A DNA stretch of 64,000 nucleotides, taken from positions 128,001-192,000 of the forward strand of contig JAHPZH010000009.1 in assembly GCA_019058315.1 (NCBI GenBank). The letters run 5' to 3'. The position numbers were made by a program, and so were the translations under genes. Within the stretch, counting starts at the first letter, position 1. Every line of letters starts with the position of its first letter. Below the pieces are notes generated by a model that was given only the letters and a program-made list of their open reading frames with translations, was not told the origin of the DNA and did not search any database. Shown here piece by piece: positions 1-64,000 of the stretch. This DNA is from Candidatus Helarchaeota archaeon (GTDB lineage Archaea; Asgardarchaeota; Lokiarchaeia; Helarchaeales; RDOG01).

Positions 1-333
1 AATAGTGTAAACATGACCTGGATTCTTAGAGCCTTTAGGTGCAACTAGTTCTGCAAAAAAAGCAGCATTATAGCCACTTCCCCCTCCTATTTCTAAAACT
101 TTTAATCCTTCTTCCATATTTAATTTCTCTGCATAAATAAAAGAAATGTGTGGTGCGGAAATTGTTTGCTTATGACCTATGCTAAGAGGTGTGTCGTTAT
201 AAGCATGATCAACTTGGGATTCGGGTAGAAATTTTTCACGAGGAACATTATTGAACGCTTCAATTACTCTATTCGAAACAGCAGTTTTTGAATGAAGATA
301 ACGGTCCAATAATCTTTTCTTTTTTTCTTCCAA
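1..333 (-). CDS. pcm: Protein-L-isoaspartate O-methyltransferase (5' part; runs off window start)
   Basis: Manual translation from TTG 333: MEEKKKRLL...VPREKFLP...AYNDTPLSIGHKQTISAPH...VLEIGGGSGYNAA; GAGGT upstream. Not in ORF track. Confidence 0.9.
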   Translation of the reverse strand, partial: MEEKKKRLLDRYLHSKTAVSNRVIEAFNNVPREKFLPESQVDHAYNDTPLSIGHKQTISAPHISFIYAEKLNMEEGLKVLEIGGGSGYNAAFFAELVAPKGSKNPGHVYTI

Positions 334-477
334 TTCAGCTCTACCTCGACTTTCTACCTCTTAAAAACATAACATTATGAGTTTAAAAAAAGATACGTTC
401 ACATGTATTGGATAAATACTAATTTATTTTTAAAAATTATAAAAGATTATCAAATTTTCTTAAATTAATTAGAGATT

Positions 478-915
478 TTGCGGTGGCGATTTTTGACTAT
501 AATTGAAGAGATTAAAGCATTAGGACACCAAAATATAATTGGAACGCATAAAACTACTTTTGAAATAACAAAAGAGAAAAATTTGACAAAAAGAGGAAAT
601 TGTATAATTGGAATATTGGCAAATAAAGGAATAGTAGATTTATCTCAAAGATTTAAGGATATAGCAAAGACAGACATAAAAATTAAATGCGTTCTAATTG
701 TAAAAGATATTAAAGAAGAAATTTTAGGCTACGGACATCGTTCACTCACATTTTCACATCCTACAGATATCGTAATCAGAAAGAGTAATTACAAATGCTC
801 TCGTACATTAATGATAGGAGCGAATAAGAGCGCAAGCGATTTGGATAGAAATTTTATCAAATTATTAAAAAATCCTGAAACTCAACTTAAAATTAAATTT
901 ATTATTAATAGTTAA
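478..915 (+). CDS. DUF371 family conserved archaeal protein
   Basis: GHQNI.GTHKTTFEITKE..LT.RGNCIIGI and VIRKS.Y...RTL motifs; true start probably a few codons downstream. Confidence 0.85.
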   Translation: MRWRFLTIIEEIKALGHQNIIGTHKTTFEITKEKNLTKRGNCIIGILANKGIVDLSQRFKDIAKTDIKIKCVLIVKDIKEEILGYGHRSLTFSHPTDIVIRKSNYKCSRTLMIGANKSASDLDRNFIKLLKNPETQLKIKFIINS

Positions 916-1985
916 ATCTTATCTATATCAATATCAATACAAATTTGCCATTCATGAGGGGCTGTAGATTTCACTTTTCTAAATTTTAAATTTGAGATTG
1001 TCCTTTTACTTTTTATAATATCAGTCCTTAATTTCGTTTCAATTTTTTTATTGGTATCTGATTCAGTCTGAAAATGATAGAAATGGATAATACCGCCTTT
1101 TGACTTCAAAGCTTTACAAGCTATTGGCAGATAATTAAAAGATTTTGTAGGAAGATTCATAATTATTCGATCAAATTTATTCTCTAGAGATTCTAAAATT
1201 ATCTTTTCTGCATCACCCAATATAGGAACTACAAGATTTTCTACTTTATTTAAAATGATATTCCTCTTAAGAAAATTTATTGCATCTTCATTTTTATCAA
1301 TGGAATAGACCTTTGCTCCTTTTCTTTTTGCTATTAAAATTGAAAATGGTCCAATTCCAGCAAACATATCAAGGATTAATTCATTTGAATTTGTCATATC
1401 CGCAATTCTAGCATGCTCTGTACCTAATCTAGGACTAAAATAGACTTTTTTTATATCTAATTCATAACGACATCCATTTTCTTTATGTAATGTTAATGTA
1501 TTATTGATTCCTGCTAGAAATTCTAATTCTCTTATTCTGAATTCTCCATTGACTTTTCCAATTTTTGCAAAAACAGATTCTAAAGATTTATTATATTCCA
1601 ATAATAATTTCGCTAGTAATTTCTCTTTAGATTGGATATCATTGGGTATTTCCAATATGGCGATTTTTCCAATAATATCGAATGATTTGGGAATAAATTT
1701 TAATTCATTTTGATCAAAATGTTTAGCCAAATTTTCTAAAAATTTGCTTTGCTCACTTTTTTCTCTTGATTTAAAATCATTTTCTATAAATTGTGCTGTA
1801 TTGAAGTTCTTTAATATATTAGATTTCTCAGTACTACCTAATTTTTTAAGAATAGGAAAGTGAATTTTATCTTCTTCAACTTTAATTATTTTACTCTTAT
1901 CTAATATTTCGAGTTCAATCAGAAGTTTTCTTAGTTTTTCCCCTTGTTTTTTATTTATACACACACAAGGTGACAAATTTCCCAT
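912..1985 (-). CDS. trm5: tRNA (guanine37-N1)-methyltransferase Trm5/Taw2 family
   Basis: SFDIIGKIAI, HKENGC, VYFSPRLGTEH, DMFAGIGPFSI, RIIMNLP. ORF-track start at 2042 lies inside the tRNA, so start moved to ATG 1985. Confidence 0.88.
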   Translation of the reverse strand: MGNLSPCVCINKKQGEKLRKLLIELEILDKSKIIKVEEDKIHFPILKKLGSTEKSNILKNFNTAQFIENDFKSREKSEQSKFLENLAKHFDQNELKFIPKSFDIIGKIAILEIPNDIQSKEKLLAKLLLEYNKSLESVFAKIGKVNGEFRIRELEFLAGINNTLTLHKENGCRYELDIKKVYFSPRLGTEHARIADMTNSNELILDMFAGIGPFSILIAKRKGAKVYSIDKNEDAINFLKRNIILNKVENLVVPILGDAEKIILESLENKFDRIIMNLPTKSFNYLPIACKALKSKGGIIHFYHFQTESDTNKKIETKLRTDIIKSKRTISNLKFRKVKSTAPHEWQICIDIDIDKI

Positions 1986-2008
1986 ATATGCACCATAAAG
2001 AATTAAGA

Positions 2009-2116
2009 TGGCGGACCCGGGGGGAATTTCGCCCAACTGCATATATCAATTGGGATTCGAACCCTCGATGTCCAACTTAGAAGGCTGGTGGTCTATCCTG
2101 GCTAACCTACGGGTCC
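2009..2116 (-). tRNA. tRNA-Arg(UCU) with 30-nt intron in the T-loop (59/60); CCA encoded
   Basis: Acceptor GGACCCG/CGGGTCC, anticodon arm CCAGC-CT TCT AA-GTTGG; T-arm GAGGG TTCGAA^T CCCCC after intron removal. Confidence 0.95.
2026..2055 (-). other. BHB intron of tRNA-Arg
   Basis: Outer helix GGG/CCC, central TTCG/CGAA, bulges AAT and ATT, inner stem CCCAATTG/CAGTTGGG. Confidence 0.93.
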
Positions 2117-2141
2117 TTGAATTCCATTATGCTATTCCATA

Positions 2142-2149
2142 ATATAAAA
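2142..2149 (-). promoter_or_regulatory. Probable TATA box of the tRNA-Arg(-trm5) unit
   Basis: TTTTATAT about 26-33 nt upstream of the tRNA 5' end; AT-rich background lowers specificity. Confidence 0.45.
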
Positions 2150-2231
2150 TTTCTGAATTAATTATTAGATAATATTAAATTAAAAATGATATTTTAAAAA
2201 TTCTAATATGGAAAAATTTAGATGATATTAC

Positions 2232-2891
2232 ATGAAACATGAGAAAATTTTACATGATGCAGCAAAAGATTTACAATTTTTATTAAATAGGGGATATAAT
2301 AAAAAAGGCGCTCTTAAATTGGTTGGAGATAGATATATTTTGAATAAAAATGAACGTCATATTTTATTTAGAGCAATTTTTTCTGAAAATGATATAAAAA
2401 ATAGGGAGAAAAAGAAATTATCACAAGATCAATTAAAAGATCAAATTCTTTCGATTGATGGCTACAATGTCTTAATTACTTTAGAAAATATGTTGAAGAA
2501 TAAGATTTTAATCATAGCAGCTGACGGTTTTTTTCGAGATGCTTCAAAAATTTCGAAAAGATATAAAAAATCAGAAAAAACTGATTTAGCCATTAAATTA
2601 ATATTTGAAAAATTAGTAAATTTAGCCCCAAAATATATTTATATTTTCTTTGATAAGCCAATTAGTAAAAGTGGCGAACTTACAGCATTGATAAATGAAA
2701 AGATTTCCGAATTTAAATTAAAAGGAATTGCCAAGGCTGTAAATAGTCCAGACCATGAAATATTAAAACAAGGAGAGACTGTAATTAGCGCAGATAGCTT
2801 AATCTTAGATAAAGGAAAAACAATTTTTGATTTAGCTGGTTCAATTATCAAAGAGCAAGCATATCAAAATATCATTTCATTCTTACAATGA
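2232..2891 (+). CDS. DUF434 domain protein (PIN-like C-terminus)
   Basis: AAKDLQFLLNRGY..KGALKLVGDRY, IDGYNVLIT, DGFFRD, FDKPISKSGEL. Confidence 0.85.
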   Translation: MKHEKILHDAAKDLQFLLNRGYNKKGALKLVGDRYILNKNERHILFRAIFSENDIKNREKKKLSQDQLKDQILSIDGYNVLITLENMLKNKILIIAADGFFRDASKISKRYKKSEKTDLAIKLIFEKLVNLAPKYIYIFFDKPISKSGELTALINEKISEFKLKGIAKAVNSPDHEILKQGETVISADSLILDKGKTIFDLAGSIIKEQAYQNIISFLQ

Positions 2892-2945
2892 AGTAAAAGA
2901 TATAACTTCAATAACCATAAAATAAATATTTTTAAAAGAAATTAT

Positions 2946-4031
2946 TTGAATAAAGAAAGTTTGGTTATTTCATTGGATAAATTAAAGAAGTATAATAAAT
3001 ATGGTATAGAAATTATATCTATTCTAAAATTAAGAAATAAATTTGTTCAACAATGCATCCAAGATTTTCAAATTTCTAAAACAGGGATAGTTTGGAGTTC
3101 TCTAATAGCACCTTCATTAATAATAAGTTTAATTCTAAGCAGAGAATTCGAACAAAATGAAAAAAAGAGAATTTATGCAAATTGTCTAGTTGATTTATGC
3201 CATTTATTCTTTGCCTTAGAAGATAGAATTAGAGACCAACAAGTAACAAAACAAAATGAAATTGAAAGATATGAAAACACAAAAAGGGTTTTTAAATGCA
3301 CATTTAGAAAAATTTTAAATAATTCATATTCAGAAGATCTAATTTCGGAAAAAATGAGAAATTTCTTTGAACCTTTCTTGGATAATTTAAATCGTTATGC
3401 CGAACGGGTAGTTTATCCTAAAGATGAATCAGTTAAAGTTGAAAATCTCATTGATAGGATTGTAACTGAAAAAATTTCTGGCCTATTTACTAGCAATGAC
3501 ATTATTGAAGTTCATAAAACAAAATTCGGAAATTTTTTTCGTGGTATGGGATATTTTCTCTATAAATTTTATGAGTTGAATTTTAAAAACAAAAAAGCTT
3601 ACTTTGACTTATTCTTTTATATTGGAATGCTTGCACAATTGGTAGATGATTTAAGAGATTTATTTTGGCAAGATATCGAGATTGAACAGCCAAACATTGT
3701 AATGGCTTTAGTTTTGCATGAAAACTGGAATACTGAAGGACCAAAATTCATTAACCTTATAAAAAATAAAAATAATCAAAATTACAATTTAATTAACGAA
3801 TTAGAAAATAACATAAAAAAAGTAAGAAAAGGAGAAATTAGTATATTTGATTTTTATGGATTGATATTTCCAAATACTTATCAATCCATAACAAAAATTG
3901 TGCAGAATATCAAAGAGAATATTAAATCTAGCCTTAAATCATTAGATATAAAAATAATTAACGCTGAAGAAATTGTCGAGATTTATGGATTTATTATTGC
4001 ATATATTAAAAATATGATGGTAAAAAAATAA
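2946..4031 (+). CDS. Hypothetical protein, possible isoprenoid-synthase (class I) fold
   Basis: GMLAQLVDDLRD (DDxxD) and upstream LEDRIRD acidic motif. Confidence 0.4.
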   Translation: MNKESLVISLDKLKKYNKYGIEIISILKLRNKFVQQCIQDFQISKTGIVWSSLIAPSLIISLILSREFEQNEKKRIYANCLVDLCHLFFALEDRIRDQQVTKQNEIERYENTKRVFKCTFRKILNNSYSEDLISEKMRNFFEPFLDNLNRYAERVVYPKDESVKVENLIDRIVTEKISGLFTSNDIIEVHKTKFGNFFRGMGYFLYKFYELNFKNKKAYFDLFFYIGMLAQLVDDLRDLFWQDIEIEQPNIVMALVLHENWNTEGPKFINLIKNKNNQNYNLINELENNIKKVRKGEISIFDFYGLIFPNTYQSITKIVQNIKENIKSSLKSLDIKIINAEEIVEIYGFIIAYIKNMMVKK

Positions 4032-4032
4032 T

Positions 4033-6828
4033 TTAAGAATTAATTTGTTTTTTTATAATTTCTAAACATTTATTTCGTATCTTTTGAACATTTTCCAAGG
4101 GCATTCCTCCGCCTTGTGCCATTTCTACTTTTCCTCCACCTCCCCCGCCTAAAATTTTTGCTAATTCTTTCATTATTTTCCCAGCATGAATTCCTGTTGA
4201 TTGAGCTTTGGATCCAGCAATTATTAAAGTATTAACTTTTTCATTTAGAGTGGTAACCAAAATTCCAATAATATCATTACTTATTGAAATCAATGCATTC
4301 CCAATTTCAATTAAATCATCTACAGTTTTGTTATCAAAGACTTTGTGAACTATTTTAATTCCTTTATATGAATCGGCACTATTAAATAGTTGCTCGGCGA
4401 GTAATAAAGATAATTCTTTTCTCAAACGCTCGCTTTCTTTTAATGCATCCTTCCAATCATTAAAGAAACGTTTTGTTACTGATGGTACTTCTTTCTTCCC
4501 TATATTAAACATTTGAGCTGTTTGTTCTAATATTTTTTCTAATTCTTGATTATATTTAACTGCTGCTTTTCCAGCCATATATTCTAGACGCACTATTCCG
4601 TCTTGAATTCTTTTTGAGCCAATCATTTTGATGGATCCAACTTCATTAGTGTTATCAAGATGTGTTCCTCCGCAAGCTTCAACATCAAAATCACCTATAT
4701 TAACTATTTTTAAGTTTTTACCGGGAACTGCTCCTCCTTGATAGATAGTGAAGCCAAAGCTCGATTCTGCTTGATTTCTAGGCATTTGCTCTTTGTGTAA
4801 ATCAATATTTTTCAGAACTAAATCATTCGCAACTTTTTCAATTTCCCATAATTCTTCCTTACTAACAGCTTTATAATGAGAAATATCCAGATGTGCTCGT
4901 TCAGGAGTTTTTTCCGTTCCTCCTTGCCACACATGGTTTCCTAAAACTTGTCTTGCTGCATAATTTACAATATGTGTTGCTGTATGATGACGCATTAAAG
5001 CAATTCGCCTATCCCAATCGATTTTTCCACTAATTTTTTGACCGATTATTAAAGAAGAATTTTTACTTTTTAATTCATGAACAATTACATTTCCGACTTT
5101 TTCGACATTTTTTACAACCTCATCTTCTATTATACCAGTATCATGAAGTTGACCTCCACTAGTCGGATAAAATAAAGTCTTATCTAAAACTACGTATTTA
5201 TCATTGACGATTTTAAGAATCTTTGCATTAAAATCTGAATTATAAGAGCCTTGATCATATAATTGAATTGTTGCTGGTAAATTATCAAATTTTCCTTTAA
5301 GTTTATCCTCTAAAGTTTCAATTTTTGATACTATTTCGGATTTAACTCGTTTTTCACCCAGTGTTACATAAAAATCACCTGGCACATCAACCTTAAGCTT
5401 TTGTTCTTGAGCGATTTCTTGAACTAATTCAGGTGGTATTCCGTGAGATTCATATAACTCAATAAATTTATCTATTCCAATCTTTTTCTTTTCTTTTAAA
5501 AGCTTTGTAACATAATTTACTCCTTTTCTTCTTGATTCTTGGAATCTATCTTGTTCTACTTTAATTATATCTTCGATAATGTTATTTGCACTTTCTAAAC
5601 GGTCGTAAGTTCGATTAAAATATTCAATTAACTCATAACCTAATTCAATTAAGTCTAAATTTAAATTGTAAATTTTATTCAGACTTATAGCACGTCTTAA
5701 AATAATCCGAAGATTGTAGCCACCACCTACATTAGATGGAAATGCACCATCTGCTACTGCAAATATAAGAGTACGCATATGATCTGTTATAGCATAAGCA
5801 GCTTCAAGAGGACCTAACTGAGATTCTATCTCATTATATGATAAACCTAATTCTGAAGCTACTTTTTTCCGGGCTTTTTCAATATCTTCTACTTCATCTA
5901 CATTAAGTAGCCCAGATATTACAGCGTAACGCGACATTAACTCCTTATCAACTTTAATATCCGACTTTTTTCTTACATTTTCAAAAACTGGCCCAAATGT
6001 CGCTTCATAAATAGTTGGGGTGCCTAAAGCAAACCAACCTATTCGTTCCATTCCCCAACCAACATCTACAACTGTCATATCCATTTGCCGATAACTTTGA
6101 TCAGGAAGAACTTCATACTGCATAAAAACACTGTTTACAATCTCTAATCCTTTGGCAAAAGATTCTAAACAAGGTCCAAAATTTCCTCCGCCTAACCATA
6201 TATCTTCACGAAGTGTAATTTCCATCGGATCAATTTTTAAAACATCTGTCAGAAATTTAAAATCCAGTTCAATGCACCTATCCATCCAATATCCTTTTAA
6301 TTTCAATTTTTTATTATTAAACGAATGTTGTCCTCCCATAATAAAAGAAGTAAGGTGGCGGCCTGTTTTTCCTACATTATCAATGTCATTGAATCCTTTT
6401 CCTCCAAATCTTATACATGGTTGAGGAATGACTAAAGGATTAGCAGGAGGCAGAATCGTACCATTCAATACGTGAGGTTGAAAACAAGTGATGGAAGCAA
6501 GCGTGAAAAAAAGATCATTTCTCCATCGGGCTACAACAGGATATTCTTTAATTCTTTTATGATCATATTTTACAAAAAATTCCGACCATTTTTTTATTGT
6601 ATCATGAAAATCCCATGCTCCTTTAACGGATTTTCCAATGAATTGATAACCTCCTACACACTTGGTATCCCCACAAATCTCTAAATCAGTATTCAAAGTC
6701 CAAAAATAATCTCCACAAATTTTACACTGTTTTCTCTGAAAACCTAATTCATCGAATAGCATAACTTTATACTTTTCGGGACCAAATATTTCTCTTAGCT
6801 TATTTTTATCCAACGACATTGAAATCAT
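4033..6828 (-). CDS. alaS: Alanine--tRNA ligase (archaeal type)
   Basis: YPVVARWR, QPCIR, NDIDNVGKTGRHLT, VDVGWGMER, editing motifs HHTATH and CGGTH, C-Ala GGGGG. Confidence 0.98.
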   Translation of the reverse strand: MISMSLDKNKLREIFGPEKYKVMLFDELGFQRKQCKICGDYFWTLNTDLEICGDTKCVGGYQFIGKSVKGAWDFHDTIKKWSEFFVKYDHKRIKEYPVVARWRNDLFFTLASITCFQPHVLNGTILPPANPLVIPQPCIRFGGKGFNDIDNVGKTGRHLTSFIMGGQHSFNNKKLKLKGYWMDRCIELDFKFLTDVLKIDPMEITLREDIWLGGGNFGPCLESFAKGLEIVNSVFMQYEVLPDQSYRQMDMTVVDVGWGMERIGWFALGTPTIYEATFGPVFENVRKKSDIKVDKELMSRYAVISGLLNVDEVEDIEKARKKVASELGLSYNEIESQLGPLEAAYAITDHMRTLIFAVADGAFPSNVGGGYNLRIILRRAISLNKIYNLNLDLIELGYELIEYFNRTYDRLESANNIIEDIIKVEQDRFQESRRKGVNYVTKLLKEKKKIGIDKFIELYESHGIPPELVQEIAQEQKLKVDVPGDFYVTLGEKRVKSEIVSKIETLEDKLKGKFDNLPATIQLYDQGSYNSDFNAKILKIVNDKYVVLDKTLFYPTSGGQLHDTGIIEDEVVKNVEKVGNVIVHELKSKNSSLIIGQKISGKIDWDRRIALMRHHTATHIVNYAARQVLGNHVWQGGTEKTPERAHLDISHYKAVSKEELWEIEKVANDLVLKNIDLHKEQMPRNQAESSFGFTIYQGGAVPGKNLKIVNIGDFDVEACGGTHLDNTNEVGSIKMIGSKRIQDGIVRLEYMAGKAAVKYNQELEKILEQTAQMFNIGKKEVPSVTKRFFNDWKDALKESERLRKELSLLLAEQLFNSADSYKGIKIVHKVFDNKTVDDLIEIGNALISISNDIIGILVTTLNEKVNTLIIAGSKAQSTGIHAGKIMKELAKILGGGGGGKVEMAQGGGMPLENVQKIRNKCLEIIKKQINS

Positions 6829-7076
6829 AACTCTAATATTTTTAAATCAAATAAAAGTAAATTCACAAATAATTAGATCATTCTTACTATATTCTAATTT
6901 AATAACTACGTTATATTTATTTAATTAACTGATTAATCTAAATATTTTCTTTAATGATTTACACATAAGCAATAATTTTTGTAATTATTAAATCGTTTTT
7001 TATGTAACAATTTCTTTTTATTTGGTAAAAGGATAATAATTTGATTAAAAAATTTGTTTTGGAGGACCTTAACCCA

Positions 7077-7763
7077 ATGAGGATTGTAATTAAAGTTGGT
7101 GGATCTCTAATCCAAGATAAAAATGGAAAAATTCGAATTAAATATTTAAAGGAATTAGTGAAAATTTTAAAAAAAATCAAGGAAAATAATGAAATAGCAA
7201 TAATTGTTGGAGGAGGAAAGAGTGCACGAATTTATATCACTGCCGCAAGAGAATTGGGTGCACCAGAAGCACTTTCTGATGAAATAGGTATCGAAATTGC
7301 TAAAATTCATGCCAGACTCTTAATTTCGGCATTAGGTGAGGTAGCTTACCCTAAAACATTCGAATCGCTTTCTGAGGCTGTTTCTGCATTTCAAAGTGGT
7401 AAAATTATTATATTAGGAGGATTACAACCTGGTCAATCCACTAATGCAGTTGCGAGTTTACTAGCTGAACGATTAAATGCTGATTTATTAATTAATGCAA
7501 CTGATGTGGCTGGAGTTTATACAGCGGACCCCAAAAAAGATCCATCAGCTAAAAAAATTGATGAATTAAATATTTCAGATTTTACAAAAATGGTTAGATT
7601 AGAAAAAGCTAAAGCGGGGGAATATTCTTTATTCGATTATGTTGCTTATTTAATTATAAAAAGATCAAAAGTTCCTATTATTTTCATTTCTGGAGAAGAT
7701 CCAAAAAATATTTTAAAAATTGTCAATGGTGAAAAATTAGGAACAAAAATAGTTTATGATTAA
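7077..7763 (+). CDS. pyrH: Uridylate kinase
   Basis: MRIVIKVGGS, VGGGKSARIYI, GGLQPGQSTNAVA, TDVAGVYTADP. Confidence 0.95.
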   Translation: MRIVIKVGGSLIQDKNGKIRIKYLKELVKILKKIKENNEIAIIVGGGKSARIYITAARELGAPEALSDEIGIEIAKIHARLLISALGEVAYPKTFESLSEAVSAFQSGKIIILGGLQPGQSTNAVASLLAERLNADLLINATDVAGVYTADPKKDPSAKKIDELNISDFTKMVRLEKAKAGEYSLFDYVAYLIIKRSKVPIIFISGEDPKNILKIVNGEKLGTKIVYD

Positions 7764-8043
7764 TAAGGTGTTTGAAATTCAAGAAAAGAAAAAATCAGGA
7801 GAAATTAGTACTACAAAAAAACAAAAATGGATAAAAAAATGGGAACCGCACAAACATTGTTCTGTGTGTGGTGTCGCAATCGCGATGGATAAAGAAGATT
7901 TTTGCTCTTCTAAATGTAGTGGGGAATATCAAGAATGGAAACTCGAGCAAGAAAAGAAAAATAAAAGAAATAGTATTATGATGTTCGTTTTAATGGGTGT
8001 CATGCTCGTTGTAATGTTAATGGTTACAATGTTTAGTAGATAA
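7756..8043 (+). CDS. DUF2116 Zn-ribbon protein with C-terminal TM
   Basis: PHKHCSVCG...FCSSKC plus hydrophobic tail; usual pyrH neighbour. Confidence 0.8.
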   Translation: MINKVFEIQEKKKSGEISTTKKQKWIKKWEPHKHCSVCGVAIAMDKEDFCSSKCSGEYQEWKLEQEKKNKRNSIMMFVLMGVMLVVMLMVTMFSR

Positions 8044-8070
8044 ACGTAAGTTAAAATATATTGTAAAATT

Positions 8071-8355
8071 TTATTTTTTAAATTCCTTTTCAATTGCCTC
8101 AAAAGCTTTGATTATAGCGTTATCAGCTAATTTTTCAACAACTGAGGTGGATAAAGAGGGAATTTCAAGTTCTAAATCTATTTCTATGTTACAAATATTA
8201 TTCTCAATATTAACCTCAATTGTGCTTTCAAGAATTGTGACTTTTGATTTCTTAATTTTTGAAAAAATAAATTCTTTTATTTTAAAATCAGCAATCTCGG
8301 ATATTCTTATTATTTCTTCTTCATTTAAATTGGAAATACCAATTTCATTAATCAT
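8071..8355 (-). CDS. DUF3194-like protein
   Basis: Sequence pattern and position downstream of prefoldin beta. Confidence 0.65.
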   Translation of the reverse strand: MINEIGISNLNEEEIIRISEIADFKIKEFIFSKIKKSKVTILESTIEVNIENNICNIEIDLELEIPSLSTSVVEKLADNAIIKAFEAIEKEFKK

Positions 8356-8402
8356 TTGACATCTAATGTATTGGACTTTAAGAAAAAATAGTATATATTC
8401 AA

Positions 8403-8798
8403 CTACATTGGACCAAGATTTCCAAGATCTGATGTAGTTCCTGGTCTTTGTAAAGCACTTTGAATTTTAGTCCTAGCTTCTTCGAATTGTTTCCTTGTAC
8501 GCTCTTCTTGTCTTTGTATTGTCTTAAGTCTCATCTCTAACGTATCTTTTTTATCAATTAGTTCTTCTTTCACTTTATCTTTTTGGGATTTTACTAAAAT
8601 TGAACCAACGTTTTTATATACAACTGAATCTTCATCTAATTTTTCTAATTCTGATAAGGCTTTTTCCGCCTCTTTCATTCTAATTTCCATTTGACTTTTC
8701 TGAGCAACCAGCATTTCTAATCGTTGTTGGAGTTGCTGAAGTTGCATAATTTGATGTTGTAATTGTGGTGGTATTTCTTGCATCTCTATTTTCTCCAT
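8403..8798 (-). CDS. pfdB: Prefoldin beta subunit
   Basis: IPPQLQ..., VYKNVGSILVK hairpin, flanking coiled coils. Confidence 0.93.
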   Translation of the reverse strand: MEKIEMQEIPPQLQHQIMQLQQLQQRLEMLVAQKSQMEIRMKEAEKALSELEKLDEDSVVYKNVGSILVKSQKDKVKEELIDKKDTLEMRLKTIQRQEERTRKQFEEARTKIQSALQRPGTTSDLGNLGPM

Positions 8799-9019
8799 TT
8801 GGTATTTATTTTTATTTCCTCATTTCTTTTATCATTCAAGAGGAATTTTGTAAAAATATAGACTTAATAATAAGATAATATTTTTCTTTATTAAATTTAT
8901 TTTAAATTAGATTATTACTTTTTAAATTAAAGAGAATATCTTGACGCAATATTCACCATTTAAGAGAAATTTTTCCTATTTTATCAGAATATATAATTTT
9001 TTAAAATTTAAAAAAGGAG

Positions 9020-9271
9020 TTATTTTGTTATTTCGACAATACCTTCAATAATTTTAATCCAATTAATGTATGAATTTAGGGTTGCACGAAACGCTGTTGT
9101 ATCTTTTGCATCAATTGAAATTTTTAATTTATTACCCATTAACATTAATTTTGTACTAGATCTATAACTAAACGACTCATCACTTTCAGGATTAAGGGAG
9201 TTAAAGTATATTTGGGCAATTTTTTCATTAAAAAAATCGAAAATAATTTCACTACAAATTTTTTTTACCAA
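9020..9271 (-). CDS. pcc1: KEOPS complex subunit Pcc1
   Basis: SLNPE...YRS...IDAKDTTAFRATLNSYINW; superoperon position. Confidence 0.88.
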   Translation of the reverse strand: MVKKICSEIIFDFFNEKIAQIYFNSLNPESDESFSYRSSTKLMLMGNKLKISIDAKDTTAFRATLNSYINWIKIIEGIVEITK

Positions 9272-9291
9272 CTTTTCACCGTAGAGTCTTA

Positions 9292-9561
9292 TTAAACTTG
9301 AGATCTAACACGTTTAATTGTTCTAAAAGCCTTTTTTCCTTCATCAGTCATAGGTATCCAAGCTCCACCAGAAAAAACTATTTTACATTTTTTACAACGC
9401 CAGATTCCTATTGATATCCGCTTCACGGATTTTGTTCTACATTGAGGACATTTATGAGGTGCTTTCATCCTTTCTTCGACTTTTTTTACTCTTTTCCGAA
9501 CAATAGCACCATATCTTGGACCAAATCTTCCTGTAATTCCGACTTTTTTCGTTCTTCCCAA
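9292..9561 (-). CDS. rpl37ae: 50S ribosomal protein L37Ae (eL43)
   Basis: GRTKKVGITGRFGPRYG, CPQC...GIWRCKKC. Confidence 0.97.
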   Translation of the reverse strand: MGRTKKVGITGRFGPRYGAIVRKRVKKVEERMKAPHKCPQCRTKSVKRISIGIWRCKKCKIVFSGGAWIPMTDEGKKAFRTIKRVRSQV

Positions 9562-9606
9562 TTTTATCACTTATTGAATTTGAAGGAAATTTTCACTTAA
9601 TTAATT

Positions 9607-10419
9607 TTAGGGTAGGTATTGAAATAATTCTTTCGATTTTTCTAATGTAATCTCAACACATTTTATAATTTCGTCTTTAGTAAAAATACCTTCTCTACCT
9701 TTTTGTATGCTACAAATATTTCCAGATTCATCTACTGTAATTGTAATGCGTGCATCCATTATGCGATCCTCTTGTTCATTTGGATCAACCAGCAATTTAT
9801 CTCCTATCTTTGCTATTGTAACTGAAACTGCTTTATTGGAAAATGGGAGGGATAACCAATCTGCTTTTTTGTATTGTTCACCTAAAACTTCCACTTTATT
9901 ATCAACAATCTCAGTCCTTGGCATTTTTGCAGAAAGTAAAGCTGCCACTCCTGCTAATGTTCCCGCATCAAACATATTTCCATCATAAGATAAAACATAT
10001 AAATCAATAAAAATGATAAAAACTTGTTCGCCAGGAATTAAGCATAATTTAGAATAATCTACTATTTCTGAATGACGAATTCCTCTGTCAACTACACGTG
10101 CAACCTCAACAGAATCTTCATTTGGTGGTCCTGGTTCGAATATAGGGGATGCAAGAGCTGTAAGCTCGGCATTAACAGTGATTACTCCCCTATCAGGAGT
10201 ATCTGGAAATGGAGGTCCAAGTGAAATCTTTACACCTGCAATAATATCTGTATTTCCAATTTTAACACGTGCTGACCCCTCAGCTTTTAGTATTACATCT
10301 GTCTCTACAGATATTTTTCGATAATCTAAAAAATTCCTTCCGTCTATTCTCTGATCCTTTTTTACTAGAGAATTTATATGAGATTTTTCAATTTCAGAAA
10401 TAATTTTAAAAGATTCCAT
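9607..10419 (-). CDS. rrp42: Exosome complex component Rrp42
   Basis: RIDGR..LDYR, AEGSARV, PFPDTPDRG, FEPGPP, ARVVDRGIR. Confidence 0.96.
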   Translation of the reverse strand: MESFKIISEIEKSHINSLVKKDQRIDGRNFLDYRKISVETDVILKAEGSARVKIGNTDIIAGVKISLGPPFPDTPDRGVITVNAELTALASPIFEPGPPNEDSVEVARVVDRGIRHSEIVDYSKLCLIPGEQVFIIFIDLYVLSYDGNMFDAGTLAGVAALLSAKMPRTEIVDNKVEVLGEQYKKADWLSLPFSNKAVSVTIAKIGDKLLVDPNEQEDRIMDARITITVDESGNICSIQKGREGIFTKDEIIKCVEITLEKSKELFQYLP

Positions 10420-11233
10420 TATATATCCTCCTCCTTTGATATTTCAGTTTCAATTTCTTTATCAAGTTGACTATATTTTCCCTTTATCGTCTGAATTTGA
10501 ATTTCATTTAATTTTTCAATTCCTTTTTCAGCAATATCCAAGGCTTTACGCATTTCATCAAATGTTATTTGACCATCAAATTGCAAAAGTGTATATGATT
10601 TAGATCGTGGCATCATTGCAATTGGTAAATCTCCCAAACCTTCTTTATCTTCAACATCCGATAAATCTAGAACTAATGTGGGTGGATCAGGATTTGCAAT
10701 TTTACCTACTGCTACACCACAAACAAGGTCGCGTAATGATATTCCAGCATCCGCTAGAGCTAAAGAAGCCGCAGTAACCGCAGCACAACGTGTACCACCA
10801 TCTGCACAAAGGACTTGGATAAAAACATCTATTATAGTTTTTGGATAATATTCAAGAAATATTGATGATTCCAAAGCTTGTCGTAAAATTAGCGAAAGTT
10901 CGACTTCCCTTCTAGATGGGGCAGGAGATTTTCTCTCATCTACTTTATTCCAAATTATTCACTCGGTATAATTTAAGCGAACGTAGCCATGCGATAAAGT
11001 ACTCGCAAAACTGCCGCATCTTGACGGGCTAAATGACGAGGGTGAACTTCACGTGGTCCATAAACTGCGACCAAAATTTTATTCTTTCCCATATTTATTA
11101 AAGCAGAACCATCTGCTTTTGTTAATAATCCCATCTCCATTGAGACTGGTCTTAATTCATCATATTTCCTATTATCTGTTCTTATTCCATCCCTAATTAA
11201 CCAATCAGCTGGGACTTGTTTAAAAAGTGCCAT
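10419..11233 (-). CDS. rrp41: Exosome catalytic subunit Rrp41, two exons: complement(join(10419..10944,10977..11233)), 260 aa
   Basis: Exon 1 ends ...AVYGPREVHPRH...YRMATFA; exon 2 continues VDERKSPAPSRREVELS...ADGGTRCA. Joined length 783 nt, in frame. Confidence 0.93.
10945..10976 (-). other. 32-nt BHB intron in rrp41 mRNA
   Basis: CTAC-GTTC-GC^T-TAAATTAT...ATAATTTG-GAAT-AA^A-GTAG: 4-bp outer helix, 4-bp central helix, two 3-nt bulges, 8-bp inner stem. Confidence 0.9.
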
Positions 11234-11288
11234 AATTATCACCTTTTTATATATTTTTTTAATTCATATCTAAATTTCGATTTTCAAT

Positions 11289-11993
11289 TTACTTCTTCTT
11301 TTTTTCATTCTCTATCAAAATTTTTACTCTATCTGTGAGGCCAGAAGTATGTGCCTCTCGTTCAATTTTCTTAATAATTTTAATCAATAATTGTTCATCT
11401 TCTAAGTTTTTTGTAGATATCCAAACCAAACCATTTTGTCCAACTACGATTTGGCTTTTTGTTGCTTCTTTAATTAAATTTATCATAGAACCCTTTCTTC
11501 CTATCAATCTAGGTATTTTCGCAGAAGCAATTTTTATTACTTTTCCTCCGCGCAATTTACCATATCCTTTACCTCTTATTGATAGAACAGGATCTCTTGT
11601 TCTGTTAAATGCTATTATCTCCCCCACAATAATTTGTCCGATATCAAAATAATTTTTGATATTATCTTTTAAAGGATTAAATGCTCGGTCTATTACATTT
11701 GTAACATGTAAGGAAGCTGTATATGGAGAATCAATATCAACTTTCCAGCTAACGATGGATGTATTTATAATTTTTCCTATAACAACATCACCGACCTTAG
11801 GTACATAAGGTCCACTGAAGGGAACTACATATACATTATTATTTCCTCTAATCTCTGAAAACCCAATAATAGATGCATAAAGTTTATCCTCTTCCTTGTA
11901 TGTTCCAAATCCTGCTCTATACTTAGAACCTTCTACAATTAATTCGCCTGGCACTACAATACGATGCCGTTCAAAACTATCTCCATTTGACAA
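11289..11993 (-). CDS. rrp4: Exosome cap protein Rrp4 (S1+KH)
   Basis: IVVPGE, YVPKVGDVVIG, KIPRLIGRKGSMI, GQNGLVWI, AHTSGLTDR. Confidence 0.96.
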   Translation of the reverse strand: MSNGDSFERHRIVVPGELIVEGSKYRAGFGTYKEEDKLYASIIGFSEIRGNNNVYVVPFSGPYVPKVGDVVIGKIINTSIVSWKVDIDSPYTASLHVTNVIDRAFNPLKDNIKNYFDIGQIIVGEIIAFNRTRDPVLSIRGKGYGKLRGGKVIKIASAKIPRLIGRKGSMINLIKEATKSQIVVGQNGLVWISTKNLEDEQLLIKIIKKIEREAHTSGLTDRVKILIENEKKKK

Positions 11994-12021
11994 AAAAAGT
12001 CCTCCTTTATTTTTAAAACTG

Positions 12022-12756
12022 TTAAAAGAGTGTTTCCTTTAATTTCTTAATATCATGTTTACCTTTTGTTAAATTTTTAAGTTGGTCATTTAATTCAGCA
12101 TGGACACCAACAGGAAGGTCAATTAATGCTATCCATGATCCATCAGATTGCCATTCATCTTTAGAAATTGTACCATACTTTGAAACAATGCCATAAGCTT
12201 TTCCTGTATATTGAGCTGGAATTTTTACAGCAAGAGTAATTCGTTCCATTTTAATAGGGATAATTTCTGCTAATTTCTTCACAATTTTCTTTGCTTGCTC
12301 AACAATTTCCTCATTGGAATCTATAGATATTTTTGCATCTTCCATTGCACGTTCAATGCGAGCTGGTGGATGTGGAAGCCCAGTTTTGGGATTTACACAA
12401 TTACGATTGATAAAATAAATAATTTTTTTTCTAATTTTCTCCGTAAATTCTTTTCTCATTTCAGCTGTAATGTGCAGTTCTCCATTTTTTAAAATCTCTT
12501 CTGAAATTTCAAAAATGTCATCAGTTTCAAATATTTTCTGAAATAACTCCGAATCTGTCAATTTTTCACCGCGTAAAGCGTCTGAAAAAATGTAATATCC
12601 AATTAAAATATCACGTATTTCAATATCCTTTCCTTCTTTGAATTGCCAAGCTAGCTTCGGATCTACTAAGATCTCAAAATGATGTCCCATACTATCATAA
12701 CGAACTATGGTTGCTTTTCCAAGATCTAGTCTTTTCTGTCCCCTTATAGAAACCAT
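12022..12756 (-). CDS. sdo1: Ribosome maturation factor SBDS/Sdo1
   Basis: FEILVDP, NPKTGLPHPPARIERAM, EWQSDGS. Confidence 0.95.
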   Translation of the reverse strand: MVSIRGQKRLDLGKATIVRYDSMGHHFEILVDPKLAWQFKEGKDIEIRDILIGYYIFSDALRGEKLTDSELFQKIFETDDIFEISEEILKNGELHITAEMRKEFTEKIRKKIIYFINRNCVNPKTGLPHPPARIERAMEDAKISIDSNEEIVEQAKKIVKKLAEIIPIKMERITLAVKIPAQYTGKAYGIVSKYGTISKDEWQSDGSWIALIDLPVGVHAELNDQLKNLTKGKHDIKKLKETLF

Positions 12757-12773
12757 ATTTATCTGATCTACTT

Positions 12774-13487
12774 CTAAATCCTTTGTATATATTTATCCAA
12801 TTCCTCGGTAGCTAATCTTTCGAATTCCTTAGTTTCAGTACGTGCTATTGCCACTTCTACCTTAGTTGAATCAAGTTCAGTTTCGATTACTTGTTTTAAT
12901 GCTTTAAGAGCTAACTCAATTGCTTGATCTAATGTCATTTCAGGCTTATATTCTTTTTCGAGTTCTTCTTGTACTGTCTGAGCACCAGAGCCAATAGCAT
13001 TGGCACGATAGCCCCAAAATGCCCCTGATGGATCAGTTAAAAATAATTGAGGCCCTTTTTCATCAATTCCAGCAATTAATAGACTTACACCGAAAGGGCG
13101 AACTCCTGCATGTTGCGTATATAATTGTTTTAGATCACATATCTTTTTTGTTAGCATTTGAATATCAATTGACTCATCATAAGTGAGTTTATTTATTTGA
13201 CATTGAATTCTAGCATGATCTACTAGAACTCTTGCATCAGCTGTCAAACCAGCTATAGCACAGCCAACATGATTATCAATTTTAAAAATCTTTTCTACAC
13301 TTTCAGGTTCCTGAAGTGCAAGAATTCTTTTTTCTACTGTACAAACAACACCTTCAGAACATAAAATGCCAATTGCAGTAGTACCCTTTCTAACTGCTTC
13401 CATGGCATATTCTACTTGAAAGAGTCTTCCATCTGGACTAAAGATCGTGATTGCACGGTCATAGCCCATACCTGGTGGCGCGAACAT
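12774..13487 (-). CDS. psmA: Proteasome alpha subunit
   Basis: GYDRAITIFSPDGRLFQVEYA, GVRPFGVSLL, TDPSG; start at MFAPP. Confidence 0.98.
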   Translation of the reverse strand: MFAPPGMGYDRAITIFSPDGRLFQVEYAMEAVRKGTTAIGILCSEGVVCTVEKRILALQEPESVEKIFKIDNHVGCAIAGLTADARVLVDHARIQCQINKLTYDESIDIQMLTKKICDLKQLYTQHAGVRPFGVSLLIAGIDEKGPQLFLTDPSGAFWGYRANAIGSGAQTVQEELEKEYKPEMTLDQAIELALKALKQVIETELDSTKVEVAIARTETKEFERLATEELDKYIQRI

Positions 13488-13852
13488 AATGCATAAACAC
13501 CTACCTTTTCTTAAATTAACCAATTCTTTATTTCAAAGTTAAATATATTTTCATAAGAAATTATAGTTTATTTTTTTTACTCTTTTGTATAAATTTATTT
13601 CTTTTATTTACACAAGATTTTCTTATACAAAAATGTTTTTTTCCTTTATTTATATTCATAATTGTTATTTTAAAAAAAAATAAATTTTTTTTCCTTAAAT
13701 TTTTTGGTGAATTTATTAAAAAAGAATTAAAATTTCTTTAATTAAATATAACCGAACTAAATTTCAACATAGAACCGTTTAAAAAACACATATACTTAAA
13801 ATTCTAACGATTTTTTAAATAAATTTTGATTTAAAACCTTCTATCATAGATT

Positions 13853-14362
13853 TTAACTTTGTACAGCGTATAAATATAGAATAGTTATTATACAACCCAA
13901 AATTGTAAAAACACTCATAACAGCAGAACCTGAAGCAAATGCATAAATCAAGGTTAATAAACCAGTTCCAATAATAAAGATAATCATTGATAATAAACCA
14001 GCTGTATGCCTTCTGTATTCTAACAAATTAGCAAATCCTATGAATATGAATGCGAAAAATAGTGATAACAGAAAAGCAGTAAAAATATCAGCTAATGTAA
14101 TAATTCCCAATTTCACTGACCATAAACTTCTGATAAAAATAAGAATACCGTCACTACCAAAAAAATACTCACCAAAGGGATTTTTAAACGGATTCTGAAA
14201 TTCCAAAGTCATTGGGATATAAATAATGAAATAAATAAGAAGAATAACTAAGGATATAAAAAGACATAGATAAAACGAAAAAAGCATTTTTTGTCGGATT
14301 TCGGCTCTTCTTAATCTTTCTTTTTTAGTTATAACTCTTTTTGACATTAAAAAAAAATCCAA
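13853..14362 (-). CDS. Hypothetical membrane protein (about 4 TM)
   Basis: Basic N-terminus followed by hydrophobic segments. Confidence 0.65.
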   Translation of the reverse strand: MDFFLMSKRVITKKERLRRAEIRQKMLFSFYLCLFISLVILLIYFIIYIPMTLEFQNPFKNPFGEYFFGSDGILIFIRSLWSVKLGIITLADIFTAFLLSLFFAFIFIGFANLLEYRRHTAGLLSMIIFIIGTGLLTLIYAFASGSAVMSVFTILGCIITILYLYAVQS

Positions 14363-14430
14363 TAATACTTTTTTTTAAATAGGAAGTAAATAAATAATAA
14401 AAATTTGGTAAAGATATTTATTTTTAATCG

Positions 14431-14877
14431 GTGAAAATGTCTTCTGAAATCCACGTAATTACAATTAGAGATTCTGATTTAGACAAATTAGTAGAATTTA
14501 CAAAAAAAACTTACCCATACGAGTCATGTGCATTATTTATAGGGAATATAAATGGTCATAAAGCAACAGTAGACGAAATTTTATTTGCTGAAAATATTGA
14601 TTACTCTCATGTTAGCTTTTCAATTAACCCTGAATTTCTATATCAAGTTTATATGAAAGCAGAAAAAGAAAATAAGGTGATTACAGGTATATTTCATTCC
14701 CATCCGACTGTCTCTGCTCCTTCGTCAGTTGATTTGAAATATATGGAATATAATCCAGTAGCATGGATTATTTTAGGTGTTTTGGATGAAACTAATATAA
14801 AAAAGGAAGATATGCGAGCTTATCAATACTGGGAAAATTCAATAAAAGAAGTAAAAATAGAAATTATGAACATTTGA
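14431..14877 (+). CDS. JAB/MPN+ (JAMM) metalloisopeptidase
   Basis: YPYESCA...FHSHP...PSSVD (E-HxH-S-D motif). Confidence 0.9.
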   Translation: MKMSSEIHVITIRDSDLDKLVEFTKKTYPYESCALFIGNINGHKATVDEILFAENIDYSHVSFSINPEFLYQVYMKAEKENKVITGIFHSHPTVSAPSSVDLKYMEYNPVAWIILGVLDETNIKKEDMRAYQYWENSIKEVKIEIMNI

Positions 14878-15002
14878 ATTAGGTATATAATTTATTGAAA
14901 TATTAGTGCTTAATTTACATTTTTGCTTTAAAACAAAAATATATTAACAATAAATCAACATTAAAGAATAGTATTTTAAAAAGTATAAGAAAGTGAAATT
15001 GA

Positions 15003-15710
15003 ATGGGTAACACTGAACTCTTAGTAGTATTATATATGTTATTGACTCGACCAAGGGGTTTTCCATTATTCGATTACTTTGCTGATAATGCAGCTGGGAT
15101 GTTAGCATTAGGAGGTCTCTTTGCTGGATTTTGGTTTATTGATTGGATAATTAGGCACCCCGAAGCTGAGGAAGAAAGACCTGCATATTTAGTAGCTATT
15201 GATATCATCGGGTTTTTTATTGGAATCATCTGTTTAGGCAGTGGGATCACTTTATTGTTGAATGGACAAGATCCAATAACTGAAGCTATCGGTGGATTTA
15301 TAGGGGGTAAACATGATATTTTTACGAAGGGTCTGATTATAGCAGTCGGTTTATGTTTATTCTTAAAACCAATTAAAGATATTCCTTGGGCAAGTTTGAT
15401 TGCAATGATCGCTGGCGCTGTAGTTGTTTTTCTTGCAATAACTTATCTTGAAACTACCTTTACACAGCTTGCTGGACTTTTAGGTATTGATGTAAAACTT
15501 CTTTATGGTATCATTTTCGTATTAGTATATGGTATTATATTCAGTATGTTCGGTTTAGCTCAATATATTCTACGTATAGTAGCTACAATATTAAGTTCAA
15601 GACCAGGTTCATTTGTTTTATTTGTATTATGCATGATTCAAGCATTATTGATTATCTTGCCACCCCATCCAGACGCTTATAGTCTTGCTCCACTCTTTGG
15701 ATTAACCTAA
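15003..15710 (+). CDS. Hypothetical multi-pass membrane protein
   Basis: About 6-7 hydrophobic segments. Confidence 0.7.
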   Translation: MGNTELLVVLYMLLTRPRGFPLFDYFADNAAGMLALGGLFAGFWFIDWIIRHPEAEEERPAYLVAIDIIGFFIGIICLGSGITLLLNGQDPITEAIGGFIGGKHDIFTKGLIIAVGLCLFLKPIKDIPWASLIAMIAGAVVVFLAITYLETTFTQLAGLLGIDVKLLYGIIFVLVYGIIFSMFGLAQYILRIVATILSSRPGSFVLFVLCMIQALLIILPPHPDAYSLAPLFGLT

Positions 15711-16352
15711 TCTACCTTTTAATTTTATTTTTGTTAAATACTGATAAGTCAGTGTTTGGCTAGGTGATTTTAAAAAAAGAAAAAGATCTTTAGGTAAATC
15801 AATATCTAATCCAAAATTTTTAGAATTATGTATTATTAAATTGTGATTTTTTACATTACGAGCTTTCTCAATATGTTTTTGAAAACTATTTTCACCATAT
15901 TCAATTTTAATTATGTCAGAAGGCATTAGAAATAAAAGATTAGTACCATTCTTTCTTAAAGATGGAGATATTATAATTGTAGGTGGGTTGATTTCATAAT
16001 TAAATATCTCATCAATATCGTTTGAGGTTATAAGTGGAATATCTCCAGGAATTATTAAAACTGAATTTGCATTTTTTTTGATTGCAAATTCTATAGCAGA
16101 ATTTATTGATTCATTTATATTTGTTTCCATTTGCTCGCTTATTATATCTCCAAATTGAGAACCAATATCTAATATCATTGGATCAGAAGAGATTGTAACA
16201 ATTTTATTGGTTTTTTGAGTTGCACTTGCTGCCTGTATTACATCTTTAAACATATTGATACATAGTTTTTTTCTCTGTTCAGAGTTTAAAATGGAATTTA
16301 GTCTTAACTTTGCGAATTCTAGAGATTTAACCGGGATAATTATAAAATTCAT
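15702..16352 (-). CDS. cofC: 2-phospho-L-lactate/PEP guanylyltransferase
   Basis: IIPVK....AKLRL, PGDIPL, GTN, YGENSF..H, DIDLPKDL. Confidence 0.93.
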   Translation of the reverse strand: MNFIIIPVKSLEFAKLRLNSILNSEQRKKLCINMFKDVIQAASATQKTNKIVTISSDPMILDIGSQFGDIISEQMETNINESINSAIEFAIKKNANSVLIIPGDIPLITSNDIDEIFNYEINPPTIIISPSLRKNGTNLLFLMPSDIIKIEYGENSFQKHIEKARNVKNHNLIIHNSKNFGLDIDLPKDLFLFLKSPSQTLTYQYLTKIKLKGRLG

Positions 16353-17303
16353 TCATCCCACATTTAATTTCATCGCATCTAATGTAATTTGTGCTAAGTT
16401 TTTCTTAATTTCTAAATTCTTCATTAAAGTATTAGTAATTATTACTTTAATTCCTAATTTTTCAATTTCACTTTTTCTATCTTTATCAATTTCATCAATA
16501 ACAAATGTCTTAATCAAGTTTTTATAGAATTTTGCTACGCCAAAACAAGAAACTTCCATTCCTAAACCCTTCATGAGCCTATCAAGAGGTCCTTTTACTG
16601 GTTTATTTCCTATTATTGGACTTATTCCAATAATTGGTTTATCAATTTGTTCTAAAGCCAATTTAATTTCCTTAATGGATAAAATAGTATTTATACTCAC
16701 AAGTGGATTACTAGGACCTATTAATATCCCTTCAGCATTCTTAATTATATCCAATATCCCATTTGTAGGTTTAGCATCTTCAGCTCCCTCATAAATAATT
16801 TCTAAAACTTTATCTTGTGCTTTTCTCTCAATCATATATTCTTCAAAATGAATAATACCATCTGGAGTTCTAATTTTGGTCATGACCTTTTGATTAGTCA
16901 TTGGAATTAAATTTACTTCAACTCCAAGATGTTGACATAATTTTTTAGTAATTTCAGAAAGTTTTAACCCCGATTTTAATAAATTAGTTCTATAAATATG
17001 CGTTGCTAAATCTTTATCTCCCAGTTTAAACCATGTATCTTGTTTATACCTACTTAGCATTTCTAGGCAATTTGTAGTATCATTATCTATTCCCCAACCT
17101 TGCATTTTATCTACAATTCCAGAAAGAGTATACATAATTATATCTAAATCTGGTGAGATTGAAAGACCATATAGCTCAAAGTCATCAGCTGTATTTACTA
17201 TAACGTATAAATCTTTTGGGTTCACTATTTGAACCAATCCTTGGAGAAATCTTGCCGCACCTACTCCACCGGCTAAAACTACAATCAAACAGATTGCCCC
17301 CAT
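16353..17303 (-). CDS. cofD: 2-phospho-L-lactate transferase
   Basis: LAGGVGAARF, NTADD, SPDLD, WFKLGDKDLATH, GPSNP. Confidence 0.96.
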   Translation of the reverse strand: MGAICLIVVLAGGVGAARFLQGLVQIVNPKDLYVIVNTADDFELYGLSISPDLDIIMYTLSGIVDKMQGWGIDNDTTNCLEMLSRYKQDTWFKLGDKDLATHIYRTNLLKSGLKLSEITKKLCQHLGVEVNLIPMTNQKVMTKIRTPDGIIHFEEYMIERKAQDKVLEIIYEGAEDAKPTNGILDIIKNAEGILIGPSNPLVSINTILSIKEIKLALEQIDKPIIGISPIIGNKPVKGPLDRLMKGLGMEVSCFGVAKFYKNLIKTFVIDEIDKDRKSEIEKLGIKVIITNTLMKNLEIKKNLAQITLDAMKLNVG

Positions 17304-17902
17304 TTATTTTTAAAAGTAATTTTTTTAATTTCTATCCTTGAAGGCGGTGAAGGGGTTTCATCTGGATAACCAACTGTTATAAAAGCTTGAGGATCATGGT
17401 CTTTAGGTATACCCAATACTTTACGAACTATATCCTGACAAAATAATGGAGCACAATACCAACAGCACCCAAAACCATTTGTATAACTGACTAAGAGAAA
17501 ATTTTGTATTGCTGCACTTACACTTTGGATTGCCATAATATATTCTGCATTTTGTCTTTTTTTATCAGGATATTTATGCATTCTTTCCATTGATAGACAT
17601 GGGATTAAGATAATTGGTGCTGCTGTAAATTTTCTGATTGATTCTTCAATAATATCTTTTCTAGATGGCTCTGCAATTTGATCTTTTTCTAGATCGTTCT
17701 CATATTCTTCTGCCATTTTTTTAACTAATTCAGATTTTACTTGAGGATCTTCGATAATTAAAAAATAATATGGCATTGCATTATGTGCTGAAGGTGCCCA
17801 AATAGAAAATTCTAGAATTTCTACTATTTTAGAAATATCAATTGGGTTTTTTTTATATTTTCTAATACTTCTTCTTAATTTTATTACATCTTTTATATCC
17901 AA
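17285..17902 (-). CDS. Nitroreductase-family protein (FbiB C-terminal-like)
   Basis: RRSIRKY, WAPSAHNAMP, SVSAAIQN, CWYCAPLF; heads the cofD-cofC operon; start inferred at TTG 17902. Confidence 0.85.
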   Translation of the reverse strand: MDIKDVIKLRRSIRKYKKNPIDISKIVEILEFSIWAPSAHNAMPYYFLIIEDPQVKSELVKKMAEEYENDLEKDQIAEPSRKDIIEESIRKFTAAPIILIPCLSMERMHKYPDKKRQNAEYIMAIQSVSAAIQNFLLVSYTNGFGCCWYCAPLFCQDIVRKVLGIPKDHDPQAFITVGYPDETPSPPSRIEIKKITFKNKWGQSV

Positions 17903-18080
17903 TATTAAAAACCCCAATAGTAAAAGGTCATTAAACTTGAATAAAAAAAAATTTTTAAAAATATTTAACGTCAAAAATCCAAATTTTCAATAATCTGATT
18001 TAAAAAATGAGTAAAAAAGCATATTTTATTATTTAATTCCCCTATTTTATTAAATTTAAATCAATTTAGATCAAAATTAG

Positions 18081-18149
18081 GGATCAAATCGTCGCAGAGC
18101 TCATCATCAGTGTTGGATTTTTTCAGCTTGGGGCGACGATATCATTTCC
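18081..18149 (-). ncRNA. Candidate box C/D sRNA / K-turn RNA
   Basis: GGA-A-ATGATAT (C-like), 12 nt, CTGA (D'), spacer, ATGATGA (C'), 13 nt, TTGA (D-like), TCC; GC-rich island in an AT-rich spacer. Confidence 0.55.
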
Positions 18150-18306
18150 GAGTTATATTTTATTATCTTTAAATTTAAAAATTACGTAATTACGCGCTAT
18201 AAATAAAAAAACTCTGAAATGCAAAAAAAGAATTTTGCAAAAAACATTTAAAATCATATTAATTGGGAAATATAAATTAAAAATGAAAAGTCCAGAGGTA
18301 AGTTTT

Positions 18307-19400
18307 ATGGTAAAGACTGGAATAATATATCATGAAGATTATTTAAAACATGATACTGGAGATCATGTTGAAAATAAAAAAAGATTGATTGCCACTTTGG
18401 ATTTATTTAATGAATACAAAATTTTTGAGCATCCTAATATCATTAAGATTTCCCCAAATCCAGCATCTATTAAGGAAATTCAAAGAGTTCATAAAGCATT
18501 TTATATAGAAAAAGTCCGGGAAAAATGTTTAAGTGGTGGGGGCTGGCTTGATGCTGATACAATTGTCTCTCCAGATAGCTACAATGTTGCATTATTAGCT
18601 GCTGGAGGAGCAATACAAGCAGGTGAGATGGCTGTAAAAGGTAAAATTGACAATGCTTTTTGTTTAATACGTCCTCCAGGACATCATGCCGGACCAGGGG
18701 TTGCTAGAGGATTTTGTGTATTTAATAATATTGCCATTGTTGCAAAATCTTTAATTGCGAGGTTTGAAGAGGTCAATAAAGTCTTAATATTTGACCACGA
18801 TGCACATTAAAAAAGAAATTTTCTTTTTTAAGCATATACGCAGGTAATGGAACCTCGCAAATTCTATATAACGATCCAAATGTGCTATTATTTGATTTTC
18901 ACCAACATCCGCGAACACTCTATCCTGGAACAGGTTATATAGATGAAATAGGTGAGGAAGAAGGAAAGGGATATAATATAAATTTACCTATGGTTCCCCG
19001 TGCTGGTGATGCTCAATATCTAGAAGTTATTGATGAATTATTCATTCCAATTATTAATCAATTTAAACCTGATATTGTTCTAGTTTCAGCAGGATTTGAT
19101 ACTCATTTTTCTGATCCCATTACACAACTCAATATAACAATTCAAGGATATGGAGAAATCGTTAAAAAAATAAAAAAAGAGGCAAAAAAAGTCTGTGCTG
19201 GGAAAATTATAATTATGCTTGAGGGTGGATATGATTTAAAAGCACTATCTCAGGGAATTCTAACTGAAATATCTGTACTTGGAGATTTAGGTATTGAATT
19301 TATAGAAAATCCTCCTAAAATTGAAGAAGCTATAGTAGATTACAATAGAAAAATGATAGATAAATTAAAAGAAGTTTTAGGTGCTTATTGGAAATTTTAA
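18307..19400 (+). CDS. HDAC/AcuC-family Zn-dependent deacetylase, two exons: join(18307..18805,18838..19400), 353 aa
   Basis: HVENKKRL, RPPGHHA, GFCVFNN, spliced DHDAHAGNGT, YPGTG, SAGFD, LEGGY. Joined length 1062 nt; GAGGT before ATG 18307. Confidence 0.92.
18806..18837 (+). other. 32-nt BHB intron in deacetylase mRNA
   Basis: CG-ATGC-AC^A-TTAAAAAAGAA...TTCTTTTTTAA-GCAT-AT^A-CG: perfect 4-bp central helix, two 3-nt bulges, 11-bp inner stem. Confidence 0.9.
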
Positions 19401-19438
19401 ATAATTGAGAAATATAGACTTTGGAGAATTTTAAATAA

Positions 19439-21067
19439 ATGTTTGAAATTATTGGGAGAGATGGTGCGGGGAGGTTAGGAAAATTAAAAACTGCTCATGG
19501 GACTATTTATACACCTGAATTTATGCCAGTATACAATCATAATCATCCGACAGTTCCAATTGATGATTTTGAAAAAATGAATGTTAATATTTTAATTACA
19601 AATGCCTATATAATAAACCGAACTCCCGAATTAAAAGAGATTGCTGAGAAAGGAATTCATAAATTAATAGATTTCAATAAAATAATTATGACAGATTCTG
19701 GAGCTTATCAAGCATGGATGTATCAAAAAGAGCTTGAAATTACAAATAAAGAAATTATCAATTTTCAAGATAAACTTCAACCAGACATTGCAACAATTTT
19801 AGATTTTTTTACAGAAACCAATTCATATTCTATTGCGAAAGAAGGTGTAGAAAAAACTATTAAAAATGCAAAAGAATGTATAAAAATTAGAAAAAAGGAT
19901 TCAAAGATTCTTTGGGCTGCACCAATTCAAGGAGGTCAGTTTCTAGATTTATTGGGGTATTGTGCAGAAGAATTATCTAAACTTGATTTTGATTTTCACC
20001 CCTTAGGAACACTCGCACCCGCACTACTTAATTATAATTTTAAAAAAGTAGCTGAAACAATTGCAGTAACAAAAAAGTATTTAATTCCATCAAGACCATT
20101 ACATGCATTTTCAATTGGACATCCGATCTTTTTTTCATTAGCAGTAGCTCTAGGAGCTGATTTATTTGATTCTTCTTCCTATGCTTTATTCGCAAAAGAA
20201 AATAGATACTTAACAGTAAATGGTACTTTAAGACTCGAAAATATAATATCAGAATTTCCTTGTTCTTGTCCAATTTGTTTAAAATTTACTCCGGAAGAGT
20301 TAAAAAGTAAAGAAAAATTAGAAAAGGAAAAATTGTTAGCTAAACATAATTTATATGTGTGTTTAGAGGAGATGAAACGAATCAGATTTGCTATTAGGGA
20401 AGGTAAGTTATGGGACTTAATTCAAATAAGAATTCAGTCCCATCCTAGATTAGCAGAAGCTTATTATCATGTAATTAACAAATATAAAGAGCTCCTAGAA
20501 CGCTTCGAGCCATTAACCAAACATTCTGCGATTTTCATTACAGATTCAAGTTCTTTAAACCGTCCAGAAGTATTTCGCTACCAAGAAAACTTAAAAAAAT
20601 ATTATCAAGTCCCAAAAAGTGTAAAATATTTAATTCTATTGCCAGATTTAAGGAATATTTTATTCTATAATAAGAAATTTCAGAATATTCAAAATACAAT
20701 CAACGAAATTACTGAAAAAAATAGACCATATTTTCAAATATGTCTAATATCACCCGTATTTGGAATTATTCCAGAAGAATTAAAAGAAATATATCCCCTA
20801 TCGCAATTTGTTTATTCTCAAATAATCAATATGGATTTCATTATCCATAATCAACAAATTATTGAACAATTTATTACTCGTCATAAGAAAAATTATGAAG
20901 AAATAGTATTATACAGACCAAAAGAATTATTCATGGAAGATATAAATAAATCTTTACTGAGTAACCTTACAATAAATAAAATATCTACCGAAATTAAGGT
21001 AGCTATTGTAAATGATGAAGTTCAACTATATGAAAAAATTAAAAAATTAAATCAAAATAAATTTTAG
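19439..21067 (+). CDS. tgtA: Archaeosine tRNA-guanine transglycosylase (no obvious PUA domain)
   Basis: MFEI..RDGAGRLG, TP.FMPV, MTDSG, APIQGG, DLFDSSSY, PCSCPIC, HNL. Confidence 0.92.
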   Translation: MFEIIGRDGAGRLGKLKTAHGTIYTPEFMPVYNHNHPTVPIDDFEKMNVNILITNAYIINRTPELKEIAEKGIHKLIDFNKIIMTDSGAYQAWMYQKELEITNKEIINFQDKLQPDIATILDFFTETNSYSIAKEGVEKTIKNAKECIKIRKKDSKILWAAPIQGGQFLDLLGYCAEELSKLDFDFHPLGTLAPALLNYNFKKVAETIAVTKKYLIPSRPLHAFSIGHPIFFSLAVALGADLFDSSSYALFAKENRYLTVNGTLRLENIISEFPCSCPICLKFTPEELKSKEKLEKEKLLAKHNLYVCLEEMKRIRFAIREGKLWDLIQIRIQSHPRLAEAYYHVINKYKELLERFEPLTKHSAIFITDSSSLNRPEVFRYQENLKKYYQVPKSVKYLILLPDLRNILFYNKKFQNIQNTINEITEKNRPYFQICLISPVFGIIPEELKEIYPLSQFVYSQIINMDFIIHNQQIIEQFITRHKKNYEEIVLYRPKELFMEDINKSLLSNLTINKISTEIKVAIVNDEVQLYEKIKKLNQNKF

Positions 21068-21091
21068 AAAATAGAAAATGGAGTAATTGAA

Positions 21092-21538
21092 ATGAGTCAG
21101 ACGGCTGAAAGCCGATTTTTTAAAGAAATGGCAGGTTTATTAAACGCTAAAGTAAAAGTTATTACTTCAGATAAAATCTATGAAGGTACGTTATTAGGAT
21201 GGGATCGGAAAAGTATGAGTGTCTGTTTAGGTTCTGCCGAAGATGATGAAGGGCGTGAATATCCTAAAATAATTATATATGGCAATACGATTTTGGAACT
21301 AATCGAGACAGGTAGGGCTTTTGACTTAAAAGCACTATCAGAAGATCTGGCAAAATTGTTTCCAAAAGGTGAAGTTCAATATAGCCCTGAAGCTCGTGTA
21401 ATAATGGTTCTTAATAAAATCAAAGTAACCGAATTTGGTGTAGAAGGATCCGGTCCTTTAGCTGAAAGAATACGTAATGTTTATGAGAGATTTCTTGAAG
21501 AACACGAAAGTGAAGTTGAAATAGAAGAAGAAGTATGA
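21092..21538 (+). CDS. Sm-like protein SmAP3 (Lsm plus C-terminal domain)
   Basis: Sm fold followed by [15 protein letters not shown]. Confidence 0.85.
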
Positions 21539-21554
21539 AATCATAAAGGAATTT

Positions 21555-23237
21555 ATGATGTCTAGACTAACCGGTAAACCTGTCCTCATCTTAAAAGAAG
21601 GAAGCAAGAGAATTTCAGAACAGGATGCACTTAGGGTAAATATTTCTGCTGCCAGAACACTGGCTAATGCAGTTAAAAGTACTTTGGGGCCTAAAGGAAT
21701 GGATAAAATGTTAGTTGATAGACTTGGTGGAATTATTATTACAAATGACGGAGCTACGATATTAGAAGAAATGGATGTTCAACATCCTGCAGCAAAAATG
21801 ATGGTAGAAATAGCAAGAGCTCAAGATGACGAGGTAGGGGATGGGACAACAACAGCTGTAATTATTGCCGGAGAACTTCTTCGACGTGCTGAATTCTTAT
21901 TAGATTTAAAATTACATCCTACAACAATAATTAGAGGATTTAAAAAAGGGCTGGAAAAAGTAAAAGAAATTCTTGAATCTCTCTCAATTAATGTCGATAT
22001 TGATAAAGATACACAAATTTTAAAACAAGCTGCCATGACATCCTTAAATAGCAAATCTATCTCTGGAGTTAAAGAATTATTTGCTGATATTTGTTTCAAT
22101 GCGGCAAATCAAGTAAAAGAATTACGATCTAATAAGAATTTTGTAGATATAGAAAGAATTCAAATCATAAAAAGACAAGGAAAAAGCTTATCGGATTCAA
22201 AATTAATAGATGGAATTATTATTGAGGATCAAATTGTCCATCCTTTAATGCCTAAAAAGATTGAAGACGCTAGAATATGTATACTAGACTTACCTCTTGA
22301 ACTTGAAAAAACAAAATTTGACGCCGAATTAAGATTCACTGACCCATTAGAAATGAAAAAATATCATATCGAAGAAGAAGAGATATTGAAACACTATGTT
22401 CAAAAAATTAAAGAATCAAATGCAAACGTTGTTTTTTCAAAAAAAGGTATTAATGATATTTCTCAACATTATTTGGTATCAAATAATATAATTGGTATTA
22501 GGCGAATCAAAAAGAAAGCAATGGAAAAATTAGCGAAGGCAACTGGTGCTAGAATAGTCTCAAATATTGAAGATCTAACTGAAGATGATATTGGACAGGC
22601 TAGGATAGTTGAAGAGCAATTAATCGGAAATAAAAAGATAATCTTTATTAAAGGTTGTAAAAATCCAAAAGCTGTTTCTATCCTCTTAAGAGGGGGTGTC
22701 GATAATCTTCTAGACGAAGCCGAAAGAGCTCTAAATGATGCTCTTTGTGTTGTTAGGGATATTTTATTTGAAAATAAAATAGTAATTGGTGGAGGAGCAA
22801 TAGAAGTAGAGATTGCAAAATTGCTTAGAGAATTTGCTTCTTCAATAGGAGATAAAGAACAATTGACTATAGAAATTCTAGCTGACAGTATAGAAATGAT
22901 TCCAAAAATATTAGCACAAAATGCCGGTTTTGATCCTATTGATAAAATTTTACAACTTAGGTCAATCCATAGCCAAGAAAATAATAAATATTATGGAATT
23001 AATGTTTTTAATGGTAAAATTGAAGATATGAAAGAAAATGGAGTTATTGAACCATATTCTGTTAAAATGCAAGAAATAAAATCTGCCGTTGAAGCAGCTT
23101 CAATGATTCTAAGAATTGATGATGTAGTGGCTGCTAAATTAATTTCCCCAGAAGCTAAGGCAGGAATGCCAACGGGACCATTATCTGGAATGGGTGGAAT
23201 GCCACCTGGAATGGGCGGAATGCCGCCAGGTATTTAA
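21555..23237 (+). CDS. ths: Thermosome (group II chaperonin) subunit
   Basis: [35 protein letters not shown]-rich tail. Confidence 0.97.
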
Positions 23238-23273
23238 AAAAATTCTTTATATAGAATAGCTCCGGTAGTGTAG

Positions 23274-23303
23274 ACGCAAATTAACGAAAATCTTGCGACA
23301 AAA
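23274..23303 (+). other. tRNA-Glu intron 1 (D-loop, 15/16; relaxed BHB)
   Basis: GTGT-AG^A-CGCAA...TTGCG-ACAA-AA^T. Confidence 0.82.
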
Positions 23304-23328
23304 TCCGGTCAAGCATAAAGGGCTCTCG

Positions 23329-23356
23329 TTTATACGTAATTTTACTATAAAAAGAA
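23329..23356 (+). other. tRNA-Glu intron 2 (canonical 37/38)
   Basis: GGG-CTCT-CG^T-TTATA...TATAA-AAAG-AA^A-CCC. Confidence 0.9.
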
Positions 23357-23364
23357 ACCCTTCG

Positions 23365-23389
23365 GCTGCTAATTTATTAGCAGGAGGAA
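23365..23389 (+). other. tRNA-Glu intron 3 (variable loop, 45/46; relaxed BHB)
   Basis: CCTT-CG^G-CTGCTAA...TTAGCAG-GAGG-AA^A. Confidence 0.87.
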
Positions 23390-23790
23390 ACCCGGGTCCG
23401 AATCCCGGCCGGAGCACCAATTTTTAATTTCTAATGATTTTATTTCTTGATTTATGATCAAATCTAATTTGGTATTATTGAAAAACTATATTTAGTTAAG
23501 GCGCGTATTGGAAAATAGAGTTAAAAAATTTTATGATTATACTAAAATGAAATTTAGCTTTAATTTGATAATATTTATAAATTATTTTTAGTTCTACTAC
23601 AAAAGAAAAATAGAAAATGTTATTAGAGGAAATACGATTTTTAATGAATATTATTTCTAATAATTCAATTTACTCAAATATAAAGAGATGATGCTCAAAT
23701 TAAATTAATTTGTGCTAATATTTTTTGATAATGTCTTATCTGAATTATTGAGAGTTAAAAATTTTTTCCCATATAAGAGGATATGCTAAA

Positions 23791-26610
23791 ATGTCCCAAC
23801 ATAATTTGAAACAAATTGATAAGATTGTTTTTGGAATTTTAGTTCCCGATAATATTCGAAAGATGAGTGTAACCAGAATTATGACTGCTGACACTTATGA
23901 TGAAGACGGGTTACCAATAGATTCTGGTCTAATGGACGGAAGGCTTGGAACGGTCGAGCCTGGACAAAGATGTAAGACTTGTGGCAATAGAGTTGGAGAA
24001 TGCCCTGGCCATTTCGGGCATATTGAATTATCGCGTCCTATAATCCATGTAGGATTTGCTCCTTATATACAAAAAATTTTAAGAGCAATTTGTAGAAAAT
24101 GTAGCCGAATCGTCCTAACAGAAGAAGAACTGATAGAAATTAGAACTGATGAAGAAGGAGAATATGACGAAGATATAGATTTTCAAGATAGACTGGCTTT
24201 TACTGACACAATTTTAAAAAGAGCATACAAAGTTACCACCTGTCCTTATTGTGGAGATAAGGAACTAAAAATCGTTTTAGAAAAACCAACAACTTTTTAT
24301 GAAAAAACTGAGGCAGGTTTTTCTAGATTAAATCCCAGTGATATTAGAGATAGATTCGAACGCATTTCGGATGAAGATTGTATGCGTCTAGGTCTAAATC
24401 CAGAGTATGCAAGACCAGAATGGATGATTTTAACCGTTTTACCAGTTCCTCCTGTATGTGTTAGACCTTCAATTACTCTAGAATCGGGTGTCCGATCAGA
24501 AGATGATATGACTCATAAATTGGTGGATATTATTCGAATTAATCAACGGCTTAAAGAAAATATTGAAGCTGGTGCACCACAATTAATTGTTGAAGATCTT
24601 TGGGAACTTTTACAATACCATGTAACTACTTATTTTAATAATGAAGTGTCAGGTATACCTCCTGCACGTCATCGTTCTGGAAGAGCTTTACGTACTTTAT
24701 CTCAGAGATTAAAAGGAAAAGAAGGACGGTTTAGGAGTAATTTATCAGGAAAGAGAGTGGATTTTTCTGCAAGAACTGTGATAAGTCCAGATCCTAATTT
24801 AAGTATTAATGAAGTTGGTGTTCCAAGGGAAGGAGTGGCTGAAATTCTTACAATTCCGGAACGTGTAACAGAATGGAATATAGATGAAATGAAAAATTTA
24901 GTAATTAGAGGGCCAGAAAAACATCCTGGGGCAAATTATGTAATTCGAGGTGATGGTAGAAGAATAGATTTACGTTTTGTAAAAAATAAAGAAGCTGTTG
25001 CAGATACACTCGAACCCGGATTTATTATCGAACGCCACTTAAGGGATGGTGATGTCGTATTATTTAATCGGCAACCCTCTTTGCATAGATTATCTATAAT
25101 GGCACATGAAGTTATTGTGATGCCATATAAAACTTTCAGATTAAGTTTATGTGTATGTCCTCCTTATAATGCAGATTTCGATGGGGATGAAATGAATCTG
25201 CATGTTCCTAGAAATGAAGAAGCCCGTGCTGAAGCAAGAAATCTGATGTTAGTTCAAGAACAAATTTTATCTCCAAGATATGGGGGGCCTATTATTGGTG
25301 GAATTCAAGATTATATTTCTGCTGCATTCTTATTAACTAGAAAAAATGTATTTTTAGATAAGAAACAAGCTTGTCAATTACTAATGGCTGCGGGATACCA
25401 AGAGAGGGAAGGTAAAAAAATTAGATATGAATTACCTGATCCAGTAATTATTAAACCAGTTCCAAGATGGACTGGAAAGCAAATATTTAGTGTAATTATG
25501 CCAGATGGTTTAAACTTATCATTAAAATCTAAAATATGTCGTAAATGTGGAAATTGTGAAAAAGGAGAATGCCCTAACGATGCGTATGTATTAGTTAGAA
25601 ATGGACAACTTTTAACTGGCGTTATAGATAAAAAAGCGTTTGGAGCAGGTCAACCTGACAGTTTACTTCATAGAATTGTAAAAGATTATAATAATAAAAG
25701 AGCTAGAATATTTTTAGACTCAGAAGCTTCCATGTTAATTGAATTAATAACTAATAGAGGTTTCTCTGTAGGAATTGATGATATAGATATTCAAGAAGAG
25801 GCACGTAATAGAATAACTGAAATATTATCTAAAGCGAATAAAGATGTTAACAATTTTGTTGAAATTTATAGAAATGGTGAATTACAAAGATTACCAGGAA
25901 GATCATTAAAAGAAACACTCGAAATGCGAATAATGAGTGTTTTATCGGAAGCAAGAGATAAAGCAGGGGAAATTGCAGGTCAATATCTTGGAATTAATAA
26001 ACCAGCTGTAATTATGACAAAAACAGGAGCTAGAGGAAATCCTTTAAATCTAGCTCAAATGGCAGCTTGTGTAGGTCAACAATCCGTTAGAGGTGAACGT
26101 ATAGTTCGAGGTTACCGTAAAAGGACTTTGCCTCATTTTAATAAAAATGATCTAGGGGCGAAATCAAGAGGTTTTGTCAGTTCATCTTATCGTAGAGGTC
26201 TTAATCCAATAGAATTTTTCTTTCATGCAATGGGAGGGAGAGAAGGACTAGTAGATACAGCTGTTAGAACAAGTACAAGTGGATATATGCAAAGGAGATT
26301 AATAAATGCACTACAAGATATAAAAGTTGAATATGATGGTACTGTTCGAAATGCAGTGGGAGAATTAATTCAATTCCGCTATGGGGATGACGATATAGAC
26401 CCTGCTAAAAGTGACCATGGAAAGGCTGTTAATATTAATGCCATTGTTGAAAAAATACTAAGTCAACTTGATGAATATGAAATACCATCTGAAGAGGTTA
26501 TCAAATTCAAATTACATAAGGCCTATGATCAAGGGCTAATTTCTAAGTCGATTTTAAAAGAATTAGAAGCAAAATTATTGAAATTAAAAGCTAAAGAAAC
26601 TCAAAATTAA
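23791..26610 (+). CDS. rpo1N: DNA-directed RNA polymerase subunit A' (Rpo1N)
   Basis: CPGHFGHI, LSGKRVDFSARTVI, NRQPSLH, YNADFDGDEMN, GGREGLVDTAV. Confidence 0.99.
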   Translation: MSQHNLKQIDKIVFGILVPDNIRKMSVTRIMTADTYDEDGLPIDSGLMDGRLGTVEPGQRCKTCGNRVGECPGHFGHIELSRPIIHVGFAPYIQKILRAICRKCSRIVLTEEELIEIRTDEEGEYDEDIDFQDRLAFTDTILKRAYKVTTCPYCGDKELKIVLEKPTTFYEKTEAGFSRLNPSDIRDRFERISDEDCMRLGLNPEYARPEWMILTVLPVPPVCVRPSITLESGVRSEDDMTHKLVDIIRINQRLKENIEAGAPQLIVEDLWELLQYHVTTYFNNEVSGIPPARHRSGRALRTLSQRLKGKEGRFRSNLSGKRVDFSARTVISPDPNLSINEVGVPREGVAEILTIPERVTEWNIDEMKNLVIRGPEKHPGANYVIRGDGRRIDLRFVKNKEAVADTLEPGFIIERHLRDGDVVLFNRQPSLHRLSIMAHEVIVMPYKTFRLSLCVCPPYNADFDGDEMNLHVPRNEEARAEARNLMLVQEQILSPRYGGPIIGGIQDYISAAFLLTRKNVFLDKKQACQLLMAAGYQEREGKKIRYELPDPVIIKPVPRWTGKQIFSVIMPDGLNLSLKSKICRKCGNCEKGECPNDAYVLVRNGQLLTGVIDKKAFGAGQPDSLLHRIVKDYNNKRARIFLDSEASMLIELITNRGFSVGIDDIDIQEEARNRITEILSKANKDVNNFVEIYRNGELQRLPGRSLKETLEMRIMSVLSEARDKAGEIAGQYLGINKPAVIMTKTGARGNPLNLAQMAACVGQQSVRGERIVRGYRKRTLPHFNKNDLGAKSRGFVSSSYRRGLNPIEFFFHAMGGREGLVDTAVRTSTSGYMQRRLINALQDIKVEYDGTVRNAVGELIQFRYGDDDIDPAKSDHGKAVNINAIVEKILSQLDEYEIPSEEVIKFKLHKAYDQGLISKSILKELEAKLLKLKAKETQN

Positions 26611-26619
26611 TTTTTGTGA

Positions 26620-27981
<1,362 letters not shown>

Positions 27982-28043
27982 AATGAAAATTAATCATAAT
28001 GTTTAAAACCCTTTCTTGATAAATTTGAATTGGAAGTAGAAAA

Positions 28044-28340
28044 TTGATCGATGAAGATACAGCGATTAAAATTGCAATAAAAACTGGAAAAGTTATGATA
28101 GGATCAAAAAGGTCTAAGACTTCAATAATTACAAATAAAGCCCAATTGGTAATAAAGGCTGCAAATTGTCCCAAAAAAATTTCGGAAGACTTAAAATATT
28201 ATACAAAATTAACAAATATCCCACTCCATACATATAAAGGTTCAAGTATAGACCTAGGATTTATTTGTGGTAAACCATTTATGATCTCAACTATTGCAAT
28301 AGAAGATGCTGGAGATTCTGAAATTTTAAAGCTTTCATAA
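28044..28340 (+). CDS. rpl30e: 50S ribosomal protein L30e
   Basis: AIKTGKVMIG, A.NCP, LGFICGKPF, D.GDSEIL. Confidence 0.95.
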   Translation: MIDEDTAIKIAIKTGKVMIGSKRSKTSIITNKAQLVIKAANCPKKISEDLKYYTKLTNIPLHTYKGSSIDLGFICGKPFMISTIAIEDAGDSEILKLS

Positions 28341-28407
28341 TTCAAATTTAGCTTATTAAAACAATTAAAAAGAAAAATAAACTGATAATACGGAACGAGG
28401 AAATTTA

Positions 28408-28848
28408 ATGTCACCAGGAATTAAACTAGGAGATACAGAAATTCGATTTATCTCATTATTTGAGAGTATAACTGGCGCAGTTGCAAGGGATTGTATATTG
28501 GATGATACTGAAGAAAGAATAATTTTTGTAGTGAAACCTGGTAATATTGGACTTGCTATAGGAAAGAGTGGGATTAATATTCGAAGGGTTCGGGAATTTT
28601 TAAATAAGAAAGCTATAGATGTAGTTGAATATGCCGAAAAGCCAGAAGCTTTTATTACTAATACCCTTAGTCCAGCAAAAATAAAGACAATTACCATAAC
28701 TGAAAGAAGAGATGGACGAAAAATTGCTTTAGTTACTGTTGATACCAAAGATAGAGGGATTGCAATAGGAAAAAATGGAAGGAATGTGGCTAGAGCAAAA
28801 TTATTAGCTAAACGCCACTTTGATATTGATGATGTAATAATCAGTTAA
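28408..28848 (+). CDS. nusA: Archaeal NusA
   Basis: FESITGA.ARDC, two KH motifs AIGK.G. Confidence 0.96.
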   Translation: MSPGIKLGDTEIRFISLFESITGAVARDCILDDTEERIIFVVKPGNIGLAIGKSGINIRRVREFLNKKAIDVVEYAEKPEAFITNTLSPAKIKTITITERRDGRKIALVTVDTKDRGIAIGKNGRNVARAKLLAKRHFDIDDVIIS

Positions 28849-29149
28849 TCTTATTTGGTCGAAATTTAATAAAAAAAACGAAATTCTGTTTCTAAAATTA
28901 AAATATTTTTTTAAATCTCACCATTATCAACTTTAATTATGACAAAAAACCTCATTTTAAAATTAAACACATAAAGGATTTATATTGGTATTTCGCAATA
29001 ACTTATTAGATTTGTTGGTTAAATTTCAAGAATTAAATTTAATAATTATGATCTAGAAATTGAATCATAACAGTCTAAAAAAAGTTTATAATCACTTATG
29101 TAAAATAATATATTCTTGTGGTCATCAATTAATTTGGATATGATTTATA

Positions 29150-29827
29150 TTGGAAGATAAAGAACAGATTTTGAGTCGAGTCGTAGGATTTCTCTATGAC
29201 GCATTGGACAATTTTAAATCGACTATGGATGATGTAAGTGGTTCTTTAAATACTCTAATGAGTTCATTAACAAAAGTTGAGAAGGATTTACAAGTTTTGG
29301 GTGTTCAACCTAAACATACTACTCCTATGTCTTCAAGTCAAATAGCTGAACGTATCAAAGCTGGCAGTACTACGTCATCGAGAGAGAGATTGATAGGACT
29401 ATTAACAGGAAGACCATTAAGTACTGCTGCTGCAAGTGCTGGAACTCCTTTAACGCCGACAAAGACTCCTACTAGACCGGCACCTGCCGTTTCTGTTTCA
29501 AAACCAATTTCTACTGCTGGACCCCCAAAACAGATGGTAGGCCCTCCTAGAAAAATGGCAAGTCCTCCCAAACCAATGCAACTACCTCCCAAACCAATGG
29601 CTCCAATTAAAACCGCAGCTCCTCCCGTGATGAGACCTCCAACTGTAGCAAAACCTCCAACAACTGTAGCAACACCACCAATTATGAAACCCCCCACTCC
29701 TCCTATGGCAACAGCAAGTCCAACTCCAACAAATGCCTCTGCTAAACCGGGAGGATCAATAATTGGTCTACGGGATGAAATGCTTAAAGAATTAAAAAGA
29801 TTGAAGAGTATAATGAAGGGCGGTTAA
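29150..29827 (+). CDS. Hypothetical protein: N-terminal helical region, Pro/Thr-rich linker, C-terminal amphipathic helix
   Basis: Repeated PPK(P/Q)M and PPT units; ends LRDEMLKELKRLKSIM. Confidence 0.75.
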   Translation: MEDKEQILSRVVGFLYDALDNFKSTMDDVSGSLNTLMSSLTKVEKDLQVLGVQPKHTTPMSSSQIAERIKAGSTTSSRERLIGLLTGRPLSTAAASAGTPLTPTKTPTRPAPAVSVSKPISTAGPPKQMVGPPRKMASPPKPMQLPPKPMAPIKTAAPPVMRPPTVAKPPTTVATPPIMKPPTPPMATASPTPTNASAKPGGSIIGLRDEMLKELKRLKSIMKGG

Positions 29828-30037
29828 TCCCGAGATTTTTATATAATTTTTTTATTCTTTTAGAAGCAATATAAACTTAAACTTATTCTATTTTTCCTTA
29901 TTAAAATAAACAGTTACTTAATAATTTTGAGTTTAATCACTCAAACAAATCTATTTTATATTGATTTGTAAAATAAAGAGAGAATATTTGAAATGAATAT
30001 TGTTTTTACTAAAATTCAATAAAGTAAAAAAAATTTG

Positions 30038-30307
30038 TTAGCATTGAAGGTCGAAAGTAATATTTGAAATCGGAATGACGAATATGTACCCTTTTCTGAT
30101 GACAACTGTGTGATAATATTCTGCTAGACCTAAAAACCCCTTTATAACACTCTCATCGCCTTCATATTTAAATACTACACTCACAGATCCCTTTTTAATC
30201 TCTGCTTTTTCATAGACTCTCTCGTCAATTAGCGGAATTTTCATCTCATTTACTATTTCATACACTTTTTTTACAAAATCTTCTTTGTCAATTTTCTCTT
30301 TTGGCAT
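30038..30307 (-). CDS. Hypothetical protein
   Basis: GAGG upstream of ATG; protein-like composition. Confidence 0.7.
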   Translation of the reverse strand: MPKEKIDKEDFVKKVYEIVNEMKIPLIDERVYEKAEIKKGSVSVVFKYEGDESVIKGFLGLAEYYHTVVIRKGYIFVIPISNITFDLQC

Positions 30308-30613
30308 TTTCGTATCCTCAAGAATTGTATTATTATTAATTTACAATAGATGTATTTTAATTAAACGAGTTAATATTAAGGTTTTACTTAACAATTTGAA
30401 ATTCTTATTTTTTAAGATTATTTCAAAAAAATAAATTTATTTTAATTAAACATTATTTTTCTGAAATTGAGAGTTGAATGACAGTTTTTAATATTTTGAA
30501 ATTTTAATTAAGCCGTTCTATTATGCTTTATTTGATAAATAGTGTATTAGGACAAAAGTGCTTATGAATTGAACAAATAATAAGTAAAAATTACATTTAA
30601 ACATACAACGAAA

Positions 30614-31765
30614 TTACTGAATTAATTCATATACCGTAGATCTTTGGACGGGAACTCTACCGATATCTAAAATTATTTTTTTAATTCTATCAGGACTTAT
30701 ATATTCCCCATATGTTGCACCTGCACTTTTTGAGATATTTTCTTCCATTAATGTTCCCCCAAAGTCGTTTGCACCTATAATCAAGGCATATTGGGCAAAC
30801 TTCTCCCCCAATTTTACCCAAGAGACTTGGATATTATCAAAATTATGTAAAAATAAACGACTCACTGCATACATTCTCACATCTTCTATTCCAGTAGCTT
30901 CACTAAAATTAATATTATTTAATGCCATTATGTTTTGAAAAAGCGTTGTATTCCAGGGAATAAACGTAAGGGGAACAAATTCTGTAAATCCAGATGTTTC
31001 ATTTTGAATTTGCCTAAGTATTTCTAAATGTTTTACTCGTTGCTCTAGAGTTTCTATATGACCATATAAAATAGTACATGTTGTTGGGATTTTCAATTGA
31101 TGTGCAGTTTTTATAATTTCAATCCAAGTATTAACATCAACTTTATTGGGACAAATTATCTTTCTAATTTCATTATCAAGAATTTCGCTCGCTGTTCCTG
31201 GGATGCTATCCAATCCAGCATCTCTTAAGAGACATAAGGTATCTTTTATAGATAAGCCGATTTTCGTGCCGCCATCGTAAATCTCTTGCGGTGAAAATCC
31301 ATGAATATGAATCTCTGGAAGTTCTTTTTTAATACTTTTAATTATTTTTTCATAATAGTATGCATCCACAGACGGATTAATACCCCCTTGAATACAAAGT
31401 TCTGTCGCTCCCATTTTCCAAGCTTCTTTGGCCCTCTTTAAAATTTCGTTTATAGTCAAATTATAAGCTTCTGGATCCTCCTTATTCTTAGAAAAAGCAC
31501 AAAATTTACATTTCTTAATACATATATTCGTAAAATTAATGTTCCTATTTATTACATATGTAACAATATCGCCTACTTTAGTCTTTCTAATATAATCTGC
31601 TGTTAAAGTTAAAGCACTCAATTCTAAATTTCTAACATTCATTAATTGTATGGCATCTTCCCGCGAAAGTTCTTTGTTTGATAGACTCTTCTCTAGAATT
31701 TCTGCTATCCGGGGGTCTAAGCCTGATAGCAATTGTTCAATTTTTTTTAATTGAATCTGTGTCAA
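30614..31765 (-). CDS. cofH: FO synthase subunit 2 (radical SAM)
   Basis: NRNINFTNICIKKCKFCAF, IQGG, PGTASEIL, IQVSWVKLG, NDFGGTLMEENIS. Confidence 0.95.
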   Translation of the reverse strand: MTQIQLKKIEQLLSGLDPRIAEILEKSLSNKELSREDAIQLMNVRNLELSALTLTADYIRKTKVGDIVTYVINRNINFTNICIKKCKFCAFSKNKEDPEAYNLTINEILKRAKEAWKMGATELCIQGGINPSVDAYYYEKIIKSIKKELPEIHIHGFSPQEIYDGGTKIGLSIKDTLCLLRDAGLDSIPGTASEILDNEIRKIICPNKVDVNTWIEIIKTAHQLKIPTTCTILYGHIETLEQRVKHLEILRQIQNETSGFTEFVPLTFIPWNTTLFQNIMALNNINFSEATGIEDVRMYAVSRLFLHNFDNIQVSWVKLGEKFAQYALIIGANDFGGTLMEENISKSAGATYGEYISPDRIKKIILDIGRVPVQRSTVYELIQ

Positions 31766-31778
31766 AGTGAATCATTTT

Positions 31779-32942
31779 TTATTCTTTTAAGTAACCTTCT
31801 TCATCAACAACAGATAAAATCTTTTCTTTAAGAAATTTTGGCAGAAATTTATCATTTATAAAAGATGGATAAATTGGTAATCTTTCTTTTAATTTAAAAT
31901 AAAAATTTTCTGTAATCCGACTGAGTTCGGATATTTTTGGCCAACTCATCTCAGGATTAATAAAATCGTGAGTAACTGGAGAAATTCCACCCCAATCATT
32001 AATCCCTGATAGAAGTAAATCGGATAAATTTTTCAGATTTAAATTGGGTGGAGCTTGAAGATTTATATTTTCTCTAAAAATCAATCTAGCTATAACAATT
32101 GTTTTTAAAACTGTTAAAAAATCTGGTGCGGGATGAGATCCCATGGGAGTATTTTCTTGAGGAACGAAATTTTGAATTATTATTTCTTGAATATGACCAT
32201 ACTTTTCATGTAACTTCTTTATAATTAATAGCGAATCGATTCGTTCTTCAACAGTTTCTCCAATTCCTACTAAAATACCAGTTGTAAAAGGAATTTTTAA
32301 TTTCCCCGCAAGCTCCATAGTGTTTATTCTCAACTTTGGAACCTTCCCAGGACTAAATTCATGAGGACCTCCCTTATCACAAAGTCTATGACTGATATTT
32401 TCTAACATTAGGCCAATACTCGCGTTTACATCTTTTAAAAGTTCTAATTCTTCTTTTTCTAAAATTCCTGGATTACTATGAGGAAATAGACCGATTTTTC
32501 CAACTTCTTCGCATAAGTCTCGAAGATATTCAATTATACTAGAATATCCCCATTTTTTTAATAATTTTCTAATTTTATCGTATTTGGTTTCTGGTTTCTC
32601 TCCAAATGTAAAAAGAACTTCTTTACAATTATATTTTAGCCCTTTCTTTACAATTTCTATAACTTTGTCCTTCTCTAAAATATAAGATGAATTATCATTA
32701 GGAGATCTCCGAAATCCACAATAAAGACAATTATTTCTACATAGATTTGTAAGTGGGATGAAAATATTTTTTGAGAAACTTATAATACCTTCTAACTGAT
32801 TAAATACTATATTTGTAGATAAATACATGAAATATAATAAACTTGATTTATCAAGAGAATATATAGTGAGAGCATCCTCTTTATTTATAGCTTCTCCTTT
32901 TATTATTTTAAATAAAAGTTCCATATTTTCTGTATTTAACAT
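31779..32942 (-). CDS. cofG: FO synthase subunit 1 (radical SAM)
   Basis: SKNIFIPLTNLCRNNCLYC, PHSNPG, FTTGILVGIGE, QAPPNL, DWGGISP. Confidence 0.95.
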   Translation of the reverse strand: MLNTENMELLFKIIKGEAINKEDALTIYSLDKSSLLYFMYLSTNIVFNQLEGIISFSKNIFIPLTNLCRNNCLYCGFRRSPNDNSSYILEKDKVIEIVKKGLKYNCKEVLFTFGEKPETKYDKIRKLLKKWGYSSIIEYLRDLCEEVGKIGLFPHSNPGILEKEELELLKDVNASIGLMLENISHRLCDKGGPHEFSPGKVPKLRINTMELAGKLKIPFTTGILVGIGETVEERIDSLLIIKKLHEKYGHIQEIIIQNFVPQENTPMGSHPAPDFLTVLKTIVIARLIFRENINLQAPPNLNLKNLSDLLLSGINDWGGISPVTHDFINPEMSWPKISELSRITENFYFKLKERLPIYPSFINDKFLPKFLKEKILSVVDEEGYLKE

Positions 32943-33066
32943 TTTAAACTCTTGATTTTGTCTTATTTATATTTAAATTTTTATATCAATTTTAATTGAT
33001 TTTTAAGTCATATAAGTTAGAATTAAATAATAGCTACAAATAAATTAAGGGTAATAATTTCTAGGG

Positions 33067-33258
33067 TTGATTCAATTTAAAAAATCAAACAAAATCTTAT
33101 TAATAACTCTAATTATTTATTCTGGATTCATGATTACCGTAATAATCTTAAATATAAATGAAATAACTCCAGAAATTATTGCATTGATTATTTTAGGTGC
33201 TTTTGTTTTAATTATTTTAATAAAAAGTATTGAGAGTTTCTTTAAATTAATGGAATGA
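33067..33258 (+). CDS. Small 2-TM membrane protein
   Basis: Two hydrophobic segments; fills an intergenic gap. Confidence 0.45.
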   Translation: MIQFKKSNKILLITLIIYSGFMITVIILNINEITPEIIALIILGAFVLIILIKSIESFFKLME

Positions 33259-33279
33259 ATTAATTCGAGTATTCGTTAA

Positions 33280-34107
33280 TCAATATCCTGGCGGATACCA
33301 TCCGATTCTTAAGTTTTGATTAAGTGCATCAAGAGTTTTCATATCTTCAGGAGAAATTGAAAAATCAAATATATTTGCATTTTGTTTTATTCGTTCAGGA
33401 TTTGAAGATTTAGGAATAGGCACTACTTGGTGTTGAATACACCATCTTATAAGTATTTGAGCAACAGATTTTGAGTATTTATTTGCAATCTTTATTAAAT
33501 TTTTATCGTTTAATTTCTTAGCTTGTGTTAAAGGACTATATGCTTCTAATTGTATGCCGTTTTGACGACAAAAGTCTAATAAATTTTCTTGATAGAGAAA
33601 AGGATGAAATTCAACTTGATTAAGAGTTGGGGGTATTGAGGATTTTTCTAGAAATTCCTTTAAATGGTTAATCTTAAAATTACTCACTCCAATTGCTCTA
33701 CATTTCCCTTCTATATATAATTTTTCAAATGCTTTCCAAGTTTCTAATAATTGACTCCCAACAGGCCAGTGTATTAATAATAAATCTACATATTCCATAT
33801 CTAAATCTTTTAGACTCTTTTTAAAAGATTTAATAGCTGCATCATACCCAAAATCAGAGAACCATACTTTTGTAGTTATGAATATTTCTTCACGTGAGAT
33901 TCCACTCTTTTTTACTGCTCTTCCTACTTCAGCCTCATTTCCATACATTCTAGCTGTATCAATGAGTCTATAACCTACATCTAAAGCACGAAGAACGGCA
34001 TCTTCTATCATATTGATTTTGATAGCTTGATATGTTCCAAGTCCTATAATAGGAATTTTTACTCCATTGCTGAGGGTGTAGGTGTTTTTAATTGTGATAT
34101 CTGGCAT
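33280..34107 (-). CDS. Aldo/keto reductase (2,5-DKG reductase-like)
   Basis: IGLGTY, IDTA..YGNE, LLIHWP, IGVSNF, IPKS. Confidence 0.95.
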   Translation of the reverse strand: MPDITIKNTYTLSNGVKIPIIGLGTYQAIKINMIEDAVLRALDVGYRLIDTARMYGNEAEVGRAVKKSGISREEIFITTKVWFSDFGYDAAIKSFKKSLKDLDMEYVDLLLIHWPVGSQLLETWKAFEKLYIEGKCRAIGVSNFKINHLKEFLEKSSIPPTLNQVEFHPFLYQENLLDFCRQNGIQLEAYSPLTQAKKLNDKNLIKIANKYSKSVAQILIRWCIQHQVVPIPKSSNPERIKQNANIFDFSISPEDMKTLDALNQNLRIGWYPPGY

Positions 34108-34181
34108 TAGATCACCTATCGATATTTTATATATGGATGATCTTTTCTAATATTTAATCGATATGGTTTATGGGTGTATAA

Positions 34182-35114
34182 ATGGACTATACTATACTTG
34201 GACGCACAGGATTGAAAGTAAGCGTTATGGGTTTGGGATGCGGTGGCCCAAGTCGTATAGGAAAAGGAACTGGAAGGAGCAAGGAAGAATCTATTGCATT
34301 AATTCGACAAGCTATAGACTATGGCATCAATTTCATAGATACATCGGAAATTTACGGGACCGAAAAAATCATAGGTATTGCTATAGAAGGTATGGACCGT
34401 GAGTCTTTGATCATATCAACTAAAAAACAGACTATGGATAGAATCACTCCAGAAAAAGTTCAAAAAAGTCTTGAAAAAAGTTTGAAGAAGCTTGGTACTG
34501 ATTACATTGATATTTATCATCTTCATGCAGTGAGACTGAAAGATTATGATTATCTTGCTACAAAAATTGTTCCCACTCTTCAGGAACTCCAAAAAGAAGG
34601 TAAAATACGTTATATTGGAATAACTGAACAATTTATTTCGGATACAGGGCATAAAATGCTACAAAGGGCATTAAAAGATGATTTCTGGGATGTGATGATG
34701 GTCGGTTTTAACATGCTCAATCAATCTGCACGTGATCGGGTCTTTCCAAAAACAATAGAGAAAAATATTGGTGTATTGATCATGTTCGCTGTGCGTCTCG
34801 CACTTAGTAGACCTAATTATCTTAAGCAAGTTATTGGACAATTAATAGAAAAAAAGCTAGTAAATGTGTCCAATATTAATGAAAAAAACTTATTAGATTT
34901 TCTTATTCATAAGGATGGAGCGGAGAATATAATAGACGCTGCATATCGATTTTGCCGCTATGAACCGGGAACTCATGTTATTCTTTCAGGAACTGGGAAC
35001 GCAGAACATTTAAAATCAAATATTAAATCTTTTTCTAGACCACCACTTCCACAAGAGGATTTAATAAGACTTAAAAATATATTTAAAAATGTTGATTCGA
35101 TTTCAGGGCATTAA
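34182..35114 (+). CDS. Aldo/keto reductase
   Basis: LGRTGLKVS.MGLG, GINFIDT, TDYIDIYHLH, EGKIRYIG. Confidence 0.93.
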   Translation: MDYTILGRTGLKVSVMGLGCGGPSRIGKGTGRSKEESIALIRQAIDYGINFIDTSEIYGTEKIIGIAIEGMDRESLIISTKKQTMDRITPEKVQKSLEKSLKKLGTDYIDIYHLHAVRLKDYDYLATKIVPTLQELQKEGKIRYIGITEQFISDTGHKMLQRALKDDFWDVMMVGFNMLNQSARDRVFPKTIEKNIGVLIMFAVRLALSRPNYLKQVIGQLIEKKLVNVSNINEKNLLDFLIHKDGAENIIDAAYRFCRYEPGTHVILSGTGNAEHLKSNIKSFSRPPLPQEDLIRLKNIFKNVDSISGH

Positions 35115-35150
35115 TTTTTTACAGAATTTAATAATTAGGAGGTATTTAAA

Positions 35151-35306
35151 ATAGATGATGAAGTTATTGGGCTATGCCCATCATGCGATGCTGTATTAAT
35201 TGCTGAAGATATTAAGGATATTACTTTTAGAGGAATTTCCCGTAGACATTCTGCCTATATCTGTCTAAAATGCAATCATATCATAGGATTTTCGAGTAGA
35301 GCATAA
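35151..35306 (+). CDS. Zn-finger microprotein (51 aa), apparent ATA start
   Basis: AGGAGGT, 7 nt, ATA; (M)DDEVIGLCPSCDA...AYICLKCNHIIGFSSRA; paralog at 60042. Confidence 0.78.
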   Translation: MDDEVIGLCPSCDAVLIAEDIKDITFRGISRRHSAYICLKCNHIIGFSSRA

Positions 35307-35330
35307 TAACATAAATATGATTTCAGATTA

Positions 35331-35531
35331 TTATTTATAACCTGCAAAATGTTCAAAATTTTCCAACCGTACTAATATTATATCATCTTCTATATGAAAG
35401 ATGCAACGATTATCACTTCTTTCACAACCAAAGATATTTTCAAGGAGCTGTCCAAATCTTAGATCTGGATATTTCTTCCATATTCTACTTATCTCTTTTA
35501 ATATTTTGTCAATTCTTTCTGGATCTCTCAT
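35331..35531 (-). CDS. Small DUF1040/YihD-like protein
   Basis: MRDPERIDKIL..I..IWKKYPDLRFGQLL. Confidence 0.7.
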   Translation of the reverse strand: MRDPERIDKILKEISRIWKKYPDLRFGQLLENIFGCERSDNRCIFHIEDDIILVRLENFEHFAGYK

Positions 35532-35605
35532 TTTTAACACTAAAGTTGTTATTAAGCATATCTGTTTGTTAATTTCATATAAAAAAGAAAATTGAATTTT
35601 TATGT

Positions 35606-36766
35606 TTATCCTCCAGCTATGATAGCTTGAAAAAGTTCTGCGAATGATATTTCTCCTTTCTCTTGTTGAATTGATTCAAGTGCCCTCGTAGGAACATCAC
35701 GAACTTTAACCATCGAGATTGCGTTTTCCGGGCAGTTTGCTGCACAAACACCACATCCAATGCACAAATTGAGGTTATAAATTAGTTCATCTTCCCCAGA
35801 TGGATGCGAAATTGCTTCCATAGGGCACATATCTACGCATTTCTCACATAAAATACATAACTCTGCATCACGCTTGGGTGCAAAATTACTCTGGCTAATG
35901 AATTTAAGTTCAAATTTAGTTTTGCTAGTTGGGAGAAGAGCACCACAATGACACTTACAACAGTTACAAATCGAAAAAACTTGATCTTTCGAAGCACCCA
36001 TAATGGTATGAACAAGCCCTGCCTCCTCAGTTTTTTTAATATAATCAATTGCTTCTTCTTTTGTTAATGGTCTTGCAAAACCTGCTTGGACCGCCATTTG
36101 GGCAACTATCCCAACAACAAAACACCCCATTTCAGCTGGAGCTACTTCACAAGGTTCGCCGCTCATTTCTCCTATCAATCGGCATGGACAAGTTAGTACA
36201 CCAAACATTTCATTCTTATCTATCATATCTTTAACTAACTCTTTAGAAATCACTTTTTGTTCAATGTCCATTGTTTCGTCAATCTTTATTAATCGCTCTT
36301 GTGCTTCATATGGAAGAAGTGGTGAGGTAAATCCAGATCTTTCTAGTATGCTTCTGGCTTCCTCTGTTTGTTGTGTCAATGACGATAAATTCTTAATTAA
36401 AAATCGGTAAAGAACTGCTGCTTTTTCCAGATTCTCTTTGGTATCAGTTTTTGCAATAAAATATCCTTCAAATACTCCTGGTAAGAGGGGAACCAATCCA
36501 TATTTAGTTCCAATTTTAGCAATAGTATGCCGTTTTACTAGGTTTTTTAAAATTGGTTTTATTTCTGTTTTCGGAATACCCGTTTTCTCAACTAATTCTT
36601 TTATAGAAATAACTTTTCCAGATTTTGGAAAATGAGAAAGAATCTTAATAGCTTCATCATTCCAAAAAACTTTCATTAAGTCAATGATTTTTTCGTGTTT
36701 TGGGGTACTAAATGCCCCTATTGACAGTTTTTGCCTTACATTTTCATATAAATCTGCTTCGGTCAT
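35606..36766 (-). CDS. 4Fe-4S binding protein with N-terminal HTH-like region
   Basis: CPCR, ICNCCKCHC, two CxxCxxCxxxCP ferredoxin motifs. Confidence 0.88.
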   Translation of the reverse strand: MTEADLYENVRQKLSIGAFSTPKHEKIIDLMKVFWNDEAIKILSHFPKSGKVISIKELVEKTGIPKTEIKPILKNLVKRHTIAKIGTKYGLVPLLPGVFEGYFIAKTDTKENLEKAAVLYRFLIKNLSSLTQQTEEARSILERSGFTSPLLPYEAQERLIKIDETMDIEQKVISKELVKDMIDKNEMFGVLTCPCRLIGEMSGEPCEVAPAEMGCFVVGIVAQMAVQAGFARPLTKEEAIDYIKKTEEAGLVHTIMGASKDQVFSICNCCKCHCGALLPTSKTKFELKFISQSNFAPKRDAELCILCEKCVDMCPMEAISHPSGEDELIYNLNLCIGCGVCAANCPENAISMVKVRDVPTRALESIQQEKGEISFAELFQAIIAGG

Positions 36767-36917
36767 TTTTAATAACTTCCCAATTAATCAAATAGTCAAT
36801 TTAGAAATAATTAATTATTATTAGATTAATTGGTGTTATAAAATAATCTTACTAAAAAAAAAATGATAATTGAAGATTATTGGAAAATAGAAACTAAAAT
36901 AAAGGGCGAAAGTTCTG

Positions 36918-38102
36918 ATGTTTTTCAATTCAAAATATGAAGATTTAAAAGAAATCGTTAAAAATAAAAAATTTCCACTAGTAATTTGTGATTTAAATGC
37001 ATTTAAGCAAAATTTGGAAAAAGTTGGAAATTATTTAAGAATAATGAATAAAAAGATGAGGGTTTGTACCAAATCATTAAGAGTTCCAGAATTAATTAAG
37101 TACGTGGAAGAGCAAAATTTTGTAAATGGAATTTTTGCTTATAATTCAGCAGAAGTCTTATTTTATGCTGAAAATTTTGAGATTAAGGATATTTTATTGG
37201 GTTATCCAACATATTCTAATGTTGATGTCGAAGAATTATGTAAAGCAGCTTCAATTCCTGGAAAAAATATTACCGTTATGGTGGATGATGTAATACACAT
37301 TAATTTACTAAATAAACTAGCAGAAAAAAACGAAGTTAAGTTCAAAATTTTAATTGAAGTTGATGTTTCAGATAATTTTTTAGGTAGGACCGTAGGTGTT
37401 TTAAGAAGTCCGTTAAGAAATGCAGATGAAGTTATTAAAGTTGCAAAAAAGGTTGAAGAGGCTAAAAATCTAGAATTTAGAGGTATAATGGGATATGAAG
37501 CACAAAACGCAAGTTTAGGTGATGATAAGATACTAATAAGGTGGGTTAAAAAAAGATCCAGAAAAAATGTAAATATTTGGCGACAAAATATCGTAGATGC
37601 TTTAAAAAACGCAGGTTTTCAATTAGAAGTTGTTGATGGTGGAGGTTCGGGTTGTTTCCAAGAGACAGCTGCAGAAGAAACTGTTACCGAAATTGGAATT
37701 GGATCATTACTATTCAAACCACATATTTTTGATTCCATTAGATCTTTAAATGAATTCATACCTTCCCTATTTTTCGCAATTCAAATTGTAAGAAAACCAA
37801 GAAAAAATGTAGCTACAGCATTTTCAGGAGGATATGTCAGTTCTGGAAGTGTTAGGGCTCTACCAAAACCAGTTATACCTAAAAATTTAACCACATCAAA
37901 AGATGAAGAATTTGGAGAGGTTCAAACACCTTTGATTTTTAACTCAAAAAAAATAAGTATAAATCTGGGAGATCCGATCTTTTGTAGATTCGGTAAAGCT
38001 GGAGAACCCCTAGAACATTTTAACGAAGTTCATATTTATAGTAATGGCGAAATAATTGATAAATATAAAACATATAGGGGTTTTGGTAAAAAATTTTATT
38101 AG
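36918..38102 (+). CDS. PLP-dependent alanine racemase-like / DSD1-family enzyme
   Basis: RVCTKSLR, GIMGYEAQ, GGGSG, EIGIGS, GEVQTPL, TYRG.G. Confidence 0.85.
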   Translation: MFFNSKYEDLKEIVKNKKFPLVICDLNAFKQNLEKVGNYLRIMNKKMRVCTKSLRVPELIKYVEEQNFVNGIFAYNSAEVLFYAENFEIKDILLGYPTYSNVDVEELCKAASIPGKNITVMVDDVIHINLLNKLAEKNEVKFKILIEVDVSDNFLGRTVGVLRSPLRNADEVIKVAKKVEEAKNLEFRGIMGYEAQNASLGDDKILIRWVKKRSRKNVNIWRQNIVDALKNAGFQLEVVDGGGSGCFQETAAEETVTEIGIGSLLFKPHIFDSIRSLNEFIPSLFFAIQIVRKPRKNVATAFSGGYVSSGSVRALPKPVIPKNLTTSKDEEFGEVQTPLIFNSKKISINLGDPIFCRFGKAGEPLEHFNEVHIYSNGEIIDKYKTYRGFGKKFY

Positions 38103-38833
38103 AAAAGAGGGGCAGGTCTTAATAATAGTGGGAGAATTACTACAAGCATCATAGGAAAAATACTTAGAAAATTAGCACATGAATGATAGAAGCTTTGTGG
38201 AATTAATCTCCCAGAGCGATGCAGAACCCACATCCAAATAAAACCACTACTCCATGTCATTAACAATATACCACTCCATGCAAAAAACCAAAATTCATTC
38301 CATGGAAATAAATGAATTACAAATGCTGTATGCCAAAATGCGAATGAAATGGGTGCAAAGGCGAGACGTCCTTTTTGTGATACACCAGCATTAATTCCAA
38401 CATCTTCCATGCAAGCTCTCCAATAAATTTCTTCTGAAGGTCCATTGATTACTGATGCGATTATAATAAGTATATACATCCCAAATGAGAGGTGACCTGC
38501 ATAGTTTATGATAAATAATGGTATAGAATAGATTAAAGGTCCATAAACTAGTAAATATTGTAACCAAAGATAATCACCTTTTAGTTTTAATGTGAGTTTA
38601 AAACGTTCTTCTTTAAAGACTCCTCCACGTTTAAATCTATAAAAAAGTGTGAAAATCCAAATAGTAACCCAATAAATTAATAAAACTGGAACCCATCTTA
38701 AGTCTATAGAGACTAAAGGGTAAAATAAGTAAGAACTAAAGGTCACAATAACAGGAATGAGAAACGGTACAAGCCAAAAATATACTTTTGAAAAAGTATC
38801 ATTACTTTCAGATTTTTGTTCCATTAAAATCAC
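38099..38833 (-). CDS. CPBP (CAAX/Abi) intramembrane metalloprotease
   Basis: EEIYWRA, FAFWH, YHSCAN motifs, multiple TMs. Confidence 0.85.
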   Translation of the reverse strand: MILMEQKSESNDTFSKVYFWLVPFLIPVIVTFSSYLFYPLVSIDLRWVPVLLIYWVTIWIFTLFYRFKRGGVFKEERFKLTLKLKGDYLWLQYLLVYGPLIYSIPLFIINYAGHLSFGMYILIIIASVINGPSEEIYWRACMEDVGINAGVSQKGRLAFAPISFAFWHTAFVIHLFPWNEFWFFAWSGILLMTWSSGFIWMWVLHRSGRLIPQSFYHSCANFLSIFPMMLVVILPLLLRPAPLF

Positions 38834-38900
38834 TCTTAATTTTATAAAATAATTGTCTCAAAAATGAAAAAAAAGATTTTGTTTTAATTAAAGATAAATT

Positions 38901-39812
38901 TTAATTTCCTTCAGCTTTTAAATTATCTTTTATTAAATTTAATAATATAAGTGCACTTTTTGCATCTTCATTTTCTGGGTCAATTTCTAGAGATTTTTTT
39001 ACAAATTCAATCCCTTTCACAGGTTCTTCAAGTTTTCCATACATCATCCCTAATGAATACAAAGCAGTGCTATTATTAGGATCTAATTCAACTACTTTTT
39101 TAAAACTCTTTATTGCTTTTTCATAACGACTTAAATTACTGTAACAAGACCCCAATTCAAACCAAACACTGCTATCATTTGCATCAATTTTTTCAACAAC
39201 GGTATTAAAACATTTAATTGCATCCTTATTAAATCCTAATTCAATTTTAGCTTCTCCTAAATTAATCCATGCTTGTTTGTATCGAGGTTCTAATTTAATA
39301 GCTTGTTTAAAACATTCAATAGCTTTTTCATAATTCATTAAATTAAGATAAACAATTCCCATCCCATTCCATGCTTTGTAAAATTTTTTATCAATTTGTA
39401 GAGCTCTATCAAAACAATCAAGAGCTTCTTTATATTTTTCTAGAGAGATGTATGTAAGCCCTAAATCAGTAAAGTGGAGCGGATTTGCCCTATTAATCGC
39501 TATTTTGAAATGTTTTACAGCATTTTTATAATCCTTTAATCCTCTATATGCCCATCCTACACTATGTTGAGCTGCATAATTATTGGGATCTATCTCAATT
39601 GCTTTTTTACAATGCTTAAGTGCGAATTCATAATCTCCGGTTAATTGAGCGGTATACCATCCTAAATTATTTAAAGCCATGCTATAATTAGGGCTGAGTT
39701 CAAGAGCTTTTTTGAAACATTCAATTCCCTTTTCTAGCTCGCCAGATTCGGCTAAGTTATAACCTTCACTCAGCCAATCTGCAGCTGTTTTTTGTTTTTT
39801 TTTCTGTGACAT
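38901..39812 (-). CDS. TPR repeat protein
   Basis: About 8 TPR units (AW..LG..Y...YEKAI.CF.KA..LDP). Confidence 0.93.
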   Translation of the reverse strand: MSQKKKQKTAADWLSEGYNLAESGELEKGIECFKKALELSPNYSMALNNLGWYTAQLTGDYEFALKHCKKAIEIDPNNYAAQHSVGWAYRGLKDYKNAVKHFKIAINRANPLHFTDLGLTYISLEKYKEALDCFDRALQIDKKFYKAWNGMGIVYLNLMNYEKAIECFKQAIKLEPRYKQAWINLGEAKIELGFNKDAIKCFNTVVEKIDANDSSVWFELGSCYSNLSRYEKAIKSFKKVVELDPNNSTALYSLGMMYGKLEEPVKGIEFVKKSLEIDPENEDAKSALILLNLIKDNLKAEGN

Positions 39813-40075
39813 TTACCTCATACCAAGTTTTTGGAAAAAATAATTTTCAGACACAAAGTTATAATTGTTAAGATATAATCTTTTATATTTTCTCGGGACT
39901 CATCTAAGTACAATATTGGTCCCAATTCATTTTTCATAAAGTATAATAAGAAAGAAATAATTAAACTCATTAAAAACCAAAAACTTTCAAATATTAAGTT
40001 AAGATTTCTTTAATTATTAGATGAAGAAATAAAAGAATTAATGAAATATTCTTAAAATTTAAATAATAAGATAAG

Positions 40076-41149
40076 TTGCTGGGATGGAAAATGGTAGAAT
40101 TTTGGAAGATTATTGGCTTTGGTTTGACTCATGTTTTTTCTACTTGTGCCTTTTTTCTATTTCTATATTTTATTAATAAATCTTTAAAGGTGAGAAAAGT
40201 AAAACGTGAAATTTTACCATTTATTGGATTAGCAATTATCTTTCTATTCATTAGTATCGGTTTTATAATATTTAGTTGGCTCGATTACATTTGGTGGACA
40301 TCTGGTCTACTAACTAACCCTTTAACAGATTTAGAAACCTTAACAGGTTTATTTATTATTGGAAGTTTTATAGTTTTAACTTATATTCTCGAATATGTGT
40401 TTAAAAAGACAAAGTATTTTTTTACTTTATATATGATAATTGGTATAATTGTATTATATTTCATTGAAATCTCTGCTCTTTTTTTACTTTTTTATCTAGC
40501 TCCATTTCCTTTTTTTATTCTTTTTGCGTGGTATTACGTTTTTATTCGTCCAACTTCTGGTTTTTTAAGGAAAAGAATGATAATTGCTTCGCTTGGATTT
40601 ATTTCGATCGTTGTTGGATTTTTACTTAGATTTAATTTTATGAGTCAATTTTTAGGAAGTTACATTTATACTGTAGGAACAATGGTTGCGATCATGGGAG
40701 TTACATTGATTGGCTATGGTTTTAGCGCATTTTCCACATTTAGCGACATCAGATGGAAAGAAAAGTTGCGCGAAATATTAGTAATTACTAAAGGTGGTAT
40801 TTGTATTTATTCATATTCATTTGAACAAAAGAGTCCTTTAGATGATACTGATTTAATTGCAGGAGGTTTCTCTGGTATTCAAGGAATGCTCTCTGAAATA
40901 GTTAGGACAAGTGAAAGTTTACAACTTATTGATTATAAAAATGTTAAAATAATGCTTGAACAAAGAGAAAATGTTATATTTATTCTTATTCTTAAGGAAG
41001 AGAGCACCTTCATTCAATATAAGCTAAAACTTTTCTCTGAAGAATTCCAAGATTTATTTAAAGAGGTATTACAAACGTGGTCGGGTGATGTAGTTATCTT
41101 TCAGCCCACTAGAGCTGTAATTGAGCGGATTTTTGAGGTTGATATCTAA
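40076..41149 (+). CDS. Multi-TM protein with C-terminal longin/roadblock-like domain
   Basis: About 7 TM followed by WKEKLREILVI..GGICIY.YSF...LIAGGFSGIQ.ML; paralog of 49269..50318. Confidence 0.75.
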   Translation: MLGWKMVEFWKIIGFGLTHVFSTCAFFLFLYFINKSLKVRKVKREILPFIGLAIIFLFISIGFIIFSWLDYIWWTSGLLTNPLTDLETLTGLFIIGSFIVLTYILEYVFKKTKYFFTLYMIIGIIVLYFIEISALFLLFYLAPFPFFILFAWYYVFIRPTSGFLRKRMIIASLGFISIVVGFLLRFNFMSQFLGSYIYTVGTMVAIMGVTLIGYGFSAFSTFSDIRWKEKLREILVITKGGICIYSYSFEQKSPLDDTDLIAGGFSGIQGMLSEIVRTSESLQLIDYKNVKIMLEQRENVIFILILKEESTFIQYKLKLFSEEFQDLFKEVLQTWSGDVVIFQPTRAVIERIFEVDI

Positions 41150-41305
41150 AATTGGATAAAAAACAGAACTTAGTATTTATTCTAAAAATTTTTGTTAAAA
41201 AGAATGCTATGTTCTCTAAATTAATTCATTTTGAATTTCTATTCCAAGTTCAGTGAAATAAGTGCTGTATCCTCCTACAATGGAGTCTATAGGTATGGGA
41301 TAAGA

Positions 41306-41794
41306 ATGATTGAAGTTAAAAAGTTGCATTCACGAAGATGGAAGGAATATAGAGATTTACGATTAGAAGCTTTGAAAAGTGATCCAATTGCTTTTAGTAG
41401 TTCATTTGAAGAAGAAAAAATTTTTTCTGATGAAGAATGGAAGAGAAGAATCAATAATGTATTATTTGCTATCTCAAATGATAAACCTGTTGGAATGATT
41501 GGATATATAATTAATAATAAAAATAAAACTAAACATATCGCTAATATTTTTGGAGTATATGTAAAAAAGGAATATCGCCGTCAAGGAATAGGAAAAAAAT
41601 TATTTGATATTGCTTTAAAATTTATTCAAAAAAATGTAAACGTCTTTAAAATTAACTTAGGTGTCAATTCCGAACTAAAAGCTGCTATTGAACTATATAA
41701 GAAACATGGTTTTAAAATAGTTGGAAGACTTAAAAAAGAGTTACTGGTTGATGGTAAATTCTATGATGAACTTATGATGGAAAGGATTCTCTAA
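41306..41794 (+). CDS. GNAT acetyltransferase
   Basis: YRDLRLEAL, GVYV..EYRRQGIG, A..LYKKHGF. Confidence 0.92.
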   Translation: MIEVKKLHSRRWKEYRDLRLEALKSDPIAFSSSFEEEKIFSDEEWKRRINNVLFAISNDKPVGMIGYIINNKNKTKHIANIFGVYVKKEYRRQGIGKKLFDIALKFIQKNVNVFKINLGVNSELKAAIELYKKHGFKIVGRLKKELLVDGKFYDELMMERIL

Positions 41795-41841
41795 CTTCTC
41801 TTTTCTGATTACAGTTCAAATGTCTCCAAAAATATATATAT

Positions 41842-43086
41842 TTATTTTAAAACATCTGAAATTTTTTTACCTTCTTTAAAAATGAGATTTGCTTTTTCTA
41901 TAATATCTGGAATATTTATCTGTTGGGGACATTTATCCAAACATTCCCCGCATTGAATGCAAAGAGCTGCTGCTCCTTCAAACTCATCTCCTTCAGCTTT
42001 CTTTTTTTCTAATTCATCAGGTGTTTTTACCAATCTATTATAAAAATACATAATTCTTGGATTTCTACTATCTCCCCAATAGGCAGTTTGATTTAGTAAA
42101 TTAAATACCATCGGGATAGAAACTCCATTAGGACAGGGCATACAATAACCACAGTTAGTACAAGAAACTACACCGTATTTCTTAAATGCATCTCGTAATT
42201 CTGAAATTGTTTGTAATTCTTCTTTACTGAGGTTATTTATCCCCGAATTATTAGCAGATTCTACGTTTTCTATAACCTGTTGCATCGTACTCATACCACT
42301 TAATACAACTGAAACTTCGGGTTGATTCCAAAGGAATTGTAAAGCCCAATCAGCCATACTCCTTTTAACTCTTGACTTTTTTAATACATTCGCAATTTCA
42401 GGTCTTGTATCCAATTTATGCTCTGGAATAGCCAGCATTCCACCCCGAATAGGTTCCATAATTATTACAGGCATTTTTTTACTAGCAGCATATTTTAAAC
42501 CTTTGGTACCCGCTTGAAATTCAATATCGAGGTAATTATGCTGGATTTGACAGCAATTCCATGGATAGAAATCAATAATCTCTTTAAATACTTCAAAACT
42601 ATCATGAAATGAAAATCCTATATATTTAATAATACCATTTGCTCTCAATGCTTCCATATTTTCAATTAAATTCAACTTTTTTATTTTTTCTAGTCGTTCT
42701 TTGCGTAAACCATGAAAAAAATAGAAATCTGGATTTGTTTGTAATCTTTCAACCTGCTCGTTGAATAAAACGTTAAAATCTTCTTTTTTCTTAACTAACC
42801 ATAAAGGTGATTTTGTGGTGAGATATACTTTCTCCCGATATCCATCTTTTAATGCTTTTCCAACTAACACTTCACTTTGACCATTATGATAGGTATATGC
42901 AGTGTCAATGTAATTAACTCCATGGTCAATTGCATAACGAATCATTTTAATTGCCTCTTCTTCATTTATTTTAAATTGTTTATCTAGTGGCAATCGCATA
43001 GCCCCAAAACCTAATGCGGATATTTCCAAACCTGTTGAACCTAATTTTCGATACTTCATAATTTTCACCATAAATAGTCTTTTCAA
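41842..43086 (-). CDS. Aldo/keto reductase with C-terminal 4Fe-4S dicluster
   Basis: LGFGAMRLP, DTAYTYH, GFSFHD, CTNCGYCMPCP, CIQCGECLDKCPQ. Confidence 0.93.
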   Translation of the reverse strand: MKRLFMVKIMKYRKLGSTGLEISALGFGAMRLPLDKQFKINEEEAIKMIRYAIDHGVNYIDTAYTYHNGQSEVLVGKALKDGYREKVYLTTKSPLWLVKKKEDFNVLFNEQVERLQTNPDFYFFHGLRKERLEKIKKLNLIENMEALRANGIIKYIGFSFHDSFEVFKEIIDFYPWNCCQIQHNYLDIEFQAGTKGLKYAASKKMPVIIMEPIRGGMLAIPEHKLDTRPEIANVLKKSRVKRSMADWALQFLWNQPEVSVVLSGMSTMQQVIENVESANNSGINNLSKEELQTISELRDAFKKYGVVSCTNCGYCMPCPNGVSIPMVFNLLNQTAYWGDSRNPRIMYFYNRLVKTPDELEKKKAEGDEFEGAAALCIQCGECLDKCPQQINIPDIIEKANLIFKEGKKISDVLK

Positions 43087-43210
43087 TTAGATTTCTTAAT
43101 AAATATTGAAAATTTGTTCATTTTATATTCATATAGATTAAGAAAATGAAAATATTTTTTTAAATTATTATCCCATAGTAAATATTTCTTAACAAAATGA
43201 TTTAATTGAG

Positions 43211-43657
43211 TTGAACATTATTAACGATTTTCATCTTACCATAGATTTAATAAAACATGAGAGAAGTAAGGACTCTCATTCAAATATATATGCGGTTAAG
43301 ATAACGAACCGAGATGTAAAGTTCAATTGGAAATGTGCATTTCGTGGACCTAAGGAAACTGATCATTCATATAAACTCAGTGAGGTTGGATTTAAGAGTC
43401 TTCTAACCTTCATCAATAAAAAGTTATTGAATAGAAATATTAAGGAAATAAGGAAAGCTGATAATATAGGCTTATCAATTAATTTGACAGTGAAAATTGA
43501 AATGGATAATAATAAAACCGAAGCAAACATAGTCGGAATGTATAATGATTGGACAAAAAGGGGAAAGAAGAAGCAGTGCAATATCAAGAATTTAGATTAT
43601 TATAATGCCATCAGTCATATTATCAGTCATGCTGAGCAAAAGGTGGATCTCTTCTAA
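43211..43657 (+). CDS. Hypothetical protein
   Basis: 148-codon ORF in an otherwise empty interval. Confidence 0.6.
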   Translation: MNIINDFHLTIDLIKHERSKDSHSNIYAVKITNRDVKFNWKCAFRGPKETDHSYKLSEVGFKSLLTFINKKLLNRNIKEIRKADNIGLSINLTVKIEMDNNKTEANIVGMYNDWTKRGKKKQCNIKNLDYYNAISHIISHAEQKVDLF

Positions 43658-43803
43658 TAACTATACAAAGAAAATATATGATTTGAAACGTAAGTTAAAA
43701 TTCTTAAAAGAAATAAGAAGAATTCTTTTTTAATAACATTCAAATATCATCCAAGATTATTCATAGAAAATGGATATTATTTCCAAAAAACGGAGTAATT
43801 TTA

Positions 43804-44301
43804 ATGGATATAAAAGATCTAGAAAAAGACGCAGCAAAGGCTACAGATTCACCTGAAAATGCTGTTAAATACGCATTAGATTGTCTTTATGTGTATCAAA
43901 AAGTTGATGAAAAAGCATTGGGTTACTTTGGATACGTTCTTTCTAAAAACATGATGCAAGAAGATGCTTCCGCTCCAAGCGGACTTAAACCAGGACTAAC
44001 TACTTTAAATCGAATTAAAGGAACAAAAGAGCCTCAAAGAGCTTATGGTGTTCTAGCTCATATGGGAGCCTCATGGGAAAAAGATTATAAAGACATTGAT
44101 GTAGATAATTATAAGCCAAACATACTAAAAGTAGATATAACTGGTGATAAAGCAAAGGTTGTTCTTAAATCCGGAGGTCATGATAATCCAATTTCCATAC
44201 AACTTGCTAAAAACAATAAAGGTCAATGGAAAATTACTGGTGGCTTTACCACATTAACCCGGGATAGTAGAAAACCCAAATCTGTCGTTGGCGATTTTTA
44301 A
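43804..44301 (+). CDS. Hypothetical protein (NTF2-like C-terminus suspected)
   Basis: GGAG RBS; KAKVVLKSGG.DNPISIQL.KN..GQWKI. Confidence 0.7.
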   Translation: MDIKDLEKDAAKATDSPENAVKYALDCLYVYQKVDEKALGYFGYVLSKNMMQEDASAPSGLKPGLTTLNRIKGTKEPQRAYGVLAHMGASWEKDYKDIDVDNYKPNILKVDITGDKAKVVLKSGGHDNPISIQLAKNNKGQWKITGGFTTLTRDSRKPKSVVGDF

Positions 44302-44389
44302 TCTTCTCTTTTTTTTTCCTTTACCTAATTTACAAACTTTATGATTTATAGAAGTTGCAAATCGTAGGGTTTAAAAAGTGGTTAGATAA

Positions 44390-45268
44390 TTAAATGTTTT
44401 TTTTAAGTTTAAGAAATAATTTTTTAGCATTTTTGTAAAATATATTCTCTAATACTTCTTGTTTATAGTTACCCGATTCCCAATCCTTAAAAAGTTGTTC
44501 AAATCCCAAAATAGGCCAATCAGAACCAAAAAGGATTTTATTTTTGCATCTACCATTTATTTCTCTCTTAAAATCTTCGGGGAAATAAATTGGTCTCCAA
44601 CCATGAACTTCGTTATACACATTTCCTTTATGGATGAGAACTGATGCCATTTCTGCATGAAAAGGCCACGGCGTATGGGCACATACAATTATTAATTCAG
44701 GATTTTCTGCAGCCACGTTATCAATATATGGAATGGGTCTTTCATATTCTAACTTAAAACCTCCACCACCAGGAAGTCCTGCTCCTACAGCTGTAGCTCC
44801 AACTGAAATCTTTATTGGGACTTTATTTTCAATACAAAGATCATAAAATGGTTTTAATATTGGTGAAGTAGCAGGAATATTGGTCAGAGCACCATAATGC
44901 CAGGGACCAAAAAAATTTAGGTCAACTATACACCTTCTTGCCTCTTTAAGCCATTCCTCGGGATGGAAACTTAGGTCTGTCATTACCCATGCACCAAGGA
45001 TTGTATCGGGATATTCAGAAATAAGTTTTCCAACATAATCGTTAATTTCTCTAATTTTTTCAAACTTATATCTACCACCAGTTGGTGGCATTAAAATTGC
45101 TTTAATATTAGCTTGATTAAAAACTTCAATCATTTCTTCTTCAGTTTGATAATAAGGTAATTCGTGTTTGAACTGTTTTTCGATATATTTCTTTGCAGCT
45201 TTCGGAAATGAGGCTCCTTTTTTAGTAGACATCATAGTTTGAAAATCTATTACTTTAAATTTTTTCAA
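44390..45268 (-). CDS. Amidohydrolase-2 family protein
   Basis: GAGLPGGGG, CAHTPWP, KILFGSDWP, NIFYKNA. Confidence 0.85.
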   Translation of the reverse strand: MKKFKVIDFQTMMSTKKGASFPKAAKKYIEKQFKHELPYYQTEEEMIEVFNQANIKAILMPPTGGRYKFEKIREINDYVGKLISEYPDTILGAWVMTDLSFHPEEWLKEARRCIVDLNFFGPWHYGALTNIPATSPILKPFYDLCIENKVPIKISVGATAVGAGLPGGGGFKLEYERPIPYIDNVAAENPELIIVCAHTPWPFHAEMASVLIHKGNVYNEVHGWRPIYFPEDFKREINGRCKNKILFGSDWPILGFEQLFKDWESGNYKQEVLENIFYKNAKKLFLKLKKNI

Positions 45269-45467
45269 ATTTAACTCAATTCTTCCTATAATTTTTAAAC
45301 TATATTCTGGATAATTTGTAATAAAACCTTTCTTAGCTAATTTGTGATATTAATTCACATAATGCTAATATTGACTTTCAAATTGAGAAATGGTTATCTT
45401 TTATATATTTAATTAAAAATGATCAGATAAGCTATGATCGTACGTTTTTATGATAATTAGATGATTA

Positions 45468-45875
45468 TTGATTAAAAGTGAATTGTTGAAAATGCCATTA
45501 ATTCCTTTAGAACCGAAGAAGGTCCCTTGTCCCCATTGTGGTTTTGAAAATTATGAAACTGTCCATAAGAATTTATTCTTATGGAAGAATGATTTAGAAC
45601 GTTTATTAAAAGGAACACTCAATACTTTTGAATGTAAAAATTGCCATAAACTAAGTTGGGCAAAACAACTAATAACAATCAATTTAATTAACAGAGAAAA
45701 GGTTTATTTTATGCCAATATTTCCAAATGAGACTTCTGAAAAAAAGTATGAAATGGGAGGTTATTGCTTTTATGAACCTTTGGGTCAACCTTTAACTTTA
45801 TTAAAAGAATTTATTGATTCTTATAAAGAGAAATATAAGAATCACCCTCAAAGATTTCTTGCATTATTAGATTAA
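45468..45875 (+). CDS. CpXC-like Zn-ribbon protein
   Basis: CPHCG...LLKGTLNTFECKNC. Confidence 0.75.
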   Translation: MIKSELLKMPLIPLEPKKVPCPHCGFENYETVHKNLFLWKNDLERLLKGTLNTFECKNCHKLSWAKQLITINLINREKVYFMPIFPNETSEKKYEMGGYCFYEPLGQPLTLLKEFIDSYKEKYKNHPQRFLALLD

Positions 45876-46031
45876 TCAGTCTTAGCTTGATTTTCTGATT
45901 TATTATCAAAAAGTGAATTATAATAAATAATTTTACCTCATGAAATCCTCCATAGTGCCATAAAATTAAATAATGCCTATCATTAATTATTACTAACCCA
46001 AATAAAAAAAATCATTTTTGGGAGATATTAT

Positions 46032-46238
46032 ATGGTTGAAATTCCAAAAACGTTAATTATTACCTTTGTGTGGATATCAGCAGGACTTTGTGCCTTTAAT
46101 TTCATCTTCTCGGCAATTGGAATATTTGTATATATTTATCATTATGCAGAAATTCTAACTATCTTCACGGGGATAAATCTATGTTCAATTTTGGTTACGG
46201 GAATATTAGTTACAATAGACCAGCTGGATAAAGTCTAA
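46032..46238 (+). CDS. Small 2-TM membrane protein
   Basis: GGGAG RBS, two hydrophobic segments. Confidence 0.55.
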   Translation: MVEIPKTLIITFVWISAGLCAFNFIFSAIGIFVYIYHYAEILTIFTGINLCSILVTGILVTIDQLDKV

Positions 46239-46341
46239 TTAAAATATTTTTTTAATTTGATTTCTTGCAGTTTTAGATTAATTTATTTTAGCTCGATTTT
46301 TTGAATATAATATACAACTCTAATACCTATAAACAAAAAAT

Positions 46342-46887
46342 GTGAAACCTATGTCGTTTGATTACAGGTTGAAGATTATAATAATAGGCGAACCATCTGT
46401 GGGGAAAAGCTCCCTAATTGTTAGGTACACAGAAGTATGGGAAAGAGGTGAATCTGCTTTTGGTTTTCAAATCAGTAACAAGAAGTTAGTCTTAAACAGT
46501 AAAACCAGTGAAAATAAAATAAAAATTAAGTTATACATATTCGATATAGCTGACCAATCTAAGTTCCTTAAAAAAGAATTTTTGTTTAAAGAGGCGCATG
46601 GATTTATTCTGGTCTATGACATCACAAACGAAGAGTCTTTTGAAAAAACCGCAAAATGGTTTAACCTTTTAAAAGAGTCTGAACCCTTTGAGAAAGATTT
46701 TACTGGGATTTTAATCGGAAATAAAATAGATTTACAAGATCAAAGAAAAATCCCTAGAAAAATTGGAGAAAAGCTTGCAAAGGAAATGAATGTTGATTTT
46801 GAAGAAACTTCAGCTAAAACTAGAGAAAATGTCAATGATGTTTTTGAAAGAATTACGCACATGATTTTAAATAAAGTGATAGTTTAA
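46342..46887 (+). CDS. Rab-like small GTPase (degenerate G2/G3)
   Basis: GEPSVGKS, DIAD, NKID, ETSAK. Confidence 0.9.
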   Translation: MKPMSFDYRLKIIIIGEPSVGKSSLIVRYTEVWERGESAFGFQISNKKLVLNSKTSENKIKIKLYIFDIADQSKFLKKEFLFKEAHGFILVYDITNEESFEKTAKWFNLLKESEPFEKDFTGILIGNKIDLQDQRKIPRKIGEKLAKEMNVDFEETSAKTRENVNDVFERITHMILNKVIV

Positions 46888-47007
46888 TATAAAAAAGGTC
46901 TTGGATGGGCTCTAATTTGAATTTGATTACCCGTTATATCTAACACGCTAAATTATTATCCTAGTAAAGATAGATAGATAAAATTAATAAAAAATTGTAA
47001 ATTTAGG

Positions 47008-47544
47008 ATGTTAATAAATATGCCAAAAGAAATAGAAGGTAAAGATGCTAGCGACTGGTCTAGCGAAGGAATGGCTAATATTAGTTTAAAAAATTATCAG
47101 AAAGCGATTGAATGTTATCAAAAAGCAGTTAAAATCGATCCAAATAATAAAATGATCTGGTATAATTTGGGATCTGCTTATTTCTCCCTCAAAAATTATC
47201 AAAAAGTCATTGATTGTTACAAAAATGTAGTTAAGATCGACCCAAAATCAAGTCTTGCTTGGTATGGGATGGGACTAGCTTATTATAACCTAACGAATTA
47301 TCAAGAAGCAATCAAATGTTACGAAAAAGCATTTAAAATCCAACACCAAAATCATATTCCATTCACTAATTTGTTTAATGCTTGGAATAACTTGGGAGAT
47401 GCTTATAAGGGATTAAAAAAATATCAAAAAGCGATTGAATGTTATGAAAAAGCACTTGAAATTAATCCGGACTATCAAACAGCAAAGGATAATTTAAAAC
47501 GATTAGAAACTCAAAGACGAGAACTGGAGAAAAAACATTATTAA
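47008..47544 (+). CDS. TPR repeat protein
   Basis: About 4 TPR units (NYQKAIECY.KA). Confidence 0.92.
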   Translation: MLINMPKEIEGKDASDWSSEGMANISLKNYQKAIECYQKAVKIDPNNKMIWYNLGSAYFSLKNYQKVIDCYKNVVKIDPKSSLAWYGMGLAYYNLTNYQEAIKCYEKAFKIQHQNHIPFTNLFNAWNNLGDAYKGLKKYQKAIECYEKALEINPDYQTAKDNLKRLETQRRELEKKHY

Positions 47545-47671
47545 TATTATTGATCTCTATTAAAAAATAAGGGAATATATGGAGGAATACTTGATTATTA
47601 CTTCTTAATTTATTTTTTAGAAGTCTTTAAAAACTTCAAGATCAAATCAAATTTAAGTGAGGTGAACTTAA

Positions 47672-48217
47672 ATGGAAAAAAAAATAGGTGCAATAGGAGC
47701 TATAGCTTTAATTTCGCTAATTTTAGGAGCTGCTGGATTGGGATTAATTTATATTACCACACAATCCACTGAATTGAGCCCTATTGAAATAATGTATATC
47801 TATGAAAAAATTAATCAATCATCAACCGGAAAAATATGGACAAATGTTGACTATTCAAAAATATATTCAACCCCAACTGTGACTTGGAAGAATCACACAG
47901 GTTTGATTATTTCTTTTGAAGTACAACAAGGAGAATCCGTTTATTTAAGTTTCAATTGCGAATTCTATTTACAGGGTGATGGAGGCGGTCAAAAATATCT
48001 ATATATTCGTTTTGATATTGATGGAGTAATAACCACTACTCCTGAAGGAACAGTTAGTGATAATCCAGGTTCAGGATATGTCTATGGATCATTTACACTT
48101 CAAGACTTTCCAGTATTATCTCATGGCTCTCATAATGTGACAATATCAATATACGGTAATTATGCACTGAATTATATTGATGACTGCTCTCTGTTAGTCC
48201 AGACATTTATTCCTTAA
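47672..48217 (+). CDS. Secreted or membrane-anchored beta-rich protein
   Basis: GAGGTG RBS, N-terminal TM, GSHNVTI-type strands. Confidence 0.7.
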   Translation: MEKKIGAIGAIALISLILGAAGLGLIYITTQSTELSPIEIMYIYEKINQSSTGKIWTNVDYSKIYSTPTVTWKNHTGLIISFEVQQGESVYLSFNCEFYLQGDGGGQKYLYIRFDIDGVITTTPEGTVSDNPGSGYVYGSFTLQDFPVLSHGSHNVTISIYGNYALNYIDDCSLLVQTFIP

Positions 48218-48301
48218 TATAACAATTACTTTTTTTTTATTTTCATAAATATATTCAAAACTAATTTTCGAATACTAATGCTTTATTACATTCTAATTAC
48301 T

Positions 48302-49177
48302 CTACTTGCTGCTGATCACAACTAATTCTTTTATAATACGCGGTATTACTTCGGGGGGAAGACTATGTCCCATTCCATCTAAAATCAATAATTTTGCTCC
48401 AGGGATTGCAGTTGCAATGTCTTTGCCCGCTTCCACATGATTAAATGGATCCTCACTCCCGTGTATAACTAATGTAGGTGCTTTTATTACAGCAATTTCT
48501 GGTTTTATATTACCAGGAACAGCCATAGCAGCTAATTGACGTGCTACACCTTCGGGATAATAACTGCGATCATACTCTTTTGTTCTATAATCTCTTGCCT
48601 TATCCTTATCAAATGGAAAAGTGCCGTAAATGAGGTGATCACGCTTGACCATTTCTTCAATATATGCTTCGCGTTCGGGGGGAACGGGTGCAAAAAATTG
48701 TGCCATAATTTCTGGTTTTGCTTGTGGTAGTTTTGGATTTCCAGTTGTGCTCATGATTATCGTGAGAGATAAAACACGAGATGGATTGCTATATGCTATC
48801 ACTTGAGCAATCATCCCGCCCATAGAAGCCCCCAAAATGTGTGCTTTGTCTATATTCAAAGCATCTAGGACACCAAGGGCATCACTAGCCATGTCCTCTA
48901 AAGTGTACGGAACTTTTGGTTTTTCTCCACGAAAATAAGCAGCGTTAATTTCATTAAAGTCTGGCATACCCGCATCTTTAAGTTTTGTTGACAAGCCTAC
49001 ATCTCTATTGTCGAATCTTATAACAAAAAAACCATTATTTACTAGACTTTCGCATATTTCATCCGACCAAGCAAGTAATTGACTTCCAAGTCCCGCTATC
49101 AACAACAATGGTTTTGAATTTGGGTTTCCGATTGTCTCATATTCAATTTCTATATTATTTGCATTAGCTTTTGGCAT
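48302..49177 (-). CDS. Alpha/beta hydrolase
   Basis: RFDNRDVG, GASMGG, HGSEDP, GMGH. Confidence 0.93.
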   Translation of the reverse strand: MPKANANNIEIEYETIGNPNSKPLLLIAGLGSQLLAWSDEICESLVNNGFFVIRFDNRDVGLSTKLKDAGMPDFNEINAAYFRGEKPKVPYTLEDMASDALGVLDALNIDKAHILGASMGGMIAQVIAYSNPSRVLSLTIIMSTTGNPKLPQAKPEIMAQFFAPVPPEREAYIEEMVKRDHLIYGTFPFDKDKARDYRTKEYDRSYYPEGVARQLAAMAVPGNIKPEIAVIKAPTLVIHGSEDPFNHVEAGKDIATAIPGAKLLILDGMGHSLPPEVIPRIIKELVVISSK

Positions 49178-49268
49178 TTCAAGTCACAATTCTACTATAT
49201 GTCGTTTATATCATAAAATATTTTCAAGAAAGGAACTTGATTCAATATTGATAAAGCCTTGGCTTTTT

Positions 49269-50318
49269 TTAACCTTTCAATTCAAAGATGTGTTGAACTA
49301 ATCTTTTGGCAATTTTGAATTCAGTAATATCCCCTACAAAATTTGTTATTTCTTCTCCAAAGAAAATCTCGAACTCTTTCAAAAAAGTAGTCAATTTATA
49401 CTGTAAGAATGAACTTTCATCATTCAAAATGAGAATTCCAAAGACTTTTTCTCCCCTTTCCATTAATACTTTTAAATTTTTATAATCTATTAATTGTAAT
49501 TTTTCCTTAGTTTTCATCATTTCAGCAAGTAATTTATCTATGCTTGAAAATACACCTCCCATTAAGATATTGTCTTCAAAATAGTCTAAATTAGTGTTTT
49601 TCTCAAAAGAAAATGCATAAAGACATATCCCATTATTGTTAATGAGATATATTTCGCGTAGTTTTTCCTTCCAATTAAGATCTGTAAATGTAGTAAATGC
49701 AGAAAAACTGTAAACCATTATAGCTGTTCCAATTATTGCCATAAAAGTTCCTATTAGATAAATTATAAGGCCAGAATATCTGGAATAACTAAATACCCTA
49801 AATGTTAGACCAGTAGTTATGATTAATGTTCCAATAATAGAAAAGTACATCCGCCTCCTCAAAAAACTGGAAGTAGGTTTTATAAAAATTTGATGAAACA
49901 TTGGTAGGGCAAATATAATAGCAGGGAGTATACCGATAATCCAAATCATATTTAATATCGCAAAATCATTTATAATAAATGAAATGGCGATTAAGAAGAT
50001 TAAATAAGCAGTAAGAATAAATTTAGTCTTTTTAAGGGTATATTCCATAAATAGTAACATTGCTGCACCACCAATTAATTCTGTTAATATGAAGATTCTA
50101 TTCAATTCTAGTATAATCCAACCATTATTCCACCAATAATATTGGAACCAACTAATGATATAATGAGCAATTCCTAATGACAGAAAAATGGACGCTCTTG
50201 CTAAAAAAGGAAAGATCTCCTTGGTAATCTTTCTAATATGCATAATTCTGATAAAAAAATAGAACGAAACTATACATGCACATGTAGCAAAAACGTAAGT
50301 TGACCCTAAACAAGCCAT
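49269..50318 (-). CDS. Multi-TM protein with C-terminal longin/roadblock-like domain
   Basis: Shares IKPTS.FLR.RM, SAF.TF.D..WKEKLREI, LQLIDYKN.K with 40076..41149. Confidence 0.75.
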   Translation of the reverse strand: MACLGSTYVFATCACIVSFYFFIRIMHIRKITKEIFPFLARASIFLSLGIAHYIISWFQYYWWNNGWIILELNRIFILTELIGGAAMLLFMEYTLKKTKFILTAYLIFLIAISFIINDFAILNMIWIIGILPAIIFALPMFHQIFIKPTSSFLRRRMYFSIIGTLIITTGLTFRVFSYSRYSGLIIYLIGTFMAIIGTAIMVYSFSAFTTFTDLNWKEKLREIYLINNNGICLYAFSFEKNTNLDYFEDNILMGGVFSSIDKLLAEMMKTKEKLQLIDYKNLKVLMERGEKVFGILILNDESSFLQYKLTTFLKEFEIFFGEEITNFVGDITEFKIAKRLVQHIFELKG

Positions 50319-50590
50319 TTCTAAGGGTCCTATCCCAAATTCAGTAAGAGTAAAAGGTGGAATAATTATTTCCCCGCTTATAAGAAATTAAAATAATATT
50401 CATATTTCGCCCTATTCAGTATTATTTTTTCTGATTTTATGACATTTAAATATTTATAATTGGGTAAACAAACACCCTAATTAAAATTCTATGTTTTATT
50501 TCGTTTGGAATCTGGGGATTTTTTATATATTCTACTAACCAACAAAACGTAAAACACCAAAAACTAATAATAATTAAGTAAATTTTACTA

Positions 50591-51313
50591 TTAAAAAGAA
50601 AATAAATAAGATTTCCCTTTTTTTCCAACCATTCGAAGTGTTCCCATCTTTCTAAGGCAGTAGGTCATCTTTCTTACTAATTTGATTGGTTTCTTAAGCT
50701 TTTTAGCAAGGTCAAAATTTGTAAATGGAACAGATATATCTCGTGGAATGTATTCAAGAAAATCATAAGGGGTATGATAAATTTGTGTTCCAAGTACATT
50801 CACTAGTCTTTTATCATAGATGTTCCACCCTCGCCGTCTCCAGCTTCCTTTCCCACATTTTCGACGAATTTCTTCAATTTGAATTAGGGTTGTTTCAACG
50901 GAGAGATTTGGATGTGCTATAAGGTGTGGTATCCTTATCAATTCATCAAATATATTCTCATGTGAACAATGTTTTGGTGATAACCTCCTCCTTAATACTT
51001 TGGAACCTGCCCTATTTTGGTATACTATCCATTTATCAGAAATTACAGGATATACTAATAAAACTTTATGATTTTCGACTAAATTCTCAAGCTTCTTTTT
51101 TATTGCATAGAAATTTTGGGTTTGAATTTCTATAAGGAAATTATCATGGACAATGTCAATTATATAACCATCAACACGCTCCTCAACAAGATCTCCTGGT
51201 CTTTTATAGTATTCCTTTAGAGATGCATGAAGGGAGCTCTCCCTTAGAGTTCCCACACCATTATGGCATGAGGATTGGTAAACTATTTCTATATTATTAT
51301 CAACTAAACTCAT
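50591..51313 (-). CDS. PD-(D/E)XK nuclease-like protein
   Basis: ESSLHASLK, DGYIIDI...IEIQT; C-terminal HTH-like segment. Confidence 0.7.
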   Translation of the reverse strand: MSLVDNNIEIVYQSSCHNGVGTLRESSLHASLKEYYKRPGDLVEERVDGYIIDIVHDNFLIEIQTQNFYAIKKKLENLVENHKVLLVYPVISDKWIVYQNRAGSKVLRRRLSPKHCSHENIFDELIRIPHLIAHPNLSVETTLIQIEEIRRKCGKGSWRRRGWNIYDKRLVNVLGTQIYHTPYDFLEYIPRDISVPFTNFDLAKKLKKPIKLVRKMTYCLRKMGTLRMVGKKGKSYLFSF

Positions 51314-51504
51314 ATTTCAAATTTAGAACGAAATACATGAAATTTAAAAGGTAGTAATATTCAGATATATACTCAAGAATAAAACAGTTGTTGTTGATTG
51401 ATAACTCGACCAGTTACTTTCAATTTTAAGTCTCCAATTATAAGTTTTTAAGCGAAAGGAACTTATTCTTATCTATAAGAGATTTCAAAAAAGATACATT
51501 AAGG

Positions 51505-52650
51505 GTGAAAATTGTGGAAGTTTATCCCGAGGGTGATAAAAAAGGTGTAGAACTATTCGCCGAGGAAGCCAGAGTCTTGAAAGACTTTGAATTGATAAGA
51601 AGAGGAGAGCCAATTCCTTTTCATGGCCATAAGATTGAAAACTTGTTTTGGAGAGAGCAAGAAAAACCACCTTACGGATTTGTAGAAAAGGATGGTCATG
51701 TAATAGCACTAGAATTTCATTCAGAACTGTTAAAATCTCTTCCTGAGTCCCTTGGCAACCTTAAATCACTCATTCACCTTTCTATAAATGGTTGTCAAGT
51801 AAAGAAGCTCCCGGAGTCCATTGGGCAACTCGAATCACTCACAGACCTATATTTAGGTGGTGCTGATTTAACATCTCTTCCCAAATCCTTCAGCAATCTC
51901 AAATCACTTATAAACCTTCAAATTAATGGTAATCAGTTTACCACTCTTCCAGAGTATTTTGGGCAGTTAAAATCGCTCCAAAGATTATGGTTTGCTCAGA
52001 ATCGGGTTACAACCCTCCCTGAGTCTTTTGGGAAGCTAGAATCCCTCATAGAGTTAAATTTAGGTCATAATCAGCTCACAACTCTCCCTGAATCATTTGG
52101 GCAACTGAAGGCTCTCCAAGAGCTTTCATTAACTTTTAACCCAATCAAGTCTCTTCCTGAGTCTTTTGGACAGCTCGAATCGCTCAGGGAACTAAAATTT
52201 TATAAAAATCCGCAGCTCAAAACATTTCCCGAGTCCTTTGGAAACCTTAAATCACTCCAAAAACTCGAAGTAATTAAAAGTGGTTTGACTACCCTCCCAG
52301 AGTCCTTTGGTCAGCTAAAATCTCTAAGAGAGCTAAAATTAAAGGAAAATAAGTTAGAGACTCTCCCAGAATCCTTTGGACAGTTGATATCCCTTCAAAT
52401 ACTCGATTTAGATGATAATCTGCTCACGACTCTCCCAGAGTCTTTTGGAAACTTAAAATCGCTAGAAAAGTTAGGGCTGGCTCGCAATGAGATAACAACC
52501 ATTCCGGACTCCTTTGATCAGCTGGAATCCCTTCAACTAGTGGATTTATTTGAAAATCAGCTCAAGACTATCCCGGAACCAGTCACCCGATTACAATCAC
52601 GCCAAAATCTAAAAGTTATGTTTTTTTATTGGGGGGGAAAGAGAAAATGA
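51505..52650 (+). CDS. Leucine-rich repeat protein (23-aa repeats)
   Basis: About 12-13 units of L..LPESFG.L.SL..L.L..N. Confidence 0.95.
   Translation: MKIVEVYPEGDKKGVELFAEEARVLKDFELIRRGEPIPFHGHKIENLFWREQEKPPYGFVEKDGHVIALEFHSELLKSLPESLGNLKSLIHLSINGCQVKKLPESIGQLESLTDLYLGGADLTSLPKSFSNLKSLINLQINGNQFTTLPEYFGQLKSLQRLWFAQNRVTTLPESFGKLESLIELNLGHNQLTTLPESFGQLKALQELSLTFNPIKSLPESFGQLESLRELKFYKNPQLKTFPESFGNLKSLQKLEVIKSGLTTLPESFGQLKSLRELKLKENKLETLPESFGQLISLQILDLDDNLLTTLPESFGNLKSLEKLGLARNEITTIPDSFDQLESLQLVDLFENQLKTIPEPVTRLQSRQNLKVMFFYWGGKRK
51727..52590 (+). repeat. Degenerate ~69-bp coding tandem repeat (LRR units)
   Basis: Recurrent CC(A/T/C)GAGTC(C/T)TTTGG at about 69-nt spacing. Confidence 0.8.
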
Positions 52651-53390
52651 TTGAAAAATTCAAAAATGGTATTGATAAGGTAAAATTAGCAATTGAAAAT
52701 GATATTAATGGTAATTACGAAAAAGCTATCAAGTATTATAATGAAGCAATCGATATATTGAATCTATATGCTGAAGAGACTATGAATTTCAAATTAAAAA
52801 AATTTTTGGAAAATAGAATATTCCAATACCATATTAGGATAGAAGAAATTGTTCACGGATTGAAAACAACAGAAACGATTGATACAGAAGTTCCACATAC
52901 TTTTGGAGAACCTAAGAAAATATTTGACGAAGGAATGAAAAAAGGGCAAGAAGCTGAAAAGTTAGATAAAAAAGGCAAGAAAGAAGAAGCTTATAGATTA
53001 TATATGGATGCTGCAGATATTTTAATGAATTTTGCAAAAATATCAAAGGATTCAAAATTGAAACATATATGTATGGATAAAACTGAGCAATATATAGAAA
53101 GAGTTAAAAAAATAAGGAACATTTCTGGCCGCTCTATCCTTCCAAGCATTCTTAGAGAATTGAGAAATCTTACAAGAGAATATTCTCATGAAATTATGGA
53201 AAATCCCCTCGAAATTTTAAAATTAAGATTGGTAAAAGGAGAAATCTCCTTAGAAGAATTTGAAAAAGTTAAAAGTACTCTTGAACAATCTAACCTCAAT
53301 CAAAATGATTATATGTATTGTTCCAATTGCGGAAAAAAGATTCCAAGCAATTCAAAGTTCTGCATAGAATGTGGTCTTAAAATATTATAA
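52647..53390 (+). CDS. Tandem MIT-domain protein with SHOCT-like helix and Zn-ribbon
   Basis: AIENDINGNYEKAIKYY.EAIDIL...Y..RIEEI; second unit D..G..EEAY.LY...YIERV; LKLRLVKGEISLEEFE; CSNCG...FCIECG; ATGA overlap with LRR gene. Confidence 0.8.
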   Translation: MIEKFKNGIDKVKLAIENDINGNYEKAIKYYNEAIDILNLYAEETMNFKLKKFLENRIFQYHIRIEEIVHGLKTTETIDTEVPHTFGEPKKIFDEGMKKGQEAEKLDKKGKKEEAYRLYMDAADILMNFAKISKDSKLKHICMDKTEQYIERVKKIRNISGRSILPSILRELRNLTREYSHEIMENPLEILKLRLVKGEISLEEFEKVKSTLEQSNLNQNDYMYCSNCGKKIPSNSKFCIECGLKIL

Positions 53391-53555
53391 AGCGAGGTTG
53401 AGATGGTGAGGTAAGTAAAGGTTTATAAAGAGCCTAATCCTCGCATATTGCTTTTTAACCTCCTATTCCCTACATTCCCCTTTTTAGTGAGCATGTGAAA
53501 TAAAGTTACGTTTTGATGAACTTTTTTATATGATAAATTATTTAATATAGAATCA

Positions 53556-54236
53556 ATGAAAGGCGTATTTCTTTGTAAATTTGATGAAATCCAAGGATAT
53601 ATTCCAATTGAACCTTTATTAATTAATAATGACGAAATTTTAAATAATGAAAAATTATTACAAGAGATCGCGAGGAATGCAATAGGTTTCGGATCATTTG
53701 TAGAATTTTGTTCTTTTTCTTTAAGTGGTATTAATTGTATTTCACGGCGTTTTTCAGTCTCCGTCCAAGCTGCTCGTGGTGGTAGTGCTATTTATTCATT
53801 AGTAATTATTGCTAATGAAGAAGTTATAAAATTCAAGACTTTGTTATTAGAAACTGTAGAAAAATTATTGGATTGGAAAGATATAGAAGGCTATTTAAAA
53901 CGTTTGTACGATGCAATTAGCTATGCAGAAACACCTCTTTATAAAGAAGAAGCTGAAGGATCGGTAAAAGATTCAGTATCGGAGGAAATAAAAGAATTAT
54001 ATATTCATTTTATGTCCACAATTGGACCTGGGGAGAAAAAAGAAAAATTACTCATTAATCCCAGAAGTAATGTTAGAACTATAAAAGAATCTGTGGGAAA
54101 TTTGTTTGGACTGGGTCCAAATGAATTCTATTTATCTTATGGCGGTGTTACAATGGAAGAAACCAATTTAATAATGGATTATGACATAAAGGATGACGAC
54201 ACCATACTTTTACTTCCCACAAGCACAGCAGGTTGA
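53556..54236 (+). CDS. uDENN/longin-like domain fused to C-terminal ubiquitin-like domain
   Basis: N-terminal VFLCKFDEIQGY.P; C-terminal VRTIKE...LSYGGVTM...DYDIKDDDTILLLPTSTAG. Confidence 0.7.
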   Translation: MKGVFLCKFDEIQGYIPIEPLLINNDEILNNEKLLQEIARNAIGFGSFVEFCSFSLSGINCISRRFSVSVQAARGGSAIYSLVIIANEEVIKFKTLLLETVEKLLDWKDIEGYLKRLYDAISYAETPLYKEEAEGSVKDSVSEEIKELYIHFMSTIGPGEKKEKLLINPRSNVRTIKESVGNLFGLGPNEFYLSYGGVTMEETNLIMDYDIKDDDTILLLPTSTAG

Positions 54237-54376
54237 ACTCAATGGATAAATTTTACCCTGATTTGGGGATAATATAAAAATAACAGACAATTCTGAGGGC
54301 AATTTATTTTCGCATTAAATTAAAATTATCTATCCATTTGCTACCAAAATTAAGAATTTTCCCTTTAGGTGATAAA

Positions 54377-55741
54377 ATGAAGTTTGAACCAACTAATGAA
54401 TCTATAAAAAAGCATCAAGTTCCAAACTGGTTTCATGAGGCTAAACTTGGAATCTTTATCCATTGGGGACTTTATTCTGTTCCAGCTTTTGCGGTTACTG
54501 GCACGGATATAATTTCAAATATGTCAAAATATGGTTTGAAGTATCATTTTAAAAATAATCCATATGCGGAATGGTATTTAAATACATTAAAAATTGAAGG
54601 AAGTCCAACTCAAAAATATCATTTTAAGACTTACGGAAAGCATTTTTCCTATGATAATTTCGTTCCAATGTTTAATGAAGCAATAAAAGAATGGAATCCT
54701 GAAAACATGGCTGATTTATTTAAAAAAATAGGAGCTAGCTATGTTGTTCTTGTCACTAGACATATTGATGGATTTTTAATGTGGCACAGTAAATATCCAA
54801 ATCCAAATAAAACAAATTATATGGCAAAGAGAGATATTGTAAAGGAACTCACTGAAGCTGTAAAAAAGAGAGGTATGAAAATGGGTTTTTATTATTGTAG
54901 CGCTTGGGATTGGACGTTTAATACTAAAACAATAAAAGATGAGCCCAGCTTTATGAATAAATACATTAATCCTCCTGAATACACCGAATACGTTACAAAA
55001 CATTGGTTTGAGTTGATTGATAAATATGAACCAGATATTCTTTGGAGTGATATGGGATATCCTTATGGAACTAATGTGAATGAAATTTTTGCTTATTTTT
55101 ATAATAAATTTCCAGATGGTATAGTAAACGATAGATGGAATCAATATAATCCAGCAAATAAAAAATTTAAAATAAACCATAGTGATTATCGAACTCCTGA
55201 ATATGAAATATATAGATTTAAAAAAAAGTTTAAATGGGAATGTACCCGAGGAATTGGTAATTCATTCGGATATAATAAATTCGAAACCGAACAAGATTAT
55301 CTTACTTCTAAAGAATTGATACTAATTCTAATTGATATTGTAAGTAAAAATGGTAATTTATTATTAAATATTGGTCCTATGGCAGATGGATCTATCCCTG
55401 AAGTCCAAAGACAACGTTTGTTAGATCTAGGTGAATGGATCAATATTAATGGCGAAGCTATTTTTGGAACCCATCCATATAAAAAGACTAGAAGCAAGAC
55501 TTTGGACGGGATAGAAGTGAGATTTACTCAAAGACCGGGTGTTATATATGCAATCTTACTCGATATACCTAAAAATAATGAAATTACTATTAAAAATTTC
55601 GAAATTTCGAAACATTCAATCATAAATCTTATCGGATATGATGGAGATTTATATTGGAAAAAAAATGACGATAACTTAACTATTGTTCTTCCAGAAAATA
55701 TTAAAGAAACTATAGCTTTAGCTTTAAAAGTGAAAATATAA
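54377..55741 (+). CDS. Alpha-L-fucosidase (GH29)
   Basis: KLGIFIHWGLYSVP, HIDGF.MW, ILWSD, NDRW, SKNGNLLLNIGP, NGEAIFGT. Confidence 0.93.
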   Translation: MKFEPTNESIKKHQVPNWFHEAKLGIFIHWGLYSVPAFAVTGTDIISNMSKYGLKYHFKNNPYAEWYLNTLKIEGSPTQKYHFKTYGKHFSYDNFVPMFNEAIKEWNPENMADLFKKIGASYVVLVTRHIDGFLMWHSKYPNPNKTNYMAKRDIVKELTEAVKKRGMKMGFYYCSAWDWTFNTKTIKDEPSFMNKYINPPEYTEYVTKHWFELIDKYEPDILWSDMGYPYGTNVNEIFAYFYNKFPDGIVNDRWNQYNPANKKFKINHSDYRTPEYEIYRFKKKFKWECTRGIGNSFGYNKFETEQDYLTSKELILILIDIVSKNGNLLLNIGPMADGSIPEVQRQRLLDLGEWININGEAIFGTHPYKKTRSKTLDGIEVRFTQRPGVIYAILLDIPKNNEITIKNFEISKHSIINLIGYDGDLYWKKNDDNLTIVLPENIKETIALALKVKI

Positions 55742-55748
55742 TTAGTTG

Positions 55749-56885
55749 TTAACGCCCTTCGATAAAACCCTTAAACTTATCCCACATAACATCAATTTCT
55801 TGAGGACTTTTAGGTGGTTTATAGAGAATTTCCCGCATTGCTTTGGCCGAAGATTGTTCTTTTTTCAACCATTTCCCTATTGGGGAATTATTGACTAATT
55901 TCTGAGCTTCTTCAAAATCGGCAGGTTGGAGCTTGCCTTCATCTTGAAGGATTTTTCCCAAAAGTTCGCCAAGATCATAGCCTATCGTCATTGAGGATAC
56001 GATTCCAGAGCCCCCAACTGCGCCGACATGCCCCATGGCATCTCCAATTACAAAGAGATTCGGTTTGTAAGTTTTCTTAACAGGACCACCAAAAGCGAGG
56101 ATCTCATCAGCATAATAGATATATTGACCACGGTCTAAGCGCTTTCTGAGAATAGGATGGGTTTTGGCAGCATTATCCAAAATTGATTTTAAGTTATATT
56201 GATCTGAATCTAACCAGACAGTTGCTCCCAATTCAGCACGATTATGCAGTTTGGGAAAGATCCAGATAACAGCAGGGATATCCAGAAGGAAAAATTCCAG
56301 TTCATGGGGATCTGGGATATTTAAATTCTCTGCAACGATTTTGATCGCGGGACAGATATTTTTTGGATTCTTTAAGTCAGCAGGAACGTTCAGTTTTGTA
56401 TGAAGTCCGATTGCAGAAATAATAAGCTTTGGAAAAATCTCGCTTTTTTCACTCAGTTCTTGGTATTTCAGTCCTATTATTTTATCATCTCGCTCGATAA
56501 GTTCCATTACTTCAGCTTTGAGTTTAATTTGAACACCTTCTTTAATGGCGATTGATAATAGTTCATCAATCAATTCCCGATATTCGATTCCTATTTTATC
56601 ACCACTTGGAAGTAGGCGATGGGCGAATTTTTTAGTGGAAGGTGTGTAATATTTTGCACTTTTATAAACAATTCGGCTTACTGATTCGGGTAATCCTTTT
56701 TGGTTAAAAACTTTCTCGAAAATTTTGGCGGCATTGTCTATTACCTCCCCTTTAATACGTTTTCCAAACTCATTATCTTGTTCCAGAAGGAGAACACTCA
56801 ATCCCCGTCTTTTAAAACTTATAGCTGCTGATAAACCAGCAACACCACCTCCAATCACCACTACATCAATATTGTTCAAGCTCAT
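55749..56885 (-). CDS. FAD-dependent oxidoreductase (geranylgeranyl reductase-like)
   Basis: VVIGGGVAG, WIFPK, VIGDAMG. Confidence 0.85.
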   Translation of the reverse strand: MSLNNIDVVVIGGGVAGLSAAISFKRRGLSVLLLEQDNEFGKRIKGEVIDNAAKIFEKVFNQKGLPESVSRIVYKSAKYYTPSTKKFAHRLLPSGDKIGIEYRELIDELLSIAIKEGVQIKLKAEVMELIERDDKIIGLKYQELSEKSEIFPKLIISAIGLHTKLNVPADLKNPKNICPAIKIVAENLNIPDPHELEFFLLDIPAVIWIFPKLHNRAELGATVWLDSDQYNLKSILDNAAKTHPILRKRLDRGQYIYYADEILAFGGPVKKTYKPNLFVIGDAMGHVGAVGGSGIVSSMTIGYDLGELLGKILQDEGKLQPADFEEAQKLVNNSPIGKWLKKEQSSAKAMREILYKPPKSPQEIDVMWDKFKGFIEGR

Positions 56886-57058
56886 TTTTTATCACTTAAA
56901 TAATTTTACTATAATATTATATTCTTTAAAGAAAGAGGGCAATAAAATTTTCATTAAGTGGTAATTATTTTTTAAAGGTATGTGAAGAATTTTGGAATGA
57001 TGATCTTCTTCCTACTAGAGATAAATTCCTCAAAATAGTCTTTAATGACCAAAAAAAG

Positions 57059-57193
57059 TCAATCAACTTTGTCAGACTCCTTAAAGTAGTGTTCGTAACC
57101 ACATTTTGTACAAATTTTAATTTTAAAAATTAAATATTTTCTCTCTATTAACTCATCATTCCCACACATAATACATTTCATGATTTTTCCCAT
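57059..57193 (-). CDS. Zn-ribbon microprotein (44 aa)
   Basis: Manual translation MGKIMKCIMCGNDEL...ICTKCGYEHYF. Confidence 0.6.
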   Translation of the reverse strand: MGKIMKCIMCGNDELIERKYLIFKIKICTKCGYEHYFKESDKVD

Positions 57194-57443
57194 TATTTAT
57201 TTTATTCATTAATTCCATTATTACAGTCATAATTATAGCTATAGCTTTTCATTTTATTAAGATAATTCCCAACTTTTGGATCCTTCATTTTTCAATTGAA
57301 TCTTCACCATTTGTGTTTTTTTTATAAACGGTTTAACCATTTAAATGCCACTATTACTCCTTGTTAGTTTATTAATTAAAAATTTTAAATATAAATACTA
57401 AATTACAAAATTATTTCATTAAGAAATTTGAGTTGAATAATAG

Positions 57444-57734
57444 ATGGCTGATATTATAGAAATAGAGGTGGAAGTTACCGAATTTCTCCAAAATGCTATG
57501 CATGATGATTTCGAAAATGGTAAATTTGCTTCTTACCATGCCTCCATTCTTAAAATTCTTTCTCCTATTGACTTAAAAAATAAGAAAATTACCATTTATC
57601 ATGACAGCGATTTAGATCAAAATAGTCCTTGGCGGAAATTAAATCAAAAACTTAAATTTTCAATTAAAAAGGAATATTTAGATGATTTAAAGCATATTTT
57701 TAATGGTGCTATTCAAAATTTATGTATTCTTTAG
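57444..57734 (+). CDS. Hypothetical protein
   Basis: 96-codon ORF, ATG start. Confidence 0.6.
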   Translation: MADIIEIEVEVTEFLQNAMHDDFENGKFASYHASILKILSPIDLKNKKITIYHDSDLDQNSPWRKLNQKLKFSIKKEYLDDLKHIFNGAIQNLCIL

Positions 57735-57889
57735 GAATATTAACTATCATGAGACCGGTTTATAATCATAACTCCCACAATTCCTCAATATTATATAGCA
57801 GTCCTAAATAGTTCAATACATATTTATAAGCTTCCATTTTATAATGAATCTGACTATTATAAGTTTTGATTTTAATAGAAGGGTTTTAA

Positions 57890-58429
57890 TTGAGAAACAA
57901 ACATCAATACAGAATTGTTTTATTAGGAGAAGGTGCTGTTGGAAAGACAGCGATAAGACAAAGATTTGTTGGAAAGGGATTTGAATCTGAATACATTAAA
58001 ACTGTAGGTGCTGATTTCAGTAAAAAAATTATAAATGTAAAAGATACTGAGGTAAATTATCTAATTTGGGATCCAGCAGGTCATCTAGAATTTAAAAGTA
58101 GGTCTGGAATATTCTATTCAGGATGTACCGGTGCTATTTTAGTATTTGATTTAACAAATTTAGACACATTATTTAAACTGGATAACTGGATTAACGAAGC
58201 AATAGAAAAAAGCAAAGGTAGTATAAAAACTTGGTTTTTAGTTGGGAATAAATGCGATTTAGAACGAAAAATTGAATATCAACAAGTATTAAATTTTGCA
58301 CAAGCATCATTGAATAAAATAAGTCCGAATTTATACTACTTAGAGACTTCTGCAAAGACCGGAAAGAATATAGATAAATTGTTTAATGATTTAGGTCAAA
58401 TCCTTTTGAGCAAGGTCTTGGATTTATAA
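57890..58429 (+). CDS. Rab-like small GTPase
   Basis: GEGAVGKT, YIKTVGADF, WDPAG, NKCD, ETSAKTG. Confidence 0.93.
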   Translation: MRNKHQYRIVLLGEGAVGKTAIRQRFVGKGFESEYIKTVGADFSKKIINVKDTEVNYLIWDPAGHLEFKSRSGIFYSGCTGAILVFDLTNLDTLFKLDNWINEAIEKSKGSIKTWFLVGNKCDLERKIEYQQVLNFAQASLNKISPNLYYLETSAKTGKNIDKLFNDLGQILLSKVLDL

Positions 58430-58463
58430 TGTATGATTTAATGAATTTAAAAAGTGGGGTTAT

Positions 58464-59048
58464 TTGTATACTAAAATTTTGAAAAAACCAAAAGATATTT
58501 GCATTAATGCAATATATCCTGCTCTATCCCAAGTTAATGGTACTTATAAGATAAGAAGAGCTGATAATGAAATAAAATTTAGATGGGTAAGACCATTTCG
58601 CAAAACATATAATTATAATCATATACATTATGGAAAAATATTATTTGAAGGAGATGAAATAACAAAAGTTACAATAATTATCGATGTTTTAATAATATAT
58701 CTAGGTTTATCCCTAATAATAATTTTGGGTATATTTCTTTCAATAATGTTTCTTACTTCGCCGAGTGATGTACCAACATATATGAGAATAAGAATTTTGA
58801 TAATGGCTCTTTTAACACCTATTTTAATAGGAATCCCATTCGCACTTGGTATGAAAGCGTATTATCACAGATCAGAAAGAGATCTTTGGTTTAGAATTGC
58901 TTCGAAAATTGACAAAAACGTAATTAGTGAAACAATACTTTACATAAAGTTATTCTTATGCTATAAAACTTGTCCAAAATGTAAGAATAGCAATAAAATA
59001 AATTCAAAATTTTGTGTTTATTGTGGGGAGCAAATTGGTGATAGTTAA
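58464..59048 (+). CDS. 2-TM protein with C-terminal Zn-ribbon
   Basis: Two TMs; CPKC...FCVYCG. Confidence 0.7.
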   Translation: MYTKILKKPKDICINAIYPALSQVNGTYKIRRADNEIKFRWVRPFRKTYNYNHIHYGKILFEGDEITKVTIIIDVLIIYLGLSLIIILGIFLSIMFLTSPSDVPTYMRIRILIMALLTPILIGIPFALGMKAYYHRSERDLWFRIASKIDKNVISETILYIKLFLCYKTCPKCKNSNKINSKFCVYCGEQIGDS

Positions 59049-59111
59049 AGAATTTTATACTGCATCCACATATTAAAATTAAGCATCTTAAAAATCATTC
59101 AAGGGTCTAAT

Positions 59112-59966
59112 ATGAGGATTAATATAAGTGAAGAAATATCAATTATTTCTGTAATTGGAGCAGGATATATGGGTCGACAGATTATTGAGAAATCTGCTTT
59201 ATACGGATATAATATAAATGTTTTTGATGAAAATCTTGAAGGGTTAAAAGAATTTTTAGGAGACCTGAAAAAGAAAACCGAAGAGAAAAATATTAAAGTT
59301 GATATAAATCTTTTTACAAATATTTCTGAGGCAGTAAAAAATTCAGATTTAATCATAGAAGCAATTCCAGAGAAATTAGAATTAAAAAAAGTAATTTTTT
59401 CGCAGATTGATAAATTAGCTCCACCCAATGCAATAATAGCAACTAATAGTTCTTCTATCCCGATTTCAAAATTGGAAGACGCTGTTGAGCGGAAAGATAA
59501 AGTATTAAACATCCACTTCTACAATCTTTTTACTATGCCAATGGCAGATATCATGCGGGGAACTCAAACTAGCAATGAAACCTTTCAGAAAGGGAAAAAT
59601 TGGTTAGAAAGTATTGAAATCGTTCCACTTGAAGTTAAAAAAGAGTGTTATGGTTTTGTTTTTAATAGAATATGGAGAGCAATTAAAAAAGAATGTCTAA
59701 AGATATGGGCTGGAGGTCATGCGGATGTTGAGACTGTGGATAAAGCTTGGCAAATTTTCTGCCAATATTTCCTCAAAAATAAATATGGTCCATTTCAATT
59801 TATGGATAGAATAGGATTAGATGTGGTTTATGATATCGAAATGTCGTATTTCAAAAATACTGGACTTCCAGATGATAAACCTCCTGATTTACTTAAGGAT
59901 GCGGTTGAGAGAGGTGAATTAGGAGTAAAAACTGGAAAAGGTTTTTACAATTATGATACCCGATAA
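59112..59966 (+). CDS. 3-hydroxyacyl-CoA dehydrogenase family
   Basis: VIGAGYMG, IEAIPE.LELK, TNSSS, GFVFNRI, GPF..MDRIGLD, LGVKTGKGFY. Confidence 0.94.
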   Translation: MRINISEEISIISVIGAGYMGRQIIEKSALYGYNINVFDENLEGLKEFLGDLKKKTEEKNIKVDINLFTNISEAVKNSDLIIEAIPEKLELKKVIFSQIDKLAPPNAIIATNSSSIPISKLEDAVERKDKVLNIHFYNLFTMPMADIMRGTQTSNETFQKGKNWLESIEIVPLEVKKECYGFVFNRIWRAIKKECLKIWAGGHADVETVDKAWQIFCQYFLKNKYGPFQFMDRIGLDVVYDIEMSYFKNTGLPDDKPPDLLKDAVERGELGVKTGKGFYNYDTR

Positions 59967-60041
59967 ATTTTTTTTATTTTTGATGATATATAGAACAATA
60001 ATATTAAATAAAAGAAATATAGGAAAAAGGAGGTATTCAAA

Positions 60042-60188
60042 ATAAGTAGGATTATTGGGAAATGTCCATCTTGCGATGCTGGTCTAACGAAAAAAGATAT
60101 TAAAAGAGACCGTTTTAAAGGAATTATGGCTGGTCATTATGCTTATATCTGTTTAAAGTGTGATCATATAATTGGATTTAGTAGGTAG
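60042..60188 (+). CDS. Zn-finger microprotein (48 aa), apparent ATA start
   Basis: AGGAGGT, 7 nt, ATA; (M)SRIIGKCPSCDA...AYICLKCDHIIGFSR; paralog of 35151. Confidence 0.78.
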   Translation: MSRIIGKCPSCDAGLTKKDIKRDRFKGIMAGHYAYICLKCDHIIGFSR

Positions 60189-60216
60189 GAAATTGCAAAG
60201 TTATTATGGAATGGTT

Positions 60217-60366
60217 ATGATTTTTCATATTATAGGTCTCCGTTATGCTGGAAAATCTACATTCATCAAAGAAAAATTTCCAGGTGCAGTAGTTTTGGAC
60301 ATGAAAAAATTCTATAAAACCCACGATTTCCTACCTGCAACCTCCTATCATGGGACGAAACTATAG
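60217..60366 (+). pseudogene. Truncated P-loop kinase fragment
   Basis: MIFHIIGLRYAGKSTFIK...VLD, then stop after about 49 aa. Confidence 0.5.
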
Positions 60367-60414
60367 GTTTTTGGAATGTTTAAAATGTTATATATCCAAA
60401 TGGGTGAATAATTA

Positions 60415-61149
60415 TTGTCAGGTCTGAAGGTGGCAAGTTGGATATTTTCAATTCTTGGTCTGCTTACTCTCCTTGGTCCAAGCATGTTTTCGTATACATC
60501 GGCAATTAGTCCATATATATTTTATACCATCTCTCTCATATTTATACTGTTAGGAGTGTGTTTTGCCAATGCAGCTAAGAAGGACGAGGAAATAGTAGAA
60601 ATTGTTAGCACGAAAATGCCTGAATGGTGGTTAAGAGAATTAGTTCGCAAGGAGATGAATGTATTTCTCAGGGATCTCAACAATCCAGATGGAAGAACCC
60701 AGACTAATGCAATAATTAGATTAGGTAATATGGGGGATGAAAGTGCCATTCCACATTTGGAAAAACTATTAAGAAAAAAGTCCAAGTCAATCAGGGAATT
60801 GGTTGAAATTGCAATAACTAAGATTAAAGGTAGAACTTCAATAATTAACGTCTGTGCTTACCTACAGATAGAATCACAAATTAGAGATAGGACTATTTTT
60901 TTCTATCATAAAATAATGAAGGATAAAAAAAGTGCGACTATAATTTCGAACAATATTATATTAGCTGCTTTCTGTCTGATAATGGCAGTTCGAGAATATA
61001 AAGATCTCACTCATATATCCGATCAAGATGTTATAAAGGGCTTTAATCATTTAACATATGAAATAACTATTGGAGAAGTATTTGAATTAGCCTTGAACTT
61101 ATTACCAAAGTATGATAAAATGTTTAATCGAAAAACACTTTTAATTTGA
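60415..61149 (+). CDS. 2-TM + HEAT(PBS) + TFIIB/cyclin-like domain protein
   Basis: AIIRLGNMGDESAIPHLEKLL; VCAYLQI...FYHKI...LAAFCLIMAVRE. Confidence 0.6.
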   Translation: MSGLKVASWIFSILGLLTLLGPSMFSYTSAISPYIFYTISLIFILLGVCFANAAKKDEEIVEIVSTKMPEWWLRELVRKEMNVFLRDLNNPDGRTQTNAIIRLGNMGDESAIPHLEKLLRKKSKSIRELVEIAITKIKGRTSIINVCAYLQIESQIRDRTIFFYHKIMKDKKSATIISNNIILAAFCLIMAVREYKDLTHISDQDVIKGFNHLTYEITIGEVFELALNLLPKYDKMFNRKTLLI

Positions 61150-61165
61150 TTTACCCCAATTTATT

Positions 61166-62629
61166 TTATTTATTGTGGAATTTTGTATAATCCAGAATTT
61201 TCCGTAGAGTATTTGCTGCGTTTTTAACCCCTGAGAAGCATAAAACATTTGTTTCGTTCAGAGCCTCCCTAAATTTTGTTGAAATCCGTGCAACTCCCTC
61301 ATCTACTACTAAAATAGGGTTAATAATCACGAATAACGATGACATCTTCCTGAATATCCTTCCAAAAGACCGTCCAAGAGAAGCAATAAATGTTTCCCCT
61401 AACGCTCCTGCATACATGTTAAGCCAATGGGCGGCCATGTATAAAAATACTATATCAATATTCTCATCTTGATCCAATATTTTTGCCGTTTTTATTAAAA
61501 CATTCGGATCTGCTGCAGCTATTCCAGTATCTATTGGATTTCTTACGCTGGTATTGACATCCGGATATAATAGTCTGAGTTTTTGTTGAGTTGCATCCGT
61601 TAATTCATTTAATTGTAAGCCTTCTTTAGTCATGATGTCCGTAATTTCTACAGAACTTCCTCCCCCAGGGACTATAACGGCAGCACTATCTCCTCTAGGG
61701 TATTTTGTATTAACCATTTTTGAGAAAGCATAAAGTACATCCCAAAATTGCCCACTTTCTTCCACAAAAACTCCCCCTGCTTGCTTTATTGCATTTTTCC
61801 AAACTGATAATGGAGATGCAATGGCACCTGTATGGCTTGCGGCAGCCCTTTCCCCCGCTTTGGATTGACCACCCTTCCAAATTATTACAGGTTTATTAGG
61901 CGTGACCTCTCTCATTTTCTGGAAAAACTCATTTCCATTTGCACTACCCGTGCTTTCTAAATACATCCCAATAACTTCTGTATCAGGATCTTTTGAGTAA
62001 TAATCGAGTATTTCCAAACAATTAACATCGATTTGATTGCCAAATGATAAACCCTTACTGAAGTAGAGAAATTTATGCTCTTGAACCTCTGCTAATATCA
62101 TTGCATGTCCTCCCGATTGCGAACCAAATGCAATATTGCCGCTCTTCATTGAAGCTAGAGCATTATAAGTTACCCTACTTTTAGGACAAAGAGGACCTAT
62201 ACAATTTGGACCAATTAGCCTAGTATCTGTACCTTTTACAATTTCTAAGACTGTATCTGTTAAATTTAAACCCTCTTGGGTCAGGAGTTCATTAAAACCA
62301 GATGTAAATATTAATACAAATTTGACATTCCTTTCTACAGCTTCTCTTACTAAATCTGGTACCAGTTCTGCTTTAATACAAGAAATTACTAAATCCAATT
62401 CTTCTGCAATCGCTTTCAAAGAAGGATAAAAAGTAAATCCGTTAATTTCTTGTCCAACATATTTGGGATTAACTAAAAACATTTTTTCTTTCGGATACCC
62501 ACTTTTAGAAAGAGGTCCAACAAAAAAATCTCCCATTTTTGGTTTACCACTTGCCCCTACGATAGTAATATTCTTTGGAAAAAATAAAGGATCAAAATCT
62601 GTATTTTTAGATGGTTTCTGATTATTCAT
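61166..62629 (-). CDS. Acyl-CoA synthetase (NDP-forming) alpha-type subunit
   Basis: LFFPKNITIVGAS, SGFNE, IGPNC, SQSG, MYLE, KGG, AAASHTGA, NPID. Confidence 0.92.
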   Translation of the reverse strand: MNNQKPSKNTDFDPLFFPKNITIVGASGKPKMGDFFVGPLSKSGYPKEKMFLVNPKYVGQEINGFTFYPSLKAIAEELDLVISCIKAELVPDLVREAVERNVKFVLIFTSGFNELLTQEGLNLTDTVLEIVKGTDTRLIGPNCIGPLCPKSRVTYNALASMKSGNIAFGSQSGGHAMILAEVQEHKFLYFSKGLSFGNQIDVNCLEILDYYSKDPDTEVIGMYLESTGSANGNEFFQKMREVTPNKPVIIWKGGQSKAGERAAASHTGAIASPLSVWKNAIKQAGGVFVEESGQFWDVLYAFSKMVNTKYPRGDSAAVIVPGGGSSVEITDIMTKEGLQLNELTDATQQKLRLLYPDVNTSVRNPIDTGIAAADPNVLIKTAKILDQDENIDIVFLYMAAHWLNMYAGALGETFIASLGRSFGRIFRKMSSLFVIINPILVVDEGVARISTKFREALNETNVLCFSGVKNAANTLRKILDYTKFHNK

Positions 62630-62788
62630 TAGAATTATAGTTGATGATTTCGTTATTAAAAATATCTGGATTTTAAGTAGAATAACGAATAACAAAGTAA
62701 TACCGAAAGTGGTTAAGATTAAATAGTTGAAATTATTTATTATTACTACTATAAATTAAATATCATATTAGGAAGAGGTTAGAAGAAT

Positions 62789-63529
62789 TTGAGAAAAAAT
62801 ACAACCACAGAAAAGATTGATCCTCTTTTAATTATTGCGGGATTTGGTTTTTTAGCAATTTTTAGTTCTATATTATTTTATTCAATATCATTATTCGTAG
62901 GTGCCTCCTCTACTTATTTTCTAAAATGTGGAGCAAATGTCATTCCTATTGTTTTTGTAGGTGGCATTATAATGAGTGCAGGAATAATATTAAGTGGAAT
63001 AAAATTTGTTGATTTCTTTAAAAAAGATAAGAGACCGCTATCATTAATAATATTCATTGGTTCATTAGTGGCAGGTGTATTTAATACATTAATGTACTCC
63101 TTGTTCTGGTTCATACTTCGTAATACACTTTTTTATATTATGTTTGGAGTTTCTTTTTATTGTTTGGCTACCTATTTGAATTTATACGGTATTTACTTTA
63201 ATTCTGTAAGCAATTCAACTAAAAGGCCAAAATTCACTTTAATTTTGAGTGATATACTCATAGTTGCATCTGGAGTTTTTTTAGTGTTTATCACTATATT
63301 TGTGGGGACAGCTATAATGTGGTATGAAGAAACCATAGCTCTAAGAATAATTTCCATCTACTCTATAATTTTGGAACCACCATTAAGGGATGTTCAAAGA
63401 TTATTTTCCATCTTCTTCTTAATTTGTGGTGGTCCGCTTTTTATTTTTGCAAGTATACTATTTTCAGAAGGTGGATGGAAAGAGGCTACTGGTAGAACAT
63501 ACTTTCAAAGGACATGGATGGAGGGGTAG
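62789..63529 (+). CDS. Hypothetical multi-pass membrane protein
   Basis: About 6 TM segments. Confidence 0.65.
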   Translation: MRKNTTTEKIDPLLIIAGFGFLAIFSSILFYSISLFVGASSTYFLKCGANVIPIVFVGGIIMSAGIILSGIKFVDFFKKDKRPLSLIIFIGSLVAGVFNTLMYSLFWFILRNTLFYIMFGVSFYCLATYLNLYGIYFNSVSNSTKRPKFTLILSDILIVASGVFLVFITIFVGTAIMWYEETIALRIISIYSIILEPPLRDVQRLFSIFFLICGGPLFIFASILFSEGGWKEATGRTYFQRTWMEG

Positions 63530-63640
63530 TATAGAATGGAGTTTGACGCGGAAACGCTGAATAATGTAGTAATAATTTTAGAAGTGGACGCTTTTTAAAA
63601 TTTACCACCTATTTTTTTCCTAATTTCTAAATACTTGCCA

Positions 63641-63982
63641 TTAAAGATAAGGTATCACGCAAATAAAAGCTAATGGCTCATTTCCAACGTTTTTATATCC
63701 ATGCATCTCATTTGGAGGGACATAAATTACATCTCCAGGATTTATTTCCACGATACTGCCCTTGTTATCAAAAATTTCTCCTGATCCCTGAAGTATGTAT
63801 ATTTCATGTTCTTCGGGATGGTTGTGTAGTCCAATTTCCCCACCTGGTTGTATTTCAAAACGGCGCATCGTGAAGTTTTTCGCCCCATCTTTGTTTGTAA
63901 TGAGCCATTGAATCGTGGTTTTCTTTGAATTCGCTTTCGTAACATTTTCCAATTCAATATCTTTAACATGTTTTTTTATCAT
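63641..63982 (-). CDS. Cupin domain protein
   Basis: FTMRRFEIQPGG...HNHPEEHEIYIL.G.G...PGDVIYVPPNEMH. Confidence 0.92.
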   Translation of the reverse strand: MIKKHVKDIELENVTKANSKKTTIQWLITNKDGAKNFTMRRFEIQPGGEIGLHNHPEEHEIYILQGSGEIFDNKGSIVEINPGDVIYVPPNEMHGYKNVGNEPLAFICVIPYL

Positions 63983-64000
63983 GTTGAATAATTATAAACT

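What the first reader, a model, noticed from the sequence alone, without database searches (positions are those of the whole stretch)
10945..18837. tRNA-type (BHB) introns in multiple protein-coding genes: candidate mRNA-splicing system in an Asgard-like archaeon
Seen: two unrelated genes 8 kb apart (rrp41, HDAC-family deacetylase) each carry an insertion of exactly 32 nt. Each folds as outer helix / 4-bp helix / two 3-nt bulges / AT-rich inner hairpin, the same architecture and size class as the four 25-30 nt tRNA introns here. Cutting after the second nucleotide of each bulge (the EndA rule) restores frame and conserved motif in both, with no adjustable parameter. Both have an in-frame TAA immediately after the 5' site, so unspliced mRNA gives truncated protein. 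Established: EndA cuts BHB motifs and RtcB ligates; the well-validated archaeal mRNA intron is in crenarchaeal cbf5. Inference: two cases in 64 kb suggest many more genome-wide, hidden as split genes or pseudogenes. Expression of RNA-decay and deacetylation enzymes would then depend on EndA/RtcB, loosely analogous to non-spliceosomal HAC1/XBP1 splicing.
Basis: partly seen in the sequence, partly recalled or inferred. Interest (0 to 1): 0.96.

Follow-up and report, generated by a model that had tools for sequence, protein, structure and literature searches.

The report
tRNA-type introns inside Asgard protein genes
Two housekeeping genes of a Helarchaeota-like Asgard archaeon (exosome subunit Rrp41 and an HDAC-family deacetylase) are each interrupted by a 32-base insert shaped exactly like the introns that the tRNA-splicing enzyme removes, so their mRNAs most likely have to be spliced, something shown so far for only one archaeal protein gene (cbf5).

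Summary
rrp41 (- strand) and an HDAC-family gene (+ strand) each carry a 32-nt insert, at 10945-10976 and 18806-18837. Each insert with its flanks forms a canonical bulge-helix-bulge (BHB) motif. Cutting after the second base of each bulge gives proteins that align without a gap to orthologues (FA|VDERKSPAPSRREVELS; DHDAH|AGNGTS). Each pair of gene halves matches adjoining parts of one Pfam domain.

All 40 related genomes and 80 metagenomic rrp41 homologues lack the inserts. Independent DNA assemblies from another study contain them, so they are not assembly artefacts. One such contig has a 2-nt deletion inside the HDAC insert. In shuffles of the insert, a BHB this good almost never arises (7 and 0 of 200,000).

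The genome encodes two EndA paralogues, a crenarchaeal-type catalytic alpha and a beta-like subunit without the catalytic His, plus RtcB. Two tRNAs in the window carry 28-30-nt introns of the same build.

I confirmed four more such mRNA inserts elsewhere in the genome (EF-2 paralogue, HTH-CBS, RNase Z, LeuC-like) and a probable fifth (PAC2). Other readers of this scan had flagged these too. The likely total is about ten to a few tens, not hundreds.

No RNA data were available, so splicing is inferred. This is the known mechanism (cbf5-type) in a new host, in new genes and at a new scale.

The parts
10977..11242 (-). rrp41 exon 1 (ends ...YRMATF + GC of the Ala codon); start codon not determined
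   Evidence: ORF. Pfam RNase_PH positions 1-59 of 130.
10945..10976 (-). rrp41 BHB intron, 32 nt, phase 2, with in-frame TAA at 10975-73
   Evidence: Sequence; BHB decomposition and shuffle test. Absent from 29 aligned relatives and 80 metagenomic homologues. Present in contigs from an independent study.
10940..10986 (-). Full hBHBh' motif of rrp41: outer helix 10986-83/10943-40, central helix 10982-79/10950-47, 5' bulge 10978-76, 3' bulge 10946-44, inner helix 10975-68/10958-51
10419..10944 (-). rrp41 exon 2 (A of the Ala codon, then VDERKSPAPSRREVELS... to the stop)
   Evidence: Pfam RNase_PH 64-129 plus RNase_PH_C. Gapless match to orthologues across the junction.
18235..18805 (+). HDAC-family gene exon 1 (ends ...FDHDA + C of the His codon); start codon not determined
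   Evidence: ORF. Pfam Hist_deacetyl 1-151 of 298.
18806..18837 (+). HDAC BHB intron, 32 nt, phase 1, with in-frame TAA at 18808-10
   Evidence: Orthologues are uninterrupted. Independent contigs span it, one with a 2-nt deletion at 18822.
18794..18845 (+). BHB motif of the HDAC gene: central helix 18800-03/18832-35, bulges 18804-06 and 18836-38, inner helix 18807-17/18821-31, outer pairs 18798-99/18839-40 and 18794-96/18843-45
   Evidence: the MFE fold contains it.
18838..19400 (+). HDAC-family gene exon 2 (AC of the His codon, then AGNGTSQ... to the stop)
   Evidence: Pfam Hist_deacetyl 154-295. Junction DHDAHAGNGTS is identical to the nearest orthologues.
2009..2116 (-). tRNA-Arg(TCT) with a 30-nt BHB intron at 2055-2026 (T-loop, 59/60). 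Same build as the mRNA introns: central helix UUCG/CGAA, 8-bp inner helix.
   Evidence: ARAGORN finds it only after BHB excision. Sequence; decomposition.
23259..23419 (+). tRNA-Glu(CTC), 161 nt, interrupted several times. The 28-nt intron at 37/38 (23329-23356) is delimited; two further inserts are not.
   Evidence: GC-island scan, sequence, relaxed BHB search.

Best explanation
The two 32-nt inserts are archaeal bulge-helix-bulge (tRNA-type) introns inside protein-coding genes.

Proposed mechanism:
- In the pre-mRNA, four exon bases just upstream of the 5' splice site pair with four bases near the 3' end of the intron.
- An AT-rich intron hairpin on one side and an exon-exon helix on the other frame two 3-nt bulges on opposite strands.
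- The splicing endonuclease EndA, here apparently a crenarchaeal-type alpha-beta heterotetramer, cuts after the second base of each bulge.
- RtcB joins the exons and probably circularises the intron.
- Only the spliced mRNA encodes full-length Rrp41 or deacetylase. Unspliced mRNA stops at a TAA one codon into the intron.

Shown here: the motif, exact frame and motif restoration, absence of the inserts from orthologues, their presence in independent DNA, the enzymes in the genome, and parallel cases in tRNAs and in other mRNAs of the same genome.

Inferred: cleavage, ligation, and any regulatory use.

The inserts look like recent, lineage-specific gains.
For: 1. Canonical hBHBh' geometry at both sites. 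For the HDAC gene it is also the thermodynamic optimum.

2. The cut sites fixed by the motif alone give junction peptides identical to the nearest orthologues: FAVDERKSPAPSRREVELS as in L002, and DHDAHAGNGTS as in L032/L033. The halves are adjoining parts of one Pfam domain.

3. Shuffled inserts almost never give such a motif: 7 and 0 of 200,000. The genome-wide rate of loose BHB hits is about 3x10^5 over roughly 10^9 position-length pairs.

4. Orthologues of both genes in all 40 relatives have open frames of 247-275 aa (rrp41) and, with one exception (296 aa), 356-400 aa (HDAC). The 80 metagenomic rrp41 homologues are also uninterrupted at the junction.

5. DNA contigs from a different study span both inserts. 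The differences are one SNP in the rrp41 intron loop (10964) and a 2-nt deletion inside the HDAC intron hairpin (18822). The other listed indels nearest these two genes (11253, 19414) lie just outside their coding regions.

6. Enzymes: an EndA alpha most like the A. pernix catalytic subunit (3P1Z_B, E 4e-45); a second EndA paralogue lacking the catalytic His; one RtcB.

7. The same build and size occur in tRNA-Arg and tRNA-Glu introns in the window. They also occur in the EF-2 paralogue (31 nt; GTP_EFTU 2-79 | 82-169), HTH-CBS (33 nt), RNase Z (29 nt; TIGR02651 1-37 | 37-300), a LeuC-like gene (27 nt; GGD|SHT) and PAC2 (26 nt).

8. There is no second rrp41 copy: the only other hit is a 30%-identical RNase PH paralogue. 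The other HDAC gene is a 40%-identical paralogue that the relatives also carry.
Against: - No RNA evidence: no RNA run holding this sequence was listed, so neither junction reads nor circular introns could be sought.
- For rrp41 the BHB fold is 4.6 kcal/mol above the predicted MFE.
- The HDAC outer helix has only two contiguous pairs.
- No relative carries either intron, so no covariation test is possible. Conservation therefore does not show that the structure is under selection.
- The 30-nt HDAC variant rests on one contig at depth about 7.
Confidence: 0.85

Rival explanations
1. EndA cleaves at the BHB, but this mainly serves regulation or decay. The intron acts as a switch, so that Rrp41 and deacetylase levels depend on EndA/RtcB activity, and splicing is inefficient or conditional rather than constitutive.
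For: The motif and enzymes are as in the main reading. Early in-frame stops make the unspliced mRNA non-productive. Several hosts are RNA-processing or translation genes: rrp41, rnz, the EF-2 paralogue.
Against: - Nothing in the sequence distinguishes regulated from constitutive splicing.
- The introns are young and absent from relatives, which fits neutral gain better than an evolved switch.
- In-frame stops are expected by composition alone.
Confidence: 0.07
2. The genes are pseudogenes, inactivated by short insertions that happen to be hairpins. No splicing occurs.
For: The inserts are absent from all relatives. No RNA evidence exists.
Against: - rrp41 is single-copy and sits in the conserved rrp4-rrp41-rrp42 operon.
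- Both genes are otherwise intact, and the junctions are identical to orthologues.
- The inserts meet a 9-plus base-pair geometric rule with cut sites that restore the frame, p < 10^-4 each.
- The same thing recurs in at least four other genes, including the only strong RNase Z match.
- In a 2-3% divergent population, the listed indels at these two genes fall in the intron or just outside the coding regions.
Confidence: 0.04
3. The ribosome skips the insert (translational bypassing of the T4 gene 60 type), or shifts frame. The RNA is not spliced.
For: There is a stop codon right after the 5' boundary, followed by a hairpin. This is superficially like a take-off site.
Against: - There are no matching take-off and landing codons. 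For rrp41 the pair is GCU before UAA versus AAA before GUA. For HDAC it is CAU versus UAC (read).
- In rrp41 the two frames do not overlap (stops at 10975-73 and 10961-59), so a simple shift cannot join them.
- In the HDAC gene a -1 shift would put 11 extra residues inside the D-x-H metal-binding motif, which orthologues do not have.
- Bypassing does not explain the 4-bp exon-intron helix or the opposed 3-nt bulges.
Confidence: 0.02
4. The inserts are an assembly or sequencing artefact, or copies of a small mobile element.
For: None beyond the short size.
Against: - Contigs from another study and other samples span both inserts.
- Each intron sequence is unique in the 5.8-Mb genome, with only low-complexity partial hits.
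- There are no target-site duplications.
Confidence: 0.01

Closest known systems
cbf5 pre-mRNA BHB intron of Crenarchaeota (Watanabe 2002; Yoshinari 2006; Yokobori 2009, PMC2738675)
   Same: It is a BHB intron inside a protein-coding gene that interrupts the reading frame. The host has a two-subunit (alpha-beta) EndA. It shows lineage-specific gain and loss. PMC2738675 states that archaeal pre-mRNA splicing had been confirmed for no gene other than cbf5.
   Different: - Different phylum (Helarchaeota-like Asgard) and different genes.
- At least six genes in one genome, plus a probable seventh, rather than one.
- All introns are 26-33 nt and all sit in motif-coding positions.
- Splicing is not yet shown by RNA data here.
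Non-canonical tRNA introns of Asgard archaea (PMC11291895; bioRxiv 10.64898/2026.10.13.758758) and Thermoproteales
   Same: The hBHBh' build and size class are the same, as seen in tRNA-Arg and tRNA-Glu in this window. Standard tRNA finders miss them. EndA alpha-beta pairs are widespread in Asgard genomes.
   Different: Those studies concern tRNA genes only. Text searches of these two papers turned up no discussion of introns in protein-coding genes: 'mRNA' does not occur in the preprint, and every 'intron' passage shown for PMC11291895 concerns tRNA. My library searches found no Asgard mRNA case.
HAC1/XBP1 unconventional mRNA splicing
   Same: Both are protein-only, non-spliceosomal excision of a short intron from an mRNA, followed by ligation. 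In metazoans the ligase is RtcB.
   Different: The nuclease there is IRE1, which recognises twin stem-loops rather than a BHB, and the event is a stress-regulated frame switch. No regulation is shown here. This is an analogy only.

Membership tests
Archaeal BHB (hBHBh') intron | [quoted passage not shown] | tested here: met
   rrp41: GUUC/GAAU with bulges GC|U and AA|A. HDAC: AUGC/GCAU with bulges AC|A and AU|A.
Archaeal BHB (hBHBh') intron | Flanking helices on both sides (exon-exon outer helix, intron inner helix) | tested here: met
   Inner helices are 8 and 11 bp. The outer helix is 4 bp in rrp41. In HDAC it is 2 bp plus 3 bp after a 1x2 loop, which is weaker.
Archaeal BHB (hBHBh') intron | Cutting at the canonical bonds yields the functional mature RNA | tested here: met
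   The frame is restored. The junction peptides are identical to the nearest orthologues, and each pair of halves matches adjoining parts of one Pfam domain.
Archaeal BHB (hBHBh') intron | The host encodes the splicing endonuclease and an RtcB-type ligase | tested here: met
   Two EndA paralogues and one RtcB are present. The alpha subunit aligns without a gap to the A. pernix catalytic subunit through the loop region. That this loop confers broad specificity is from the literature (PMC5829648) and my own knowledge.
Archaeal BHB (hBHBh') intron | Cleavage and ligation observed (junction reads, circular intron, in vitro cutting) | not testable with these tools
   No RNA run was listed for this sequence.
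Archaeal BHB (hBHBh') intron | Structure maintained by compensatory changes across lineages | tested here: inconclusive
   No other lineage carries these introns. Population variants are a loop SNP and a 2-nt hairpin deletion only.
Translational bypass element (T4 gene 60 type) | Matching take-off and landing codons flanking the gap | tested here: not met
   The codons are GCU versus AAA (rrp41) and CAU versus UAC (HDAC), read.
Group I / group II self-splicing intron | Catalytic RNA core of hundreds of nt | tested here: not met
   The inserts are 32 nt. Rfam found nothing in the window at E <= 1.
Miniature mobile element (MITE-like) | Multiple near-identical copies and target-site duplication | tested here: not met
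   Each intron is unique in the genome.

The most novel reading that the evidence does not exclude
This Helarchaeota-like lineage has undergone a recent burst of BHB-intron gain into protein-coding genes. There are at least six verified or motif-supported cases, none found at the same sites in the related genomes for the four genes I tested (rrp41, HDAC, EF-2 paralogue, RNase Z). All are 26-33 nt and all sit in codons of highly conserved motifs. This would imply an active, still unknown insertion route, for example reverse EndA/RtcB splicing into mRNA followed by reverse transcription and recombination. It would make expression of core RNA-decay, tRNA-processing and translation genes depend on the tRNA-splicing machinery in a close relative of the eukaryotic ancestor.
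Probability: 0.3. Interest if true: 0.9.

Novelty: new variant of a known kind. Interest (0 to 1): 0.74.

Why it matters
Protein-coding genes in archaea are normally uninterrupted. Enzymatic (EndA-type) mRNA splicing has been demonstrated only for cbf5 in some Crenarchaeota.

An Asgard archaeon in which several essential mRNAs need the tRNA-splicing machinery would matter for several reasons:
- It shows that this machinery can serve as a general mRNA-splicing system in the lineage closest to eukaryotes. The mRNAs concerned include the exosome subunit, RNase Z, an EF-2 paralogue and a deacetylase.
- It offers a natural case of recent intron gain in coding sequence that can be studied.
- It is a practical warning for annotation. 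Such genes are called as split genes or pseudogenes, and the interrupted tRNAs are missed by standard tools.

Tried and rejected
- RNA evidence: no RNA holder was listed for the 9.1-kb stretch or for the rrp41-rrp4 stretch (10419-11993), so expression and splicing could not be examined.
- ARAGORN, with and without intron mode, and Rfam at gathering and E <= 1 thresholds, found no tRNA in the window. The tRNAs appeared only after BHB excision or a GC-island scan.
- RNAfold alone does not return the rrp41 BHB. My first hand-drawn geometry, with both bulges at the same end of the helix, was wrong and was corrected.
- The genome-wide loose BHB scan with an ORF-joining filter is swamped by adjacent co-directional genes: 1733 hits against 1517-1626 for frame-shifted decoys. 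A 'no start codon' filter helped little.
- Candidates rejected after Pfam or reading: argininosuccinate synthase/next gene, McrG/next gene, REC/Hpt, prefoldin beta/next gene in this window (8384-8415), GluRS (alternative-frame artefact), and several others.
- The 'TAA inside' rrp41 matches in two relatives were just natural stops.
- The apparent break of EF-2 in the nearest relative was upstream of its start. That gene is continuous.
- Another report's statement that related lineages keep the RNase Z insert was not reproduced. RNase Z open frames in the relatives with full-length matches are 295-310 aa, which suggests the insert is absent there. I did not align across the junction.
- A triple-intron search for tRNA-Glu with strict BHBs found nothing. 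Only its 37/38 intron was delimited.
- PMC3064391 could not be read.

Full report
**What is in the sequence.**
The window is contig 10, 128001-192000, of a 5.79-Mb, 12-contig, ~30% GC genome. On the minus strand, rrp41 is called as two ORFs in different frames, 10973..11242 and 10419..10874. On the plus strand, an HDAC-family gene is called as 18235..18810 and 18882..19400. The rrp41 upstream frame ends ...YRMATFA-TAA. The downstream frame opens only after a TGA at 10961-59, so no single frameshift can join the two. The HDAC upstream frame ends ...FDHDAH-TAA.

**The fold.**
In a BHB the two 3-nt bulges lie on opposite strands of a 4-bp helix. That helix is built from the last exon bases before the 5' site and from intron bases near the 3' site.
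- **rrp41 RNA:** CUAC GUUC GC|U [8-bp hairpin, 9-nt loop] GAAU AA|A GUAG.
- **HDAC RNA:** CG AUGC AC|A [11-bp hairpin] GCAU AU|A CG.

Cutting after the second bulge base removes exactly 10976..10945 and 18806..18837, 32 nt each. For HDAC the MFE fold contains this structure. For the EF-2 case the BHB is the MFE. For rrp41 the BHB is 4.6 kcal/mol above the MFE. This is usual for bulged motifs that are read by a protein.

**Is it more than chance?**
I shuffled each 32-nt insert 200,000 times, allowing five boundary offsets. A strict BHB arose in 396 trials (rrp41) and 123 trials (HDAC). With an inner helix as long as observed, the counts fell to 7 and 0.

**Do the predicted junctions make sense?**
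The spliced proteins read ...YRMATFA|VDERKSPAPSRREVELS... and ...LIFDHDAH|AGNGTSQ.... All 29 aligned rrp41 orthologues run through this point without a gap, and the nearest (66% identical) has FAVDERKSPAPSRREVELS. The nearest HDAC orthologues read DHDAHAGNGTS, again without a gap. Exon pairs match RNase_PH 1-59 | 64-129 and Hist_deacetyl 1-151 | 154-295. A -1 frameshift in the HDAC gene would instead place 11 residues inside the metal-binding D-x-H motif.

**Distribution.**
Neither insert occurs in any of 40 related genomes (same family, order or class). The rrp41 insert also occurs in none of 80 metagenomic rrp41 homologues. The nearest named relative is a Candidatus Helarchaeota MAG, so the Asgard label is right. 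The inserts are therefore young, and no covariation test is possible.

**Not an artefact.**
Contigs assembled from runs of a different study, 2-3% divergent, span both inserts. They differ by a SNP in the rrp41 intron loop (10964) and, in one contig, by a 2-nt deletion inside the HDAC hairpin (18822). That deletion would make the intron 30 nt. The other listed indels nearest these two genes (11253, 19414) lie just outside their coding regions. This pattern fits a non-translated insert between constrained exons. Each intron sequence is unique in the genome.

**Machinery.**
The genome has two EndA paralogues.
- One (184 aa) is most like the catalytic alpha subunit of the A. pernix heterotetramer (E 4e-45). 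It aligns without a gap through the loop region.
- The other (201 aa) has no His at the catalytic position and looks like a structural beta subunit.

One RtcB is present. The alpha-beta type is the one linked in the literature to relaxed substrates and to cbf5 mRNA splicing (PMC5829648; Yoshinari 2006, cited).

**Same build in tRNAs.**
Standard tools see no tRNA in the window. After BHB excision, a tRNA-Arg(TCT) appears with a 30-nt intron in the T-loop. A 161-nt tRNA-Glu(CTC) carries a 28-nt 37/38 intron and two further inserts.

**Elsewhere in the genome.**
I scanned both strands for strict BHBs whose excision joins two open frames. Ranked by helix quality, the top of the list was EF-2 paralogue, HDAC, HTH-CBS and rrp41.
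- **EF-2 paralogue:** the halves match GTP_EFTU 2-79 | 82-169, splitting DTPGH|VD.
- **RNase Z:** split FDCGE|GTQ by a 29-nt strict BHB. TIGR02651 matches 1-37 | 37-300.
- **LeuC-like gene:** carries a 27-nt in-frame insert with three stops between GGD and SHT, with a slightly relaxed BHB.
- **PAC2 gene:** probably split by 26 nt.
- **Relatives:** the EF-2 paralogue aligns uninterrupted in the five relatives I aligned. Open-frame lengths indicate the same for it in the other relatives and for RNase Z.

Lower-ranked candidates were mostly adjacent genes. Real hits exceed frame-shifted decoys by about 30 for introns of 12-35 nt. I therefore estimate ten to a few tens of such introns, not the ~180 implied by two per 64 kb. 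Other first-stage notes of this scan had flagged the same genes. I used them as leads and re-tested those cited.

**Comparison with what is known.**
BHB introns in archaeal pre-mRNA are established for cbf5 in Desulfurococcales and Sulfolobales. PMC2738675 notes that no other gene had been confirmed. Recent Asgard work describes heavily interrupted tRNA genes. The passages I retrieved from those papers do not discuss introns in protein-coding genes. My literature searches found no Asgard mRNA case. The mechanism here is therefore known. What is new is the host lineage, the target genes, the number per genome and the apparent recency.

**Verdict.**
Splicing itself is untested because no RNA data were available. 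My confidence that these are EndA/RtcB-spliced mRNA introns is 0.85.

Noticed in passing
window 10945-10976, 18806-18837; genome C6:81229-81259, C6:64108-64136, C6:232831-232857, C5:499169-499201, C1:81769-81794: All mRNA introns found sit inside codons of very conserved motifs: FA|VDERK, DAH|AGNG, DTPGH|VD, FDCGE|GTQ, GGD|SHT, the HTH recognition helix, and GLGATG|Y. All are 26-33 nt with AT-rich, nearly perfect hairpins. This is partly ascertainment bias, but the structure-ranked scan found them without using motifs. The cause is unexplained: insertion preference, or exon sequences suited to forming half of a BHB.
   Followed up: partly
genome C5:~382140-382680 (+): This is a complete methyl/alkyl-coenzyme M reductase gamma subunit (Pfam MCR_gamma 72-246 of 246, E 2e-60). 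It is consistent with a Helarchaeota-type alkane-oxidising Asgard archaeon.
   Followed up: no
genome C3:627500-631800 (- strand): This is a dense array of about 19 tRNA genes, many with introns, by ARAGORN. Some calls are doubtful (for example Ser-AGA with a 138-nt 'intron'). Only 42 tRNAs are found genome-wide, so many interrupted tRNAs are probably missed.
   Followed up: no
window 14865-14930 versus 18807-18831: In the related populations (runs X2, X3), the intergenic stretch after the JAB/MPN-like gene contains a 25-nt segment matching the HDAC intron hairpin (UUAAAAAAGAAAUUUUCUUUUUUAA). It may be only a low-complexity terminator-like hairpin. It may also hint that such hairpins are the raw material of new introns.
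   Followed up: no
window 10925-11010: A contig of a more distant relative (~81% identity, run X6) aligns up to 10925 and resumes at 11010, with unknown sequence between. It could show the state of the rrp41 intron site in a closer relative than any genome searched.
   Followed up: no
genome C11:56626-57484: ARAGORN calls a tRNA-Lys(TTT) with a 763-nt intron. It was not examined, and could be a long BHB intron with an ORF or a false call.
   Followed up: no
window 15702-17974 (-): A CofC-like, CofD-like (2-phospho-L-lactate transferase) and nitroreductase-family gene cluster lies between the two interrupted genes, which suggests F420 biosynthesis. This is judged from the ORF translations only.
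   Followed up: no

What the first reader, a model, noticed from the sequence alone, without database searches (positions are those of the whole stretch)
10945..10976. BHB intron splits the exosome subunit rrp41 inside the conserved superoperon
Minus strand reads CTAC GTTC GC^T TAAATTAT ACCGAGTGA ATAATTTG GAAT AA^A GTAG. Splicing gives TTC GCA GTA GAT GAG AGA, i.e. YRMATFAVDERKSPAPSRRE, the expected Rrp41 segment with no indel. The insert has TAA in the exon-1 frame and a later TGA in the exon-2 frame, so neither a single frameshift nor a 1-nt sequencing error can rescue the gene. Both exons look undecayed and sit between rrp4 and rrp42. Splicing transiently cuts the polycistronic mRNA, so it could also affect downstream genes (inference).
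Basis: partly seen in the sequence, partly recalled or inferred. Interest (0 to 1): 0.92.

Follow-up and report, generated by a model that had tools for sequence, protein, structure and literature searches.

The report
tRNA-type intron splitting Asgard rrp41
The gene for the catalytic exosome subunit Rrp41 of this Asgard (Helarchaeota-related) archaeon is interrupted by a 32-base intron shaped like a tRNA intron, kept at the same codon in a clade of relatives, so its mRNA almost certainly has to be spliced, which the papers I could search confirm for only one other archaeal protein gene (cbf5).

Summary
Observation confirmed and interpretation supported. On the minus strand, rrp41 is broken at window 10945-10976 by a 32-nt insert. 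The insert and its flanks form a strict helix-bulge-helix-bulge-helix motif: 4-bp outer helix, 3-nt bulge, 4-bp central helix, 3-nt bulge, 8-bp inner hairpin.

- **Splice product.** Cutting after the second base of each bulge gives a 260-aa Rrp41. It aligns without gaps to the intronless ortholog of the nearest genome (66.7% identity).
- **Not an artefact.** Contigs from other metagenome studies carry the insert.
- **Conserved position.** Seven related metagenomic contigs, six of them different in sequence, have an insert of 28-32 nt at the same codon. None is a multiple of 3.
- **Covariation.** Primary sequences differ but geometry is the same: 7 of 8 inner-helix pairs show compensatory changes.
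- **Selection.** Both exons are under strong purifying selection (dN/dS about 0.03-0.3 at dS about 0.4 to over 2).
- **One origin.** Intron-bearing genes form one clade, sister to intronless relatives.
- **Machinery and context.** The genome encodes two EndA paralogs and RtcB. EF-2 and an HDAC-family gene carry similar inserts.

No RNA data could be obtained, so splicing itself is inferred. This scan has noted the same phenomenon in other Asgard genomes. In the literature I could search, only the crenarchaeal cbf5 intron is confirmed.

The parts
10977..11233 (-). rrp41 exon 1: 85 codons plus the first two bases (GC) of the junction codon
   Evidence: Translation. Pfam RNase_PH profile positions 1-59. 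The start at ATG 11233 is inferred from relatives that begin MALF.
10945..10976 (-). 32-nt BHB intron, not a multiple of 3. It carries TAA in the exon-1 frame and TGA in the exon-2 frame.
   Evidence: The position is conserved in 7 related contigs, with covariation.
10419..10944 (-). rrp41 exon 2: the last base (A) of the junction codon, 174 codons and the stop
   Evidence: Translation. Pfam RNase_PH 64-129 plus RNase_PH_C. Aligns to residues 86-242 of the Rrp41 chain 3l7z_B.
10983..10986 (-). 5' strand of the outer helix (CTAC, exonic)
   Evidence: Pairs with 10940-10943. Invariant in 8 of 8 sequences.
10979..10982 (-). 5' strand of the 4-bp central helix (GTTC, exonic)
   Evidence: Pairs with 10947-10950. 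100% of cells are paired, and pair 1 occurs as GU, AU or GC.
10976..10978 (-). 5' bulge GCT. The predicted cut lies between 10977 and 10976.
   Evidence: Geometry. The cut position follows the canonical BHB rule (established knowledge).
10951..10975 (-). inner hairpin: 8-bp helix (10968-10975 with 10951-10958) and a 9-nt loop
   Evidence: 7 of 8 pairs show compensatory double changes across relatives.
10947..10950 (-). 3' strand of the central helix (GAAT, intronic)
10944..10946 (-). 3' bulge AAA. The predicted cut lies between 10945 and 10944.
   Evidence: The middle base varies among relatives (A, T or G).
10940..10943 (-). 3' strand of the outer helix (GTAG, exonic)
11289..11993 (-). rrp4, the upstream gene of the operon
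   Evidence: Pfam ECR1_N_2, RRP4_S1 and KH_6.
9607..10419 (-). rrp42, the downstream gene. Its ATG overlaps the rrp41 stop (TAATG).
   Evidence: Pfam RNase_PH plus RNase_PH_C. Sequence.

Best explanation
Window 10945-10976 (minus strand) is a genuine archaeal bulge-helix-bulge intron inside the coding sequence of rrp41, the only Rrp41 ortholog of this Asgard (Helarchaeota-related) genome.

Proposed mechanism:
1. The operon transcript (rrp4-rrp41-rrp42 and neighbours) folds locally into helix / 3-nt bulge / 4-bp helix / 3-nt bulge / hairpin. This copies the geometry of an intron-bearing tRNA anticodon arm.
2. The splicing endonuclease EndA, here probably an alpha-beta heteromer, cuts after the second base of each bulge.
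3. The RtcB ligase joins the exons (...TTCGC|AGTAG...). This creates a GCA (Ala) codon and restores the frame.
4. The 32-nt intron is released, probably as a circle.

Only spliced mRNA can give full-length Rrp41 of 260 aa. Unspliced mRNA gives an 86-aa fragment that lacks the part aligning to residues 86-242 of solved Rrp41.

Shown here: the motif, exact restoration of the protein, conservation with covariation, purifying selection, one origin in a clade, and presence of the enzymes.

Inferred: the cleavage and ligation themselves, the enzymes responsible, circularisation, and any regulatory role.
For: 1. Geometry and product. The spliced product is 260 aa and aligns gap-free to intronless orthologs. 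Pfam RNase_PH runs 1-59 in exon 1 and 64-129 in exon 2.
2. Real DNA. Contigs from other metagenome studies keep the insert.
3. Conservation.
   - All database homologs at 76% identity or more to exon 2 are truncated ORFs.
   - The seven contigs I could fetch, six different in sequence since L036 equals L035 over this region, have a 28-32-nt insert at the identical codon in the same operon.
4. Covariation.
   - 96.9% of cells are paired, against 82.5% in shuffles and 29-41% when the partners are slid.
   - 7 of 8 inner-helix pairs have changes on both sides.
   - The central helix varies only through standard pairs.
   - RNAalifold independently finds the outer and inner helices.
5. Selection between intron-bearing lineages:
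   - exon 1: omega 0.06-0.30
   - exon 2: omega 0.03-0.13
   - 22 codons just after the junction, upstream of the first ATG/GTG/TTG in that frame (TTG at 10874): omega 0 to 0.18
   - dS 0.4 to over 2 in most comparisons
6. Insert length mod 3 is 1 in four sequences and 2 in four. One conserved frameshift cannot explain them.
7. The intron-bearing genes form one clade (SH-aLRT 100) next to intronless genes, so one gain is enough.
8. Machinery. There are two EndA paralogs over the Pfam cut-off and one RtcB. Asgard EndA is reported as the (alpha-beta)2 type with the broad-specificity L1 loop (PMC5829648).
9. No intact second copy. The only other hit in the genome is a 29%-identical paralog, and relatives with intact rrp41 mostly show a similar second weak hit.
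10. Same genome. EF-2 and an HDAC-family gene have BHB-bounded inserts of 31 and 32 nt, with Pfam domains continuous across the junction.
Against: There is no RNA-level evidence. No RNA run was listed for this organism, and no spliced-form protein of 76% identity or more is in the protein database. Excision and ligation are therefore inferred.

Thermodynamic folding of the single sequence is not better than shuffles (z = -0.51). Neither that fold nor RNAalifold recovers the 4-bp central helix. This is usual for a helix held by the enzyme, but it means the central helix rests on geometry and on one-sided substitutions only.

The outer helix is invariant because it is coding sequence, so it says nothing either way. 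The eight sequences are one clade, so the covariation events are fewer than the cell counts suggest (about 3-4 independent helix versions).
Confidence: 0.88

Rival explanations
1. rrp41 is a pseudogene inactivated by a 32-nt insertion, and the BHB-like fold is coincidence.
For: The frame is broken and stops occur in both frames inside the insert. Folding of the single sequence is not significant.
Against: - The interruption is kept at the same codon in 7 related contigs whose synonymous sites are near saturation.
- Both exons have dN/dS of 0.03-0.3 and no further frameshifts or stops.
- The helices covary.
- There is no intact second rrp41 in the genome.
- The motif frequency is about 5e-7 per site pair.
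Confidence: 0.02
2. This is a split gene. Exon 1 and exon 2 are translated as two separate polypeptides that assemble into a functional Rrp41, with no splicing.
For: Gene callers annotate two ORFs in all relatives. Split genes exist in some archaea (established knowledge, for example Nanoarchaeum).
Against: - The first possible start codon in the exon-2 frame is TTG at 10874, 23 codons after the junction.
- Those codons (VDERKSPAPSRRE...) are under strong purifying selection (omega 0 to 0.18).
- A split gene does not need a conserved BHB with covarying helices, nor an insert whose canonical cut sites restore the residue count exactly.
Confidence: 0.04
3. Translational recoding, either a programmed frameshift or ribosomal bypass of the insert, joins the two frames.
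For: Crenarchaeal cbf5 introns were at first confused with translational frameshifting (PMC2738675).
Against: - The exon-1 frame stops one base into the insert, and the exon-2 frame has TGA inside it.
- The required shift differs among relatives: length mod 3 is 1 in four and 2 in four.
- No matched take-off and landing codons are evident (my reading of the sequence).
- What is conserved is the RNA structure, not the insert sequence.
Confidence: 0.02
4. It is an assembly or sequencing artefact.
For: The genome is a metagenome-assembled genome with 6.6% estimated contamination.
Against: Contigs from other studies contain the insert without gaps. So do seven contigs from other JGI and ENA samples.
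Confidence: 0.01

Closest known systems
BHB intron in the cbf5 pre-mRNA of Crenarchaeota (Desulfurococcales, Sulfolobales; Watanabe 2002, Yoshinari 2006, Yokobori 2009 = PMC2738675)
   Same: A short ORF-less intron (16-44 bp there, 28-32 nt here) lies inside a protein-coding sequence. It is bounded by a BHB-type motif, occurs in a lineage with heteromeric EndA, must be removed to give the functional protein, and is gained within a clade and absent from neighbours.
   Different: The host gene differs (rrp41, an RNase PH-type exosome subunit, not the pseudouridine synthase cbf5). The phylum differs (Asgard, Helarchaeota-related). The motif here is a strict canonical hBHBh'. The gene lies inside a tightly packed operon with an overlapping downstream start. 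Splicing of cbf5 was shown experimentally; here it is inferred.
Archaeal tRNA introns, including the intron-rich tRNA genes of Asgard archaea (PMC11291895; bioRxiv 10.64898/2026.10.13.758758)
   Same: The geometry is the same. The outer helix stands for the anticodon stem, the 4-bp helix forms between exon and intron, there are two 3-nt bulges, and the cuts fall after the second bulge base. The size class is the same and the same enzymes are presumed. ARAGORN finds introns in 18 of 42 tRNAs of this genome.
   Different: The substrate is an mRNA, so no mature tRNA body can help recognition. The exon sides of the helices are constrained by codons. The product is a reading frame, not a folded RNA.
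Unconventional cytoplasmic splicing of HAC1/XBP1 mRNA (IRE1 endonuclease plus tRNA ligase or RtcB; established knowledge)
   Same: A protein endonuclease and a tRNA-type ligase remove a very short intron from an mRNA (26 nt in XBP1). Removal changes the reading frame, and only the spliced mRNA gives the active protein.
   Different: IRE1 is unrelated to EndA and recognises twin stem-loops, not a BHB. That system is stress-regulated, and no regulation is shown here. This is a functional analogy only, not family membership.

Membership tests
Archaeal BHB intron (EndA substrate) | Two 3-nt bulges on opposite strands, separated by a 4-bp helix | tested here: met
   Bulges GCT and AAA lie either side of GTTC/GAAT. 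The same spacing holds in 8 of 8 related sequences, and 100% of central-helix cells are paired.
Archaeal BHB intron (EndA substrate) | Flanking helices on both sides (h and h') | tested here: met
   The outer helix is 4 bp and invariant. The inner helix is 8 bp, with compensatory changes at 7 of 8 pairs.
Archaeal BHB intron (EndA substrate) | Canonical cuts (after the second base of each bulge) give the functional product | tested here: met
   The spliced CDS is 783 nt. It aligns to orthologs with 0 gaps at the junction, and the junction codon GCA (Ala) equals that of the nearest intronless ortholog.
Archaeal BHB intron (EndA substrate) | Splicing endonuclease and RNA ligase encoded in the genome | tested here: met
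   PF01974 hits twice over the cut-off (C12, C1) and PF01139 RtcB once (C5). The ORFs are 184 aa and 201 aa. The alpha and beta roles are my reading of the sequences.
Archaeal BHB intron (EndA substrate) | Excised intron and ligated exons observed in RNA, or cleavage by EndA in vitro | not testable with these tools
   No RNA run was listed.
cbf5 pre-mRNA intron of Crenarchaeota | Host gene is cbf5, and the intron is homologous by position | tested here: not met
   The host gene is rrp41 (Pfam RNase_PH and RNase_PH_C; PDB Rrp41 chains). It is the same kind of intron but not the same intron.
cbf5 pre-mRNA intron of Crenarchaeota | Short ORF-less intron in a CDS, in a lineage with heteromeric EndA | tested here: met
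   The inserts are 28-32 nt. There are two EndA paralogs. The (alpha-beta)2 type is reported for Asgard (PMC5829648).
Pseudogene | Relaxed selection (omega near 1) and accumulating frameshifts or stops | tested here: not met
   Omega is 0.03-0.30 at dS up to over 2, with no further disruptions in 8 sequences.
Programmed frameshift or translational bypass | The same shift and a conserved recoding signal in relatives | tested here: not met
   Length mod 3 is 1 in four sequences and 2 in four. The insert sequence is not conserved, only its structure.
Self-splicing group I or group II intron | A ribozyme core of hundreds of nucleotides | tested here: not met
   The insert is 32 nt, and the window has no Rfam match.

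The most novel reading that the evidence does not exclude
The rrp41 intron is one element of a genome-wide, EndA/RtcB-dependent mRNA-splicing layer in Asgard archaea that also touches EF-2 and an HDAC-family enzyme. In this reading it acts as a gate. Production of the catalytic exosome subunit, and through the overlapping stop and start also of Rrp42, would depend on spare capacity of the tRNA-splicing machinery. RNA decay would thus be coupled to tRNA and rRNA maturation, as an archaeal counterpart of regulated XBP1/HAC1 splicing.
Probability: 0.15. Interest if true: 0.88.

Novelty: new member of a known kind. Interest (0 to 1): 0.72.

Why it matters
**State of the literature.** In the papers I could search, splicing of an archaeal protein-coding transcript by the tRNA-splicing endonuclease is confirmed for a single gene, crenarchaeal cbf5. 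PMC2738675 says so, and a 2025 paper on EndA (PMC12397907) still cites only those studies.

**What this adds.** This is a well-supported second kind of host gene. [quoted passage not shown] The comparative evidence (conserved position, covariation, purifying selection) does not depend on the motif alone.

**Consequences.**
- Gene callers systematically mis-annotate such genes as two fragments. All relatives in the databases are split in this way.
- Essential information-processing genes in these organisms depend on EndA and RtcB.
- Enzyme-catalysed mRNA splicing that shifts the frame existed in the archaeal lineage nearest to eukaryotes.
- It offers a concrete, short substrate for testing Asgard EndA specificity.

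Tried and rejected
- **RNA evidence.** No RNA holder was listed for this stretch. No spliced-length protein of 76% identity or more is in the protein database. Neither result is evidence either way.
- **Single-sequence folding.** The MFE is -10.1 kcal/mol with z = -0.51, and the fold does not recover the BHB. It is uninformative for a protein-held 4-bp helix.
- **Genome-wide BHB scan with an ORF-fusion filter**.
  - The loose motif is mostly noise: 350 ORF-fusing hits for inserts of 11-50 nt.
  - The fusing fraction is about 0.4% at weak helices and about 0.9% at strong ones, so no count of mRNA introns can be given.
  - A decoy-pairing control was unusable, because mirror repeats and A-runs are commoner than inverted repeats in this AT-rich genome.
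- **C3:778100-778128.** This candidate has the strongest helices and lies upstream of a carboxylesterase. Its exon 1 has no Pfam match, so it is not confirmed.
- **Homologs of 166-172 aa at 57-59% identity.** They looked like further split genes. The one contig I could fetch runs straight through the site with no insert, so it is a contig-end or internal-Met gene call, and the other proteins start at the same Met. One look-up found no record, and one relative had no DNA available.
- **Repeated or mobile element.** The intron has no second copy in the genome.
- **Rfam and ARAGORN.** Neither found anything in the window.
- **Strain-level variants.** In contigs of near-identical strains there are 9 synonymous and 10 conservative non-synonymous changes. 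The trend is the same, but the numbers are too small to weigh.

Full report
**1. The observation.**
Window coordinates of the elements are:
- outer helix CTAC (10986-10983) with GTAG (10943-10940)
- central helix GTTC (10982-10979) with GAAT (10950-10947)
- 5' bulge GCT (10978-10976) and 3' bulge AAA (10946-10944)
- 8-bp inner helix (10975-10968 with 10958-10951) closed by a 9-nt loop

This is the strict helix-bulge-helix-bulge-helix arrangement of archaeal introns. By established knowledge of tRNA introns at position 37/38, it has the same register as an intron-bearing anticodon arm. The cut after the second base of each bulge defines a 32-nt intron, 10945-10976.

The ORF list shows an 89-aa ORF ending ...YRMATFA* at a TAA one base into the insert. 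The exon-2 frame is open only from five codons upstream of the junction (open frame 179 aa). No single frameshift can join them.

Exon 1 matches Pfam RNase_PH profile positions 1-59. Exon 2 matches positions 64-129 plus RNase_PH_C.

**2. The spliced product.**
Joining 11233-10977 to 10944-10419 gives 783 nt, or 260 aa. It aligns to the ortholog of the nearest genome over 258 residues at 66.7% identity with no gap. In a multiple alignment with 17 orthologs there is no indel at the junction.

The junction codon GC|A (Ala) is the same codon as in the nearest intronless ortholog. Exon 2 aligns to residues 86-242 of the solved Rrp41 chain 3l7z_B. From my own knowledge, that part of S. solfataricus Rrp41 holds the phosphate-binding arginines and the catalytic aspartate. 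An exon-1 fragment alone would then be inactive.

**3. Not an artefact, and not chance.**
Contigs of other public metagenome runs were laid on the gene:
- One from another study spans 10624-11242 with no gap. Its single difference inside the intron lies in the loop.
- A second spans 10700-11005 without a gap, with 29 bases beyond the intron's 5' end.
- A third covers 10965-11187 and is identical.

In my own scan of the 5.79-Mb genome, a motif at least as strict as this one occurs at about 5e-7 per candidate pair of cut sites. Here the pair is dictated independently by the protein alignment.

**4. Who has it.**
The genome is 5.79 Mb in 12 contigs, with about 30% GC in this window. Its nearest species representative is a MAG labelled Candidatus Helarchaeota.

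All 40 relatives sampled, from the same family up to the same class, have a match to Rrp41. Every one I inspected has an uninterrupted gene.

In the large protein database, every homolog with 76-89% identity to exon 2 is a truncated ORF of 151-201 aa. Homologs at 70% identity or less that span both domains are mostly full length.

I could fetch seven contigs for the truncated proteins, from JGI and ENA sediment samples. Two of them, L035 and L036, are identical over this region. All carry rrp41 as two ORFs. The four contigs that reach beyond rrp42 continue with L37Ae and Pcc1, and two also show SBDS and rrp4 upstream. All have an insert at exactly the same codon.

The inserts are 28, 28, 28, 29, 29, 31, 32 and 32 nt, counting the window. 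None is a multiple of three. Length mod 3 is 1 in four sequences and 2 in four.

**5. Structure is conserved, sequence is not.**
In an alignment of the eight BHB regions (A1), counting on the structure I named gives the following:
- 96.9% of cells are standard pairs, against 82.5% after shuffling (0 of 500 shuffles reach it).
- Only 29-41% are paired when the 3' partners are slid by 1-3 columns.
- Seven of the eight inner-helix pairs have changes on both sides that keep the pair.
- Pair 1 of the central helix occurs as G.U, A-U and G-C, and pair 4 as C-G and U.G.
- The outer helix never varies because it is coding sequence, so it is uninformative.

RNAalifold on the same alignment independently predicts the outer and inner helices, with 7 covarying pairs. 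It does not predict the 4-bp central helix. The single-sequence fold does not either, and I do not count that against the motif.

The sequences come from one clade, so the independent events are fewer than the cells. By eye there are three or four distinct versions of the helix.

**6. The gene is alive.**
Between intron-bearing lineages, synonymous divergence is mostly 0.4 to over 2. dN/dS values are:
- 0.06-0.30 for the last 70 codons of exon 1
- 0.03-0.13 for the first 140 codons of exon 2
- 0 to 0.18 for the 22 codons just after the junction, which lie upstream of the first possible start codon in that frame (TTG at 10874)

That last figure argues against a separately translated exon-2 protein.

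The genome has no second rrp41. The only other hit is a 29%-identical RNase PH paralog, and most relatives with an intact rrp41 show a similar second weak hit.

**7. History.**
In a maximum-likelihood tree of 38 Rrp41 proteins, the eight intron-bearing genes form one group (SH-aLRT 100). This group sits next to the intronless genes of the nearest genome and one database protein, so one change of state suffices.

In the intronless relatives of the same family and order, the exon flanks already pair as CTAC with GTAG or GTGG, 4 of 4 pairs in four of the six examined. The site was thus pre-adapted to provide the outer helix. This is an observation, not evidence for a mechanism of gain.

The intron has no other copy in the genome.

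**8. Machinery and context.**
- The genome encodes two EndA paralogs over the Pfam cut-off and one RtcB.
- The 184-aa paralog appears to keep the catalytic Tyr/His/Lys positions, and the 201-aa one appears to lack the His. This is my reading of the sequences.
- That pattern fits the (alpha-beta)2 enzyme with the L1 loop reported for Asgard archaea (PMC5829648).
- ARAGORN finds introns in 18 of the 42 tRNA genes it detects.
- Leads from earlier notes of this scan were checked. EF-2 has a 31-nt BHB-bounded insert splitting DTPGH|VD (G000 C6:81229-81259), with GTP_EFTU profile 2-79 before it and 82-151 after it.
- An HDAC-family gene in this window has a 32-nt insert at 18806-18837, with Hist_deacetyl 1-151 before and 154-295 after. 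Its outer helix is only 2 bp.
- An HTH-CBS gene is only partly supported, and a carboxylesterase candidate is not confirmed.
- My genome-wide scan cannot give a reliable total, because the loose motif is dominated by chance hits at gene boundaries.

**9. Mechanism and rivals.**
The best explanation is EndA cleavage at the two bulges followed by RtcB ligation. This gives the only mRNA from which full-length Rrp41 can be made.

The rivals are contradicted as follows:
- Pseudogene: contradicted by selection and covariation.
- Split gene: contradicted by the conserved codons that have no start codon upstream of them, and it leaves the conserved BHB unexplained.
- Recoding: contradicted by the two different frame offsets among relatives and the stops in both frames.
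- Artefact: contradicted by the independent contigs.

The rrp41 stop overlaps the rrp42 start (TAATG), and the operon genes are closely spaced. Cleavage must therefore transiently sever a polycistronic transcript, and unspliced mRNA might also lower rrp42 translation. This is inference.

**10. Comparison with what is known.**
The closest known case is the cbf5 pre-mRNA intron of Crenarchaeota. It is 16-44 bp, has BHB-type borders, and occurs in lineages with heteromeric EndA. PMC2738675 states that no archaeal pre-mRNA splicing had been confirmed for genes other than cbf5. A 2025 paper on EndA still cites only those studies (PMC12397907).

Intron-rich tRNA genes of Asgard archaea are published (PMC11291895; bioRxiv 10.64898/2026.10.13.758758). 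My searches found no paper describing BHB introns in Asgard protein-coding genes. The library is incomplete, so this is not proof of absence.

Earlier reports of this scan describe the same phenomenon in other Asgard genomes (EF-2, EF-1alpha, TFS). One of them reports RNA-derived contigs that lack the intron. I did not test those reports.

I therefore class this as a new member of a known kind: the same mechanism as cbf5, in a new host gene and a new phylum.

**11. Verdict.**
Confidence that this is a spliced BHB intron is 0.88. What is missing is direct RNA or biochemical evidence.

Noticed in passing
window 18806-18837 (+): An HDAC-family gene (ORFs 18235-18810 and 18882-19400) is split by a 32-nt insert with an ATGC/GCAT central helix, 3-nt bulges, a long A/T hairpin and only a 2-bp outer helix. 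Pfam Hist_deacetyl runs 1-151 before it and 154-295 after it.
   Followed up: partly
L108:2430-2460 (-) = G000 C6:81229-81259: EF-2 is split at DTPGH|VD by a 31-nt insert with strict BHB geometry (outer helix 4 bp, inner helix 10 bp). GTP_EFTU profile runs 2-79 before it and 82-151 after it.
   Followed up: partly
L109:470-502 (+) = G000 C5:499169-499201: An HTH_3-CBS regulator carries a 33-nt BHB-bounded insert with an in-frame stop, inside the helix-turn-helix (GVSQSLIAR|IETG). Exon 1 matches HTH_3 profile 1-28, and exon 2 matches only CBS.
   Followed up: partly
L110:401-429 (+) = G000 C3:778100-778128: This is the strongest BHB-like motif in my scan (outer helix 9 bp, inner helix 6 bp). 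It lies just upstream of a carboxylesterase ORF that begins at profile position 114. The upstream frame has no Pfam match, so the true boundaries, or a second break, remain unexplained.
   Followed up: partly
L002-L005, at the codons for ATF[AS]V of rrp41: In intronless relatives of the same family and order, the exon flanks already pair as CTAC with GTAG or GTGG (4 of 4). The outer helix of the BHB therefore pre-exists as a by-product of coding.
   Followed up: no
window 10417-10421 (-): The rrp41 stop and the rrp42 start overlap (TAATG), preceded by a GGAGGAGGA run. Translational coupling of rrp42 to rrp41 is plausible.
   Followed up: no
window 1-64000; G000 as a whole: ARAGORN and Rfam find no tRNA in the window, although earlier notes report multi-intron tRNAs there. 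Genome-wide, ARAGORN finds 26 tRNAs without its intron mode and 42 with it, 18 of them intron-bearing. Many tRNA genes are probably hidden by introns.
   Followed up: no
G000 C3:499601-500308 (-): A second RNase PH-domain gene is 29% identical to Rrp41, and most relatives show a similar second weak match. Its role was not examined.
   Followed up: no

What the first reader, a model, noticed from the sequence alone, without database searches (positions are those of the whole stretch)
18806..18837. BHB intron sits inside the codon of a Zn-ligand histidine of an HDAC-family deacetylase
Sequence: ACCACG ATGC AC^A TTAAAAAAGAA ATT TTCTTTTTTAA GCAT AT^A CGCAGGT. Splicing rebuilds CAC and gives DHDAHAGNGT, the family's DxH(x)GNGT metal-binding motif. 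Unspliced mRNA stops at DAH*, losing the SAGFD and LEGGY motifs. The gene heads a probable deacetylase-tgtA-Sm3-thermosome unit. Inference: splicing could act as an on/off switch for deacetylase activity.
Basis: partly seen in the sequence, partly recalled or inferred. Interest (0 to 1): 0.88.

Follow-up and report, generated by a model that had tools for sequence, protein, structure and literature searches.

The report
tRNA-type intron splitting a deacetylase gene
A 32-base insert shaped like the introns normally cut out of tRNAs interrupts a zinc-dependent deacetylase gene of an Asgard (Helarchaeota-like) archaeon, and comparison with relatives shows it must be removed from the messenger RNA; this kind of intron has been confirmed in only one other archaeal protein gene (cbf5), but nothing shows that it acts as a regulatory switch.

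Summary
Window 18806-18837 is a 32-nt insert inside the codon of His167, the zinc-ligand His of the DxDxH motif, in an HDAC-family gene (18307-19400). Together with its flanks it folds as a textbook hBHBh' motif, and this is the unconstrained minimum-energy fold (z about -4).

- **Excision:** Cutting after the second nucleotide of each bulge gives a 353-aa protein. It aligns without gaps to uninterrupted orthologues and carries the same DHDAHAGNGTS motif.
- **Relatives with the intron:** Three metagenomic relatives have it at the same site, at 30-32 nt, with loop and bulge changes and one base pair dropped from both arms of the inner helix.
- **Relatives without it:** Two close relatives lack exactly these bases (GATGCACAY|GCAGG).
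- **Selection:** In the intron-bearing lineages the codons just downstream are under strong purifying selection (dN/dS 0.06-0.09).
- **Machinery:** The genome encodes EndA alpha and beta subunits and RtcB.
- **Other cases:** My own genome scan found the same kind of intron in rrp41 (same window), RNase Z and an HTH-CBS gene. This scan had already reported such introns on other pieces of this genome (RNase Z, PAC2 and others).
- **Not supported:** No RNA data exist. The on/off-switch idea has no support: the intron is a young, lineage-specific gain, one of several in unrelated genes. The proposed HDAC-tgtA-Sm-thermosome unit is only a local gene order.

The parts
18307..18805 (+). Exon 1 of the HDAC-family deacetylase gene (residues 1-166 plus the first base of the His167 codon)
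   Evidence: It matches Pfam PF00850 profile positions 1-152 at E = 1.8e-37. The start at 18307 is preceded by a conserved GAGGT; the start codon is ATG here and TTG in relatives.
18794..18799 (+). 5' strand of the outer helix h (ACC, unpaired A, CG); exon sequence
   Evidence: In the minimum-energy fold it pairs with 18839-18840 and 18843-18845.
18800..18803 (+). 5' strand of the central 4-bp helix H (AUGC); exon sequence
   Evidence: It pairs with GCAU at 18832-18835. It is identical in L039 and L041.
18804..18806 (+). 5' bulge ACA; predicted 5' cut after 18805
   Evidence: It is a 3-nt bulge in the minimum-energy fold. The rule that the cut falls after the second bulge nucleotide follows from the tRNA 37/38 geometry described in PMC4090602.
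18806..18837 (+). The 32-nt BHB intron
   Evidence: Exactly these 32 bases are missing from the intron-less relatives L044 and L045. L041 has a 32-nt version and L039/L040 a 30-nt version at the same site.
18808..18810 (+). In-frame UAA that ends translation of unspliced RNA after ...DHDAH
   Evidence: It is conserved in L039 and L041.
18807..18831 (+). Inner hairpin h' (11 bp, loop AUU at 18818-18820)
   Evidence: L039 has 10 bp, with one base dropped from each arm. The loop varies between relatives: AUU, AUA, GAA, AUG.
18832..18835 (+). 3' strand of the central helix H (GCAU); intron sequence
18836..18838 (+). 3' bulge AUA; predicted 3' cut after 18837
   Evidence: The bulge is UUA in L041.
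18839..18845 (+). 3' strand of the outer helix h (CG, unpaired CA, GGU); exon sequence
18838..19400 (+). Exon 2 (last two bases of the His167 codon to the stop codon), carrying GNGT, SAGFD and LEGGY
   Evidence: It matches PF00850 profile positions 154-295 at E = 5.3e-48. Among intron-bearing lineages dN/dS is 0.11-0.21 over the exon and 0.06-0.09 for its first 45 codons.
10945..10976 (-). A second 32-nt BHB intron of the same kind, in rrp41 (exosome RNase PH). It belongs to the same phenomenon, not to the HDAC gene.
   Evidence: Found by my own scan. The two halves match PF01138 profile positions 1-59 and 64-129. L045 has a 29-nt intron at the same site with a different inner helix.

Best explanation
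Window 18806-18837 is an archaeal bulge-helix-bulge (tRNA-type) intron in the pre-mRNA of an HDAC-family, zinc-dependent deacetylase of a Helarchaeota-like Asgard archaeon.

Proposed mechanism:
1. The transcript folds so that exon bases AUGC pair with intron bases GCAU. Two 3-nt bulges flank this 4-bp helix, an 11-bp intron hairpin stacks on one side, and a short exon-exon helix lies on the other.
2. The heteromeric (alpha-beta)2 splicing endonuclease EndA cuts after the second nucleotide of each bulge.
3. RtcB joins the exons, and the 32-nt intron is probably released as a small circle.
4. The joined mRNA has CAC (His167, zinc ligand) and encodes a full 353-aa enzyme. Unspliced RNA yields only a 167-aa fragment that ends at an immediate UAA.

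The intron is a recent gain in one genus-level lineage. It is one of several such micro-introns that have entered protein genes of this genome. It most likely persists because it is spliced efficiently, not because it regulates this gene.

Shown here: the geometry, the exact boundaries, conservation of the structure, selection on exon 2, and presence of the enzymes. Inferred: cleavage and ligation in vivo, and constitutive splicing.
For: 1. Geometry. The minimum-energy fold is a strict hBHBh' in the window and in two relatives, with z about -4.

2. Boundaries. Excision gives a 353-aa protein that aligns without gaps to 13 uninterrupted orthologues. The motif DHDAHAGNGTS is identical in the nearest ones. 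At the DNA level, the close relatives L044 and L045 read GATGCACAT|GCAGG and GATGCACAC|GCAGG and lack exactly the 32 bases. Intact relatives are 353 aa long.

3. Conservation with structure-preserving change.
- L039 and L040 have a 30-nt intron with one base removed from each arm of h' (10 bp).
- L041 has loop AUU changed to GAA and bulge AUA changed to UUA.
- Contigs from two further sediment metagenomes span the intron; they carry a loop change, and one carries a 2-nt deletion.
- The central helix and the bulge positions never change.

4. Selection. Among intron-bearing lineages, dN/dS is 0.11-0.21 for exon 2 and 0.06-0.09 for the 45 codons right after the intron. Synonymous divergence is high (dS 0.6-1.5). 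No start codon lies within 14 codons of the exon 2 boundary.

5. Length. The intron is 30 nt in some relatives and 32 nt in others, so no single frameshift or readthrough fits all of them. Only excision does.

6. Machinery. The genome has EndA alpha (Tyr, His and Lys present), EndA beta (no catalytic His) and RtcB. Asgard archaea are reported to have (alpha-beta)2 EndA with the L1 loop, which is linked to broad substrate range (PMC5829648).

7. Other cases. The same genome has BHB introns in rrp41, RNase Z and an HTH-CBS gene. I found these independently, and the Pfam profiles continue across the break.

8. Not a repeat. The intron sequence occurs only once in the genome.
Against: - There is no RNA evidence: the spliced junction and the excised intron have never been observed.
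- The outer helix is weak (2 bp, an internal loop, then 3 bp), so this is at the relaxed end of the motif.
- In archaea ribosomes can follow the polymerase closely. A ribosome terminating at the UAA would cover and melt the motif, so efficient splicing needs to outrun translation. This is untested.
- Whether splicing is constitutive or modulated cannot be told from sequence.
Confidence: 0.8

Rival explanations
1. Regulatory switch. The intron is spliced, but splicing efficiency is modulated, for example by EndA or RtcB activity, temperature, or competition with translating ribosomes. Active deacetylase would then be made only under some conditions, and otherwise only a truncated 167-aa fragment.
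For: - Unspliced RNA gives a product without the third metal ligand and the catalytic Tyr.
- A stop codon lies one codon into the intron here, and within 1-2 codons in the three other mRNA introns I verified.
- A terminating ribosome would overlap the motif, so kinetic competition between splicing and translation is conceivable (inference).
Against: - Nothing gene-specific supports it. The intron is absent from the sister lineages L044 and L045 and from the orthologues in all 60 related genomes searched, although the enzyme is conserved there.
- Similar introns sit in unrelated housekeeping genes (rrp41, RNase Z, HTH-CBS), which points to a genome-wide tendency rather than HDAC control.
- The fold shows no alternative structure or ligand-binding element.
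- An early stop is fairly likely by chance in an intron this AT-rich.
Confidence: 0.12
2. Dead gene. The hairpin is an inert insertion, or a small mobile palindromic element, that inactivated the deacetylase gene.
For: The insertion causes a frameshift and an in-frame stop inside an essential motif. The genome has other PF00850 paralogues.
Against: - Both halves remain under strong purifying selection across three lineages that all carry the insert (dN/dS 0.06-0.21 at dS 0.5-1.5).
- There are no further stops or frameshifts in any copy.
- The insert occurs once in the genome and is not a repeat family.
- It has exact BHB geometry, which an arbitrary insertion would not keep through indels.
Confidence: 0.03
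3. Split enzyme. The two halves are translated as separate polypeptides that assemble into an active deacetylase.
For: Gene callers predict two ORFs in every intron-bearing assembly (167 aa plus 137-172 aa).
Against: - Exon 2 has no start codon for 14 codons here. The ORF called in L039 starts about 49 codons in, which would drop the conserved AGNGT metal-site loop.
- Yet those first 45 codons are the most constrained part of the gene (dN/dS 0.06-0.09).
- No Shine-Dalgarno-like motif or spacer is evident.
- The break lies inside a codon of a metal ligand.
Confidence: 0.03
4. Translational recoding. The ribosome bypasses the hairpin (as in phage T4 gene 60) or shifts frame.
For: A stop codon directly followed by a stable hairpin resembles the gene 60 take-off site.
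Against: - There is no matching take-off and landing codon pair that would land in the right frame. Landing on the downstream GCA or CAT gives the wrong frame or a stop (read).
- The insert is 32 nt in two lineages and 30 nt in another, so neither a fixed frameshift nor a readthrough works for all.
- The conserved features are the 4-bp helix and the 3-nt bulges, which matter to EndA and not to a ribosome.
Confidence: 0.02

Closest known systems
cbf5 pre-mRNA intron of Crenarchaeota (Desulfurococcales and Sulfolobales; Watanabe 2002, Yoshinari 2006, Yokobori 2009 = PMC2738675)
   Same: - It is a short BHB intron inside a protein-coding sequence, removed by the tRNA splicing endonuclease.
- The host has a heteromeric (alpha-beta)2 EndA.
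- Distribution among relatives is patchy, with gain and loss.
- Gene callers misannotate it as two ORFs or a frameshift.
   Different: - The gene is different (an HDAC-family deacetylase, not a pseudouridine synthase) and so is the phylum (Asgard/Helarchaeota-like, not Crenarchaeota).
- It is one of several such introns in the same genome, whereas cbf5 is the only confirmed case in its hosts (PMC2738675).
- Splicing here has not been shown experimentally.
[quoted passage not shown]
   Same: - The hBHBh' geometry and the size class are the same (tRNA introns are mostly 12-25 nt, up to 129 nt).
- The predicted enzymes are the same.
- Repeated lineage-specific gains occur at sites able to form the motif.
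   Different: - The host RNA is an mRNA. The intron must therefore be removed with single-nucleotide accuracy to keep the reading frame, and it competes with translation.
- The preprint covers tRNA genes only and does not discuss introns in protein genes.
Unconventional cytoplasmic splicing of HAC1/XBP1 mRNA in eukaryotes (Ire1 cleavage, ligation by tRNA ligase or RtcB)
   Same: It works in a similar way: a short intron in an mRNA is excised by a protein endonuclease at stem-loop sites and sealed by a tRNA-type ligase, which changes the reading frame. In that system the splicing really is a regulatory switch. This comparison rests on established knowledge, not on a test done here.
   Different: The endonuclease (Ire1) and the recognition motif are different. 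Regulation there is well documented, and none is shown here. There is no evidence of common descent.

Membership tests
Archaeal bulge-helix-bulge (EndA-type) intron | Central 4-bp helix flanked by two 3-nt bulges on opposite strands | tested here: met
   AUGC pairs with GCAU, with bulges ACA and AUA. This is the unconstrained minimum-energy fold in the window, L039 and L041.
Archaeal bulge-helix-bulge (EndA-type) intron | Flanking helices h (outer) and h' (inner) of at least 2-3 bp | tested here: met
   h' has 11 bp (10 bp in L039). h has 2 bp, an internal loop, then 3 bp, which is the weak or relaxed end of the range.
Archaeal bulge-helix-bulge (EndA-type) intron | Cuts after the second nucleotide of each bulge give a functional, colinear mature RNA | tested here: met
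   The spliced frame is 353 aa and aligns without gaps to orthologues. Intron-less relatives lack exactly these bases. The cut rule is taken from PMC4090602.
Archaeal bulge-helix-bulge (EndA-type) intron | Host encodes the splicing endonuclease and the RtcB ligase | tested here: met
   Two PF01974 genes are present (an alpha with Tyr/His/Lys and a beta without the His), plus PF01139 RtcB at 582 bits.
Archaeal bulge-helix-bulge (EndA-type) intron | Spliced junction and excised (circular) intron observed in RNA; cleavage by EndA in vitro | not testable with these tools
   No RNA run holding this sequence was listed.
HDAC / acetoin-utilisation (AcuC) / acetylpolyamine amidohydrolase superfamily (Pfam PF00850) | Full-length match to the Hist_deacetyl domain | tested here: met
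   The two exons match profile positions 1-152 and 154-295 of 298, at E = 1.8e-37 and 5.3e-48.
HDAC / acetoin-utilisation (AcuC) / acetylpolyamine amidohydrolase superfamily (Pfam PF00850) | Catalytic His pair, the Asp-His-Asp zinc ligands and the catalytic Tyr | tested here: met
   After splicing the protein has G125-H126-H127, D165, H167, D254 (in SAGFD) and Y298 (in LEGGY). The C-terminal ...DHDAH of exon 1 aligns with ...DWDVH of HDAC6 in solved structures. That the last His of this motif is a zinc ligand is established knowledge of the family. The natural substrate is not determinable here.

The most novel reading that the evidence does not exclude
In this Helarchaeota-like lineage, tRNA-type micro-introns have spread into many protein-coding genes: HDAC, rrp41, RNase Z and HTH-CBS verified here, and others noted by the scan. 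EndA/RtcB splicing of mRNAs would then form a genuine extra layer of gene expression. Each intron begins with an immediate in-frame stop, so unspliced RNA is harmlessly terminated. Competition between splicing and translation, or changes in EndA/RtcB activity, would set the output of a whole set of housekeeping genes, including this deacetylase.
Probability: 0.15. Interest if true: 0.85.

Novelty: new member of a known kind. Interest (0 to 1): 0.62.

Why it matters
Endonuclease-spliced introns in archaeal protein genes have been confirmed for one gene only (cbf5), and only in Crenarchaeota. Here there is a well-supported case in an Asgard archaeon, the group closest to eukaryotes.

- **Dated history.** The gain or loss can be dated, because both intron-less and intron-bearing close relatives are available.
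- **Multiple cases in one genome.** It occurs alongside at least three other such introns in the same genome.
- **Link to tRNA introns.** It suggests that whatever process loads Asgard tRNA genes with introns also reaches mRNAs. This bears on how introns arrive and persist when there is no nucleus to separate splicing from translation.
- **Annotation.** Such genes are currently called as two fragments or as pseudogenes, so protein inventories of Asgard genomes are slightly wrong wherever this occurs.

Tried and rejected
- **RNA evidence.** No RNA holder was listed for window 18307-19400 with kind any or kind rna, so expression and splicing could not be examined.
- **DNA runs.** Laying contigs of four DNA runs showed the intron in two independent sediment metagenomes and no intron-less joint. 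The run that may be the source of this DNA gave no cover of the site.
- **Pattern scans.** A scan for the exon-intron-exon signature found nothing in genome contigs. In metagenome contigs it found one unrelated, GC-rich chance match (L043).
- **L042 / P0003.** This relative diverges before the intron site and was not informative.
- **Repeat or mobile element.** The intron and its flanks occur once in the genome. blastn-short gives only A/T-rich partial hits.
- **Genome-wide census.**
  - With relaxed structure rules the BHB-plus-frame-restoration scan is dominated by gene-to-gene junctions. It gave 285 loci with 3/3 bulges against 264 and 268 with control 2/2 and 4/4 bulges.
  - Only strict filters give an excess: 8 against 2 and 2.
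  - I therefore give no total count. I report only the four cases where motif, frame and homology all agree.
- **Gain versus loss.** The gene tree places L039 outside a group made of (window, L041) and (L044, L045), with 88/91 support. The AU test does not reject the intron-bearers forming one clade (p = 0.195). A single gain, or a gain followed by one precise loss, both remain possible.
- **Operon idea.** tgtA was not found within 1.5 kb of the HDAC orthologue in any of the 29 loci from more distant relatives.
- **Literature.** Three full-text searches found no paper on BHB introns in Asgard protein genes. This covers only the library that was searched.
- **tRNA genes in the window.** ARAGORN found none with default settings.

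Full report
**What is there**

The window is G000 contig C10:128001-192000. The genome is 5.8 Mb, 30% GC and archaeal. The nearest named homologues of the gene studied are labelled Candidatus Helarchaeota.

An HDAC-family ORF starts at 18307. It is preceded by a GAGGT that is conserved in relatives, where the start codon is TTG. The ORF stops at TAA 18808-18810, right after ...DHDAH. The rest of the domain continues from 18838 in another frame, down to 19400. The two pieces match Pfam PF00850 at profile positions 1-152 and 154-295. One domain is therefore broken at a single point.

**The structure**

The 32 bases between the two pieces (18806-18837), together with their flanks, form a bulge-helix-bulge motif:
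- an exon-exon outer helix (ACC.CG with CG..GGU);
- the 4-bp helix AUGC/GCAU;
- 3-nt bulges ACA and AUA on opposite strands;
- an 11-bp inner hairpin with loop AUU.

This is the unconstrained minimum-energy fold. Its energy is -11.6 kcal/mol against -3.8 for shuffles (z = -4.0).

In pre-tRNAs the first two anticodon bases lie in the 4-bp helix and the splice site is at 37/38. The cut therefore falls after the second bulge nucleotide (PMC4090602). Applying that rule removes 18806-18837 and joins C|AC into the His167 codon. The result is a 353-aa protein with G-H126-H127, D165, H167, D254 and Y298. Exon 1 ends ...DHDAH, which aligns with ...DWDVH of HDAC6 in solved structures. By established knowledge of the family, the last His of that motif is a zinc ligand.

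**Is the excision real?** Four lines of comparative evidence bear on this.

1. Orthologues.
   - Orthologues in 60 related genomes are uninterrupted, with open frames of about 356-400 aa.
   - The spliced product aligns to them without a gap.
   - It shares DHDAHAGNGTS exactly with the nearest ones.

2. Split copies in closer relatives. A search with the N-terminal half alone found two clusters of proteins of exactly 167 aa, at 83% and 76% identity. Their contigs are L041 and L039/L040; L039 has the same gene order as the window. All carry an insert at the same nucleotide.
   - L041 has 32 nt, with loop GAA instead of AUU and bulge UUA instead of AUA.
   - L039 and L040 have 30 nt because one base is missing from each arm of the inner helix, leaving 10 perfect pairs.
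   - All three fold into the same motif.
   - Contigs of two further sediment metagenomes, about 97-98% identical to the window, span the intron. They carry a loop change (T18820G), and one carries a 2-nt deletion. No intron-less joint was seen.

3. Intron-less close relatives. Two other close relatives are L044 and L045, both with the same gene order as the window and with proteins 72-75% identical to the window's. They have an intact 353-aa gene. At the site they read GATGCACAT|GCAGG and GATGCACAC|GCAGG, which is exactly the predicted spliced sequence.

4. Selection. Among the intron-bearing lineages dN/dS is 0.11-0.18 for exon 1 and 0.11-0.21 for exon 2. It is 0.06-0.09 for the first 45 codons after the intron, which lie upstream of any usable start codon. 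Synonymous divergence is 0.5-1.5. That stretch is therefore translated in the exon 2 frame even though a stop lies upstream of it.

Because the insert is 30 nt in some relatives and 32 nt in others, neither a frameshift nor a stop-codon readthrough can explain all copies. There is also no matching take-off and landing codon pair for ribosomal bypassing. Excision at the RNA level is the one mechanism that fits everything.

**Machinery and context**

The genome encodes:
- an EndA alpha subunit with the Tyr, His and Lys catalytic residues;
- a second EndA paralogue that lacks the His, i.e. a beta subunit;
- RtcB.

Asgard archaea are reported to have the (alpha-beta)2 enzyme with the L1 loop, which is linked to broad substrate range (PMC5829648).

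tRNA genes here are heavily interrupted, as recently described for some Asgard classes (bioRxiv 10.64898/2026.10.13.758758).

My own scan of the whole genome looked for BHB geometry combined with restoration of a long open frame. It ranks the HDAC site first. Before I consulted earlier notes, it also turned up a second 32-nt intron in rrp41 in this same window (10945-10976, minus strand). A later, relaxed run found a 33-nt intron in an HTH-CBS gene (C5:499169-499201) and a 29-nt intron in RNase Z (C6:64108-64136). Pfam profiles continue across the rrp41 break (positions 1-59 and 64-129), and the HTH_3 match is cut at position 28 of 55.

The rrp41 intron is also present in L045, at the same site and with the same central and outer helices. 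There it is 29 nt long with a completely different inner helix. It is absent from five genomes of the same order.

Earlier notes of this scan report the same class of intron on other pieces of this genome (RNase Z, PAC2, EF-2 and others). I re-derived only the four cases listed above.

**History**

The five close HDAC sequences form one clade among Helarchaeota-like homologues. The maximum-likelihood tree would require a gain followed by one precise loss. However, the AU test does not reject the three intron-bearers forming a clade (p = 0.195), so a single recent gain is equally acceptable. Either way the intron is young and lineage-specific. It occurs once in the genome and is not a repeat.

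**What is not supported**

The on/off-switch idea rests only on the fact that unspliced RNA gives a truncated product. Against it:
- sister lineages manage without the intron;
- equivalent introns sit in unrelated housekeeping genes;
- no alternative fold or sensor element is visible.

I rate it at about 0.12. Its one suggestive feature is shared with the other three verified introns: an in-frame stop within 1-2 codons of the 5' splice site. That is a post hoc observation on four AT-rich introns.

The HDAC-tgtA-Sm-thermosome arrangement is close-packed (gaps of 39, 25 and 17 nt) and is shared by L039 and L045. In the 29 loci from more distant relatives, tgtA is not next to the orthologue. It is a local gene order, not a demonstrated unit.

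**Novelty**

In the literature I could search, splicing of an archaeal pre-mRNA by EndA is confirmed only for cbf5 of Crenarchaeota, with other cases merely predicted (PMC2738675). I found no paper on such introns in Asgard protein genes. This is therefore a new, well-supported member of a known kind, in a new gene and a new phylum. It belongs to a cluster of cases that deserves an RNA-level test. No RNA data were available.

Noticed in passing
window 10945-10976 (minus strand), inside rrp41 (10419-11242): A second 32-nt BHB intron splits the exosome RNase PH gene rrp41. Splicing gives ...YRMATFA|VDERKSPAP... The same site in L045 holds a 29-nt intron with a different inner helix. rrp41 is uninterrupted in five same-order genomes.
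   Followed up: yes
G000 C5:499169-499201 (+) = L047 1670-1702; G000 C6:64108-64136 (+) = L048 1609-1637: Two more BHB introns lie in protein genes of the same genome. A 33-nt intron sits in an HTH_3-CBS regulator (...GVSQSLIAR|IETGSV...). A 29-nt intron sits in RNase Z (...LLFDCGE|GTQLQF...).
   Followed up: partly
the four verified mRNA introns (window 18808-18810; window 10972-10974, minus strand; C5 and C6 sites above): In all four, unspliced translation meets an in-frame stop within 1-2 codons of the 5' splice site. My rough estimate of the chance expectation is about 0.004. This is post hoc and based on n = 4.
   Followed up: partly
L044 3338-3973 (minus strand): In this intron-less-HDAC relative, cofC is called as two ORFs (123 aa and 85 aa) separated by a same-frame TGA. 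I did not examine it for a BHB motif or for recoding.
   Followed up: no
G000 C3:627504-631783: A dense array of about 20 tRNA genes, many with one or more introns by ARAGORN. ARAGORN found only 42 tRNA genes in the 5.8-Mb genome, which suggests that more interrupted ones are hidden.
   Followed up: no
whole genome G000: The genome is 5.8 Mb, against 3.5-4.7 Mb for the same-order relatives searched. Both mRNA introns examined (HDAC, rrp41) are restricted to its close clade.
   Followed up: no
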